The notes beneath the pieces are model-generated. The model had not been told where the DNA came from and made no database searches. It was given only the letters and a program-made list of their open reading frames with translations. From NCBI GenBank assembly GCA_026026165.1, contig JAPEUD010000056.1, forward strand, positions 62,001-126,000: DNA of 64,000 bases, in the 5' to 3' direction. Source of the stretch: Sarea resinae. Lineage: Eukaryota. The translations under genes and the position numbers were made by a program. The stretch's first letter is position 1. Each line of letters opens with the position of its first letter. Shown piece after piece: positions 1 through 64,000 of the stretch.

Positions 1-489
1 CAAGAATCGCAGTGTGTAGCTGGGTATCAACCTCAGGCGCAATGTGAACCGATCAAGGGCCACAAACAACCTGGCCAAGCTCCAGTGCCAGCGAGGATTA
101 GAGAGGCAGTGCGACGTCGAACACGTCGGCAAGATGATCCACTCCGGTAAGTCTACTATACTCACGCCCGACTCTTGCTGGTCCTCCGAATGAGTCGCTA
201 ATGTAATAGATCCTGGTCCAGATGCCCTCGAAAGCAATGAATACGGATTTAGATATAAGCAATGAACACGGATTTATATGTAAGAGCAATTGGAAAAAGC
301 ACGAGGGGACCGAAGAGCCACGAAAAGAGGAGAGCGATGAAGGGTAAAAATTTCAAACTTCAATTAGTGATCTAGGGGCCTGCATCGGGCTCGGCATCCT
401 CAGCGCTCTAGGTATCATGTTGAACATCATGATGGATCGTGATGAGCAGGTGTCTCAAAACAGCGGGCTCCTTTTCCCCAATAGCGACG

Positions 490-577
490 ATTGCGAACGA
501 CTAAGTAGAACAAATCAGCGGAACGACTCAGCGGAACGACTCAGCTGGACGAATCGGCTGAACGACTAAGCAGGACG
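490..577 (+). repeat. Degenerate 13-bp tandem repeat (~7 units, consensus CAGCGGAACGACT)
   Basis: Units read directly: attgcgaacgact / aagtagaacaaat / cagcggaacgact / cagcggaacgact / cagctggacgaat / cggctgaacgact / aagcaggacg. Confidence 0.8.
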
Positions 578-2622
578 CGCCACAATGGCGACCAGTCATC
601 CAGCAGTGGCGGAAACAACATCTGAGGCAGCGTAAGTCCTGACATCCAGTTTTCCCCTAAATCCCGAAGACATATATGAAGACTAATCCTCCTCGTAGAT
701 CCACTCCATGGAACGCGCACAGATATCAGGGTCTGGCTAATTGGCCATTCCAACTTAAGCAATTTGGACCGCCTCACACCTTCGAGCTGTGAGAGCGAGC
801 AAGTTGTTATCTCTCTTGATACAATGAAATCATTTCTAGAACTGAGAATCAAGCTCTACCGACTCGCTTCGACGAGCGAAGTTCCTCTTGCTGAGGCACA
901 GGGGTGGTCACCATAGAGAGTGATGGCGCGAGTATATCGAGCGCAACTTCTTTCCACAAATGGAGAAAAGGGCTCTCACCTCTTATCTTCTAAAGATCAG
1001 GTGACGCAGATGCCAGATACCGATCTTCCTGGCATTGAGCTCTTCATGCACCTGAAAGTCTCATGTCAAACGGAACAGACGAGCTTCGAGCTCGAAATTG
1101 TTGATGCTGAATGAACAGAAAGAAGGACCGGAAAGGCATGAATGTACCGCCCAAGCTCGGCGAGAAATACTTACTACAGGAGTGTTTCCACATCACGTCA
1201 GCTGGCATGAGTGGTGCGCCTAATTTGAATCACTGACGATTGTCGATTTCCGTATTTACTGCTCAGGCCTCGGAGCCGTCTCCTTAGACAGAGCAACTTC
1301 CTTCACAAATGTTGGGACTATTGGCTTCTTGGAGCCCAAGGTCTGTACCTTACCACCGCAGAGTCGCTCGTTGATCATGGAGATTGAAGCTGTCGTCACT
1401 GCAGCTCGGACGAACCTCTTGTTGAGATTCCTTGAAGAACCGGTGCCGCGTGAATTGGCTGCATTTCTCCCGAAACGCCGAAGCAGATTTTCTTTCGTTG
1501 AAATTGAAGTATTGCAATGAAAAGCACCCAGAGTCTGTCAATATATCAGCAAGGCAAGGACTCGACCACAAGCGAAATTCTTACGTCTTAGGGGTCGTAG
1601 TCTTCACTCGGTCGGGTGGGCTCTCGGACCATGGAATACGCTAATGAGGAGAAAGACTTAGAAACCAAGGGCAATGCTGCTCATGCCACAAACTATGGCC
1701 TAATCTTATATTTTTGAAAGATAAAGACTTACAGTCGCAACAAAATACTCTAAAAAGCAATAGAAAACAAGGCCGTTACGTTTGGGCCCGCACACGGAGT
1801 GATTTTCAAGTGTAGAAATTGCGTCGACCAGAGAAGGCGCACTTTGACGTCGAGAAGAACAGAGGCTATACACCTAGTCCTTAGAAAGACTTGGAGGAGC
1901 AGATACACACCTTTGAATGATTGGAAGAGCTCCGTATCAGTACCCTCTTGCGTGTTCATAGACGGCCTAGGTCTAGTTGTTGCACTGACAGGGTTTCACT
2001 TAGATGCAGCTCAAAGAAATTGAAGCTTGAATAGATGAAGCTTAAAGAAGATGGCACTCAAGGAAGAGAAGGAAAACGAAGATTATGCTAATGTGGCAAA
2101 GTGGTCCTCGAACCTCAGCTTCAGATAGGATAAGAGGCTTGGCCCTACCATAGCATGGAAGAAGCGCCATCAAGCTAGTAAGGTGACAAGGTCAAGGAAG
2201 CAGACGCACAGAACAAGGACCACGAAGCAAAAAAGCAGGAAAGCCGATATCAAATGCTAACTTTGCAGTTGAGTAAAGCAAACAGCTTGAGTCTGACACA
2301 AATACTAAAGCCGTCTTCATCGAGAAAAAACGGAGGCCAGTTCCTAGCTCGCTGACTGCCCTAGTGGTGCTGTTGCACTATGCATAGCGGCGTGTTTAGC
2401 ACTCGCCAGCAAGATGCTGCTGTGTTAATGCCAGCCAAAGAAGACGATTACTAGACGATAAAAACAGACTTTAGAATGCTTACTTTTCAACAATCAGAGA
2501 AATGCGGAACCCATTCAGATCAATGCGGTTTTTGAAGTACCAGGAAAAGTAAAGACTTACTCTTTGGCTAGTCAGAAGGAAAGACTCCCTGCCAAATCAA
2601 AAGGTAGAAAATACCTTTTCCA

Positions 2623-2915
2623 ATGCACCATTTTGACTGTTTCATCAGCCCAATCCCTGAGAGATTCGGCTTCGGCATCGGCTTCACCAGTGCCGCAAAA
2701 TGCGGCATTTGGACCGCTTCACCAAACCAATACACGAGAGATACGACTCTAATATCAGCAGTGTTGTAAAACGCGCCACTTTGACCGATTTGTTAATCCG
2801 ATACACGAAAGATAACGACTTCAGCTTCATCAGAGTTGTGAAATGCGGCAGTTCGACCGCTTCATCAACCCAATCCACGAGAGATTTCACTCTAATTATC
2901 TGAATGCCGCAAATG
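2623..2915 (+). repeat. Four diverged tandem units of 70-77 bp, probably a decayed peptide-repeat coding region
   Basis: Units start at 2623, 2700, 2771 and 2843. Cores translate MHHFDCFISPIPERF / MRHLDRFTKPIHERY / TRHFDRFVNPIHER* / MRQFDRFINPIHERF. Confidence 0.8.
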
Positions 2916-3822
2916 CGCCGAATTATAAGATGTTGTGGCCATGAAAGACTTACGTTGGTGGCGGAAACCAAAAAGAGAACGCGAAGAGGGACAGCCCTAC
3001 TTCGAAATACCAATGTAGGGGTCTTCACCGGCGAAGGGAAGATCAGACGCAGCTATCGACAGTGAAGATTCGACTGCACAGGGACGGCCGAGAAGCAATT
3101 CTAATTAGCCCAAAAGTGGCGTTGGAGTCAGTATATTGTTGCGATTGTGAATGCTGGGATCCTGGTTTTGCTGTTCTTTTCTTTTGAGGAGACGCTTTTC
3201 CCCCGCTTTTTATTTTCAGAATCTCTCCCTGTCAAGCATTACTTCCTGAGATCAATATAAAGGTCCATCAGCGTAAAGCTGATGTATACAGAGACAGACA
3301 GCCATTATGGCCAAAAAGGTGAACGCTCGGAAGGCAGACGTCATGAGAGAATAGTACTAGGTAGTCACAGATATGTACGCTAAGCGGGAGATAAAATATG
3401 GACAGAAGGGTAATGGCCTTACCTCCTGAGCCTCGGCTGATCTAAACCAAGAGACAGAACCAGCACAGGACAGCCAGAGAGGCCTTTCCCTGCCGAAGCA
3501 GTTCACGAAATCTGGAGCATTGTCGAAGAAAAAGATATTTCGAGAAATTTGACCCACGCTTTACATGCAGATCCAGACATGCAGGGTAGGCGCAGTCCGA
3601 CAAAGGACTTGTCTGAGGGCTAGGAGCAAAAACCAAGAAGAACGTGAAGAGAGAAAGGCAGATATGACACAAATGACCGAGAGAGAAGAGCATCACCGCT
3701 TGTCCGTCCCGCGATAGTGCCAAATCAAATAAAAAGGTCAACGCAAGACGGACGTCATTTAAATGGTCGAGAGACAATAGTATTCTCTTCCTGTGTTGGA
3801 GAAAGAAGGCTGGAACTGATCT

Positions 3823-3899
3823 GGCCTATTGAGTAACAATTTGACCCACAACAAAGCAAGCCAAGTCTAATCGGGCCCATTGAGTAACAATTCGACCCA
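3823..3899 (+). repeat. 26-bp direct repeat pair
   Basis: ggcctattgagtaacaatttgaccca (3823-3848) vs ggcccattgagtaacaattcgaccca (3874-3899), 2 mismatches. Confidence 0.85.
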
Positions 3900-5651
3900 G
3901 CGAAAAGATGATGTTACACGAATGGCCGGTAGGGAAGAGAATTGCCAGTCCTTTTTTGTAGGAGGAAGATATTATGAGACTAGGTTAATTTTCATAGTAG
4001 AAGCAGAAGATCAGTCAGGTATCTTCTCCTAATGTCTGCTCTGGGGTATGTATGGCTTGTATTCTGCCATCCCGACTACAGAGAGAGGTTTCAGACTCCC
4101 CAACTACAGGGAGCCTCCGGAGGGGTCGTTTCGCCGCTGGGTAGCCGGATTATTTATTCGCTGATACTGCAAAACGCAACCAGTGGACGCTGGAAAGGGA
4201 TTTGAGTGCTTTTCTCCATCGGCAAGAGAATGTACAATTGATCTTCTTGGTCGTGTTGATACCAATTGAAGAGGGGAGTCCTGGTTTGTGGAACTTCAAG
4301 GGCACACCTAACCTTGATAGTTTTGATTTTCAGGTTAGTCTTCAAATTCACTTGTACGAAGTACAACCGAACCCATGAGGTGTGATTGTCGGGGTAGGAG
4401 GAATCGCCCCAGGCCAAAAGCAACGAGAGGTTTTCACCATTGATTATGGCTGGTCTCTCCCTCCAATTCGACGGCATGGAGGGAGAGCACCACCATCCTC
4501 ATGGTAAAACAAGATGTGAGAGTCTCAGACGTTAGCGATTAGAACCAGTCTGAATGTATAAGAAATAAGCCCCGGCTTTCGAAGACCGAGAAGCGTAGAC
4601 ATCAGGAGTGGGGTGTCTAGCTGACCTCGAATTGCGCTCGAAGAGCATCGTCTGGCCGCACTCTTTGAGGCGTTTTGACGAAACAGAGAGCGGAAGTGAC
4701 TCATGGGAGACGATTTCGACAAAGTCACAGCATACCTGCAGAAGTAGAGGCGGCAAGCCATGAGTCAGTACAGAGAGCCTTTACGGTATTCAAGCTTACT
4801 GAGGAACAACTTCTGCCTTGCAGCCTCACGTAAAATAAAGGCTGCAACCGTTCTCGAAGACGGACTGTCGATACTGAAGCTTTTAGGATGCACGATCGGG
4901 CTTTTGCTCCCGCCAGATTGGTCGGGATGAAACTCGAGTCTGTTTCTCCTGATATAAAATCGATTACCCCACCCAACCCCATCGACACTGATACTATATT
5001 GAGCGATCCTTCAAGCGCAGGAATCTTGGCCGCAATAGCTCTCATAAGAAGCAACGCTTCACACAGCACTATCCCTCTTCGACGGCCTACCTTGGGCTCT
5101 ACAAGTCTACGATATGAGCTATGACTTATCTAATCCGGAAACCCTGGCGTCTTTAGGTCGGGGATGTTCTTGAAATTAATGTTTTGGGATTGCGAGGCTC
5201 TTGCACACGGATGGAGAGGTGGAGCGGGACGGGTTTGAGGGTCAAGAGAGCGTGGCATTTTTATTAGAGTTATGGCTTCGTGATTGCCAGGCTCTTCAAC
5301 ACGGTTGGACGGGTGCACTGGCATGATGTTGATTGTCACGACTACGCAAAGGGTTTGTTGGAGTTGGATAGGAGTATCAAGGCCTTCCTACGATGACTTG
5401 GCATTGTATGTCCTTTGCATGGGATTATTAGACCGAACAATTAGACCGAGAATGAGAAAAAAGATTTCACTTGCAACTTGCAACGAGAGATTGCCTTATA
5501 TAGTTGTGGAATTTACTCGGGCTACTCTGCGTGCAAAGTAACTCGGTAGAATGAACGACTGCTCATGTGGCTTTTGCTGCCGACCTCCTCGTAGCTAAGG
5601 TAGATGGGCTGGATGTGGTCCCATTACATACAACGTAGTACTGTAGTCGCT

Positions 5652-5828
5652 GATCGAAGCCGAGGACCAGAGAGGGTTAGAACGCATCGCGAGAGTGGAG
5701 TCTGGCGATGGCGCACGGCACAACGGCAGGATGGGAATCGTCAGAGGGGAGACCCAATTCTGGTGTTTACGACGGTCGACCCACCTGAAATGCGTTGGGC
5801 GATCGATGGAGATGGTCAGCATGATCGA
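5652..5828. promoter_or_regulatory. Cluster of GATCGA motifs upstream of bli-3 (candidate White Collar light-response elements)
   Basis: GATCGA at 5652, 5801 and 5823, the latter two as a GATCGATGG direct repeat. The downstream gene is a homologue of blue-light-inducible bli-3. Confidence 0.4.
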
Positions 5829-6396
5829 TGGGAAATGATAGTCGAGCAACTTAGCCCTACTCCGTACCTTACCTAGTAGCCCTGGGGGCGATGTACCTCC
5901 AGGGCTGCCCAGGGTCGTCCGGAATGATCATTGCATTGCCCGGGAATGATGCCATATGCCATCATGGCCGACCTGCCTGACTTCGTACATGATGACATCA
6001 ATGTTATTGTATCCCGTCCCTCTCCCACCAATTCAACTCATACTACCCCACACCACAGGGCTAATGGAGCTGCTGTTACACTGATCTTACACCCGACTGA
6101 TTTAAATACCACTTCGACTACGAGACACTTACCTTTCCACTTGCTGCCCCTCAATCAATTTACTGCCAGAAAAATAACATTGTTCATTCACGTAGCCTTT
6201 GACAGAGGTAAGGCTTTATCTTCTTGTCATACGCAGCATGAAGTCGCTCGCACGTCTTCGACTCTCCCACTTCAATTCCGCCATCTCATGCTCATCTCGA
6301 AAGCCTCTGCTCACTCCATGCAACAGATCACTCCTGTACCGTACAGCAAAAGACCCATTCCATTTCAGAGTGCTTCACACCACCGCCAGCTTCAAG

Positions 6397-7130
6397 ATGT
6401 CAAATTCCAGCTTCAGCAACGCGAACACGGGGGACAAGCCTGCCGACCCTTACAAGGCGAAGAATGTTGAAAGCCAAACTCCTCTAAAGGAGAAGGTTGA
6501 GGATTTGGTCAGCTTCATCGAAGCACAGAAGTTTGGCATGATGACGACGAGAGTAGCGAGCTCCGGCTTGTTGGTGTCGCGATGCATGGCTCTGGCGGCA
6601 AAGGTTACAATCAATGTTCGAAATAAATATGCCTCAGCTAACCAAAATACAGGAAGAGGGTGGCGTGGACCTTCTTTTCCACACGAATACCGAGTCCGGC
6701 AAGACAGACGACCTTCAGACCGACAAGCACATCAACATTTCATTCTTAGATTCTACCGGCGCCTGGGCATCTGTCTCAGGCACTGCTGAAATCGATACGG
6801 ATCGTGCGACCGTGAAGAAGTATTACTCGCCCGCCCTCAAGGCGTGGCTTGGAGACCTCGGCGACGGTGTCCACGATGGCGGGCCAGATGACCCAAGAAT
6901 TGGAGTTATCAAGGTCAAAGCAATCACCGCAACCTACGCCGTCACGACCCGCGGAGTGTTGGGCCGCAATACAGAATTCATCAAGGGTGTCGTCACAGGT
7001 CAAGCCCCAGAGGTTAACAAGCTGCGGGAATTGAGCTCCGAAGAGCTTGATCAATGTAAGTCTTTTGATTCGATGTACTCTTGCTGCAAGCAGCATACTA
7101 AATCGTAAATCAGGGCGCGCTACTCATTGA
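6397..7130 (+). CDS. bli-3: Bli-3-like protein (pyridoxamine 5'-phosphate oxidase-like / general stress protein fold)
   Basis: Exons 6397-6603, 6653-7055 and 7114-7130 with GT-AG introns. Motifs FSNANTGDKPADPYKAKN, KFGMMTTR..SGLLVSRCMALAA, LLFHTNTESGKTDDL and AWLGDLGDGVHDGGPDDPRIGVI. An in-frame upstream ATG lies at 6238. Confidence 0.88.
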
Positions 7131-8329
7131 TCTGGACCATGGATGTAACGATTAGATGAGGCTATGCTAGCAGCTTGCACGGAGCAGGAGGTCACTGGAT
7201 TATGCTTGTTCTAATAGGACTCACTGGAAGCAAATCAAATCAGAAAGACTCAAATTGACAATAATTCAGCTTAAACTTTACCTCTATCTCAAAATCGTGA
7301 AGCCCACCTTTTCGGACTTGACAACTAATGCCAGCTAGAATATCAGACCGTAACAGACACCAGCAGCCAACACAGCATTGACGGACAAGTTCGTGCGCTC
7401 CAGAGTAAATAGTGATCAATCAGTGGAAGAAGTCGGGGCTGGCCATTATCATGCTAGCGAAATACGGCGGAGTTGAGAACAGCGGAGAATATTGGCTAAG
7501 GGCTACCAGGCTTGGATCTTAGCCGTTGATCTGCGGCACGGACCAAGCGACGATGGTAGCCGTCACCTACTTGAGGTATGCATTCAGATGCAGATCAAAT
7601 CGAGGTCGATCAGGTTTGCCCCAGCCAGATCCTACATATATACGCCCTACCTGCGCCGTACACACCCTTCATGCACGGCGTTTCCAAAGGTAGGTGGGTG
7701 ATTGAAAATCGCGTCCGAGAGCATGGCATCGCAGCTCATCTCTGCCTAAGCATCCCCATACCTCATTAGGTACTAGAGAGCTGGAGGGCAGACAGAATGT
7801 CCGGCGGCGCCTTTTCTTCAGGTGCTGGGTTGGCCACATATTAATTCCTTTTCTGCGTCATGGCTGGCCGGGCCTACAGTCCTTCTGATGTGCATGTATT
7901 GTCATCGCCACGGCGTGCATGATTGGGGCGAGCATCACCAGAGTAGGAATCGGTTCTTTGACCACGGCATAAGTGTCTTAAGATATGATCATCGATCAAT
8001 GATCGGGGTAAAATGCGACAGTGACTCAAGAGCCGCATACCCGCACGTTCGTAGAGATTTTTCATCATATTGAATTGAAAACTAAAATAGTGCAAAGGAC
8101 GGTGAAGGTCATTTGGGTGCAATCCAGGGGATCCTGACAAGGTTGGTAGTAACAGACGACCGTAGAAGCTTCATAATTGCATGACTGGCTCCTTACGCCT
8201 ACTGTAAATTCCGATCATCAAAGCCATCAACTTCACCGACTGCTAAGCAGTACTCAAAACAGAAGCATAACGCAACCACGCACCACCTTCTTCTCGTCGC
8301 CGCTTGTTAACAAGTCACCTAACACCATC

Positions 8330-8992
8330 ATGGCGGACAACAAACGATCCGGCGCCTACGGCAACGAGCCCTCCAACGATGCCTCGTTCCGCAAAACGTG
8401 GGACCGCTCCGAATACGCCGCCAAAGCGGCCGCACGCGACGCCGCGGGAAAGGAAGAATCCAAAGCCCGGCGCGAGGCTGCGCTCGCCGGCAAGAAATAC
8501 GTCGCGCATCGGGCGGCCACCCCCCCGGACGCAGTGGAGACGCAATCCCGGGCGCAGCGTCTGGACGTCAGTGCGCAGGTGGGCAAGACGACGCTGGTGG
8601 CGGCGGGCGCGGCCGTGGGCAAACGCGGCAAGGGGGCCGGGTTCTACTGCCAGGATTGCGATCTCACGTTCAAGGATAATCTGCAGTTTGTCGAGCATCT
8701 GAACTCGAGACAGCATCTGGTGGCGACGGGCCAGAGTGGCGAGGTGCGCAAGGCGACGGTGGACGAGGTCAGGGAGAGGTTGAGGTGGTTGAAGAGGAAG
8801 CGGGACGAGGAGGCTGAGGATAAGGTCGTCGATTTGGGGGCTAGGCTGGAGAAGGCCAGGGAAGTGGAGGAGCGGGAGAGGGAGGAGAAGAGAGCAAAAC
8901 GGAGGGAGAAGAGGAGGAAGATGAAGGGCAAGGGCGAGGATACGGAGGCGCCGATCAAGGCTGAAGAAGTGGATGTTACGGGGGTAGCGTGA
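8330..8992 (+). CDS. SNU23: U4/U6.U5 tri-snRNP zinc-finger protein Snu23/ZMAT2
   Basis: Single exon. FRKTWDRSEY, then GKGAGFYCQDCDLTFKDNLQFVEHLNSRQH (matrin-type C2H2 finger), then a charged coiled-coil tail. Confidence 0.9.
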   Translation: MADNKRSGAYGNEPSNDASFRKTWDRSEYAAKAAARDAAGKEESKARREAALAGKKYVAHRAATPPDAVETQSRAQRLDVSAQVGKTTLVAAGAAVGKRGKGAGFYCQDCDLTFKDNLQFVEHLNSRQHLVATGQSGEVRKATVDEVRERLRWLKRKRDEEAEDKVVDLGARLEKAREVEEREREEKRAKRREKRRKMKGKGEDTEAPIKAEEVDVTGVA

Positions 8993-10302
8993 GCTTGGTG
9001 GCTCTCTTGCAAAGTAGGATGCTGCGTCTCGTTGATAATGGCACCTTGCATCCATCGGAACCTCCACCCAACAGAGCGCTCGGCACAACGAACTGGGTCA
9101 CGACGTCGAACTCTCAGCCTACTTTGCCAGTCTTTGTCTCCGTTACCCGCATCTCACGGACGCCTCTCTCACCGCCAAAGGGCATCTATCCTGCTCTCCA
9201 CCCATCTACCACGGCCAGTCTGGGCGCGAATACAATACAGCGGACAGCAAGGCAAGGCTAATGCCCCGACCAGCAACACAACAAATCCGCCCCAGCCAGC
9301 ACAATGTGAAGAGCACACCAATGCAGACTATATGGTGCAGTAAACCCTAGCTCAACCGCATCTCCAGCTGTCCAGAAGTCCGATTCGAGGGTCTCCCAAA
9401 GCACACGTCCGAATGGGAACTCACGGAAGCGGTCAGCCGAGGAAGACGAGAGCCGAAGGACGCAAGACGAAGAGCAATAGAGAGGAGAGAAACTATCTCA
9501 GACGAGGGCGAGCGACACGGGATCAAATCCACCCCTTCCTGGCCTTACAACGTTGACGCGTCCGGTCTGCCTACTCGGTTATGTATCTATCTATCCATCA
9601 ATGCATCCATCAGCGCATCCATTCACACAAGCACGACCCCCAAAGCGGAAGACCGAGCCATTCTCACCCCGCTCAACCCTTCGTCTAGCCTTGTCTACCT
9701 CGTGCAATAATACAAGCTTTGACCGTGTCTATAGTGGGTCAAGTGACAGAGAATACTATTATTACTGTGAATATCAACTATGACTGTAATATCTGTATTC
9801 ACCCTTGATGTGATGACTTCTGTACGTATGTGTGAAAACGAGAAAATCAGAAATCCCGAAAATCTAATTGAGATCGAAAAGACCAAAAGAGGAACGAAAA
9901 GGAGAGGAACAGCAAAGAAGAAGAAAAGGGAAAAGACAGCCTTCTGACACTTGCTATACCCGTCAAATTATTTGCAGTATCACAAACTATCTTCGACCGA
10001 AAAGAAAAAAAAAAGGAAAAAACCAATAAGCTAAGGAAATATTCCTGGAAGACAACTATCTACCTCAGAAAGGCTAGAGAAAGAGGGTTGAAAAGGTAAA
10101 ACGGGAGGTGCAGAGAACAGAAAGACGGAACGGGTGTCTTCTTACAGTTTCTAGAGTATGACACAATAGAGTGACAGATAGACTAAGATAGATAGATAGA
10201 TTTCTAGGTAAGGTAAGGTAAGTAAGGTAGGTGTAAATGCTCAGATAGTCTCAGGTAGAGGCGACTAGGGGTTTTAGCTACTGTACGAAGTACGTAAGAG
10301 AG

Positions 10303-10372
10303 ATCTCTTCTCTTCTCCTCTCCTCTACTCTGCTCTGCTCTTCTCCTCTACTCTGCTCTGCCCTACTCTACC
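10303..10372 (+). repeat. Low-complexity pyrimidine-rich (CTCTN)n tract
   Basis: ctcttctcttctcctctcctctactctgctctgctc... Neighbouring (GATA)n and (GGTAA)n runs lie at 10185-10230. Confidence 0.75.
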
Positions 10373-11255
10373 CCAATACCTCGTATCTAGCAGCACAGTA
10401 ACAGCATCACAGAACCTTGAAACCCAGCTTCGACGCCCCTATCACCGCGCCGTATTCCACACTTCCATAGGTTCCTCGATATGATTGATTGATTGCACAG
10501 CAATCCTACCGATAGTATTCAAGCTTCCATCTCACTGGATACGGCCATGCCGCATTCCAGCCTCGAGAGTCTGCCGTGTTGATGTTGATATTGACGCTGG
10601 CACGAAAGCGGGCCTCGGTCTCTCGGGGTATGGAAACATCTCCTGGGAATGGCATGGGGATAGGAATGGAGATACAGAGGCGCCTTGGAATAGCTGTAGA
10701 GATCGTGTTTCAGGGCGGTTTCTCTCTTGCTGCTTTTTCGTTTCTTTGCGTAGATGGGAGCGAAAAGAGGGGGGTTGGCTGTGATGTGTTAATAGGGGAA
10801 AGCCGGAAAGCCGTGTCAGGTCATCTCGGGTCATGTCGAGTTGAGTTCAGTTGAGTCACTGGGTGAGCGGCGTGCTGTTGCGTCCTCCCTTGTCTGTAGC
10901 TATACTCCGAGTATTCCTTCATTCCCGTCACTGACTCTCTCGCTCGCTCACTCGCTCGGCTGGGCTCGGCTGGGCCTGGCTTCGTGCCGTCTACTTGGAT
11001 CGGTGCCTGCCATTGTGTTGCACGCGTGCCGGTGAGTCTGGCTGGCTATAGTGTTTTGCCTTGAACCCTCGATACTTCTTGGCTTGGCCCTCGATTCTTC
11101 TTTTCTCTCATGTAGTTGCCTCACCCGCTCACTCTACTCTCGTGTGCGGAGAGGGGCATCGCGACGAGGGAGGACGGAAGGGAGAGTAAGAGGAAGGGAT
11201 GATTTATAGCTAGCTGGATGAGGCGCAGATTCATGCACCCCATAGAGCAAAACCC

Positions 11256-12546
11256 TCAATCCACACTCGACTGGGCTGCCACGTCTCTCCACCCCTCAAA
11301 CACGGACCCTCCACGATCATGTGCTTCTACGTCTTGTGACGTTCCCGTCCCTTGCCCGGCTGAGACCTCGCGCCAGCCCCACGCGACGCAATAATGCCGG
11401 GCCAACAAGCGCCACTCTTCAACCTCGTCTAGCATCTCCAACCCGGCTACGCGCTCCTTCTCGTCGTCGCTGACCCACCGTTCCCAGATGAAATCCACGT
11501 CTGCAGCCCCCTGCCCGGACGCGAACCCCATCATGCGCATCCTCTCCCGCTGGCGAGACAGCGACGAGTATTTTTTCAGCGTCTGCAGCACGATTCCGCG
11601 CGCCGCGAGGTTAGACACCATCATTGCGCCGAAGGCGTCCGAGGCCGGGTTGATGGGCTCGTAGACGATGAGCGAGAGCGGCGTGCTGGGCGCGAGTAGC
11701 TGCGAGGTGAAGTATTTCAGAATGTTGTCTGCTGCGGTAGGCGGGAGGTAGATTAGACAGCATTCGGAGAGGAGGAGTGTTGGTATGGCTGCGTCGATGT
11801 GTGGGATTAATGATGTTTGTGCATTTGGGGTTTCCGAGCCATGTGATTGTTGTTGGGGGACGGAGAGAGTGCGGAGGTCGAGCGGGTGGATGTGGTACGT
11901 GGGGGTGTGTAAGGCGGACTCGTCTTCGGATACCGTTATGCTTGGGTCCGAGGAATTGCTGGCGGATTGGAGCAACGAAGTCATTTCCGGAGAGTGTCTG
12001 ATGGCGGTAATCTTCTGGCGCGTGTTGGCTGGGAAGTCGATCTCGTGGTAGATGAGTGATGGGGACGGGTTGGCCGACTTTCGAAGCCGGAAGTACCGCG
12101 TGTCTGAGCCCGCGCCGAGAGAGATGATTTGCTTCTTCTGTGAGGGGTTGGAAGCTAGAAATCGGTTGACTAGATCGTCAATTGCGGTGGTACGAACAAA
12201 GGTGCCTGACAGGATATTAGCTGGCTTCTGAAGGGGCGCAAGGATGAAAGGAGCATGAGCGAGACATACCTCGATTGATGATAGGGAATTTCCGCGGTGC
12301 TTTCTCCAGGGTGAAATGATGTGCGAATGGATCATCTAGATAGCCCAATTCCACAGCACTCATCCGCGACACGCTGGCATCTTGGTCCGTCTGCTGCACC
12401 ACCTTGTCCTTCTGCGAGTCGCTCTCAGCGGTGGAAGGCCCGCCAGAGGGAGGACCGCCGTGGTGGTTTCCTCGTCCACGACCTCCGCGAGTACTCGAGC
12501 GGGCACTGCGGAGGGTGTTGAGGTTGGGGATTTGCGAGGCCGACAT
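11256..12546 (-). CDS. PPM1: Leucine carboxyl methyltransferase 1 (PP2A methyltransferase)
   Basis: Exons 12546-12270 and 12205-11256. Motifs VQQTDQDASVSRMSAVELGYLDDPFA, PIINRGT, QIISLGAGSDTRYFRL, LLSECCLIYL and EMLDEVEEWRLLARHY. Confidence 0.93.
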
Positions 12547-14365
12547 GATGGCTTAGCTGGATAGTGTTGGTGGAATTGGAGTGGGTAGAGTTGGCAGAGA
12601 CGTAAACAAGGCGAGCGCTGAAGGTCGAGAGTGTGCCGCGTTGATATCGATATGGAGGGGTACGGAGGGGTCTGATTGCTACGTGATCGGTTCTTTGGGG
12701 TCCTGTACTCCGACATGCGTCATTGGCAAGTGCCGCATGCTGTACCACGCGTGATACCTCAAGGCGTCCAGTCCGACAACAGGGGCATTCTCATATTGAT
12801 GTTGATGTTGATGTTGATGTCAGCTTCGATGCCCGCAATAGCAGCCTCAGCTGACCAAGTGGCGGTTCTGATTGAAGATGGATGACTGTTGCAGCCCGAT
12901 GAGGGCGGCGCCGAAGCCTGGCTGATATTGGAACTGCTCAATCCGTACAGACGACCAGCTCTCCACCAGCCCAGCTCGGCAGCAGGTGCTACACCAAGAC
13001 AAAAGAAGATATCTGGTAGCTATGGATGTCGACATTATCGCCCACGACGTCGGAATCTTCTCTCTGTCTCTCGTCAGACAGCCCTCGAGGCCAAAGACAA
13101 GGGCAATTTCTACCACGAGAGCTCTGGCGGGGGCCATGTCATACCTACCGTACCGGAACATGGCCGGAATGACATCAGTAACCACTCCATCTTGACCGCA
13201 ATGCTACCTGGGGTACGGGGTGCATTCTCGACATCAATCTACCGCCCAGCTAAGCACTACGCACTGCGCTGCTCAACATTCCAATTGCGTCTTCTCTTCT
13301 CTCTCTCCCTCTGCCCTGTCACGGTCTCTGCCTCAGCGACACGGTAAGATACTCCGTACGTGGATGGCTTGCTGTCAGCGCGACATCCGAGGCCATTTAC
13401 GCGCCGCGTCCCACTGAAATCGACTCGGCATCAGGAGCCCGGACCAGGTTCTCCAGATTTCCAGATGCAGCCAAGTCCGCACTGTGAGGCTCATTGGCGG
13501 TGGGGAAGCATGGCCCCCGACCCCTGACCGTCAGCCGACTTCAGAGAGCGCATGAAGTGGATCTGGCTTTCTCGTCTGGCTCTTTTCCTCTGCGTCTCCT
13601 CTTTTCGCCCTCTTCTCTTCTTTCTCTTTCAACGCCAGACGATCCGGCGCTCGAAATGGGCTAGAGCATGGTTGGACCCATGCCGCGGCTTGCCAGATGC
13701 AGCAAGAGAGCGCGACGGTCATTGGGCGATTTATGCATTAATTCTCGTCGGAGATTGCACTTTCATTTCCGGCACGCCGCATCGTTTGTGTTTCGCCTTC
13801 AAGTCGAGAGTCTTCATTGGTCGCGTCGTGCAAGGATGCGCATTATCCGGCAACTCGACCCTGATTGAGTCTCGAATACTTGTTCTCGTCTACCAATTGG
13901 CAGCGGAATCAAGTACTCGCTACTGCTGCAATAACACGATCCATCCCCGTCTCAATAATCCCCCGAACAGCCAGGCTAAATGCTTGCTACTATGGGGGTG
14001 TGCTGAGCTCGCTCTGCCTTATCCCCCCCCCCCCCAGCTCAAATCAGTCATATCTCCTTTCTCGTTCTCTTTCCTCCTCTTGCTCTCTACCTACCGCATT
14101 GTTGAGGTCCTGGTTGTCGCATTTCAGGTTCTTATTTTCTTCAAGTCCGACCAGAGTCATTCTTTTGTGCTCCGCATCTGTCTTTGGCCTTTGTTTGCTT
14201 CGCGCAAATTCAAGTCAGTCACTCGCTTGAAATCACATCAACAAACAAACACGCTCCTTATATGGTCCCGCCGTCACATTCATTGTCACCCAATCCGAGA
14301 CTCGGCGCAAAGCCGCCAGCCATCACCATACGCTCATTCAAACAATATCGCGACATCCAATCTCA

Positions 14366-16124
14366 ATGAAATCAATTGAGCTCACGGCCACGCTGGCCGT
14401 CGCGCTGGGAGTCTTATCTTCCTTGGCCGAAGCCAAGCATGGCAGCGCTCACCTCCAGGCGCTCGAGAGGAGACATCAGCATAAGAGAGCCGCGGCGCAC
14501 GCGTCACAGGCGGAAACAGCAGAGGGAATCGAAGTCAGGGCGGTTCACATCGATGAGCGCCAGAGTCAATGCCAATTTCCCTACAATGAGGGCCTCGTCG
14601 CAGTGACCCCTGGCTCGTCCAATGCTGGTTGGGCCATGAGCCCGGATCAGCCGTGCAAGCCGGGCAACTACTGCCCATACGCATGTCCCTCGGGACAATT
14701 AAGCGCACAATGGGATCCCAAGGCGACTTCATACACCTACCCACAATCCATGGTTTGCATTCCTTTCGGGTCTTCAATGTCTTGAGCGGTATCTGACTCT
14801 TTTCACAGAACGGAGGTCTGTATTGCGACAACGACGGCAATATTCAGAAACCATTCCCAGATAAGCCATACTGTGTCGACGGAACTGGCTCCGTCGCTTG
14901 CAACAACAAGGCCAGCGGCAACGTCGCATGGTGCCAGACCGTCCTTCCTGGCAACGAGGCTATGCTTATCCCGACCAATGTCGAAGACTCCGCAACCCTG
15001 GCTGTGCCAGATCCTAGCTACTGGGCGAGTACCGCAGCTCAGTAAGTGAATTGATTATAATTGTTTACTACATTGTCCTAACAGTTTCATGAAGCTACTA
15101 TATCAATCCTCCGGGGGTTTCCGTCGAGGAAGCGTGCGTTTGGGGCACTAGCTCGAACCCGTATGGAAACTGGAGCCCTTACGTGGGTGGTATGAATACG
15201 GATGAGAGCGGCAACACCTTCGTCAAGCTCGGATGGAATCCCATCTATCTTGAACCTGCGACTCCTTTCCGCAACCAGATGCCAAGCTGGGGTGTCACAA
15301 TCGAATGCGAGGGTGAAGGCTGCAACGGCCTCCCTTGCGCCATTGATCCGTCTGTGCATAATGTCAACGAGTGCTCAGGAGCAAGCACCGACGGTGCCGG
15401 CGGCGCCAGTTTCTGCGTTGTCACCGTTCCAAGTGGTGGCAAGGCCAACTTCGTCGTATTCGAAGGGGGTCTCGGCAGCGCAGGCAACTCGTCTTCCGGA
15501 AGCTCTTCATCCTCGAGCAGCTCAGCATCTGCATCTCCAACCTCATACTCGTCTTCATCAAGTGCCAGCCCATCGTCATCCTCGACTTCCTCTTCTTGGT
15601 CAAGCTCGAGCTGGAGCTCCTCTTCAAGCAGCTCATCTAGCTCCCCTAGCTCATCTAGCTCCCCTAGCTCATCTAGCAGCTCTACCTCTACCTCCTCTTC
15701 ATGGTCGTCGTCATCGGCATGGTCATCATCAGCCTCGTCTTCATCGTCCTCGTCGTGGAGCAGCAGCAGCGTCATCGCCAGCACGACGAACAGCACGAGC
15801 TCCATCGCTCGCCCAACAAGCTATAGCTCCGCTACTACGAGCAATGTGACTATCGCGACCAGCTTCTCCGCACCGACGGCCTACCCGACGGCCTACCCCA
15901 CCGCTTCCAACTCTCCGCATGTGTTGGTCGAGAACAACACCTCCGTTGCTTACACTTCACCTGGACTTGCTGCGGTCAGCGCTGCTGCGTCGACTGCCCA
16001 GGCTTCTCCTGCAGCCGCGGAATCTAAGCATACCAAGACGGGCTCTGCCTCTAGTGTCCACGGCACTGCTTCTTTCGGCCTGGCCCTATCGCTCTTCATC
16101 GGAGCTCTTGTCACCATGGTGTAG
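14366..16124 (+). CDS. Secreted SUN-family (Adg3-like) cell-wall protein with Ser-rich stalk and probable GPI signal
   Basis: Signal peptide, then a SUN domain (GWAMSPDQPC..YCPYACPSGQ..QWDP, CQTVLPGNEAMLIPT, YYINPPG, GNWSPY). Introns at about 14752-14808 and 15042-15094. Ser-rich region and hydrophobic C-terminus. Confidence 0.88.
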
Positions 16125-17423
16125 ATCGCTTGTTTCGACATATACTCGCTTTCTTAGACTCCAGGTCGAGGTTCTATTCCATTCATACAGCCCAGCCGGA
16201 TCTTCGGCACTTCATCGCACCTTGGCGATTCATTGTCTATCTACCTCGGGTCGATCTACAACATCTTCTTCGATGGGGAAACCCATCACCCACTTGCGCC
16301 CATCGCACCTTCTGATTGTATCTTTCCTTATGTGCGACGGATCACTTTAGCTTTGCTTTCGATTTAGCTTTTTGCTTACTTTTTCTCGAACGTCATGACC
16401 TTCACGCCCTACCTTCTATTACTTATTTCATCCATGACCAACAATGTTTTATATTCAACCGGAAGCGGGTGGCTTTCTCTCTCGTGTGGTTCTCTCTTAC
16501 TGGATACCCTGTCAAGACAATCACAGGGATCAGATGCAAGACTGACGCGGGAGAAGCACGTGAACGAAAGCGGTGATGATCTTTTCGGATTGGGGCTTTT
16601 CGTCTAGTTGTCTTTTTGAGATATCCCGAGTCATGACCCTTGGTGGCCTGTTTGGATGCTTGATATCCCTTTTTGCTCTCTCATCGATATGTTCGACACC
16701 GTTTTTCGAAGCTGGTTTATTCGATAATGTATATTTTGCTGCTCCTTTTCTCTCACTCGTCGATTTCTATCTCTCTCTCTGTCTCTCTCGATCCATAGCA
16801 ACCACTTGACAAGACTCGAAAATCAAAAACCCCTTTGGAAACGTTTCGCTCTGATATGCCTATGTGATGCTGTGACGTGATCCCTTGATCCCTGGATCCC
16901 TACCTTACTCTAAGGTACTTCAGAGATCCCTTTGGTCCATCCGAGGCCGGGCCAGTGATGGAAGGTTCAGGTACGGACACGGTACCTGATACTGTTTAGT
17001 CAGCGGCCTTTGTCATGGGCATCAGGTACACAGTACAGCCGAGTTACCCTGCGGTCCCCTACTTACGTCGCATCGTTATGCCCGACCTTTCTCCAGACTG
17101 GACTTCTTGACTTCTTCCCTCTGACTTCATCCTCCCACCATTCTTGACCCCTCCCCCCTATCTTCAACTCTCCCCCGGCTTGCTTCCTGTACAAAATGTC
17201 TTTCTCAATCTGATTGAACCTTCTTCAATGGCATTTGCGCTGCTGCGGCTTGGTCCGCGCAATTCCGTATAGTCCAATACATCACAACACTCGTCCCTGA
17301 ACAGACGCAGAAACCCTCTTTTTACGGTGCTGTGATATTGCCCACCATGGCATTGCGTCAAGTTCTGGTCAGTATGATGGGCGACTGGTAACCCCTTCCG
17401 AACTAATAAAGCTATATCAGCAG

Positions 17424-19013
17424 ATGCCCGCTGCCCTCCGGCCCTCCCTCTTTTACCGGTCCTCTCTTCTCGCCCAGGCCAGTTGGCGCTGTCGAGATTA
17501 CCAGCCTTTGCCGGAAACTCGCCGTGCTTTTGCTTCTCAATCTCCTCAGCCAGATCCCGAAGCTTCTCATTCAGACTCTCCCTCGCAGATCGCCGCTTCA
17601 TCTACTTCCTCATCGCCGTCGCCTAGTCCACAATCGACCTCGTCAGCTTTGTCCCCGGCCTCTTCGAACGAGTCCATACAGAAAACATGGGATGAAAACG
17701 TGGATCTGAGCATTTCGGCATTTTCTCAGCTCCCTCATTCGAATTTCGGTGTCAACCAGCACATGATCATCAATGAAGAATTCAAGGAGGCGCTCCGCCA
17801 AATCCTCTGGCAGTTTCGAGCGCCAATCCGCTACGCTTTTGCTTACGGGTCCGGCGTCTTCGCACAGCAAAAGGGCTCGTCCTCGTCGAGCACTTCTAGT
17901 CTACATCCTTCTCCAAACAAAGCCATTGCAGCCATCCAGCACGGAGAAGGGAAGATGATCGACTTCATCTTTGGCGTCTCCTATACGGAACACTGGCAAT
18001 CATTAAATCTTCACCAGCATCGCGATCACTATTCTTTCCTTGGGTCACTTGGATCAGGCGTTATATCAAATGTCCAGGATAAATGGGGCGCTGGCGTATA
18101 TTTCAACCCGTACGTTACCGTCAACGGCACCCTCATCAAATACGGCGTCGTCAATCTGGACACGCTCTGTCGCGACCTCAGCGAATGGGATACTCTGTAC
18201 CTGGCCGGTCGTCTACAAAAGCCTGTGAAGATTCTGCGCGACAACCCGCGCGTGCGTCTTGCCAACCAAATCAATCTGCTTTCCGCCGTCCGCGTGGCTC
18301 TTCTCCTCTTACCGCCCAAGTTCACCGAGCGTGAACTTTACAGCACCATCGCAGGTATCAGCTACATGGGCGACCCACGCATGTCGCTGCCAACCGAAAA
18401 TCGCCAAAAGGTTGCCAACATCGTAACGAACCAGCTGGGCAACTTCCGCCAACTCTACGCACCTCTTATTGAGAATCTCCCCAATGTCTCCTTCGTTGAC
18501 TCGCGCTCCTTGCGTCCAGGATGGGAAGATGATGTTTCGATTGACGCGGCCTTGGAGCAGGACATGGACCCTGTCAAGCGCGGCAACATGGTACGGCGTC
18601 TACCCAAACAATTCCGCCACAAGTTGTATTTCCAGTACCAGAGCAAATTTCAGATACCACAGCGCGAGTTCGATGCCATGATGGAGGCTAGTAAAGACGA
18701 AGACCAGACGCGCATCAAACGGCGCGAGGGTGGAGAATTCGAACGCCGGATCGCATGTGACGAGGCCGGGCTGAGGAAGGAGGTTAGTGCGGCAATTAAG
18801 AAGACTATCTCGTGGCCCAGCACGACGCAAAGTATCAAGAGCTTCTTCACTGCTGGCGTCTTCAGGTCATTACGATATGTCAGGGAAAAGTGGGACAAAT
18901 TTGTGGAGGGAAATAAAAAAGTGGGTGGGGACGTGAAGAAGGATGCAAAGAAAGAAACCGCGGATTCGGAAACGAACCCGGAAAACGAAAAGGAGAAGCA
19001 GAAGCAGGAGTAG
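17424..19013 (+). CDS. TAM41: Mitochondrial phosphatidate cytidylyltransferase Tam41/Mmp37
   Basis: 529-aa ORF with an Arg-rich presequence-like N-terminus. Motifs YAFAYGSGVF, MIDFIFGV, GAGVYFNPYV, LYLAGRLQKPV and ISYMGDPRM. Confidence 0.95.
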   Translation: MPAALRPSLFYRSSLLAQASWRCRDYQPLPETRRAFASQSPQPDPEASHSDSPSQIAASSTSSSPSPSPQSTSSALSPASSNESIQKTWDENVDLSISAFSQLPHSNFGVNQHMIINEEFKEALRQILWQFRAPIRYAFAYGSGVFAQQKGSSSSSTSSLHPSPNKAIAAIQHGEGKMIDFIFGVSYTEHWQSLNLHQHRDHYSFLGSLGSGVISNVQDKWGAGVYFNPYVTVNGTLIKYGVVNLDTLCRDLSEWDTLYLAGRLQKPVKILRDNPRVRLANQINLLSAVRVALLLLPPKFTERELYSTIAGISYMGDPRMSLPTENRQKVANIVTNQLGNFRQLYAPLIENLPNVSFVDSRSLRPGWEDDVSIDAALEQDMDPVKRGNMVRRLPKQFRHKLYFQYQSKFQIPQREFDAMMEASKDEDQTRIKRREGGEFERRIACDEAGLRKEVSAAIKKTISWPSTTQSIKSFFTAGVFRSLRYVREKWDKFVEGNKKVGGDVKKDAKKETADSETNPENEKEKQKQE

Positions 19014-20143
19014 TGCCTCTGTTGCTGTACAGGGTGAGCACGTCGGAAAGGACGACGAAGAGCCTGAAATGTCCTTCTCGGGCCCGCGACTTCCGATCCT
19101 TTCATCAAACACTAGTCCCACTCATTAACATCATGTCTTCTTTCCAATTCCCAACCTGCAAGAAAACTCAACCAAAACAACATTGCATCAAAGCAATCCG
19201 CATCAACACCAACCAGGTTCTCTCTCGAACAGCCAACTCTCGTCCGCCAGCCGTGCAAACATATGAATTTTCATGATCTAACGACATGGAAGAGACGGGC
19301 CCCTACAATGGAAGAGAGATATCGAGAAAGAAAGATGGGAGGTCATGGTCAGGCAGAGCAGGCATAGGCTCAGAATCGGTCATATAGATGGCGTCGCATG
19401 AACGTCAAGGCTGCCTTCCTGCCTGCCTGCCTGCCTGATGTAAGCAATAGGGGGTCAAAAAAGTCAAATCGGAGGTAAAACAGAACTGTACATATCGCAT
19501 CTAGCCGAATCAAACCAAAAACATATCATGCATCCATCATTTTATCACCACTGAGTCTGCACTGATATAGTAAAGTTCTGATCCACTCATCCACCCTTTC
19601 TGCTTGTAGCAGCAGCCGCCAATCTAAATGCACCGCTTCGACTATGAACATGTGGATTATCCTGATCGATGATTTCTCTTGCATGGCGCGTAACCGCGTA
19701 ATAGATATCTGTTGGAGATTGGTTCGAGTACAGGTATCGTGCAGATTTCTTTGCGTGTATCCATAGCACTTCTACGCCCGTCTACCCGGCCCTTCCCTCC
19801 CTTCCCTTTCCTTCCTTTTTCTTCCGTCTTTCTTCTCTGCTTGGCTCCGGAGAGGGATGTGTAGTATGATTGTGTTTTTCTGAGTGGGGGCAGGGATGTG
19901 GATGAGAATATGAGTGGTATGTGGGTATGCATGTTGATGATTCTGGTTATGGTTATGGTTATGCTATTGCTTGGCTTTCTTCTTCGCTCTCTCTCTGCCG
20001 ATCCATATCTATCAACTTTCGATCTGTCTATCTCTTGGTTCTCTCCTATCTCGCCCACGAGACATGGATACATGGCACAGAATTACCTGACCAAACGGGT
20101 GCTTGCTGGCTAGGTAGGTAGGTAGACTATTCAATCTTCTCTG

Positions 20144-20169
20144 GCTCTGTCTCTCTCTCTCTCTCTCTC
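20144..20169 (+). repeat. (CT)n microsatellite
   Basis: ctctgtctctctctctctctctctc. Confidence 0.8.
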
Positions 20170-20341
20170 CCCCCTTCTCCTTTCTTATATGCATGCATAT
20201 ACATGGGCCATACATATCTATACCGGCCAGTGCTCTGCGGCCAGACTAGTCTAACCAACGAACAAGCCTCTCCTCCCCTTCCCTTTCCCCTCCTCGCCCC
20301 GCCCGATTCCCTCGCCCAAAACACAAAACGAAACACACACA

Positions 20342-23300
20342 CTAGGCATAGGCAAAGCTACTGCGACAGAGCGGACAATCACTCTTATTGCTGCTCTTGA
20401 ACCAGCGCCACAGACAGCCGGCATGGAAGGCGTTCTTGCACGTGGCGCAGCGCTTGTTGGGCAGCTGCTTCTCCGCGCTGATGATGCTGTAGCAGATCGA
20501 GCATTCGGCGTGCCCGCGCAGCGTCAGCGTGATGTTGCGCCGCAGCTGCGAGAGTGCGGGCGGCAGGGAGTTGTTCTGTTTGGGGGGTGCGGGCGGCGTG
20601 GTTAGCGGGTCTTCGTGGGCGCGGGCGTGTGGTTTTCGAGGTGGGGAGGGGGGGTTGGATGGGTAGGAATGAAACGGAAGGGGGTTAACGTACAGAGAAC
20701 GCAATCGCACCCTGCGCATTCAGCAACCAAGCCCGCCATTTCTTCTCATCGACGCCAACACGACTCACGCCCTCGACCACGGCCGCGCGCAACGGAAACG
20801 CGCCGGGCAGCTTGATGACCACCGTGAGAAGCTGGTCATCGATCGGGTAGCTGGCCACGATCTCGCGCGCGCGCGGCGACGTCTTGATCTGCAGCGGCGG
20901 CGCCGATGCGGCGTCTGTGTCGTCCAAGGCGCCCGCGCTGTCGTGTTGCTGCTGCGAGGCCGCCCACGTCGATACCGAGGACAGCGCCGTCGTGATGATG
21001 GACGGCGAGATGTACTTCTCTGTCCATGGCTCTAGCGACAGCGTTTTCGGGCGCGATTTGCAGCTAATGAACCAGGTCTTCACGAGCGAGGAGCAGTGGA
21101 GGAGCGAGAGGTAGTAGAGGTGAATGAGCAGCCATTGGGTGTCTCGTTCTGGTGACTCCTCGACGCCGGGGACGTACTGCTCGACGTCGAAGCGGGATGC
21201 GTCCAGGGGCTTGCCTCTGTCGAAACCGAGGATCGACGTCAGCAGTTCCAGGAGCCCCGTTAGGTAGTCCCCTTCTTTAATGTCGGATAGGTAGTCTGAC
21301 TTGAGTTTGTCAGATGCGCCCACGGCGGGGAAGTGGTCGTAAATCAGGAGCCAGGAGAGGAGGTAGCTTTGTAGGGAAAGCGGGGTGGAGCGGTGGTCTA
21401 AATCAACGGAAGAGAGGGAGGGTGGGGAGAGGATCAGGGAGAGGAGTTCGGATGGAAGGTGGGCGGACGATTTGGAAAGTGCGATTTCGATGCTGAGAGA
21501 TTCTTGGAGCGGTGGGATGAGTCGATGTAGGATGCTGAACGCGGTCTGTTGGACAGGAAGCGAGGGCACGTAGAGAAGTGGGTAGAGCTCGCTGGGCTCG
21601 CCCAAGGATTCGGATGGGATCAGGGAAATTTGTCGGGCCAGTATTTCGTTGACCATTCTCAGTGGCTGGTTTGACTCGTCCGAGACAGCTGCTGTAGATT
21701 AGTGGATAAGCTCGCTCACAGGGTTAGACTTTCATACCTTGAGACTCCTTCAACAAATGCATTAGTCCCTTAGACAACGCATCCGCCAGTTCAGTCCATG
21801 CGTCTTTCAGATCATCATTAGCTTCCTCGTCCGTGGTCAGTGCTCTCAACATCGCAAACAGCTTCAAAGATGCATGCGCCGCCGGCAAACTCGCGGCATC
21901 TTCTGTGTGGATACCCCCGGACCACAATTGAGCGATGAACTCGAGAATTTCTGACCAATGGGAACCGTAGATGCCTTGGATAAGTGGCAGGACAAATAGC
22001 AGGGCTTTGAGGGCCTCCGCTATAATTGCTAGCGAAGTTTGGTCTTGTGTGAGCCACGGAATGATGTGTTTGACGAAGAATACGATACGTTGCTGCGGTA
22101 CGTCGTCGACAATTCCGTCGTGAGTTTGAAGAATCAGGTTTAGCAGGATAAATTGTCGAAGAGCTGAAATTGTCAGTATGAGAGAAGAGTCAAAATCAAT
22201 CTCAAAAGCTGGTGGTCAATCGAATGGTACCAGAGTCTGAATCATGAACAGTAATGAACTTACCTTTCTCAGGATTCGTGTTGATATCGAGCCCAGTAAG
22301 ATCCGCAATCAATTGGTTGCACATCCTTAATGACTCCTTATTCATTGAAATCGGTACTTTGAATCCCGTCAAGGTGGCTGCGACAATAAACGTATCTGCG
22401 CCTGTCAGTGTTTTTTCTCTAAATGGTGATATTTTACGAACCTTCTGGATCCCTCAATCTAAGCCTCTCCGTCCAAGGCGTCTCCTGGCTTGGATGCCAT
22501 CCTCGAAGCTCAATTGTCTCCGATCGAACAGTGCTGAAAGCACGAGCATAGTAGAATGCAGACGGTGATAATCCAGCTGAGCCCTCTATAAACTTGTCCA
22601 AACTTGACTCGGAGTGTTGCTGCGTGCGTAGTGGATCTCCCTGAATCCACCATGTATCTGGCATCTTCAGCCATTGCGACAAAAGATTTTGCGCGTCGAA
22701 TATAAAATCTAAAACCTGAGCTTCTGCCTCCGGTATCGCCTCTGACCATATGTGATTGGCACCACTCAAGGTGATGTTATCGTTTGTCAGTAGTATAATC
22801 AAAGTCAGCCAACGAAATACTTCTCCACGCATCTCAGGCGATAGTAAATTAGATAGGTCCGCTTCTTTCAAGAGCCCGACAGTATAGGATGCCATACGAA
22901 GGCACGAAGAGTAGCCATTCAGATCTCGTGGCAGTGAAGATATGCTACGCAAGCTTTCTTCGGCTTTACTCCGATCGATGAGATAGACTGCTCCGCCCAG
23001 TGGATTTGTCAATGCTAGGGATGGATGCGGGGCAACACCCATGAAAGGCTGGATAGCATCAGCCCACTGTCCAGGACCTGGCAGGAGTTGTATGGCCAGC
23101 GATGCTCGCTCATCCAGCGGAGTCTGCTGAATCATTTTCATTGCCCGCTCGAGCAAAGACTCAATCCTGATCCAATTAGCAAATGTGAGTGAGAGACACA
23201 GCAGAGATAAACACTAACATGAGCGAGTCAGGCCGTGCCTCACTAAAGCCCTTCTGTATGATCGAGAGGATAGAGGCTTTCATTGTATTTTCCTCTCCTC

Positions 23301-25946
23301 CTTTGGAAAGGATAGCCTCTATTTTGTGGCTCAAATCGGTAGACTGCTGCGCGAGACCATCATCCGGTGACTCCGTCAGAAGCAAAAGGTTTGACAGTAG
23401 ACGATGGCTTTCGTTGCTAGCTAAGAAGGACTTAATCACATCGGGATTCTCCTTCGCAACCATTTCAAGACCATGAAGGGCAGGTACTACTTTGTTTTCG
23501 GTTGTTAAATTCTCGGTCAAAGCTACTAGCATCTTTTCCGCAGCTGCTCCTGAGATTGCCTTGCCTTCGATAAGTCAGCATGTATCTAGATTGAGTTTGA
23601 TGGGTCGGGAATTAGAGCCCACGGCAGCATATTGCACGGCTGATGTGCGCGCCACAAATAGGTCATAACCGGCCAGAGCGAACGTACCTGACTGACTCAG
23701 AGCTTCACTGATGAGTGGCCAGTGCTCGTCTTGTCCTATACTAGCCGCATCAAAATCTTGCAACACGTACTGTTCCAGTCCTATATCAACACTTAGGGAG
23801 TCTTTGCTAATTAGCCTTAGACCTGACACAAGACTTCGAATGGCTTTTGTCTTGATCGTAGAATCGGGGCTGGCTAGAAGAATTCGGACCGCTGCACTCC
23901 ATGCTTTCTCGAAGTCTTGGAGATCTTTACATGCGTACAAAATGGTGATGAGATAAGGAGCCGATGGAGAGGTGAGAAGAGTCGGCAGCTCCTCGGTAAT
24001 AAATGAAGACATCCTCTTGGTGTAATGCTTGTTATTTGAGACCACTTGAGGCAGTCTCTGGAGCATGGTCGCCACTACTGCAGCAGCCCCATAGGGTTTC
24101 CCGTTCCTTGATGCAAGTATATCGAAGGCTGCATCGATGATCTCCGCCGTAGTCTCCGACAACAACATTGTCACATACTCAGGCGGGCTAAATTTTAATA
24201 CCTCTGCTTGCAATTGAAAGAAGCGATCACCTTCCGCGGCAACAGAAGCCTGGGACTTTCCGAAGTCTTTCGACTGTTCTGGGAGTGAGACCCGAATGTC
24301 GGTTGCAACACCTTGCGCCAGTGAAGTCCAGGACCTAGTCAGCGGTTCTCGCAAGTCGAGTTTCGTTTCACTGACACGCTTGAAGATCTTAGTACACAAC
24401 ACTAAACCCGATGGACCAATAGGCCAATGGCAGCTCTCTGGCGAGGGCCGGACAAATTCTTCGAACATAGGAAGTACAGCTTTCTCCAGAACATTGTTTT
24501 GCTCATCGCTATTAAGGTTTTCGAGAAATACCCATGTCGTGTTTAGATAGCTATCCCATGCAACGATGAGGTTATTTCGAGCTTCGTCCTTTCGACCTAG
24601 GCCTTGGCGAAAATCATCGAGTAGACTTCCTACCTCGGAGAGGTTGTGAGGCAGCACTTTCGGGGGCATATGACTGAATACAATCGAAATGTTATTCCAG
24701 AATTCGGGAGGTCCTGCTTGCGACCCCTTTTTTAGGAATTTTCGCAAACGGGTCTCTGCCGGTTTCTTCGCCTTATAGGCATCAGTCCAGGCATGGGGAT
24801 ATGCAACAGTCAACTCAGCCAGCGCTTTGGAGCAGTCGTAGGAAGATCCAATTTGGTCGCTAGCCAATGCTTTGGAAATCAAAGAGGTGCTAATTGTGCC
24901 CAAGTTCGATACAACAATATCTATAATAATCAGCATTGGAAGCAGCTTCTGAACAAACAGATGTTATACCTCGTTGTTTCGTCAAACAGACTCTTAGTAA
25001 TCTGTAAATAGTCCGCCTAACGAAAGCATCCTCATATGAAGCGAAATCCCAAAGCTTGGATTCACTCAACAGCTCTTCATAGATAGCCTCCTGTTTCGAT
25101 ATCTCATCGGGGTTTAAGACAACTTGTTTAGATTAGTGATCAGCTTTGAGAAATCGAAGCGGGATCCTACCTAGGAGATTTACAACCACCGATACGCTTG
25201 TTCCTACTACCCGGGCATACTTTGCCTCGGCGTCGTCTGGACTAACTGTTCGCTCGTCGCTCAGCGTCAACACGCTTTCTCGGAGAACCGCATCCCTCGA
25301 GTATTCCAAGATCGGACCTTGGTAGGCTTTCCAGATGGTTCGTAGTTTTTCCTCCGTAGGAAATACCGATTTCAGAGATGTCTGAGAAGCGCGGGCAACA
25401 GTCCGATCAGGATCGTAGAGCCCTGCCAGCCATGCTCCAACAACCCTAGGCATATGTCGAGCAAGTCTCTTTCCACAGGCTACAGATATCTGGCCTTGGA
25501 GAGTTTGCGCCAGCTGACGGACGCGCCGGGAACTATCTATGGAGGAACGAGGGTATATTTTGATCTAGTGGAAAAGCTTCATTACTACAAAGACCCCTAA
25601 TTACATGTTCCGGGCAGTGACCCACCCATGCTTCCAGTACACTTTCTTCCACCCCGCTCTTGTCGAGGTCCAAGGCCGATATGTATGAGGATAGTTCTTC
25701 CAGGGCTTTTGCTTTGGTCGTACTGTCTTTCTTGGTCAAATTCTTGAACGCGACGATGACATTCGGCTCGGAGATGGAGGCAAGGTCTGGCGGCTCGGTG
25801 ATGTAGGACAAGGGCGATGCGGTGGCGCCAAAAGCAGAAGAAGAAGCAGCTTGACCTGCGCTGAAACCCGAGCCCAGTCCGCCGCCAAAGGGAGCTGGAG
25901 AAGCACGGCTGCTGCTGGCCTGCGACTTGAATTGTCGTCGACTCAT
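20342..25946 (-). CDS. RKR1: E3 ubiquitin ligase listerin (ribosome quality control), multi-exon
   Basis: N-terminal MSRRQFKSQASSSR..PPDL..FKNLTKKDSTTKAKALEEL and WLAGLYDPDR. An RWD-like region (IKLPGAFPL..KKWRAWL) precedes the C-terminal RING CSICYSII..CATCKNAFHAGCLWRWFKSSNKSDCPLCR. About 10 short introns. Confidence 0.93.
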
Positions 25947-26330
25947 GGCGATGCAGGCACAAGCGGGCGCATAGATGAGGGGCTTCACTCGATGTGCCTG
26001 TGCTTGGAGAGAAGGGAATAAAGGCGGAAAGATGAGGATGAGGATGACGATGATAATGGAATGGATCTGCTCGACAAAAAGAGACCCAAGACGTCACCGA
26101 GCGAGGGCCGCGGCCCGGACAGTGCGCGCGGCAGGTACAAGCGAGCGGAAAATCAAAATCGAATACGGTGGCGGACAAGTCGCATGTGGTTGATCTTCAT
26201 CTCCAGCTCAAAAGGTCACCGTAGCGTATCAGCTTCCAGGTAACTTCCGTCCTGTCATTGGAAATCTGTCGGGTGTAGTGTAGGAGAGGACTGGAACTGA
26301 AGCTGAATCACGCTGATTCTGCTCGGAAAG

Positions 26331-29290
26331 ATGAAGTTCAATATAGAGTGGGTGATGTATGATCTGGAGTCGTCACCACCGTTGTGCTGATCTTGCTCTC
26401 ACCAGCGACCTGCCCGTCCTCTTTCCATACCCTCGGATTTATCCAGGTAAGACCGATGGCGAAGTTTCACGGTATCATGCTAACACATTCAAGAGCAATA
26501 TGCGTGAGTGCTTCTATGAAAGGAACTTGTCTGCCTGTTGTATTGATCCGGTCATCATGTCTTCAGCTACATGTGCGATCTTAAGCGTAAGTTCAACCTG
26601 GCTGTGTGTCGTGTGTCGTTGCGCTGCAATCGTTAAAGCTCATGCCTTCCAGGGACGCTCGATGCGGGTGGCCACTGCGTACTGGAGATGCCTTCGGGGA
26701 CGGGCAAAACAGTCTCCCTTTTGTCTCTGATTGTGGCCTATCAGCAATACTATCCCGAACACAGGAAGCTCATCTACTGCTCCCGTGAGTACCACCGCCG
26801 AATCACATAATCAGCGCACAGCTTGGAGATCTAATAATATAGGTACCATGTCCGAAATCGAAAAGGCATTGGCGGAATTGAAAGCTTTGATGAAATATCG
26901 GACCGAGCAGTTGGGCTACGAAGAGGACTTCCGCGGATTAGGCTTGACAAGTCGAAAGAACTTATGCTTACATCCCTCTGTGAAACGAGAGAAGAGTGGC
27001 GCTGTCGTTGACGCTCGGTGTCGAAGCTTGACGGCGGGTTTCGTTATGGAAAAGAAGGAAAGAGGTGAAGATGTTGAACTGTGCATCTACCATGATGTAA
27101 GCTATGCAACCGGTAGTATAAAATTACGTTTCTAACCCTTTCAGAATCTGTACCTATTGGAGCCACATAATCTCATCCCTTCTGGCGTCTGGACACTCGA
27201 CGGCACTTTGAAGTATGGGGAGGAGCACAAGCAGTGCCCTTACTTCACAGTCCGACGAATGGTATGTTTCCCTGAACTAGACGTCAAGTCGTTTACTAAA
27301 TCAGTCAGATGCCGTTCTGTAACGTCATCATCTACTCTTACCATTATCTGCTCGATCCTAAAATCGCCGAAAGAGTATCAAAAGAGCTGTCAAAAGACTG
27401 TATCGTTGTCTTTGATGAGGCCCATAACATCGACAACGTCTGTATCGAGTCTCTTAGCATTGACCTTACCGAGGATTCTTTACGAAAAGCTACTCGAGGA
27501 GCAAACAATCTCGACCGAAAGATTACCGAGATGAAATCTTCAGATGCAGATAAATTGCAAAATGAGTATGCAAAGCTCGTCGAAGGTCTACGAGATGCTG
27601 GAGACGCTAGAGACGAAGATGCCTTCATGGCGAATCCTGGTAGGACTTTTGTCCATCTGAATGGTATAGGCACTGATGTTTCACATAGCCTTGCCCGATG
27701 ATCTGCTCAAAGAAGCAGTTCCAGGGAACATACGAAGGGCGGAGCATTTCGTCGCTTTCTTAAAGCGATTTGTTGAATATCTCAAGGCAAGCTTGACCTG
27801 CACGCCGCTGCAGAGTCTCCGCTAATGTGGTTCCTCAGACGCGAATGAAAGTGCTGCATGTCATTTCCGAAACTCCGCCCTCTTTTCTGCAGCATCTCAA
27901 AGATTTGACCTTTATCGAAAGAAAACCTTTAAGGTAAAGTCCATGAAAACGCATAGCTCACGATCCATTTCTAATCGGACTCAACATTTTAGATTTTGTG
28001 CTGAACGCTTGACTTCCTTGGTCCGCACATTAGAACTTTCTAATATCGAAGACTATCAACCTCTGCAAGAAGTGGCTACATTTGCCACGCTAGTCGCAAC
28101 CTACGACACAGGATTTCTTCTAATCCTCGAACCTTATGAATCCGAAACCGCTACTGTACCAAATCCCATCCTTCATTTCACCTGCCTTGATGCTGCGATA
28201 GCCATCAAGCCAGTCTTTGATCGTTTCAGCTCTGTCATTATCACTTCTGGTACCATCTCGCCTCTTGAAATGTATCCCAAGATGCTCGGATTCACTACAG
28301 TTGTTCAGGAGTCGTACAGTATGACACTGGCTCGTCGTTCATTCTTGCCGATGATCGTCACCAGAGGCAGTGATCAGGTCGCCATCAGCTCTGGCTTCCA
28401 GATACGTAACGAACCGAGTGTCGTCAGGAACTACGGGAACCTTTTGATGGAATTTTCCAAGATTACGCCAGATGGGGTTGTCGTCTTCTTCCCTAGCTAT
28501 CTATACATGGAATCGATCATTAGCATGTGGCAGGGAATGGTAAGGGGCCACTCTATACCTCTGAAATGTGGTGCACTAACTCTTGTAGGGCATCCTTGAC
28601 GAGGTCTGGAAGTACAAGCTCATTCTTGTCGAGACACCCGATAGTCAAGAGACGTCACTGGCACTTGAGACATATCGTACCGCTTGTTGCAATGGACGAG
28701 GCGCTATCCTCCTCTGTGTGGCCCGGGGAAAGGTTTCTGAGGGTATCGATTTCGACCATCACTATGGTCGCACTGTCATCTGTATCGGTGTGCCTTTCCA
28801 GTACACCGAAAGTCGTATTCTCAAAGCGAGGCTGGAGTTCCTAAGGGAGACGTACCGCATCCGCGAAAACGATTTCCTCTCTTTCGACGCCATGAGACAC
28901 GCAGCACAGTGCCTTGGGCGCGTGCTTCGAGGGAAAGATGACTACGGCATAATGGTACTTGCCGATAGGCGTTTTCAAAAAAAGAGGACTCAGCTCCCGA
29001 AATGGATCAATCAGGCCATGCTGGAGTCTGACACAAATTTGAGTACTGATATGGCGGTTGCCAGCGCGAAGAAATTTTTGCGGACTATGGCTCAGCCTTT
29101 TAGAGCCCAGGACCAGGAAGGCATTAGCACGTGGAGTCTCAGAGATTTGGAGAAGCACAAAGAGAAGATGGAAGAAGATAAAATCCGAGAACTTCAGAGC
29201 GGAAACACTGATGGCACGACGATAAAACGGCCGGTGGATGAATTTGGCGACGATGATGTAGAGGCAGCGATGATGGAGATGGATGGATAG
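26331..29290 (+). CDS. RAD3: TFIIH 5'-3' DNA helicase XPD (Rad3/Rad15), multi-exon
   Basis: Spliced N-terminus [49 protein letters not shown]. Also [12 protein letters not shown] (Fe-S region), [27 protein letters not shown] and [16 protein letters not shown]. Confidence 0.97.
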
Positions 29291-29733
29291 TCGGCATTTT
29301 CTTGTTGGATAGGTAGGCGTTCAGGATGGCCAGGTATTTCGGACAGGGAGTCCATCGGCGAACGACAATTCAGACGAAAAATGCTATTTCCGGATCGCTC
29401 CTTTCTCATTCGTGTCATTCACGCCCCCATCATCCACGTCAAAACATTCACTCTCTTGTTGCTCTACGACAAACGTACCAGCCACCCACATTGTAATAAT
29501 GACAACAACCCAATTGACCACCGTCTATCTCACGAGCGCATCCATTATCCTTCATCTCAATCATGAACCAGACCTGCGCCATCAATCGACCACCGATTCT
29601 CTAAGCTCATCACTTCTTTCCTTGGTCTTGCTCCACTCAAGTCCGATATCCACTCAAACCTCAAATACCACCCAAATTCGATATTCAAAATTGATACTCA
29701 TTTCATCGCATTTTTACCCCACTACGACTCACG

Positions 29734-30586
29734 ATGGAATCTGTTCAATTCAATGCCGAAATGGAGCTTGAGTACCCTCAGACCACAAGCTCTGCTTCTG
29801 CCGGTTCGTTCTGCCGCAATGGAGCTGAAGACCAAATGGGCCTCTCTCTGGCCATCGATAGTCTAATTGCGGATACGCGCATGGACGTGGAGATGTCTTA
29901 TGTTTTCGGAGGCCTCATTATGGGTGAAGCTCAACGTTGTGACATGAGTAATGTAAGCGACCACTTTCTTCTTCTAACCTGTTGGCACTTCTTTTGTGTC
30001 TTCCAAACAGATATCGAGAGACAAATGCTATCTACGTTGTCTACTTCGTATGCTAATGACAATTTAGGGGGACCCGTCCTACGAGCTAGACCAGAACCTC
30101 CGGGAGGTGTGTCTACAATTCTCACTTGTGCGTTCTTCCTCGTCTCCATTTCGTATATCTTTTCGAGTCGCTCTTTGCTCCAAAAGAGTCCTGTCATACT
30201 CTTTCAAGTTCATATTACCCGAAGACTAGAGACATAGACTAACAAAAAGTCAGATGGCAATATCACAAGTACACCACGAACGAGACGAGCATCTGAGCCT
30301 CAAGGAAAGCAATAAATTGAGGGAGTGGGTTGGCAACAAGAAAGACAAGACCGGTCGAAAGAGAACGGATGCGCCCCGAACTGAGACAAAGGCGGGCAAG
30401 ATCAAACGAAGTGCTCTACCAAAGAGTGGAATGGCAACAACGCTCCGTACACGAGTGCTCCAAGAAGGTAGTGGACGGGGACGGGGACGGATTTTGGGGG
30501 AGCAGAACAGGATCACCAAGCTCAGGCCCCAGGACTTAAATAAGGCTATCAAGGCACGAGCCATGAAGAAAGCAGGGCAAGTTTGA
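29734..30586 (+). CDS. Hypothetical 196-aa protein, paralogue A of an inverted pair (acidic N-terminal motif, Lys/Arg-rich C-terminus)
   Basis: Exons 29734-29952, 30068-30106 and 30254-30586. Phase-0 introns gtaagc..gctaatgacaatttag and gtgtgt..gactaacaaaaagtcag. Motif DQMGLSLAIDSLIADTRMDVEMS is shared with paralogue B. Confidence 0.72.
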
Positions 30587-30802
30587 GGGTGGAGCGGGTG
30601 GGGATGGTCCACTGGAGCAGAACGGAAGAGCTACTCGGTTTTTTCTTTCTTTTTTTCGTTCTTTTCTGTTTGACGGGATGGTCGGCTCGCATTTCGTATT
30701 TCCCATGGCCTGGATAGTCCTGGGATGTTGGATGGCCTGGATGGGCTTCGGATGTTGGATCTGTCTTATCTCTCCTTATCTGTATACGATGCTCCCGCCC
30801 CA

Positions 30803-30872
30803 GGAGTCGAGCTGTGGCTCGCCCTACTCCCCCCTCGGGGGTCGAGCTGTGGGTGGGCTTACTCCTCCTAGG
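30803..30872 (+). repeat. Two tandem 35-nt hairpin-capable repeats downstream of paralogue A
   Basis: GGAGTCGAGCTGTGGCTCGCCCTACTCCCCCCTCG followed by GGGGTCGAGCTGTGGGTGGGCTTACTCCTCCTAGG. Confidence 0.9.
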
Positions 30873-31447
30873 GGTGAGAGGGCATGATGGGCCGATCGAA
30901 ATTCCGCATAGTATCAGACGCGTAACACCCTCTCCGCCGGCTCCTTTATTCTGTTCTATCTATCTTGTACTACTCGTGGCATACCAAAAAACCTAGAGCA
31001 ATCAAAATCGCCCAAAAAAAAAGGTTGAAAGCATCCAAAGAGTTCATTCGCATATGCACGAGCTCATTTCGCGGAGAACTGCGTGCTTTGACCAGACCGT
31101 GAGAATATAGAAGCAAAGTGTTATTTCTTTTGCTTTGATCTATCCATCCGGTCTGTTGTCTTCTAGTCTCACATTACTCGTCTCGCTCACTCGTCGGTAG
31201 TCGAAGACCACAGCTGATGCTTGAGAGGAAGTCTTGTTTGTTTCTTGTCTCGTTTTCTACCGCAGTTCTAATACCCATTCTATGACATGTCCAGTGGCTA
31301 TGGCAACAGCCACGAAGACAACGACGACTTCACACGACTCAGGGGGGTGGGGGGCAGCTCGAGTGACGAAGGTTCACGAGAACTATGCAAACAACACCAG
31401 TTGGATATGAATTACCAGCCAACGAGTGAGCTTTCCGGCGCCACTAA

Positions 31448-31465
31448 GGCTACATGCATGTAGCC
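31448..31465. repeat. Perfect 18-bp palindrome
   Basis: GGCTACATGCATGTAGCC equals its own reverse complement. Confidence 0.95.
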
Positions 31466-31702
31466 CGTCAAACATACACGATTGACTCGGATTCTTATGC
31501 TCATACATCATCTGTGGACGGGATGTCATGATTCAGCAAGGCGTGAAAACATCAGTAACATATAAAGGCTTTTTTTCTCTTTGTTTGTGCGACTCTGGAG
31601 TCTTTTATGTCTGTAGATACAGAAGGGTAACATGTTCCGAGGAAGAGGGAGACCCCTGTGCCTTATACTGGAGACCGACTAGCGCCCAAAAGACACACCT
31701 GC

Positions 31703-31823
31703 CCGAGGAAGAGTAGGCCACCCACAGCTCAACTCCCGCAAGAGGAGTAGGGTCACCCACAGCTCAACCCCCGAGGGGGGAGTAGGGCGACCCACAACTC
31801 GACTCCGGGGGAAGGAGTAGGGT
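31703..31823 (-). repeat. Three (plus one partial) tandem 34-35-nt repeats downstream of paralogue B
   Basis: Minus strand: GGAGTCGAGTTGTGGGTCGCCCTACTCCCCCCTCG / GGGGTTGAGCTGTGGGTGACCCTACTCCTCTTGCG / GGAGTTGAGCTGTGGGTGGCCTACTCTTCCTCG. Confidence 0.9.
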
Positions 31824-32108
31824 AGGCACAGAAATGAGAGACGAAATCGTGGCAAGCCATCCAGAGGACGAGATAGCAAATGGAAAAAGAAAAGCATGAA
31901 AGATGTTTCCAACCCACAAACCTAACCTCCAGACAAGAACTTTCCCCAGGTTAATCCCCGATCATTCAATCACAGTAAAGAAACAAGATAACAAGAAAAG
32001 GACATGACAGACCCCATCGCCCGCTGTCTGTCTCTTCTCCCGTAACTTTCTCTGATCATGCCTCAGCCCAGCCTCAGACGATCACTTTTCCTCTGCAAAC
32101 AAGCCGCA

Positions 32109-32864
32109 TCACTTTCTCTTGGCCACACCATTGTTGGAACCCTTCTTGCCCGTCCCGAGGACTGGACTTGCCCTTCTCTGGGCCTTCGATCTCCTCTCGA
32201 GACGGCTATCCGTCGGAGGGCTGGAAAGAATGTCGCCCTTCTTGCTACTCTTTCGACTAGTCTTAGCATTTCTAGCTTCCGATCTAGCCTTCAGCGTCTT
32301 GGAGGGGCGACTTTCGACGCGTGATAAGTCCAGCTACCCTTCGTCAGTCTATGGCTCTCCCACTAAGGCTAGATAAGGAGCAGCAGGGCAAAGTGATCAA
32401 CGATATCGATCACTTGAGTGAATGACGAACAAGAGAAAATAAATAGCACACCTCTTCGAGCATGTGCTTCGGATGTACTTGCATGTAATACGCGAAGCAG
32501 TTGCCCTCGGGGTCGCTTGCCAATTCTTCGTAGTGTTTCAGGCCTTTGTTGCCGGCAAACTAATCGACATTAGCATCGAGTGCGGAAGGAGATGTTATAC
32601 TGTTTGAGACAGATCTCTTCTAAATATATAGGGAGAGACTAGCCCTCAAGTGGGAAGAAAAAAGGGTAAACTGACAGCTTCAGTCGCCATCGCGGTGTTT
32701 GCGCAGGCCATATCAAGGGACCCAATCAATGAACTCAGATCAACCTCCATCCGAGTATCTGCGATCAGGCTATCGATAGCCGCAGAAAGATCCATCGAAT
32801 CGCCATGGTACTCGAATGCTTGAGGGGCGCAGAATGCGTTGGAACCGTAAACGGAAGATGTCAT
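32109..32864 (-). CDS. Hypothetical 173-aa protein, paralogue B of the inverted pair (possibly C-terminally truncated)
   Basis: Exons 32864-32676, 32559-32452 and 32333-32109. Phase-0 introns gtcagt..gctaatgtcgattag and gtgtgc..gactgacgaagggtag. Motif DSMDLSAAIDSLIADTRMEVDLS, with a basic exon 3 (LDLSRVESR...GVAKRK*). Confidence 0.68.
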
Positions 32865-33628
32865 CTTCTCAATTATGATATTGAGCGAAGGGTAGGCACG
32901 AATGATTGAAGCGAGTATTTTGATGAGCTGAGAGGCAGAGAAGGACCCAGACGAAGACAATGATGAGCTTAGACTCGCAAGCCAGGCCTTGGATGAATTT
33001 CGTGATGAGCGTAGAGTGGCAGACCAAGAATGATAGAGGAAATTATGGGCTGAGAGGATCAATTCAGGTGGATTTCCAGAGGCTGGTTCGTGTTTGAAGA
33101 AGGAAAAGAAGGAGAAGAAGGAAATCAAGAAGGCGGATGATAGTTGCGCAAAGAGACGCGTGAATGAGAAGTGCGGAGTTGTGGGTGGCTGGGTGGGGCG
33201 ACAGCGGTATTCATTCACAACATTCATAGATGGAAGGGACGAGAGGATGGAGTGAATGTTTTGATGTGAATGACGTGGGCGCATGGTGGGTGTAAGTGGT
33301 ATAAACAGGGAAGGAGCGACCGCGCGAGAGAAAGGGGGAAAGCTCGAGGAGGCAAATGATGAACGAATGTGGTGAGCAGCGGCAACGGTAAACCACAGGG
33401 TGCAGCATGGCGTCGCAAAAGGACGAAGAATGTGTTGTATTTAGGATACAGCTCTTACGCCGAAGAGTGAACAATCTCTGCCTCGAGCAGATAGATAGAT
33501 AGGTCATCTTATCTTGCCTTCATATATTCAGACGCCTTAGCTATGCCGACCAAGTGTAAAGAAATAGAAAGAAGACTTCATGGAGTCACACAGACACGGA
33601 ACGATAATTACTCATTCAATCAATCAAT

Positions 33629-38927
<5,299 letters not shown>

Positions 38928-39462
38928 GATGGCGGATGGCAGAAAGAGAAGAAAAAAACCCTCGGGCTTCTGTGTCTTGCGCAGCCAGCTCTAGCAACGA
39001 CTGCAACCGCCAACACCGTTCACCCCTGCTTCAATCCTCCTGAATCAAAGGCAGAGCGAGGCGGCGAGAATTGTTGCTGCTGCTCCTGTTGCTGCTATCT
39101 GAGCAAGAAAGTGGCATGGATTGGCGGGAAAGAAGGTAAGTTTTTCTCGAATATCGACGGCGATCTCCGCGCGAAAGCGAAAGAAACGTTACAAACACAC
39201 GCGACAAACGCCGGACGCAACTAGCGCATCGCGGCAGAAATCTGAGCAGTACTTTGTATCCTGGTAGTCGTAGATCCAGTCCACCACCACGAACTGTACA
39301 GTCGGACGCTCACGTCTTCACTTCTCCATCTCTGTCTGTCTGTCTACAGGGCATTCATCTCTCCCATCAGCGCCATCTCCCCTCCCTTCGCCACATCTCT
39401 CTCTTCTCTCGCTATCGCAGCCTCTCATCATAGTGGTTACTCACCACCACCTCACCACAGAG

Positions 39463-41265
39463 ATGGCCGACGTCTCCTCCAACTCGCTCAAACGACCCCA
39501 TCCGGAAGATGACTTGCACAACCCTCAGAAGAAATCCCGTTCGAACACAGGATCTCCCGCACCTGGTACCAACGGTACAGCTCGACCAGATGTCAGCAAG
39601 ATGATGGCCGAGGCCCGCGCACGCGCCGCGGCTGTAGCTGCGCGTCTGCAAGGTTCCAGGGCTGCTCCGCCGGCCGGCCCCTCGCAATCCCCGCCCTTGG
39701 GCATATCACCGTCTCCATCGCCCGGGCTTCCGCCAGCGTCGGTGTCGGGTGGCGCGATGTCAAAGTTGGACCAGCTTAGGGCCCGGGTGGCGGCCGCGAC
39801 GGGCAAGACCAACGCGGCTTCTATGCAGCAGCGAACGGCTTCACCTGCGCATACGTACCCGACACCGGACATGGACGAAGGACCGTCGAGGGCAAGAGGC
39901 GGACTCGACGTCGGTTTGCATCCGGCTCTATTGGGAGACTCGGGCCAGGACGGACGAGCGTGGCAGGCTAGGGGTATGCAGCCCAAGTTTGCTACGACCA
40001 TGGCAAATCGACGCAGCACCGAATCGCCAGCGCCTTCCGGTCAGAGACATGGCAAGGGCAAGAAGCAGCTCGATCTCTCGGGCCCGTCCGCCGAAGAGCT
40101 CAAATCCAATCCCTACTACGATGCCAGTCTGGGGCCTCAGGGGAACTCGAGAAGCAGGGGCTCGCGCCAGCTCGTCTTCAACCAGAAAGGCAAATACATC
40201 CAGCAAGCCAACGCGCTGCGCCGGCAAGCCGCCCTCGAGGAGATGAAAAAGCGCATCGCGGAATCGTCACGGCGCGCCGGCATCGACGAGGACCTGGACA
40301 CCGAAAAGGCCTTCCTCGTCCAAGCGCCGCCGGAAATCGAATGGTGGGACGAAGGCCTCGTGGCCACGCCCAACTACGACCACATCTCGGACGACCCCGC
40401 GAACCTCAAGATCGACTCCTCGGACTCCATCATCACCATCTACATCCAACACCCAGTCCTGCTCGACCCGCCGCAGGACAAGAACATGCCCGCCCCCAAA
40501 CCCATGTACCTCACCCCCAAGGAGCAGGCCAAGCTACGTCGCCAACGCCGCCAGGCCGACCTCAAAGAACAACAAGCCAAGATCCGCCTCGGGCTCGAGC
40601 CGGCGCCGCCGCCCAAGGTCAAGAAATCCAACCTCATGCGCGTCCTCGGCGAAGAAGCAGTCAAGGACCCGACGGCGGTCGAGGCGCGCGTGAACCGCGA
40701 GATTGCCGAGCGCGCGCACAAGCACGAGGAGACCAACGAGGAGCGCAAGCTCACCAAGGAAGAGCGGGCCGAGAAGGTGGCGGCGCAGCAAGAAAAGGAC
40801 GCGCAGCGCGGCATCCGCTGCTCCGTCTACAAGATCGACACCCTCTCCAACGGCCGCCACCGCTTCAAGATCGCCAAGAACGCCGAGCAGAACGCGCTGA
40901 CGGGCGTGTGCATCCTGCATCCCAAGTTCTGCCTCGTCGTCGTCGAGGGCGGCGAGCACAGCATCGCCGCCTACAAGAAGCTGATGCTGAACCGCATCGA
41001 TTGGACCGAGACGGCCACGCCCAACGCCGTCGTCCGCGAGGGCAACAAGGAGGCCCTGGCCAGCTGGCTGCAGGCCGAGGACGAGCGCGGCGAGCCCAAG
41101 GATCTGAGCCTCAACAAATGCACCCTGGTGTGGGAGGGAGAGCTGAAGGCACGCGCCTTTCGGAAGTGGGGCAGTCGTGTGTGCGAGACGGATTCCGCCG
41201 CCCGGGATGCGCTGAGTAGGGCCAAGATGGACAATTTCTGGACTCAGGCTAAGAGCATGAAGTAG
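39463..41265 (+). CDS. PRP3: U4/U6 snRNP protein Prp3
   Basis: Single exon with PPEIEWWD, ITIYIQHP, MYLTPKEQAKLRRQRR, PPPKVKKSNLMRVLGEEAVKDPTAVEARV, YKKLMLNRIDW and NKCTLVWEG. Confidence 0.96.
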   Translation: MADVSSNSLKRPHPEDDLHNPQKKSRSNTGSPAPGTNGTARPDVSKMMAEARARAAAVAARLQGSRAAPPAGPSQSPPLGISPSPSPGLPPASVSGGAMSKLDQLRARVAAATGKTNAASMQQRTASPAHTYPTPDMDEGPSRARGGLDVGLHPALLGDSGQDGRAWQARGMQPKFATTMANRRSTESPAPSGQRHGKGKKQLDLSGPSAEELKSNPYYDASLGPQGNSRSRGSRQLVFNQKGKYIQQANALRRQAALEEMKKRIAESSRRAGIDEDLDTEKAFLVQAPPEIEWWDEGLVATPNYDHISDDPANLKIDSSDSIITIYIQHPVLLDPPQDKNMPAPKPMYLTPKEQAKLRRQRRQADLKEQQAKIRLGLEPAPPPKVKKSNLMRVLGEEAVKDPTAVEARVNREIAERAHKHEETNEERKLTKEERAEKVAAQQEKDAQRGIRCSVYKIDTLSNGRHRFKIAKNAEQNALTGVCILHPKFCLVVVEGGEHSIAAYKKLMLNRIDWTETATPNAVVREGNKEALASWLQAEDERGEPKDLSLNKCTLVWEGELKARAFRKWGSRVCETDSAARDALSRAKMDNFWTQAKSMK

Positions 41266-41734
41266 CCCCTTTTTTTTTCTTTGCCCAATGTTTTATCCCT
41301 TCTTCTCTACGTGTACCACCCTTTTTTCACCCTCTCTCTATCTCACTCTGCTCTTTCTTTGTAGTCATTTATGCACCGCATGAGCGCTACTATTTGCGGA
41401 CAGCTACCTTGTTAATTCTTTCGAGATGAATGAGATTGGAGCCCCGTGGTGCCGTGCCAGCAGGTTCAGCATTTTCTTCATTCAGCGTAGCCAAGACCAA
41501 CCAGCCAGCCAGTCAGGGGCCAAGCTGAGAAATGTCAAAATTGTCTAGTATAGGTGATAAGGATGAATTGAAGGAATAAAACGTTTATATGCTATGCCAC
41601 ATTTCCCACCGATCCAGTCGTCAGTGTTAGACTACAGGAAGAGTGAAGGGGGAAAAGGGCGAGAGAAATGCCCGCTCAGACGCCTCCCGAAAGCCAAAGA
41701 TCAGATAAATTATACATGCTACATGGAGCTGCCA

Positions 41735-44075
41735 CTACATCCTCGCCGCTCTCGTCGTCTTCTCATAGAACTCCAGCGTCATAGCGGCCAAGAAGCACGG
41801 AATCTCCTTGCGCTCCTCGACCCAGAACTTGATCAGATTGCGAATCTCGAGGGCGAAGGCGCCGTTGGGCCCGCCCGAGATCTTCATGGTGCCGTTCTCG
41901 CCGTCGAAGATGATGCTGTTCTCGCCGGAGCCATCGTCGTCGGAATCGGCATCGGCGCCCGCGTAGAACATGCTGGTGACGCGCACGCGGCCGTTGGGCA
42001 TGAAGTCCATCTTCCAGCCCAGCACCGAGGCGACGGCCTCGCGGAACTCGAGCGATTTCGCGCCCCAGATCTGCTTGAGTCGCATCATGCGCTTTTCTTT
42101 ATCGGCGACCGTCTTCTCCATGTCTCGCAGATCCATGCGCGCGTTTTCGAGCGTCGAGATCGGTACCACTTTGGTGCCGCTCGGCGATTTACCTTCGAGT
42201 TGGGCGAGAAGGGCGGCGTTTTCGGTGCGTAGGGCTATGAGCGCCGACATCTTGATGGCGGCTGCTTCGGCCGTGGGGTTGGTGCGGAGTTCGAGGATGC
42301 GGTGTCGCGACGAGGATTGGAGGGATGAGAGCTGCGATTTGTGGACTTCGAGCTCTTTGCGAAGGAGAGCCGTTGTTTGATTCAAGGAAGAGATTTCTGC
42401 GGTCCGCGGGTTAGCTGAGTGACTGAGCCTTGGGGGAGATGGCAGGGGCTGACCATCTTGTAATTTACGGTTTTTTCGAGAAAGGAGACCTAATCTTTCG
42501 TCTGCATCTTCTTCTCGCGGCCGCTTAGATCCCGTAGTCTCAGTAGGAGGTACGCTCTCTTCGCGTTTTGCCAGCTCGTCATTCAAGCTTTGGAGTTCCT
42601 TGCGATATTGGTCGACTATATCCTCCAGTTCTGTTATTCTTCGGCTTTTCTGTTCATCGAAGCTGTCTGGTTGGAAAGTGGTTTCCTCCGCATCGAAGGT
42701 TTTCTAGTCAGCCAGTCAGAGTATTTCTTTTCAAGAAGATAGTGACGAGGCGGGTACCAATTGCGCTCGCAGATATTCAACCTCCGTCACCGCCAAGGCT
42801 CGTTGTCTCTCCAGTCGGATTTTTGCCCTGGTGTCACTTGGGGTTGCGCCGGTCCGGAGCTTCTCGATCTCGCCCTGTAGCTTGCTCTTCTCGTTCTCCA
42901 AGGCAATTATGAATTCGTCCTTCTCCGATACTTCCGCCTCCCTGGAACCAAGTTTATCCATCAACGAGGCCTTCGTGAGTCGCTCGTGTACTAGAGCTCT
43001 TGCAAGATCAACGGGGGAATCGAATTCCATCTCTTCGTTTGCTGATTTTTCATTCTGCAGATAGGATGTCCACGTTTTCCGCTCGTCCTCGAGAATTTGC
43101 CGTTGTAATTGTGCCTCACTTAACTCCCTTCGCAAGTCGTCCATCATATGCACTTTTTGCTCCAAGACTCTCTTCTCCTCCTCGACGACCTCCACGCTCT
43201 TATGCTGTTTACGATAGTGCTTGAGCTCTGCCAGTTGATCCCGATTCGTAGATTCCAGCTTCTTGATGTGAGCGACCTGTTCAGACAGCTCTCTCTTGAT
43301 GACACCCAGAGTATCTGTGTCGCCAGTCTGTGCCTTCAGGCGAAGAACTTCGCTTTCCAAGTGTCCGGCGTCGGCTTCGCGCTGAACGAGCTTCTGTTGT
43401 GTCACCTGAAGGGCAGTTACCTTGCTGTCGAGATCGTCCTGGAGCTCCTCCGTCACTTTCTGCAAAGCGCTATATCTTGTCTGCTGCTCGTCCAGACGAT
43501 GCTTGTTCTGTCTTTCCTGTGACGACAGTTCTGTCTGCGCTTCATCCAATTCTTCCTGCAGGGTTCGGTTTTGATCTTCAATGGCCCGTAATTTCTTCTC
43601 GAGTTCCCGTCTGTCATTTATTGATTGGTCTTGCGTTTCTCTGAGCTCGTTGGCTAGGGTTTCGTATCTGGCCGCCGTTACATGATTGCTGCTCTCGGAC
43701 GCCTGATATATGGTCAGGAATTTTGGTAGACGTTCAATAGGAGTGAAGAACAAACTTGAGCTCTCTTGAAGTCGGCCTCAGCTTGACGCTGCACATCTCG
43801 AAGCTCTTTTTCATGACGTAGACTTGCCAATTCACGCTCCTGCTTGATCGTCTCAAGTTCATACTGCAGAGTCTTGACCTGCGCACGTAGATCCTCGTTT
43901 GCCTGACCTAGTGATGAGTGAGCAAAACCGTTGGGGACTCATATCTAGTAGTTCACCAACCAGGTTTGGCTATCTGCGACTGTCGAACGGTCTCGCGCAG
44001 AGGTAATGGTGAAGACGGTGCTCCAGTCAGAAAGTCATACGTAGGCTGCGTATTGGGGTTTCGACTTGACGCCAT
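41735..44075 (-). CDS. MAD1: Spindle assembly checkpoint protein Mad1, multi-exon
   Basis: Long coiled coil with RLERQRALA..EVEYLRAQL, RILELRTNPT, EFREAVASVLGWKMDF and IPCFLAAMTLEFYEK. Start MASSRNPNTQPTYDFL at 44075. Confidence 0.9.
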
Positions 44076-44678
44076 CTTCGCCCTATGTTCCCAGCTTAGC
44101 TTCATCTTTCATGGTGCACAAGCAAAGCAAGCCATGCTCACCAGTGAGACTGCTCGCGAACTACAGGCGCATTATCCACGCCTGCCCCGAATCCCCTCCA
44201 GATCGAATTATGGCATCTATGGGGCCCTCGATATCACGAATGAAGAGATCAAGAAGAGAGGAGGCCTACTAGACAACAGCAGAGGCATTGACGATGTGGA
44301 AGATTCCCTGTTCGAGAACTAGTGTCCTGCTTTGATACATCCTCCATCTCACAGCCTTTGGAAGACGCGTTTCGGTACGTACTTTGTACTCACTCAGTCG
44401 CATTTCTACCCCTGGTCGACAACACGCCCAACCCGATCACCGCCATATACCAACCACACGATAGCAGATCTCACAGGCACCAGGGACACCGTGGTCACCG
44501 TCATATAGAGTCAAGAGAAGTGAAGGGAAAAGCGTGTATTCTCAGCATAGGAGAAGAATTAGAATTATCTACAGAGAAAATTGTACATGATATTAATACG
44601 CCCTGAAAAAGCGTTTGAGAGGTGCAAAAGCTGTAAAAATACCGCCCTCTGAGGCAAATCTCTAGTATTGGTCCACTG

Positions 44679-47600
44679 CTAGGAGGCAACATAGTTTCCG
44701 CTGTGCAATTTTCGTACTGTCGGCACCTCTTTCCAAGATATGCTAGGACTTGGTGCCGCCCCCTCATCGGCGAAAGGATCGGCGCCTTCGGACGAGCCCG
44801 CATGCGCGTCGCTCGAGTGGCTGAGCTGGCTAAGGTGCAGACCACTCCCTATGCCCGTAGTGTTCTCTCCCGCCACTTCCCACCTCACCTCGACGTGTCC
44901 TGGTCTAGCCTCAGACTCGGTCGTGAAGCGGGCGAGCATTCTCTTAGGTTGGGCATCCTTCTCCAGGGTGATGTCACCCAGCCTCCAATATATCAGAGAC
45001 CTCCCCTTCGAGAACGTTCCTACCGGTTTCGATAAACAGTGAGAGGCTGGCGCTCCTTCAAGATTGATGACAAAAACGACGTTCTGAAGTGTGATGCTCC
45101 GCTGTTCTGCAGAGCCAAACGATGGATTAAGGGAATAGTTCAAGATGACGGAGGTTTGTGTTGGCTCGACTTTCCATGATAGGGTGGGGGTAATGGGGCA
45201 ATGCGTATTGAGACTGGTATCGTCGATATGAAGTTGATACTTGAAGCCAACTGATGTCCTGGTTATGTGCGACAGATCGACCGTGTACTCTCCAGCTTTA
45301 TCAACACTCGGAGTGATGATCGTTGGGTTAGGGGCAACTTTCTCCAAGACCTCAAAATTTTCGAGGCGAAGACCCTCCGTACCAAGGTTACCACTCAGGT
45401 CCACAGGGTTATAAGCCAATGCAACTTCACCCATGACGGTTGATTTGGTTACGAGTCCATGCTCAAACGATGCGTTCACTACCTCCACGATAGAAGAGTT
45501 GAGTCCCGGTTGGTGCATTTCTGGATGCCTAATGACGGCGCTGGTAAGGCTGGTCAATGAGCGCGACGATCGTATCGACTGGGTATCAGATGCAGTTGCA
45601 TGTTCTTCGGAAGTCAAGGTGGCCGCTCTACCCATTTTGAAAGGAGAGGACGGCGGGAGAGGAGATTCGACTCCGGCTGATCCGGCTGATTCGGGTGCTG
45701 GAGGGGATGGGATGAAAATCGTGTTCCTGACATCTCTGCGACCACGGACAGTCCCTTGCTTTCGGCTTGGGGCAGCTTGCTATTCGATCGTGTTAGCAGT
45801 GACATAAAGGTCTATTCTCTTCAATGGCTTACGAGTCGTAGCGTATTTGCAACGTTGGCGAGTGCAGTCTCAGCATCAGCATCCTCTTCTTGAATAGGAT
45901 CATTTCGGATGTCAAGCTTGAATTGCGGGGGGATGTTGTCACTGAGAGAATCGTTAGCTCTACCGTAGCCTTGCAAACAAAACGGCAACCAGCATACTTT
46001 GCGGCCTCATGTTCTGCTTCACTGATGGCGTCATGGGCGGGCGGCCGGATCGTGAATCCCTCGGCATCACGGTGTTCCTACACTTGTCAGTGGCCGCGAT
46101 TCTGTGAAGCCTTCTGGCCAGGAAACGCATACCTCGGGAGGTGCCTCCGTGGCTGGTGCCTGGGGTACTAGAGGCTCCTGTAACCTCAGGGGCTCGTGAA
46201 AACCGGCACCGTTGACATCGGGGCTCGTGACAGCTGGAGCTGGCTCAATACTGTCACCATTGGGGCCTTGATAGGAATGATGAATTTCTCGAGGTGGCTG
46301 CGGCTGGTGCATCTGTTGTGGCGGTTGCGGCTGGTGGTTCTGCTCGTGGTGTCGCAGGGAGAGTCCTGGGAATCGGGACATATGACGCTCCTCACGCGCC
46401 GCGGGAGACGGTAGATTCTGCGTAGACTGATGAGGGGATGGCAGGGGCGGGGGCGCGTCTCTGGAGGTGTTGTTCCTTCCACCAAATCCGAAATTCGGCC
46501 CCGATCTTTTATCGGGCGAGGCTGTCCTGCCGTACGGAGCAATACTCTGTCGCCGCCGGCCAAGGACAGTCCCTAAACGTTTGATCCCACTAAATCCCGT
46601 ATGGCGTTGTTCGTGCACTACGGAACCTTAGTCCATCAAAACTTGAGGATTCTGACCTCTCGGAACTCTTACCTGAACCGGACCTCGTAGCATTTCCAGA
46701 TGTGCCAGACCGTTCGCTTGCGCCGTCGTCTATCGGTGGGGCAGGTGTTGGAGGTGACACAGGAGTGGCTGTGGGAGCTCTGCTTCGTTGCCTCTGTTCT
46801 CGTGCCCTTCCGTCCACGGTCCTCAGCGCGTAGGTCTTGATCTCATCCGCGGTTTCTACATTGAGCAAAACGTTCAAAGTCTCTTCGGCAGTGACGCGGT
46901 TCCTCTCGACTTGGTCGACTTCATGAGTTTGGAATTGGGTGAGGACATCCCTCAGATGGTTGAGCCTCGTCTCGTCCACCGATTGTAGCTTCTCGAAGAC
47001 GTAGGGTGCCTGTGATTCCCAGCTCGACGTCGCGCTATCCACATCCGAGGCTGCATTCGCCACTTTTCCGGCCGAGGCCCTTGCACCTTTATCTTTAAGC
47101 TTGTCCGCCTTTTTCTGGGCCACTTCGATCTCCTTTGCGATTGCTCCCAGATTGCCTTGCATGGTCGAGATCGCCTGCATCTCGCGATTCTGAGCGAGGA
47201 AATCGCGCAATGGCCGCTCCACGTCGGCCTCGATCTTCTGGGCTAAGATGTGGTGGGAGTGGGCGATCGACTCGGTCGAGCCCACAATCTTCTGCCATGG
47301 TATCGAGAAGATGCTTGCTAACGGTCAGCGATGTTGCGACACGGAATTGATCAATGAGCCATACCCAAGCTCCGAGTTTTCGTCTGGAGGCTGTTTCTTC
47401 GACAGCTTCTTCAAGCCTTGCACGTAAAGCTCCTCAATGCGTCGTCGTTCCTGCACGAGCAATCAGTATCCGAGGATGGCCCTCTGCCATTGAATGACCC
47501 TCTGGCACGTACCTGGAGCCAGTCGGCAATCTCGGCGTTGACCTTGCCTACTCTCTTCACGCGATCATTGAGGACAACGACCGCCTCACTCGGCTGTAAG

Positions 47601-47711
47601 GCGCCCTGGTCCCAAAGATGAGCAGAGTGGCACCATGGCGAGACGACGGCAGGTCGTGCTCGTGCAGTGACTTACCAGCATCGCTGGATACTCCTGCCGT
47701 GAGAACTCCAT
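44679..47711 (-). CDS. SYP1: Muniscin/FCHo-type endocytic adaptor (F-BAR plus C-terminal mu-homology domain), multi-exon
   Basis: N-terminal MEFSRQEYPAML and an F-BAR region (SHHILAQKIEADVERPLRDF, WESQAPYVFEKLQSVDETRLNHLRDVLTQFQTHEVDQ). C-terminal GLNSSIVEVVNASF..GEVALAYN..CLSKPVGTFSK..IYWRL. Confidence 0.85.
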
Positions 47712-47882
47712 GATTGAATGTACAGCCGACGCAGCCGGAATAGCACGGTTGGTTGAATCGCATGCGCCTAGGCGGGAGGAGAGCAGCAAAGATGAGGAAG
47801 GAGCAGGGCGATGAATGGAAAGTAGGGAAGGAGCGAGGCAGTGGTGGGAGAAGGAAGGAAGGACGGAAGGAATGTATAGACA

Positions 47883-47890
47883 AGACAGAA

Positions 47891-47941
<51 letters not shown>

Positions 47942-47947
47942 AAGACA
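47883..47947 (+). repeat. (AGAC)n tetranucleotide microsatellite upstream of SYP1
   Basis: agacagaaagacagacagac...agacagaaagac. Confidence 0.95.
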
Positions 47948-48585
47948 AGGTCGACCAGGGAGAGAAGTGAGTGAGTGAGTGGTGAGTAGGTAGTCGTGAG
48001 TAGGTAGTGAGAGGGAGTGACGGCAGTGAGCGGCTTGTCGAGAGAAGAATGGACGCCGGTGGAGGAGGATGGGAGGATGGGACGGGTTGATCGAGGGAAG
48101 GGGACTTGGGCCGGTGGGACGATGCCGGTACCGCATACCGGCGCGACGAGGGAGCCCATCCAGCAGAGGTGCCGTACTCGCTACAAGACCGGCCAGGTAG
48201 CGACGGTCCAGAGACGAGGTACCGCCTGCTGAGGTACCTCCGAAGTACCCAGCACCGTGGACGCTTTGGTCCCACGATGAGGTATCGGCAGGTACTCGTA
48301 CTATGGAGTACTCGTAGTACTACATACTTCGCTCTTCGACTGCAATCATCGATCGGAATGGTACGCTGTAGTAGAGTAGTGCCTGCCGCGGACAGCTGGC
48401 ACCACCGACTTCTCGTCCCCAGAGACGCACAACATGACCCATACTCGAGGTAGGAGTTTACTGCGTACTCAGTATTGATCCCAACACGACGATGAGGATT
48501 CTCTCTCTGCAGCTCGACGAGAGCTCTGCCCCGACCTGAGTCGTGCGACCGAGTACCCTCGTACTTCGTCAGGTACATTCCATGG

Positions 48586-48617
48586 TCAATGATATTCAAT
48601 GATATTCAATGATATTC
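48586..48617 (+). repeat. 10-bp tandem repeat (TCAATGATAT)x3
   Basis: tcaatgatat tcaatgatat tcaatgatat tc. Confidence 0.9.
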
Positions 48618-48856
48618 CAATTGCCAGCTCGTCTACTTCCGTAGAGATGCCTCGTCCCAATCAGTCATCACCCTCCTCTTTTCCTTCTTTCCCGAAAGAG
48701 TAGCAAAACAGACGGATCCGGTGATACCTCGCAGATACTCAACCTTTTCTCTTTCTGGTCCGCCTTCTTCTCCTTCTCCTCCTTGCTCCTCTCCCGTTTT
48801 CTTCTTTTTTCTCCAATGATTCCCGCCCAGAGTTTCCTCCCGCTCGCAACGCCATC

Positions 48857-50532
48857 ATGACGGCGCTCAAACTCACAGCCGAGCCGGAGTCCTCCCCGCC
48901 GTCTGACCTGAGCTTCAGCGAACGGCTCGAGACCATCAATCAGATGCAAGTGCCAAATCTCATACATGTCCACACCCTCATTCTTGTCCCTCCCGGAGAT
49001 AGAAAAACTCATACATCCACCTCCCGGCCAGAATAGCCATCATTCTCTCGACCCAGCCAGATACATGTGAACAGGATGCCAAACGAAAAGCGCGATCGAT
49101 AGAGAGCTATGCTTACAGTCAGGCTACCACCCGTGTATGTCGACATTGTTTTCACGTATTCAGCCCATAGTCTTCGAAATTGACTTCGTACATAGGAAGA
49201 CTACGACGCCAGCTGTGTGCGCGTCACCAAACAAATTCAGGAAAATGCCCTAAAAGAAGCCGAAGGGCGAGAAACAGAGGACCAAAGCAATGGAAAAGAA
49301 GTCGTAGACACTGCCCCTGCCTCTACGATGCAACGCGATCCTCCAATTGCTCGATCAGAAGGGCTCGAGATAGGAGTGTACACTAATGCCACCCATCATG
49401 CCGACGGTCTCTTCTCGACCGTCTACAAAGCAACCTCTCAGGACCTCCCTGACCTAGTTGCCCTCAAAGTCACCATCCCCTCCGCCATGACCGCCCCTCA
49501 TGACTCCCGACGCGAAATCCGTCTCCTCCACCAGGCAGCCAGCGAGCACGTCATCAGACTCCTCGACTCCTTCCGTCATGCCGGCGACCACCTCGTCCTC
49601 GTCTTCCCCTTTATGCCGCTCGACCTGGAGGTCCTCCTGGCCAGCCGAGCCAACCACAAGCCTACCCTACTGAACATCCGTAAGCACTTGCGGGATCTCT
49701 TCTCCGCACTCGAATACATCCACTCCGTAGGCCTAATCCACAGAGACGTCAAACCGTCGAATCTCCTCCTGAGAGGCCCCAACGGTCCCGCCTACCTCGC
49801 CGACTTCGGCATCGCCTGGTCCCCGAATGATCCAGCTTCGGAGCCTGCAGAGCGAAAGATAACAGACGTTGGCACGACGTCGTACCGACCTCCGGAGCTT
49901 CTTTTCGGCAACGAGGCCTATGACAGCTCGTTAGATCTGTGGGCGGCAGGATGCGTCGTCGCTGAGGCGAGTCGCCTGAGCGACAAGACGCTGTTTGATT
50001 CTGGGGACTTGGGCAGCGAGTTGGCCCTTATTCAAAGCATTTTCAAAAGCCTGGGTACGCCTACGCTGGACGTGTGGCCGGTAAACCTGACTTTTTCTCT
50101 CCCATCTTCTGTTCTTCCCTGCCCCTTCCCCTGCTTCGCCTTTCCCTGACCCATCTTCCCAATCTTCCCTTTCCGTCGGCAAGACGCGCTCCCATGACAT
50201 AGCCTACCAAATGTAAGCCGACAACTAACCATCACCTGCAACCCAACAGCAAGCAGCCGAGTTCCGCGACTGGGGCAAAATGACCTTCTACCCCTTCCCT
50301 CCACAGCCGTGGTCCCAACTCCTTCCGGACAGCCCAGCCGAAGCACAAGACCTAGTGAGCAAACTGGTACGATACGAGAGTGGGGAGCGACTGACGGCGA
50401 GGGAGGTAAGTCATGATTCACTGGCTACCAAAAGAGGGAGCCAGTAAGAGAGATTCCACATTTCCTAGCTGACTGTTCTCGACGCATCTGTAAATCCAGG
50501 CTTTGACACATCCGTTCTTGGATCTCGAGTGA
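48857..50532 (+). CDS. csk1: Csk1/Cak1-like CDK-activating kinase with an N-terminal KIX-like helical domain
   Basis: Exons 48857-48945, 49032-49134, 49196-50080, about 50250-50405 and about 50500-50532. Motifs GLFSTVYKA, VALK, PHDSRREIRLL, HRDVKPSNLL, LADFGIAW, DVGTTSYRPPELLFG and DWGKMTF. Confidence 0.78.
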
Positions 50533-51465
50533 TTGGTCGTCGAAAAGTTGGATTGACTTGGCCTGGGATGGCCAAAATGGGTTTGGGATTGGAAGCGTTT
50601 CTTCGTAGGGTAGCGATGCCCCGTTTTTCTCTCGAGATGTGCAGATAGCCCTACTACTTGACAAGGATAGACCTCAAATGGGGATCATGGTATCACCTTC
50701 TCAAGCATTGGAAGAAGTTTTACGTCCGGTCTACCATGCATCCGACCTCCTCCTTGCGTTGCTCAGTGATAGACACTCATTCAGGTCGGAAGTGGGGTAA
50801 ACCGACATGGATAATCATTTGGAGAGAAAGGGGCCGCGGCGCCACCCAAGGATACCTGCTGCGTAAATACATGAGCCATCAATCACTACTACAAGCTCCC
50901 TTTCCTTTCCCCTCTCCTTCTTCCCTCCCCCAGCTTCAGTCTCCTTCAATCCTCCCTATCCGACTACCGGAGCGCGATAAAGAGAAAAGCCGAAACAGAT
51001 ACAAAAGTTGTTTAAAGATCCTTTCGGACAGTTTAAAGCCTACCGAGTAGGCGAAGGCATTTGAAGAGTAGAAGAGTATTCAGTCATCTGGCTAAGAAGT
51101 GGCATCGACAATATTGGGCAATAGAAGAAAAGAGAAGTGGGTAATGGAGAAGACGAACAAAGCACAAGATACCAGCTAAACGAGCATAGAGAAACAATTA
51201 CGACTGGCCGAACGTGCGCGCGAGTCGAATTATTACGAAACAGCCGAGTCGAAAATATGCCGGGACTTTGCATCGCTGCGTCGTGACGACAAACTTGAAG
51301 CTGCGAGAGCCCCAATAGAAAAGTAGACACAATTATTCGCTAGCATGTCCTAAGCATGAAGACGAATGAAGAGAAGGACCAATGGGGAAATTCAAAGAAC
51401 ACCAAAACCCCGTCGCTCGCCATCATCGGCTATTCGTGGGAGTCCAGAAGCTGTAGGGTTTCCAC

Positions 51466-53598
51466 CTAGATAGCCTGGCCGGGTAGAGGTTTGCGAGCTA
51501 ATCCCTGAGACGGTTCGTTTGACGGTGCACTTGCTGTCACCGTTTGCGCAGAAAGTTGCTGGGATGGTGAGGCATTGGGGTTCATCTTCGTAGGACCCGG
51601 AGGCGAGTTTCTTCGAGCATTGGCGAGGCCGGCCGAATTAGACCTTGGACGCCCGGCAGGAGACAAGGGACGAGGCTGACCAACATATGGTCCGGGAGAC
51701 ATCGATCGCTGTTGGCGGGCATAAGGAGCAGGGCTCTGACGGCCACCAGCAGGAGACATCGGGCGAGGTGCTCCACCGAAACCACTTGAAGGGCTGCGCA
51801 TACCGGCCGGAGACATGGGACGCGGTTGCTGACGGTACGGTGACATGGGACGAGCTGGCCCACCAAAGGGACCTGGCGAGTTGCGACCTCCGGCAGGGGG
51901 CATTGGGCGTGGGGGACCGCGAAGGGGACCCATCGGACCCATTGGAGGATCCATCGGGCGGCGGGCGTTCGGACGACCTGGAGGACCACCGGAAAGTGGC
52001 GGAAGTGGCCTAACTGGACGAGATGAAAGGCAACTACGCGGGGCTACTCCTTGCTGAGAGCGGTCAATTCGAATACAGAGAGCCTATATTGAGAGTCAGC
52101 AATGGCATCTTCTACGCTCAAGTCGAACGGTAAAACGCACCCAGCCATCGTCGTACTCGTGCAACAACCGCACCAATTGACCAGCACAGAGTTCGATTTC
52201 ATCCTCCATTGAGGGTTTGAAGGGTAGCTGTACTCGGTGCACATTCGTGACGACTACACCCGATTTGACGACACCAGCTTGAGGGGTGGTCGGAGTCGCA
52301 GGTACCTCGGACGTGTTGCTGAATTCAGTCCCTACTGGGCTTGGTGGTGTAGACTCTACGGGAAGAGTTGGAGATGCAGGCCTTGCCTCTCCAGAGGCAT
52401 TGGAAGGTCTACTTGAGTTCTGATGTTCTTCCGTAAGAGCTGCCGCGCCTGTTGCATCGAGCCCGGCCGCGGTAACTTCAACGGCGTCTTCCAAATCAAG
52501 GTGATTGCTGTCAGATGGCACCGAAGAATCAGAAGCGGCTGCCACCGGCAAACCCTCTGATTCCGGGTGCTCAGGCTGCGGCAATGGATCGATTGTCTCT
52601 GCATGATTGCCGAACGGATTTTGGATGGGTTGAGGTTCAGTCGCGTGGTTGCCAAACGGATTTTGAGGGTCGTTGGCGCGATCTTCCATAGCCATACGAT
52701 CTCCAACGGTATCTGCAACAGCTTGTGTTGGCTTGCGAGGCTGAGAAAATCCAGAAGGCGCAGTTGCGGCTGCTGAGGCCACTGCAAGTGCGTTACCCAT
52801 GCTTCGCCTGTCGCCTCCAAGGTTGGGAGAAAATTGCGTGACAGGCCTCAAACTAAGTCTGGGAGCGTTGGTTGAACGAGCAGAGGGTGCATAACCAGGA
52901 CGATTGCCGTAAGCGCTTTTCTCGTCGTCGGCCTTCGCGTACGACGCCTCCTGTTGCTGCTTCTTCCGTCGAAAGCAGAAAAGAATGAGACCAAGGATCA
53001 GTCCAATGCCAAAGATCAAACCAATAGCTAATCCTGCCTTGGCTCCTCCGGACATGCCTTGAGAAGATGATGAGCTAGTGGCCGTTGGAGAAGCGTTCGA
53101 GGATGTTGCAGACGCGCCTAGCGCGGTGGATTGTGCTGACTCGTCTGTGGATGTAGGCGCAACAGATGACGAGGCCAGAGCTGTCGAACTGAGCACAGAA
53201 CTGGACGGCGAAATTGTAGACGATGGCGAAGAAGAACCAGACACGGAAGATGCGCTCGTCGAGCTGGCAGCAGCACTACTTAGAGCACTTGCAACGACCG
53301 AGGCTGTAGGAGTGACAGAGCTCTCAGGAGACAGAGTATCTTGTGCAACACTGCTTGCAGCAGAAGCTGTAGCTGCAGGAGCAGAGACGGGATCACCGAC
53401 CGCAGGACCCAAGGTAGTGTATCCTCCGACCGGGCCGCTGAATGTCGGTGCCGCCGTCACGTAAACAACCGAAACTATTGTCGCCATTTGGCGCTCATCT
53501 AATTGGGCCATCGGTTCACCGACGATATCTGCCGAGTCGCCGGCAACCTCATCGACCGCCCTCGGATGAGGATGAGCACGATGTTTGTGGTGCGGCAT
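51466..53598 (-). CDS. Single-pass membrane protein with Ser/Thr-rich ectodomain, SH3 domain and Pro-rich tail (Fus1-like architecture)
   Basis: TM segment GAKAGLAIGLIFGIGLILGLILFCFRRKK. SH3 VHRVQLPFKPSMEDEIELCAGQLVRLLHEYDDGW|ALCIRIDRSQQGVAPRSCLS, split by an intron at about 52085-52140. RPMSP repeats in the tail. Confidence 0.8.
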
Positions 53599-55202
53599 CG
53601 TTACGAAGCGGGAGGAAAGCGATCTGAGATATCGGATGCACCTGACACTGTTGCAATGTTCTTGTTCATTCAAGCCCTTCTCGGTGGTCTTGATTCAATC
53701 TTTCGAGACATGAGACGACAGTAATCCCAAACGATGAAGATGATGAGACAGATACAGATGGTTGATGTTCGTGGCGATGAAGTGATTCTGCGAGATCAAG
53801 GAAGGTAAACAAAAGATGCGATCCTGCGGATAAAGAACGGGCCTGCGAAACGAGAGCGAAGTTGGAATCAAAGAGTGAATACGCTCACTGAGCGTGCAAA
53901 GGAGAGACTGGACGCGGCACTACCGCGATGGTCGTGATGATGAAAGAGAGCAAGAAGCTGAAGGAGCGTGAATGAAGTGTGGTGCAGGTGTCGTCGTACG
54001 AGCATCGAGAATCGAGAAAGGGAAGGGAAGGAAGGGAAAGGGAAGGAGAAGGAGAAGCGAGCGGGCGAGGGGGTACGGCAGTACTTTCGTACTATGAATA
54101 CTCACCTTCAGGGCCAAGGTATCTCAACATAGTATGAAGTACTACTAGAACCTCCCCCCCGCCGCGCGTGTCATAATGATTAATTACGGCAGGTACGGGA
54201 AATTACGCACGTCGTCCTGGATCACGAGGGACCTGATATGTACTTGGCATCTACGCTCTTCGTGCACGCTCATCGAGGTACCTCTGCTGTCCAAAGGGAG
54301 CTGTCAGTGACCCTGCAGTGACCATGGACCCCAGCCTCACTATCTTAGCCCGTCAGGTACGAGCGCCCTCCGATTGGCGTGGGGACATCTCTCGCCCAGA
54401 GTCCCGACATGTACTTCTACTACCTGATGCCGCAGTACTCCGTAAGGTAGGTAAGGTAGGTACCTTAGTTAGCAGCCCAGTACTCCGTACTACCGGGTAT
54501 GAAGTACTTCAAGTCTCGTCATTCTCGTCGCAACCCCTTGTCCCGCAAATCAAATCAAATTACCAGGTCTGGTATGCACGCATCTACGAAGTACTTCATA
54601 TTCCATATATCATCATGTCTGCTGCCCATCAATCCATCTTTACCTAAGGTACTCTACTGTCGAAGAGGTGCACTACAGCGTACTAGGCATGACTGCAAAG
54701 AATGCTCGGCGCTAATATCATTTCCCAGAGGGGAAACAACCCGTTCATCTTTTCTGTTCCTTATCATATCATTGATCTTCTCGGGGTAGACATGGACCGG
54801 CTGGACAAGGTCAACAGGCGGAAATTTGATACAATCCAAAGCACCCCTTTCTCTCATGTACAATTACTCTCCTAGAGGCAGCAGACTGGGAATGTAATGC
54901 GCCACAGACGCTGCGCATTCCTTCGTGACAGTGGTATCGATTACAGGAATGGAGCCAGCCAATCGAACTTCGCGGTTCATGAACGGCCTTCCTAGTCGGC
55001 AAACCTCTCCCATTGTTTACGCCGAACCTATGCATCCGGCGGAATATTGAAAACGCCTCCAAGTCATTCACTCCAATATTGGATACATATCTGATAAGAT
55101 TATGCCAGGTCATCATAGCCCCTGCTAAAGGCAATATGTGCAAAGCTATTGGGAACACTAGCGCCAGCAGAGCGTACCAGGCTCTAGGCGCCATTACCAA
55201 TA

Positions 55203-57605
55203 TCACGGAGAAATAGATCCACGGCTAAGGCCCTTTAGAATGTCCAACTTCTCTTGTGCCGCTCGAAAGGCAGCTTCTGACTGAGGAGACATACTGCCCC
55301 GTGGGCTCCCGTATCCGCTCTGCCATGGGCCTGTTGCTGACGGTTGTTGTGAGTTCGTCTGTGCCGGTGGTGAGAACTGCTGTGAGGTAGGACTCCATTG
55401 CGACTGCGTGTGCATTTGCTGCTGCTGCTGTTGCTGCTGTTGCTGTTGCTGGCTGCCGAAGAAGGCTGGATTGATGAAAGCTCCTGGAGGAAACCCTGGA
55501 ACATGATTGGCAGGAAGCTGTTGGCCGGGAAATTGCTGGGCTGTCTGGGCTGCCATTCCCGGATATGCTGGTTGGCTATAAGATTGAGGCCATTGATACT
55601 GATTCTGCATTTGCGCTTGGGGGTAGGGCATTTGAGGCGTTACACCTTGGTTGGGTATTTGCATCATCTGTGACATGTAGTTGTAGCCGTTGCCAGGATT
55701 ATAGCCTGGTTGCTGTGGTTGACTGGGCATATTCCGTCCTTCATTGGCCTGGGAGGAGTGAGAAGGGTTACTGGCAACCCGATCGCGGTCCCTCCTTCCC
55801 GTCCAACGATCGCCTCCGCCTCGATCTCCCCGTCCGCCGCGACCTCCTCGTCCGCGATCCCCTCTTCCCCTGCCAGTCCTTCCTCTTTCGGCCCCTCCGT
55901 GGAAGCTCCGGCCTTCTGATGGCGCTTCTCCATGGGGCATCATTTCGTGGAGGTTGGAAGGACGCGAAAGAGGGGTGTATAGCTCGTCTTCACCATCATC
56001 ATAACTGATGGCGCGGCGCTCGATGTGGCCGAAGTTTGCTGGAACAGGATTACCCGAACGACCACCTCGAGCACCTAGTCCACTGGCACCATGCTTAGCC
56101 CCTCGCCTTGCTTGACGCTCTTGCTTCATTCTTCTTTTATAGTCAGCCTCAACTTCGTCATCCGAGAATTCTATCTCATCTGCTCCGACCTCTTCATCAT
56201 GTAGGTTAGACGCATCGGAGCCTTTGAAGGCTTTGAGTGCTTGTGTAAAGACATAAGTGGAGTAGTTTTCAACGTAGAAAATAGCTGTGCCCCTTTGAAT
56301 TCCCGTTTCAGCAATTTCACTGGCGCTAGAAAATCGAACGCAGTATAGAGGCTGCTGTACTCTACCAAGGGTCTCCGCGACGGCTCCAATAACACTTCTG
56401 TCTTCGAGACAAAGCACAGACCCTGTCTCTAAAACTTGGTAATCGCCTGAGACCTTGGCCTGGATAAGGATGAGGCTATCAACGATGTTTTGGACGGCTC
56501 CTAATTCTTCGATTTTCATTTCCGTAGTAACAACCACGTCAGGTTTCGCAACCTGGTCGTCAACCTTCTCATTCTTAGTGCAAAGTTGGACCGTAGCCCC
56601 CGACTTCGTCCCTTTTGCAGACTCTTCATCATCGGAACCACCGTCGCCCTGCATTAGAATCCTCGCTTGTTCTGCTGGATCCAGCAGCTCATAATCCTCC
56701 TCGTCACTATCATCTGATGAATCCTCCGATGTATCGGAAGAAGACGAGGACTCGGCATCGGAAGAGTCAAATTGCCACTCGGCTGACTGACTGCCCTTAT
56801 TAGCTTCCGCCGCTTTCAGGAAATCTGGATCAACACGAGCTTTTGCTGAGAAAGTCTCGGTAGAACCACCAGGAGCATTTGCGTCACCGGCAGTCTCTGT
56901 AGATGGTGGAGCCACGCCTCCTGAATCACTCTCAATCCTACTAGGCTTAGATGCGGTAGCACCAGATATTCCCGAGTTTGCGGAACCTCCACCACCAATT
57001 TTCGAAGCTGTAGAAGCGATGGTGGATGATGCCAATTGGACAGGACTAGTATCCCTCATTTCAGAGTCTTGCAATTCTGGAAGGCCAGATCCAGTAGAGT
57101 GTGATGTAATTAGTTCGTGAGGCTGCTCAACATCAAAGACGGTCTGGTCGGCTTCAATAGCTGCAGTCGAGCCAAGAGGTTCGACGACTTCAACGCGGTT
57201 GTCGGCTTTCGACGCCTGCGACACTTCATGACCGTCGACACTTTGTACGCCATCTCCTTGACCCGCATCCTCTCTCGGCACGTGAATTGGAACCGAAGGA
57301 GGGGAAGCTTGAGGTTCTCCATGAGTATAAGCTCCAATGAGTCCCAGGCCAGGTATGCCACTTGAAGAGCTCTGTTCGGCCATTGGTGGGGAACCAGAAT
57401 CTGCAGGCTTTTGATCCAGCTCTGAGACCTGCCCTGCTTGAGGTGTATTCATAGCAGATGGGGTGCCGTAGATGTCGTCCATGTCATCCATATCGTCGAA
57501 AGGTGCTTCCGGAGAGGGTTTCGAAGCGACACTGAGACCAAGGCGTGGCTTTTTGGTGGGAGGTCCTTCGGTTTGGGAATTCTGCTCGTTCTCCTCAGAC
57601 GCCAT
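55203..57605 (-). CDS. NAF1: H/ACA ribonucleoprotein assembly factor Naf1
   Basis: Gar1/Naf1 domain (GSVLCLEDRSVIGAVAETLGRVQQPLYCVRF) and KGSDASNLHDEEV..EFSDDEVE. RGG-rich region, YTPLSRP, and a poly-Q tract (CAG/CAA at about 55418-55450). Confidence 0.92.
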   Translation of the reverse strand: MASEENEQNSQTEGPPTKKPRLGLSVASKPSPEAPFDDMDDMDDIYGTPSAMNTPQAGQVSELDQKPADSGSPPMAEQSSSSGIPGLGLIGAYTHGEPQASPPSVPIHVPREDAGQGDGVQSVDGHEVSQASKADNRVEVVEPLGSTAAIEADQTVFDVEQPHELITSHSTGSGLPELQDSEMRDTSPVQLASSTIASTASKIGGGGSANSGISGATASKPSRIESDSGGVAPPSTETAGDANAPGGSTETFSAKARVDPDFLKAAEANKGSQSAEWQFDSSDAESSSSSDTSEDSSDDSDEEDYELLDPAEQARILMQGDGGSDDEESAKGTKSGATVQLCTKNEKVDDQVAKPDVVVTTEMKIEELGAVQNIVDSLILIQAKVSGDYQVLETGSVLCLEDRSVIGAVAETLGRVQQPLYCVRFSSASEIAETGIQRGTAIFYVENYSTYVFTQALKAFKGSDASNLHDEEVGADEIEFSDDEVEADYKRRMKQERQARRGAKHGASGLGARGGRSGNPVPANFGHIERRAISYDDGEDELYTPLSRPSNLHEMMPHGEAPSEGRSFHGGAERGRTGRGRGDRGRGGRGGRGDRGGGDRWTGRRDRDRVASNPSHSSQANEGRNMPSQPQQPGYNPGNGYNYMSQMMQIPNQGVTPQMPYPQAQMQNQYQWPQSYSQPAYPGMAAQTAQQFPGQQLPANHVPGFPPGAFINPAFFGSQQQQQQQQQQQQMHTQSQWSPTSQQFSPPAQTNSQQPSATGPWQSGYGSPRGSMSPQSEAAFRAAQEKLDILKGLSRGSISP

Positions 57606-58000
57606 GTATCACCGTCAAACCATGCGATGAATCGACCGGAAATATTCCAAAACCATTATTGTGGCGTAGCGTCTTCCAGAAGGATAGAAAGTCGAAGGAG
57701 GATTGATCACTTCACTTCACTTTCACTTTCAACTCAAAAGTGCTAAGGTAAGGTAAAGTTGCACCCAGTGGAAAAAGTCATTCTCGGTCCGACTGTTTTT
57801 CCATCGGGCGTCTCAGTCGAGTGATGTGGATCCCGTCCGTTGCCCTGTTTGGCTGCCGTACCTAGAGTACCTACCTACTACGCAGTAGTACCTTACGCAC
57901 CTAGTACTACCTTATGGCCTGCCAGCTTTCAGCTTGCGACTTGTAAACTTCCCATTTAGGCATTCGAAAGCAAGTCAACGCCCATTCTGAGAAGACGACG

Positions 58001-60002
58001 ATGTCTGGCCCACCAGATGCCTCGCAGATCGTGAGAAAGCCTGTGGGCTCAAAGGCTACAGGAAGCCATGGGAAAACAGCTGATGTGTACACAATCCCTC
58101 AAATGTACTCCCTTCTCCAACCCGACGAGTTACTGACGTTGCGCAGGCCTCGACGGCAGTCTCCTGGCCCACACTTTCTCATTGAGCCCATAGCTGCTTT
58201 CTATATCTTTCTACTTGCCAATGTGGTCGCAGCGGCATATGCGCCCATTCAAGATTGCGACGAGGTCTACAATTACTGGGAACCAACCCACTACCTCGCT
58301 CATGGTTATGGCCTGCAGACATGGGAGTACTCGCCACAATATGCGATTCGTAGCTGGCTGTATGTTGGAGTCCATGCCGCTATAGTCAAATTTGCCTCTC
58401 TCCTGCCTTTTGCCTCAAAAGCATTCGAGTTTTATTTCCTTCGTGCTGTGCTTGGCTTCGTCTGTGCCATCTGTGAAACACGCCTCTTCTCCGCTATCAG
58501 TCGCACCCTCAACCCAAGGATTGGTATATTGTTCATCCTCATCATGGTCACGAGCCCAGGAATCTTCCACGCGTCCGCTGCATTCTTGCCGTCGAGCTTT
58601 ACCATGTACACTACGATGCTAGGTATGACGGCCTTCATGGACTGGAGGGGTGGTCTGAAGACGAACAATGGCATATTCTGGATTGCTGCAGGTGGGGTTG
58701 TGGGTTGGCCATTTGCTACAGCTTTATTGGCTCCCTTCATTTTTGAGGAGTTGGTCTTAGCTGCTGTTAGCAGAAAAGCTTGGGACTTTCTAGAAAGAAC
58801 TTTGGATGGAACAGTAAGGGCTTTACTCGCGTTAGTAAGTTGGCTGAATAGGATTTGCTTGCTATTTTCGCGACGATCTGACATGTGATAGGCATTGGAG
58901 GTTTGCGTAGATTCGTACTTCTACCGCAAATTGGTGGCGGTTCCCTTGAATATTGTGTTGTACAATGTTTTCGGCGGATCTGGGAAAGGTCCTGGCATCT
59001 ATGGCACTGAACCATGGCATTTCTACATTCGAAATCTGCTTCTCAACTTCAACGTCTGGTTCCTCCTTGCTCTGTCCGCTTTACCGCTTACTGTTCTGCA
59101 ACACCTTCTCCGACGTGAGACTTCCTCCAGACAGGGGCTTTTTCGCAGTGTGGTCTTTCTGACTCCCTTCTACTTATGGCTGGCCATATTTACGGTTCAA
59201 CCGCACAAGGAGGAACGCTTCATGTATCCTGCTTACCCAGCGTTGGGCTTGAATGCAGCCATGGCCTTCCACATTATACTTGCCGGTTTTGGCTCCACTG
59301 ACCCCAGAACGTTCGTCAGCAAAATTCCAGCAAGGGTCAAACTTGTCGTTGTCAGTCTTTTCGTCCTCGCCGCCGTGGATGCTGGCCTTTTGAGGACAGC
59401 GGGCATGGTGACAGCATATTCGGCCCCTTTGAAAATATATGGACCCCTGAACGAACCAGGGATCGCGCATCCAGGTGACGTAGTTTGCTTTGCAAAGGAA
59501 TGGTACCGGTTTCCATCATCTTTTCACCTTCCTGACAGCATTCATGCGAAGTTCGTGAAAAGCGAATTTGCAGGACTACTGCCTGGTGAATTCAGTGAAG
59601 CGAGAGTTGGTTTTGGGTTTTTCCCGGGTACTTGGTTGACTCCGCCTGGCATGAACGATGAGAATTTAGAAGATCCGGGAAAATATGTAAGCTGATCTTA
59701 TTGCTTGCGTATACGGCACCATTTGTTGCTTTGTGCTCATGATTCTGCAGACGGAAATTGGACACTGCTCGTTCCTAGTAGACTCGAGCTTTCCCGGAGC
59801 TTCACCGTCTGAGCTGGAGCCAGACTACGCCCAGGACGACAAGAATTGGGAAGTATTAGCAAGCTACGAGTTCCTTGACGCCTCGCGGACGAGCTTGGTG
59901 GGCCGAATACTGTGGATACCCGACTGGGAGATTATTCCAGCGCGACTACGTCGCAAATGGGGTCATTATCATCTGCTCCAGCGTAAGGTGGGCCAGGTGT
60001 GA
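58001..60002 (+). CDS. ALG9: Dol-P-Man alpha-1,2-mannosyltransferase (GT22)
   Basis: PIQDCDEVYNYWEPTHY, QTWEYSPQYAIRSW, FLPSSF, GWPF, QPHKEERFMYP, KEWYRFPSSF and MNDEN. Introns at about 58087-58146, 58835-58891 and 59687-59750. Confidence 0.94.
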
Positions 60003-60680
60003 GCGGTGGCTCCTCTGAATTCCATGTACATAGGATGTCATAAGAGCCTCAGCCCAGGACTCTGACATGTCTTTCGGACTGCTTCTGTTGATCGGCGTTG
60101 TTGGTTGATAGAGCGACATTCGAGTATGGAGCATATAGGTACTCTATCAAAGATATACGGTACAGCATCCGACATGATGAGCTTGAGGGGGAGAGCTGGA
60201 GCAGGTTCACTCTTCGTTGTGCCCGCGAGGATTGACAGGCCCAATTAGGAAAAAAAGTCCCCCCGACAGCGATAACCTACTCTGTACGAGGTAGACGTGG
60301 AGTACCCACAGTCGAATCGTGTACCTTTGTCGGTACCGGCTGCAGGGACAGGCCTTGTCTTCAGGTATAGGTACTTCGGGTACCTCTTCGGCGATAGATA
60401 ACCGATAATCGATAGCGAAGGGATCTTACCTTCATACCAAGTGCCGTTGGTACAGCCAGGATGCATGGATGCGTGCGCATCAAAGAGAAAGGTGGAGGGG
60501 AGGGCTCAATTGCCCTGACTAGGCAGTATATTGGCTTTCACTGAGCTCCAGCATGCTTTATAAATAACACGCTGTCACCTCTGCCTGCCTATAACCTCTT
60601 CATTGACACTCTGATATCACTATCTTCCTCTATATCATATCCATCCCATCACACTGCAGGCTGAAAATAAGATCTCTGCA

Positions 60681-62253
60681 ATGGACCGTGCCCAGCTCTG
60701 GACAGCGAGAAGCTTCGCCATGGAGCTTGGTACGCTGAAGGAGCTCCCTCAGCACCCAAAGCAGCTGCTATATGTCGCTCTCATGGTGACGTTTATAGGC
60801 TGGCTGGGAGCCTATGCCTTTGGGAAGTGGAAAGGGCCAGTCTTCGGGCGTTCAAATAGCCCAGATCCGGAGAAGTCGGCGACGGCACAGAACAAGCCTG
60901 GAGGTACGAGACAACGTCGATAGAAATGCCAGCACTGGACGCTAATCATGTTGGTTCTCCCACAGCTTGGACGCCGGTAAACTTCAAGAGGCCTGCTGCG
61001 GCCCCGTACGCAAATTGGGACATTCGGACCACCAAGCCGACTCCATATCGGCCTTTCAGATATGGACCGTATGTGAATTAATACTTTCCACTTCGGCAGA
61101 TATGAATCTGGCATCCGAAGCTGATTGTTGATGCCACTACAGATACCATATCACCATGGGTGTGCGATCATTGAAATGGGATAAATGGATAGGTGCGAAG
61201 TCCCTTAAAATTGCTTCTGACTAAGTCGAGAACTAACTTTCGGAGTAGAACTGGACAATCATTATCCGAAGTTCCACGCAGACAAAGCAAGACGGCTGAA
61301 AGAGCGTGGAACCAAATGCTTTAGGACCACCCCGGAAGCTTTTGATGGTGCTGTTGAGCTACTCGAAGAGTTGTGCGTGCTTTCTTTCCGCGCAAGCTGT
61401 CTTCGCTTTCTAATGGTCCGAACAGCTGTGACTATCTCCCACAACGCTATCCCATTCTCTTTCGCAAGACTGCGGTTGGAATGGACAATCTCTGGTCCGG
61501 CGAGACCTTCAACATCGTGGAACGTCCTCTGGCCGAAGACCCCATGGCAATGGCTGCACGCATGGTCCAGGATGATCTGGCTATCATGTTCCCGAAAGCC
61601 GACGGTCAATACTACCTCTTAGCTGGTGCTATCGTGCTGGCGGGCTTTTGGCGCTTGGAAGACAAGTTGGGAATGTCTCTCGATGAGATCCACTATCATG
61701 GCGATGTTCCCGGGTACGAGGATAAGTTGAGGAAAGGCATGACGAATTTCTTCCGTCGAGTAAAGCCCGATGCGCCTGTCGAGAGGAACAACTATTTTAT
61801 CCAGGTAGACGACGATTTGGCGTGGAGTCATAGTATCGGTGACGAGGATTCAGAGGGCGCGGGCTGGTTCTCGGCGGAAAAGAACAAGGCCATCAAGCAT
61901 CATTACTTCAGAAGCGAGAGACAGAGTCTGAGAAGGTACGTCCGCAAACTTAGCAGCATTCCGGTTTCTTAATGCTGACCTGGTGACCTGGATCAAGGTT
62001 GCCTCGTTCCGGGGGTGTGGTCTTCACGATTCGCACTTATTTTCACCCCATCACCGAAATTTGTGAGGAGCCATATGTCCCGGGCCGTCTCGCGTCTGCA
62101 GTGCGCAGCTGGGGCGATGACGTGGCGAAATATAAGGGCCGGGAGAGATACCAAGATGTCCTGTTAGAATATCTGGACCGAAAGCATGAAGAGCAGTTGG
62201 CCAACGGCTTAGATATGGAGAAAGAGACGGAGGCGCATTCTTACCCATACTGA
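60681..62253 (+). CDS. DUF3445/HRQ-family protein (heme-dependent oxidative N-demethylase alpha-like) with N-terminal TM segment, multi-exon
   Basis: KPTPYRPFRYGP..ITMG..WIELD, ARMVQDDLAIM, LAGFWRLEDKLGMSLDEIHYHGDVP, RNNYFIQVDD, FRSERQSLRRLPRSG and FTIRTYF. Confidence 0.85.
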
Positions 62254-63067
62254 ATACCGGCACTCGAACGTGTCAGATGGATATATATAGTCAGGTAGAC
62301 GCATCAGTCGGCGAGCCTGAAATACAAGTGGTTTGAAGGTGGCACTAGGATTCAAAAGACCTAACAATCGACGAATTCATGTTTTCTTAAGGAGTGCATT
62401 TGAGTATACAGAATGGCTTCATATTCCAAAGACAAGATAGCCCTGTAAGAGGAATAGATTTAAAACAATTCTGGTTCAAACCCGATCATGTGACACATAC
62501 GCTGTCATTTTCTTTCCAACGAACCAATACGGGAAGCGATCCTCAGTGAGAACCTAAGGATGTCAACAAGATATTCTCTTGTGACGGCCAACCTGTCTGG
62601 AGTGTCGTCCGCATTATGAGGTGTGGTGGCAGACGCGGAAGAGCTAGACGTTTTAATTGGTGAAATTGCAACCCCTTTACAGGATCGCGGAATATCGGAT
62701 GCTAAATCTTGCAGGAGACGCGTATCCCCGATAGGCGAAATTGTCGCTCCATTGCAGCTGTCACCTTGGCACGTCTAGGCCTCCACGAATCCAGCAGCAA
62801 CCGCAGACAGCTCTTGTCTTGTCTTGTCTCAGTCCTTGCTTTACGGTCACAGGTCCCAAAGCGGCAGTGGATGCTTCCACCCAACTATATGATCCGGCTT
62901 TGAGCGGGTTTCCAGTTATTGAAGAGCCAAGGTGCCTTGTAAATGTCATTGGATCGTGAATGGTTGCGATTGACACACTCCACATCTCTCAAGCGTATTT
63001 CCGAAACCAGTCCGAGCGAAGTAGTCTTAGTAACACTCAGAGAGGTAGCTATGAGCATCCGGAATCG

Positions 63068-64000
63068 TCAAGTCTTCTTCCTTGAAGATCTCGCTCTGTG
63101 ATTTCGAGTAGCCTCTTCGATCTTCGCGACCCGCCAAGAGCATTCATCGGCAAATTCACAGATTCGACATTTGTAGGCCTCTTCGATCACGACGCCTCTT
63201 GCTTCCCTCTCTCCTTTCCACCATTTCATCTCATCCTCGAGGTACCTCTGCAGCAGATCATCATCGTATAGGAACGTTTTCGTGCCCAATATTGACCCAT
63301 TCGACTGATTTCTATATTCTGCTTCGAGGACCTTCCCTATGCTGTTGGTTCCTGCGGGCATAGTGTTTTGAAATTCTTTAATCATCAGATCCCACAGCTG
63401 CGCCAAAGAATTGTTGGCCAAAAGCACGTCCATTGGATCTCCACTCGGATCGTTTGTATGAGAGGCTGTTTCAATTGTTGTATCATTGCATGCTCCATTT
63501 AGACTACCTACTTGGGCAATGAAAGCATCAGAAAATTTCTCGGAAGCGTTGAGCTGATAGCGATGCCAAAGAGTGTTTGCATCGACTCTGTTTGTAGCTA
63601 GGTTCGATAGCAGTCGGTGGTAGAGCATGAGCTGCAGCATGGTTGGTCGGAAGGATGCTTTTGCAGGCAAGGTTTTTGTTCCCCGAGTTTTCACGTCTGT
63701 CAAATATATCTTAGATCTGGTTTGCGAGCGAGTCTGGGTGGTTTCTGAGGTGAGATGTTCTGCATCCATGGCTCGGTGCGAGGTTAAAAAGTTGATCATA
63801 GTGGCCTGATTCGGATCGGTAATAGGAGTATCGCAGTCATTAGGCGCACTCTTGATGTATGGCTCTACTTCCTTCTCCAATGGTTGATCTGGACACTGAT
63901 ATGACAGCTCGTCGATTATCCCATTGACCACCATTCCATCTACAGTACCCCAGATTTCCAGTTCCCTAGTCATGCCAGTTTGTCTCAAGGTCCTGAGGCC
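63068..64000 (-). CDS. EXO5: Exonuclease V (Exo5/Dem1), 5' part lies outside the window
   Basis: TRELEIWG..VNGIIDEL, YLTDVKTR, LQLMLY, and the Fe-S motif AYKCRICEFADECSWR. Confidence 0.9.
   Translation of the reverse strand, partial: GLRTLRQTGMTRELEIWGTVDGMVVNGIIDELSYQCPDQPLEKEVEPYIKSAPNDCDTPITDPNQATMINFLTSHRAMDAEHLTSETTQTRSQTRSKIYLTDVKTRGTKTLPAKASFRPTMLQLMLYHRLLSNLATNRVDANTLWHRYQLNASEKFSDAFIAQVGSLNGACNDTTIETASHTNDPSGDPMDVLLANNSLAQLWDLMIKEFQNTMPAGTNSIGKVLEAEYRNQSNGSILGTKTFLYDDDLLQRYLEDEMKWWKGEREARGVVIEEAYKCRICEFADECSWRVAKIEEATRNHRARSSRKKT

Follow-up and report, generated by a model that had tools for sequence, protein, structure and literature searches.

Does the interval between RAD3/XPD and RPA190 of Sarea resinae hold two copies of one gene, and have both copies been kept as genes? 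In the window (the whole stretch of DNA analysed, 64,000 nucleotides), the flanking genes of the interval were identified as RAD3/XPD on one side and RPA190 on the other, and two convergent three-exon genes lie between them, A on the forward and B on the reverse strand. Direct reading and translation confirmed the two facing genes where the original prediction had placed them, A at 29734-30586 (+) and B at 32864-32109 (-). All six exons read open when translated exon by exon, giving proteins of 196 aa for A (73+13+110) and 173 aa for B (63+36+74). Both introns are in phase 0 in either gene, intron 1 differs by a single nucleotide in length (115 nt in A, 116 nt in B), and the intron ends are matched between the copies (atgctaatgacaatttag and atgctaatgtcgattag; catagactaac and catagactgac), so that the equal phases, near-equal first introns and similar intron ends claimed beforehand were all found in the sequence. 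The splice signals of B (donors, branch points, acceptors) are intact and match those of A. By codon usage, each of the six exons scored highest in its proposed frame (0.12-0.26 bits per codon), the reference having been trained on 25 long ORFs that themselves scored 0.17 bits per codon. Judged from their sequence, A and B are probably intact protein-coding genes with predicted splice junctions. The coordinates of all features are given in Table 1.

Table 1. Features of genes A and B and of their flanks, with positions in the window
Feature	Position	Strand	Remarks
A distal upstream box	29422..29453	+	281-312 nt before ATG; last 15 nt = TCAAAACATTCACTC
A proximal 14-mer CTCTAAGCTCATCA	29599..29612	+	one copy
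A exon 1	29734..29952	+	73 aa, net charge -9; translation; same exon in public protein; best of six frames by codon usage
A conserved motif	29836-29891	+	inside A exon 1
A intron 1	29953..30067	+	115 nt, phase 0; donor GTAAGC, branch-point-like GCTAATG, acceptor TTTAG
A exon 2	30068..30106	+	13 aa; identical in public protein
A intron 2	30107..30253	+	147 nt, phase 0; donor GTGTGT, branch GACTAAC, acceptor CAG
A exon 3	30254..30586	+	110 aa + stop; basic tail, K+R 29, net +18, pI 11.4
A 3' repeat	30769..30874	+	G+C-rich 35-nt tandem units, about 2-3; 183-288 nt past stop codon
Central palindrome spacer	30875..31701		weak residual mirror similarity, z 3.6 vs mononucleotide shuffles
B 3' repeat	31702..31841	-	same 35-nt tandem repeat, 3 units; 268-407 nt past stop codon
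B exon 3	32109..32333	-	74 aa + stop; basic tail, K+R 22, net +16, pI 11.8
B intron 2	32334..32451	-	118 nt, phase 0; donor GTGTGC, branch GACTGAC, acceptor TAG
B exon 2	32452..32559	-	36 aa; 23 codons longer than A exon 2
B intron 1	32560..32675	-	116 nt, phase 0; donor GTCAGT, branch GCTAATG, acceptor TTAG
B exon 1	32676..32864	-	63 aa, net charge -8
B conserved motif	32740-32795	-	inside B exon 1
B proximal 14-mer CTCTAAGCTCATCA, three copies	32921-32934, 32961-32974, 33003-33016	-	about 41 nt apart
B distal upstream box	33250..33281	-	386-417 nt before ATG

The pair had been described as unrecognised, a label that fails for A, which is already annotated as a Sarea resinae hypothetical protein. 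The public protein M1819_005360 (KAI9830835.1, from a Sarea resinae metagenome-assembled genome) is 100% identical to A and has the identical three-exon structure; it is 187 rather than 196 aa long, with the second ATG taken as start, and carries neither a function nor a family. This public model is independent support for the exons of A. B was absent from the protein database in a search over entries of at least 112 aa, and public annotation has therefore either overlooked B or modelled it without exon 1. B would thus be a gene that the annotation of this poorly sampled fungal lineage has probably missed. Upstream of B, 142 further codons are open, but reading them as an N-terminal extension was rejected; this pyrimidine-rich stretch (0.66) was judged to be 5' leader because A has an in-frame stop just upstream. 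Codon usage discriminates only weakly, as a pyrimidine-rich stretch without stops that lies upstream of B likewise scored 0.135 bits per codon.

Comparison of the two arms by repeat search and blastn revealed inverted similarity islands running collinearly from the promoter through the 3' flank. The interval that they cover, about 29.4-33.3 kb, is the whole RAD3-RPA190 intergenic region, and the self-comparison that had been proposed for it gave a degenerate palindrome, in line with the duplicated and inverted locus expected from the outset. Measured against shuffles, the arm-versus-arm z was 4.6 for the distal and 3.6 for the proximal 5' part, 7.1 for exon 1, 5.2 for intron 1 (1 of 300 shuffles reached the score), 4.7 for intron 2, 2.3 for exon 3, 2.8 for the 3' stretch and 22.5 for the repeat block; exon 2 alone had no similarity above shuffles (z -0.4). 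One blastn island at the border of intron 2 and exon 3 pairs 30228-30266 with 32358-32321. A 'QVH' likeness of B exon 2 to A exon 3 was not retained, since the starts of both third exons are paired in the DNA alignment. Between 29000 and 33800, Rfam 15 gave no matches at E up to 1, and ARAGORN found no tRNA or tmRNA genes.

Contigs from three DNA runs were compared at the locus. In the run that carries it, two contigs span 27500-35000 without a single difference, and there is no further contig at least 80% alike, because the summed contig depth stays flat at the values of these two contigs over 29006-34527. At this level of likeness, the locus is neither a dispersed repeat nor a misassembly. 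In the two runs from other organisms, contigs matched in the coding parts of RAD3 and RPA190 alone; these contigs are short, and the matches are therefore uninformative on synteny. The interval probably arose by an old inverted duplication and has since become a degenerate palindrome, both copies being intact genes of a family without detectable relatives, and the pair looks like an ordinary lineage-restricted duplication. Each arm would carry one small three-exon gene; the motif has been held by selection, and the splice signals, a charge-split build of the product and three non-coding islands are retained in both copies.

The pattern DxMxLSxAIDSLIADTRMxVxxSxxxGxLxM, proposed earlier as common to the two proteins, matched both A and B. 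Alignment of the two first exons by BLASTP gave 26/55 identities (E 8e-12), with a 31-residue N-terminal core in common; the local alignment scored 100, against a shuffle mean of 25.6 (sd 5.3), and none of 2000 shuffles reached this score. When the 64-kb window was searched by tblastn, the sole strong matches were between the two genes (A to B, E 7e-9; B to A, E 5e-9), the runners-up having E values of 0.024 and 0.12. The strong divergence claimed outside the motif was also seen, the proteins of the two third exons having no alignable similarity (z -0.7). Within the invariant block of 11 codons, AIDSLIADTRM, the copies differ at seven nucleotides (0, 0 and 7 by codon position), all of them synonymous third-position changes, which argues that the motif has been maintained by protein-level selection and not by gene conversion. 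Differences over the 31-codon core were distributed as 8, 7 and 19 by codon position, and the check on dN/dS of exon 1 that had been suggested, run as pN/pS, found constraint in this core (pS 0.78, pN 0.24), the value being pairwise and averaging both lineages, so that the constraint is not assignable to one copy or to both. Over the 47 aligned codons, pS was 0.68 and pN 0.355. Synonymous sites between A and B are near saturation, and the N-terminal core is evidently under purifying selection at the protein level.

Relatives of the pair were sought by profile, tblastn and pattern searches, and no homologue outside this genome was found in Pfam, PDB, the 1.84 billion representative proteins, the ESM Atlas or the metagenomes; nor did the databases searched hold a clear match to a known family or transposon protein. 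Five exon translations compared with Pfam-A (E up to 10) gave no family at the gathering cut-off. The sole line returned, DUF7558 with residues 27-59 of B exon 1 (E 0.1, 13.4 bits against a cut-off of 27, nothing for A), was regarded as noise. A profile of exon 1 from A and B had no matches at E up to 10 among 177635 distinct PDB sequences, and three at E up to 0.001 among the 1.84 billion representatives, one of them A. A bacterial tandem-repeat protein of 1906 aa was set aside as an artefact of 11 weak repeat matches summed, and a tandem-repeat ORF of 173 aa on a 2.3-Mb ENA contig, with 15-16 residues matched per repeat, was considered most likely a chance match. Word-indexed protein searches with A and B returned only A itself. 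The ESM Atlas gave no usable feature match for A or for exon 1 of B, all structure rows having TM ≤0.40. In metagenomes, 442 stretches matched the peptide pattern, none of which was confirmed by tblastn, and a degenerate pattern of the 3' repeat unit had no matches. No paper on this locus came up in a literature search on the Sarea resinae genome.

A and B are comparable to taxonomically restricted orphan genes with local inverted duplication in being small, predicted to be largely disordered, present as adjacent copies and without homologues found outside the lineage. They differ from such genes in the direct evidence for protein-level constraint on the motif and in the putative regulatory islands kept at both gene ends. 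The pair has no bearing on any long-standing open question; it is a clean small case of a taxonomically restricted gene surviving duplication, in which constraint on a short motif is demonstrable at the protein level and short elements of the promoter and the 3' side have been retained. The 11-residue motif and the 35-nt element provide defined handles for experiments.

Both arms share three conserved non-coding islands. Two lie upstream of the gene, the promoter box distally and the 14-mer proximally, and the third, on the 3' side, is a tandem repeat of 35 nt. The distal boxes of A and B form an inverted pair (88% over 32 nt; blastn E 2e-6), and the 15-mer TCAAAACATTCACTC occurs twice in the window, with 0.16 occurrences expected. 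At up to two mismatches, the 14-mer CTCTAAGCTCATCA has five matches in the window (0.70 expected), four of which precede A or B in sense orientation. Nowhere in the locus is the DNA better conserved than in the 3' repeat; its blocks in A and B are alike at 83% over 101 nt (blastn, E 3e-24) and at 90% over 70 nt, the repeat being 84-90% identical between the genes (z 22.5). The islands had not been part of the original prediction.

The high identity of the 3' block, and perhaps that of the promoter box, might also result from recent arm-to-arm gene conversion, with no functional element involved, an explanation that we regard as a genuine if somewhat doubtful possibility. Between the arms, about 70-78% of the synonymous sites differ but the block is 84-90% identical, close inverted repeats are generally known as substrates of gene conversion, and the predicted fold of the repeat is only modestly above shuffles (z -2.2 and -2.3; 2/200 and 6/200 shuffles as good). 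However, the adjacent coding motif has been left untouched, its third positions differing freely, and several separate short islands are conserved rather than one tract. The identity between arms (90% over 70 nt) also exceeds that of neighbouring units inside one arm (77-82%); the units have therefore kept their positional correspondence, without homogenisation of the array. Decay, by which one copy (more likely B) or both would be relics and the motif likeness would reflect past constraint, is decidedly unlikely. B was not found among annotated proteins, the pairwise pN/pS averages over both lineages, and exon 2 is 23 codons longer in B than in A (36 and 13 aa) while the tails are unalignable, from which it follows that one copy could be drifting. 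Against this, the three exons of B are open and score best in frame, its splice signals are intact and like those of A, and its upstream motifs are retained, the 14-mer even being triplicated. Moreover, none of the seven differences in the invariant block alters the protein, which would be hard to obtain after long drift at a saturated synonymous distance.

It is extremely improbable that the locus is a foldback or MITE-like element, or a non-coding palindrome whose 'genes' are chance ORFs. Inverted arms of 99 nt (I1; 81% complementary), made of 35-nt tandem units and lying 860 nt apart around a spacer, do resemble such elements and have the form of terminal inverted repeats, and no protein family was matched. 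The arms are equally explained as part of a larger, gene-bearing palindrome, which sets them apart from foldback and MITE elements, as does the single copy of the locus in the data covered. The ends of any such element are undefinable, similarity running outward into the genes, and the collinear arms extend across exons, introns and promoters. The excess of third-position changes (0, 0, 7 and 8, 7, 19) is a coding signature. No extra copy was present in the 64-kb window, none at least 80% alike among contigs of the run bearing the locus, and no match among metagenome contigs; no transposase-like ORF was found in the ORF list of the window or by Pfam on six pieces.

Under the preferred reading, an old inverted duplication with two intact genes, the products of A and B can be compared directly, and they share a build in which an acidic, partly hydrophobic N-terminal region of about 60-70 aa is followed by a strongly basic, low-complexity tail (net charges in Table 1). 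Lys/Arg-rich last exons had been claimed for both genes, and K+R indeed account for 29/110 residues in A and 22/74 in B. A helix was predicted in A, as had been supposed, but at low confidence: AlphaFold2 without an alignment gave a mean pLDDT of 47.4 and a pTM of 0.21, and the stored ESM Atlas model has a pLDDT of 0.50. A conserved 'interaction helix' in the N-terminus of A and B is therefore put forward at low confidence. Nucleic-acid binding by A and B would be a guess from the basic composition of the tail, and A-B heterodimerisation is likewise a guess; a heterodimer prediction for the two exon-1 peptides, run without controls, returned scores of 0.00 and 0.00 but no verdict.

VP16, Gcn4 and p53 have acidic amphipathic helices for activation or docking, of the hydrophobic-x-x-hydrophobic-hydrophobic type, and IDSLI in the conserved core fits this pattern. 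The core of A and B is similar to these helices in its acidity, its amphipathic-type hydrophobic spacing with IDSLI and the basic region that follows; unlike in these proteins, there is no DNA-binding domain in A and B and the helix is of low confidence, so that the likeness is one of pattern only. From composition and this motif class, A and B may be small nuclear proteins under shared control, a tentative reading that we hold to be on the unlikely side. The conserved acidic amphipathic segment with IDSLI would dock onto a common partner, or A and B onto each other, and the disordered basic tail would confer nuclear targeting and unspecific nucleic-acid affinity. Through the upstream motifs that they have in common and the 3' repeat in the same sense, the two genes would be controlled alike at the transcriptional and possibly also at the post-transcriptional level. 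It is quite unlikely that A and B are new lineage-restricted, small, charge-split nuclear regulators with a conserved acidic docking helix and with a structured, G+C-rich repeat element in both 3' UTRs that couples the expression of the convergent genes. If this were true, the 35-nt repeat, at about 90% identity despite saturated neutral sites, would be novel as a cis-regulatory element, acting as RNA or as DNA.

Direct reading of the sequence from 29200 to 33500, with translation of each exon, bore out the two facing three-exon genes, A and B, of the original prediction, including their coordinates, lengths, phases and intron lengths. All four introns are in phase 0, with A/B lengths of 115/116 nt for intron 1 and 147/118 nt for intron 2. 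The intron 1 donor is GTAAGC in A and GTCAGT in B; the intron 2 donor is GTGTGT in A and GTGTGC in B. The claimed pairing of intron ends was likewise found: intron 1 carries the branch-point-like site GCTAATG in A and B alike, intron 2 carries GACTAAC (A) or GACTGAC (B), and all acceptors are canonical and matched between the copies. The proposed frame scored best among six frames in 6/6 exons with a codon table trained on the 25 long ORFs from other parts of the window, a weak score because stop-free non-coding stretches score positive too. The ORF ending at 29290 matched RAD3/XPD (Pfam Helicase_C_2, 4e-33; yeast Rad3 in PDB, E 5e-104), and the ORFs from 33629 (-) matched the Pol I largest subunits in PDB (E 4e-66 and 7e-61) much better than they matched Pol II or Pol III. 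The flanks are therefore RAD3 and RPA190, as predicted, and the gene order is RAD3(+) > A(+) > < B(-) < RPA190(-). A 49-nt GT..AG stretch of RAD3 (28539-28587) was skipped by a contig of run X2, from another organism of the same study, consistent with an intron that this organism lacks.

Exons of genes A and B and elements of the collinear chain seen when blastn compared arm A with arm B in reverse complement
Feature	Arm A	Arm B	Remark
Gene A exons (+)	29734-29952, 30068-30106, 30254-30586		196 aa; each exon translated
Gene B exons (-)		32864-32676, 32559-32452, 32333-32109	173 aa; each exon translated
Distal upstream box	29422-29453	33281-33250	blastn, 88%
Exon-1 motif	29836-29891	32795-32740	blastn, 75%
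Intron 1, 3' end			blastn
Intron 2, 3' end, and exon 3 start			blastn
Short exon 3 piece	KTGRKR	KTSRKS	blastn
3' flank block	30769-30873	31841-31702	blastn

Copy A had previously been annotated as a hypothetical protein: P0006 (187 aa; 'MAG: hypothetical protein M1819_005360 [Sarea resinae]') has the same three exons and begins at A's second ATG. For B, the word-indexed protein search found no database protein of at least 112 aa; B seems to have escaped public annotation, or to have entered it as a model lacking exon 1. A 90-codon ORF at 29499-29771 (+) overlaps the start codon of A in a different frame; it may be a uORF, or transcription may start downstream of it. Upstream of B, the 142 codons 5' of the ATG (32865-33290, -) are open in the exon 1 frame and contain two ATGs. 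This stretch is 66% pyrimidine and holds conserved upstream motifs, and is therefore probably the 5' leader of B; a longer B protein, extended through these codons, is conceivable.

The similarity of A and B is beyond chance. Their first exons share 26/55 identities (BLASTP, E 8e-12), a score reached by 0/2000 shuffles (z 14), and the predicted common N-terminal segment was thus recovered. Searched in six frames, the window gave strong matches only between A and B, in both directions (E 7e-9 and 5e-9); the next ones had E 0.024 and 0.12, and no third copy was found in the 64 kb. A substitution comparison over 47 aligned codons gave pS 0.68 and pN 0.355; for the core of 31 codons the values were pS 0.78, past the Jukes-Cantor limit, and pN 0.24. 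Core differences at codon positions 1/2/3 numbered 8/7/19, and in the invariant block AIDSLIADTRM 0/0/7, every one synonymous. This is the signature of a motif kept by selection on the protein, and the third-position pattern excludes gene conversion as the source of the shared motif. Palindromic misassembly is ruled out because the arms are far too diverged; moreover, two contigs of the sequencing run containing the locus, possibly the source sample, span 27500-35000 with 0 differences. Summed contig depth was flat at the two contigs' own values over 29006-34527, so no other contig is at least 80% alike on the pair or its repeats, and a mobile element was rejected for lack of any such contig in this run. 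The run contigs break at 30323-30352, with a 30-nt overlap within exon 3 of A, which may reflect a graph branch, e.g. a repeated word or sample variant.

The observation was confirmed and its interpretation upheld in part: the arms are collinear and inverted, as expected of a duplicated locus, and the pair is lineage-restricted. The term 'unrecognised' failed for A, owing to P0006. Segment-wise global alignments against shuffles gave residual similarity nearly throughout the arms (z 2.3-7.1; introns 1 and 2, 5.2 and 4.7; halves of the central spacer, 3.6), with exon 2 as the exception (13 aa in A vs 36 aa in B; z -0.4), the small values being soft since the shuffles were mononucleotide. A degenerate palindrome with its centre near 31.3 kb is the best description of the entire intergenic region. 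Nearly exactly at this centre lies a 58-codon ATG-started ORF (31287-31463, +) without Pfam match, whose codon score of 0.12 bits per codon is not discriminating. A direct 33-nt repeat (D3, 73%; 29235-29267 in the last codons of RAD3 and 32990-33022 upstream of B) is probably due to chance because its orientation is at odds with the palindrome.

Conserved non-coding islands, absent from the original prediction, were found on both sides of the genes. The distal upstream box ends in the exact 15-mer TCAAAACATTCACTC, whose two occurrences in the window, both in distal boxes, compare with 0.16 expected. The proximal 14-mer CTCTAAGCTCATCA is present once, 122-135 nt 5' of the A ATG, and in three copies about 41 nt apart 5' of the B ATG; at up to 2 mismatches the window has five matches (0.70 expected), four of them upstream of A or B. 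The third island, a G+C-rich 35-nt tandem repeat, follows both stop codons (about 2-3 units in A, 3 in B). Arm against arm, identity reaches 84% across 105 nt (z 22.5) and 90% across 70 nt; compared as DNA, the coding motif is far less alike. Adjacent units of one arm share only 77-82%, so the array is older than the duplication and scarcely altered since. On reading the alignment, its differences showed no codon periodicity; the block may be constrained or may have been homogenised by conversion between the arms. Owing to the inversion, the element would be same-sense in both mRNAs if it lies inside the transcripts. The predicted fold of each copy is modestly better than that of shuffled sequences (z -2.2 and -2.3; equalled by 2/200 and 6/200), and the region gave no Rfam and no tRNA match. 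This highly conserved 3' element is the most intriguing loose end of the locus. Directly before it in the 3' region of A, the 27-nt unit ATGGCCTGGATAGTCCTGGGATGTTGG forms a tandem pair (D5, 85%, 30705-30758), with no counterpart seen in arm B.

Both proteins are charge-split. For A and B respectively, the net charge is -9 and -8 in exon 1 (pI 4.05 each) and +18 and +16 in the last exon (pI 11.4 and 11.8), where K+R make up 29/110 and 22/74, in line with the predicted Lys/Arg-rich ends. The strong divergence of the remainder was also confirmed: the tails have no alignable similarity past composition. AlphaFold2 without alignment gave a mean pLDDT of 47, with helices over QMGLSLAIDSLIA and the next 20 residues at confidence below 50, and the ESM Atlas model was as poor. 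As judged from sequence, A and B are two intact paralogous genes that have kept the same charge layout and have cis elements in common. IDSLI in the acidic amphipathic core fits the hydrophobic-x-x-hydrophobic-hydrophobic pattern of activation and docking helices. Such a core would bind a partner common to A and B, or A and B would bind each other through it, and its junction to a basic disordered tail would make A and B small nuclear adaptor-type proteins, a tentative reading that we hold to be rather less probable than its negation.

No known family was recognised: Pfam gave no match above noise for the pair, a PDB profile search gave 0 matches, and word-indexed searches of 5.8 billion clusters returned A itself and nothing else. 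ESM Atlas yielded no usable match and metagenome scans found nothing. In the literature, Sarea is placed in a small class of its own, so the missing relatives may partly reflect thin sampling. On sequence evidence, the inverted paralogue pair is real, lineage-restricted and maintained by selection. Run against 1.84 billion representatives, a HMMER profile built from the first exons of A and B recovered A itself plus two matches with tandem repeats behind their scores, one of them rejected and the other probably chance. The database protein P0008 (ENA, 2.3-Mb contig), a 173-aa ORF, has four 27-aa tandem repeats with GDQMGLSTALDCLV; its likeness to EDQMGLSLAIDSLI of gene A spans 15-16 residues and is likely to be chance.

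Follow-up and report, generated by a model that had tools for sequence, protein, structure and literature searches.

A conserved 35-nt tandem repeat behind two diverged convergent paralogues of Sarea resinae, and the long RNA hairpin that it is predicted to form

The convergent gene pair and its duplication

The window analyzed here, a 64-kb stretch of fungal DNA, contains two paralogous genes that converge tail to tail, A on the + strand and B on the − strand, with a stop-to-stop distance of 1522 nt. Gene A (29734–30586, +) comprises exons at 29734–29952 (or from the ATG at 29761), 30068–30106 and 30254–30586, the last including the TGA stop that ends at 30586. Its spliced product is 100% identical to the NCBI entry 'MAG: hypothetical protein M1819_005360 [Sarea resinae]' of 187 aa, a small orphan protein with the motif AIDSLIADTRM at its N-terminus and a basic C-terminus. 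For gene B (32109–32864, −) we constructed our own model, with exons at 32676–32864, 32452–32559 and 32109–32333 including the stop (32109–32111); the frame is intact and encodes a protein of ~173 aa. The introns of gene B, as read from the sequence, have canonical GT..AG ends and branch-like sites CTAAT/CTGAC, and intron 1 occupies the same aligned place in the two genes. The neighboring genes are ordinary, namely a Helicase_C_2 (Rad3/XPD-type) gene that ends at 29290, a gene for a large RNA-polymerase subunit at 34.2–38.8 kb and a listerin-like gene at 23.6–25 kb.

The two proteins can be aligned over 56 N-terminal residues only, of which 26 are identical (46%), including the AIDSLIADTRM motif; the C-terminal parts, both basic, gave no alignment. 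Of 52 third codon positions compared, 22 agree, which is near saturation. Within the 26 identical residues the third position is shared at 11, three of which are methionine. Judged by this alignment, gene B is a diverged paralogue of gene A.

How far does the family extend? Pfam has no family for either protein when searched with four exon translations, and returned a single sub-threshold match to DUF7558 (E 0.11). The ESM Atlas gave no usable match, and its own model has a pLDDT of 0.50. Word-based protein searches, in which exon 1 of gene A and an A+B profile were used as queries at longer lengths, returned solely the gene A protein. A HMMER search of 1.84 billion representatives with the gene A protein gave four matches at E ≤0.001, of which one is the gene A protein itself and two are weak (E 1e-4 and 3e-4). 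The remaining match, a bacterial 'tandem-95 repeat protein' of 4106 aa, was rejected as a relative on a BLASTP E of 38. The gene B protein is absent from the results of both the word-based and the HMMER searches. A scan of the metagenome collection with the protein profile produced 442 pattern matches, none of which was confirmed. Thus neither the protein libraries nor the metagenome collection yielded an orthologue or any family member beyond A and B.

The duplication was mapped by comparing the A locus with the reverse complement of the B locus using blastn. Conserved islands run colinearly, with those at 29422, 29478, 29600, 29836 and 30769 in A corresponding to 33281, 33192, 32973, 32795 and 31841 in B. 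The outermost is a 32-nt element at 29422–29453 (+) with its inverted partner at 33250–33281 (−), 88% identical over 32 nt (E 2e-6) and situated ~280–420 nt upstream of both paralogues. Its 23-nt core, CATCCACGTCAAAACATTCACTC, matches at these two sites only in the window, compared with 0.00 matches expected. Downstream of this element, and colinear with it, are two exact 13-mers (29478/33192 and 29600/32973). The 32-nt element is probably a promoter element shared by the two genes. From the sequence comparison, a whole gene unit was duplicated here in inverted orientation long ago, with its upstream region, coding sequence and 3′ region, and nearly everything has diverged to saturation between the two units except for a few short islands.

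The 35-nt arrays and their conservation

The 3′ region of each gene contains a tandem array of a 35-nt unit, ~205–290 nt after the stop. A first-pass annotation of the DNA had recognized units behind both genes, and a degenerate pattern for the unit matches exactly five sites in the 64-kb window, all within the stretches it gave, at 30803–30829 and 30838–30864 in A, and 31711–31736, 31745–31771 and 31780–31806 in B. No match is expected in 64 kb, and none of 100 shuffles gave any. The array is real and non-random. The distances from the stops had also been given correctly (the first GGAGT is 216 nt after the TGA of A, and the B array ~285–300 nt from the stop of B), as had the identities of the units; aligned in the register then used, the first pair of units shows 2 differences in 35 positions, and the second pair agrees at 28 of 35. 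All the short strings cited for pairing are present, comprising GGAGT/GGGGT...ACTCC, the ACTCT of the last unit of B, CGAGC-TGTG-GCTCG in unit 1 of A, and the pairing string at the unit junction, which we read as CCCCCC-TC-GGGGG.

Tandem Repeats Finder lists the B array at 31702–31822 with a period of 35 and 3.5 copies, and leaves the two units of A unlisted; a repeat search places the latter at 30792–30826 and 30827–30861, 77% alike. In our register array A (30792–30896, +) consists of A1 (30792–30826), A2 (30827–30861) and a decayed third unit (30862–30896) that matches B3 at 19 of 35 positions and is an addition to the two units previously counted; the block that can be aligned to B is 30769–30873. 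Array B (31702–31826, −) is made up of B1 (31783–31817), B2 (31748–31782), B3 (31714–31747) and a partial fourth unit (31702–31713), with a partial unit upstream of B1. The similarity between A and B begins at 30769 in the blastn alignment, ~25 nt ahead of the first unit.

Some further features of the 3′ regions were observed. Just before the 35-nt array of A there is a 27-nt tandem repeat (30705–30760, +; 2.1 copies, 86% matches), while B has at the aligned place only a single stretch containing CTGGATGG. Reading the sequence ~125–140 nt past the arrays we find runs of adenine, A9 at 31014–31022 (+) and A7 at 31569–31577 in the − sense. If these are poly(A) regions then the arrays would lie inside the 3′ UTRs.

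The arrays are not coding. As the annotation had stated, a peptide repeat is ruled out, there being 4 synonymous compared with 9–10 non-synonymous codon differences in every frame. A repeat-encoded peptide or short open reading frame was rejected, with stops in two frames and an open frame that lacks an ATG in A. Nor is this a catalogued RNA. The comparison with Rfam that had been proposed (cmscan of 29000–33600, E up to 10) gave no match on the arrays, and just two weak matches elsewhere in that region, scoring 20.7 bits where 58 are needed and 17 where 42 are needed. Searches for tRNA and tmRNA found none, and a scan for bacterial-type promoters and terminators gave nothing above shuffles.

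The arrays had been described as far more conserved than the proteins, and in this our alignments agree. In the blastn comparison of A and B the arrays are 83.2% identical over 101 nt (E 2e-24), against 75% over 56 nt for the best coding island, that of AIDSLIADTRM, and this stands beside a protein identity confined to the 26 of 56 N-terminal residues and the 22 of 52 matching third codon positions. With third positions so near to saturation, the arrays are not simply leftover similarity. The core of the array is identical at 49 of 54 positions, and at 20 of 20 in 30820–30839. Taken in steps of 20 nt in an ungapped register, identity is 4–8 on both sides and rises to 20 of 20 at the center, so that the profile is bell-shaped. 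The units resemble one another by position, with 30 of 35 matches between A1 and B1 and 31 of 35 between A2 and B2, compared with 26–28 of 35 when units of the same array are set side by side. This places the origin of the array before the split of A and B, or before the last homogenization or exchange between them; on this alignment two to three units at least were in place by then, and there has been no internal homogenization since.

Conservation takes the form of one peak where units 1 and 2 meet; in A, unit 3 has decayed. Repeat number and multivalency are thus not what is kept, and what is conserved looks like a single element of ~50–80 nt. On the sequence comparison, the arrays are either under constraint or were homogenized later.

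Could such similarity have arisen without function? A tract of ~100 nt might have been converted between the inverted arrays, or a foldback or MITE-like element of ~1.07 kb (30769–31841) might have landed between the convergent genes. Foldback elements have terminal inverted repeats built of subrepeats, and terminal inverted repeats are present here. The arms at 30776–30874 and 31735–31833 are each 99 nt in length, 81% complementary and 860 nt apart, giving the foldback geometry of two inverted ~100-nt arms of short tandem subrepeats flanking ~0.9 kb; moreover, nearby inverted repeats are good partners for conversion. Yet when the outer edges of the arrays (30725–30800 and 31815–31890) were compared there was no direct repeat of at least 5 nt exactly, or of 8–11 nt with one mismatch, and a target-site duplication of at least 5 nt was rejected on this basis. 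Nor did further copies turn up in the sequence that was searched. Within the 64-kb window nhmmer with the five units found no further copy (next E = 7), a covariance model run with filters off found the two arrays and then nothing better than E = 0.44, and the unit pattern has 0 matches in the metagenome collection. A placement of contigs at 80% likeness or more assigned 3 of the 402,563 records of one DNA run, which may be the source, all to this locus, and none from two further sets; as it did not report the two arrays as fitting each other, its sensitivity to 100-nt matches at 83% is doubtful, and it carries no weight on dispersal. Each arm belongs to one of the duplicated gene units and has the same colinear place in it, with other conserved islands upstream. 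Conversion would have had to act on a 100-nt tract in otherwise unalignable DNA, without flanking homology. The identity profile is bell-shaped and not a sharp-ended block, and the 17% divergence follows a pattern that preserves base pairing on a single strand, as described below. We therefore consider it unlikely that the similarity arose by either route, and the arrays are very probably constrained.

A predicted hairpin across the unit junction

What might be the structure that is kept? The first-pass annotation had envisaged a multimer in which each 35-nt unit folds into its own hairpin. The outer 5-bp helix of such a hairpin does pair in 5 of 5 units, yet it varies on one side only, and the inner helix is formed in 72% of cells. 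The covariation check suggested for the five units was negative, as the covariation in 176 of 500 shuffles was as high as that observed. The per-unit hairpin was rejected as the selected structure, in the absence of covariation and with the conservation peak falling on the junction of units 1 and 2 instead. The multimer of hairpins should be replaced by a model in which one hairpin is formed between units.

In the predicted fold of the mRNA-sense strand one arm is the C-rich 3′ half of unit 1 and the other the G-rich 5′ half of unit 2; several of the pairs are G–U, and the CUCG loop falls at the junction of the two units. This hairpin appears in the minimum-energy folds of both arrays, and in the RNAalifold consensus. 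It occupies 30796–30876 (+) in A, with 30 pairs in the consensus and an 18-bp core at 30816–30859, and 31733–31813 (−) in B, where the core is 31750–31793. The core lies within arms of ~19–22 nt around the 4-nt loop, and can be extended to ~30 bp with bulges. In the minimum-energy folds of the whole 3′ regions (444 and 549 nt) 18 of 18 core pairs survive, with a mean pair probability of 0.94.

The differences between A and B are compatible with this structure on the sense strand only. RNAalifold gives 30 pairs and −43.4 kcal/mol for the sense strand, compared with 23 pairs and −29.65 kcal/mol for the antisense. None of the 30 pairs of the sense consensus is broken between A and B, the only two sequences compared; two pairs are changed on both sides (C–G to G–C, and G–U to U–A) and four have changed on one side through wobble. 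To avoid circularity the fold was taken from one copy alone, and the 20 differences of the other copy were scored upon it. When 20 substitutions were placed at random in 5000 simulations, the share of runs that kept as many pairs was 0.2% going from A to B and 0.04% going from B to A, although this partly measures the avoidance of the conserved center by substitutions, whatever the cause. We therefore also kept the positions fixed and randomized the new bases (kappa 2, i.e. a transition weight of 2, matching the observed 10:10), giving P values of 0.017 and 0.013 for the sense strand, compared with 0.64 and 0.66 for the antisense. The structural support is accordingly P ~0.015 from two sequences, which is not covariation in the usual sense.

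Of 42,634 windows of 51 nt taken from both strands of the 64 kb, 28 are at or below −26.4 kcal/mol; the B hairpin, at −30.2, is tied as the most stable of all, and the A hairpin is at −27.0. Compared with dinucleotide shuffles the gain in energy is modest, the z-scores being −2.3 (matched by 4 of 200 shuffles) and −1.9 (by 6 of 200). Folded as single sequences the antisense strands are about as stable as the sense, at −45.0 and −44.7 compared with −51.2 and −44.2. The C-rich and G-rich halves will pair regardless. Of the proposal that the arrays encode a structured RNA element, what stands is the fit of the sense-strand substitutions to a fold (P ~0.015 compared with ~0.65 on the antisense strand); what falls is its form as a multimer of unit hairpins.

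The same conservation might be read as a sequence-specific binding site rather than as structure. The CCCUACUCCCCCCUC tract could be bound in single-stranded RNA by a protein of the KH/poly(C)-binding type, or the repeat could be read in double-stranded DNA by a roadblock terminator or insulator factor acting between the convergent genes, with the 35-nt repetition providing multivalent binding. Invariant in all five units are 19 of the 35 columns, more than the pairing model alone needs, and many positions predicted to be unpaired are conserved as well, such as GCUGUGG; the modest thermodynamic excess over shuffles points the same way. There is also a precedent, tandem C-rich elements of 3′ UTRs being known targets of KH proteins. 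The DICE is a tandem CU-rich repeat, and like the array it is pyrimidine- and C-rich. It lies in the 3′ UTR of r15-LOX mRNA and exerts post-transcriptional control. It is bound there by hnRNP K (PMC3615732). However, in that metazoan system the element is described as read in single-stranded form and many copies matter, whereas in Sarea the prediction places the C-rich tract in a helix, and conservation is limited to the first 1.5–2 units. The single peak at the junction and the decay of unit 3 in A mean that multivalency has not been kept. Furthermore, a sequence or DNA site does not predict substitutions that are compatible with pairing on the sense strand only, among them the double transversion of C–G to G–C. 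A binding site of either kind thus seems to us improbable.

A hairpin with arms of ~19–22 nt and a small loop would also fit a Dicer-size duplex, and the element might be a source of small RNA, either as a microRNA-like precursor for a Dicer-like enzyme or through a read-through dsRNA of ~70 bp that feeds RNAi and so couples the two paralogues. It had been pointed out that read-through transcripts could fold back into dsRNA, and the predicted transcripts indeed pair the two arrays, through 69 base pairs on the + strand and 70 on the − strand. But a duplex between arrays follows automatically from any inverted homology, and selection for it would not favor G–U-compatible changes within one strand. 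We rate a role in small-RNA production as distinctly improbable. Slighter still is the chance of a self-contained post-transcriptional circuit, in which the basic, disordered proteins would bind the hairpin of their own and of the sister mRNA in auto- and cross-regulation, or read-through over the 860-nt spacer would generate dsRNA and mutual silencing, the convergent pair acting as a toggle. Were that to be so, a tandem duplication of 35 nt would have given rise, in the hairpin, to a new RNA motif restricted to this lineage.

A selected stem-loop and its possible role

We favor the reading that a selected stem-loop is present on the mRNA-sense strand in the 3′ region of both paralogues, and assign it a rough probability of 0.45. 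The changes between the two diverged copies preserve one long RNA hairpin behind each, and for this reason the element is probably a regulatory or termination signal that they share. The raw material of the hairpin would have been the tandem duplication of 35 nt, with selection keeping the hairpin and not the number of repeats. It would function as a cis-acting RNA element through which the transcripts of both paralogues are treated alike. We infer that the element is transcribed and that the hairpin forms in vivo, and that there may be an RNase III step. In the likeliest mode an enzyme of the RNase III type would recognize the transcript, either nascent or mature, in the manner of Rnt1, Pac1 or a Dicer-like protein; cleavage at the hairpin could then end transcription between the convergent genes, set the level of the transcripts, or both. 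The form of the hairpin and its place, a few hundred nucleotides past the stop in a long convergent intergenic region, fit the RNase III substrates of ascomycetes. Taken by itself, we nevertheless regard an RNase III-type mode, by cleavage or termination, as a rather unlikely proposition.

The closest parallel is in Schizosaccharomyces pombe, where substrates of Pac1 are reported to have stems of 23–32 nt and loops of 3–5 nt, and where mfs2 and its paralogue SPBC530.02 have in common a 37-nt stem-loop through which cleavage by Pac1, termination and repression are directed (PMC8421224). The features taken from that report as typical of a Pac1 substrate, a stem of at least 20 nt, possibly with bulges, and a loop of 3–5 nt, are found in the Sarea hairpin as predicted. 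As the S. pombe element is presented there, the two hairpins are alike in having a stem longer than 20 nt, with bulges and a loop of 3–5 nt, and in being conserved between two ascomycete paralogues, and the role proposed is also the same, that is co-transcriptional cleavage, termination and repression, which in Sarea is a prediction. There are differences too. The S. pombe hairpin is described at the start of the ORF, whereas that of Sarea lies 205–410 nt after the stop; the two have no sequence similarity, and the Sarea hairpin is constructed from a 35-nt tandem duplication.

In position the element resembles the fail-safe terminators for Pol II in Saccharomyces cerevisiae, such as the Rnt1 site in the unusually long intergenic region downstream of NPL3 (PMC2779338). 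In each case the hairpin is downstream of a protein-coding gene, in a long intergenic region and a few hundred nucleotides past the stop. But according to the same source Rnt1p requires an AGNN tetraloop capping the stem, and both copies are predicted to have the loop CUCG; lacking the defining feature, the hairpin was rejected as a substrate of the Rnt1p type. Substrates of that type are cut 14–16 nt from the loop. A literature search for fungal 3′-UTR tandem-repeat stem-loops common to paralogues gave nothing relevant among the matches listed, on which we base no claim of absence from print.

The predicted hairpin is of a known kind, here in a new instance behind two orphan genes. If our reading of a selected stem-loop holds, it provides a natural example of how a tandem duplication can create a long RNA hairpin, one that selection has kept in two gene copies whose proteins and neutral sites are by now barely recognizable as related. 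Few hairpins are known that paralogues share and that direct RNase III cleavage or termination, and a case from a 3′ region in a filamentous ascomycete would join them. The finding reaches no further than a single pair of orphan genes in a fungus that has been little studied, and the element itself is small (~50–80 nt), concrete and of a size suited to a reporter.

Other repeats and stable hairpins occur in the window. A 72-nt tandem repeat is found at 2697–2885 (2.6 copies, 72% matches). Near-perfect palindromic hairpins at 4445–4497 and 5864–5916 reach −29 to −30 kcal/mol per 51 nt on both strands; these are as stable as the hairpins of the arrays, and are unrelated to them in sequence.
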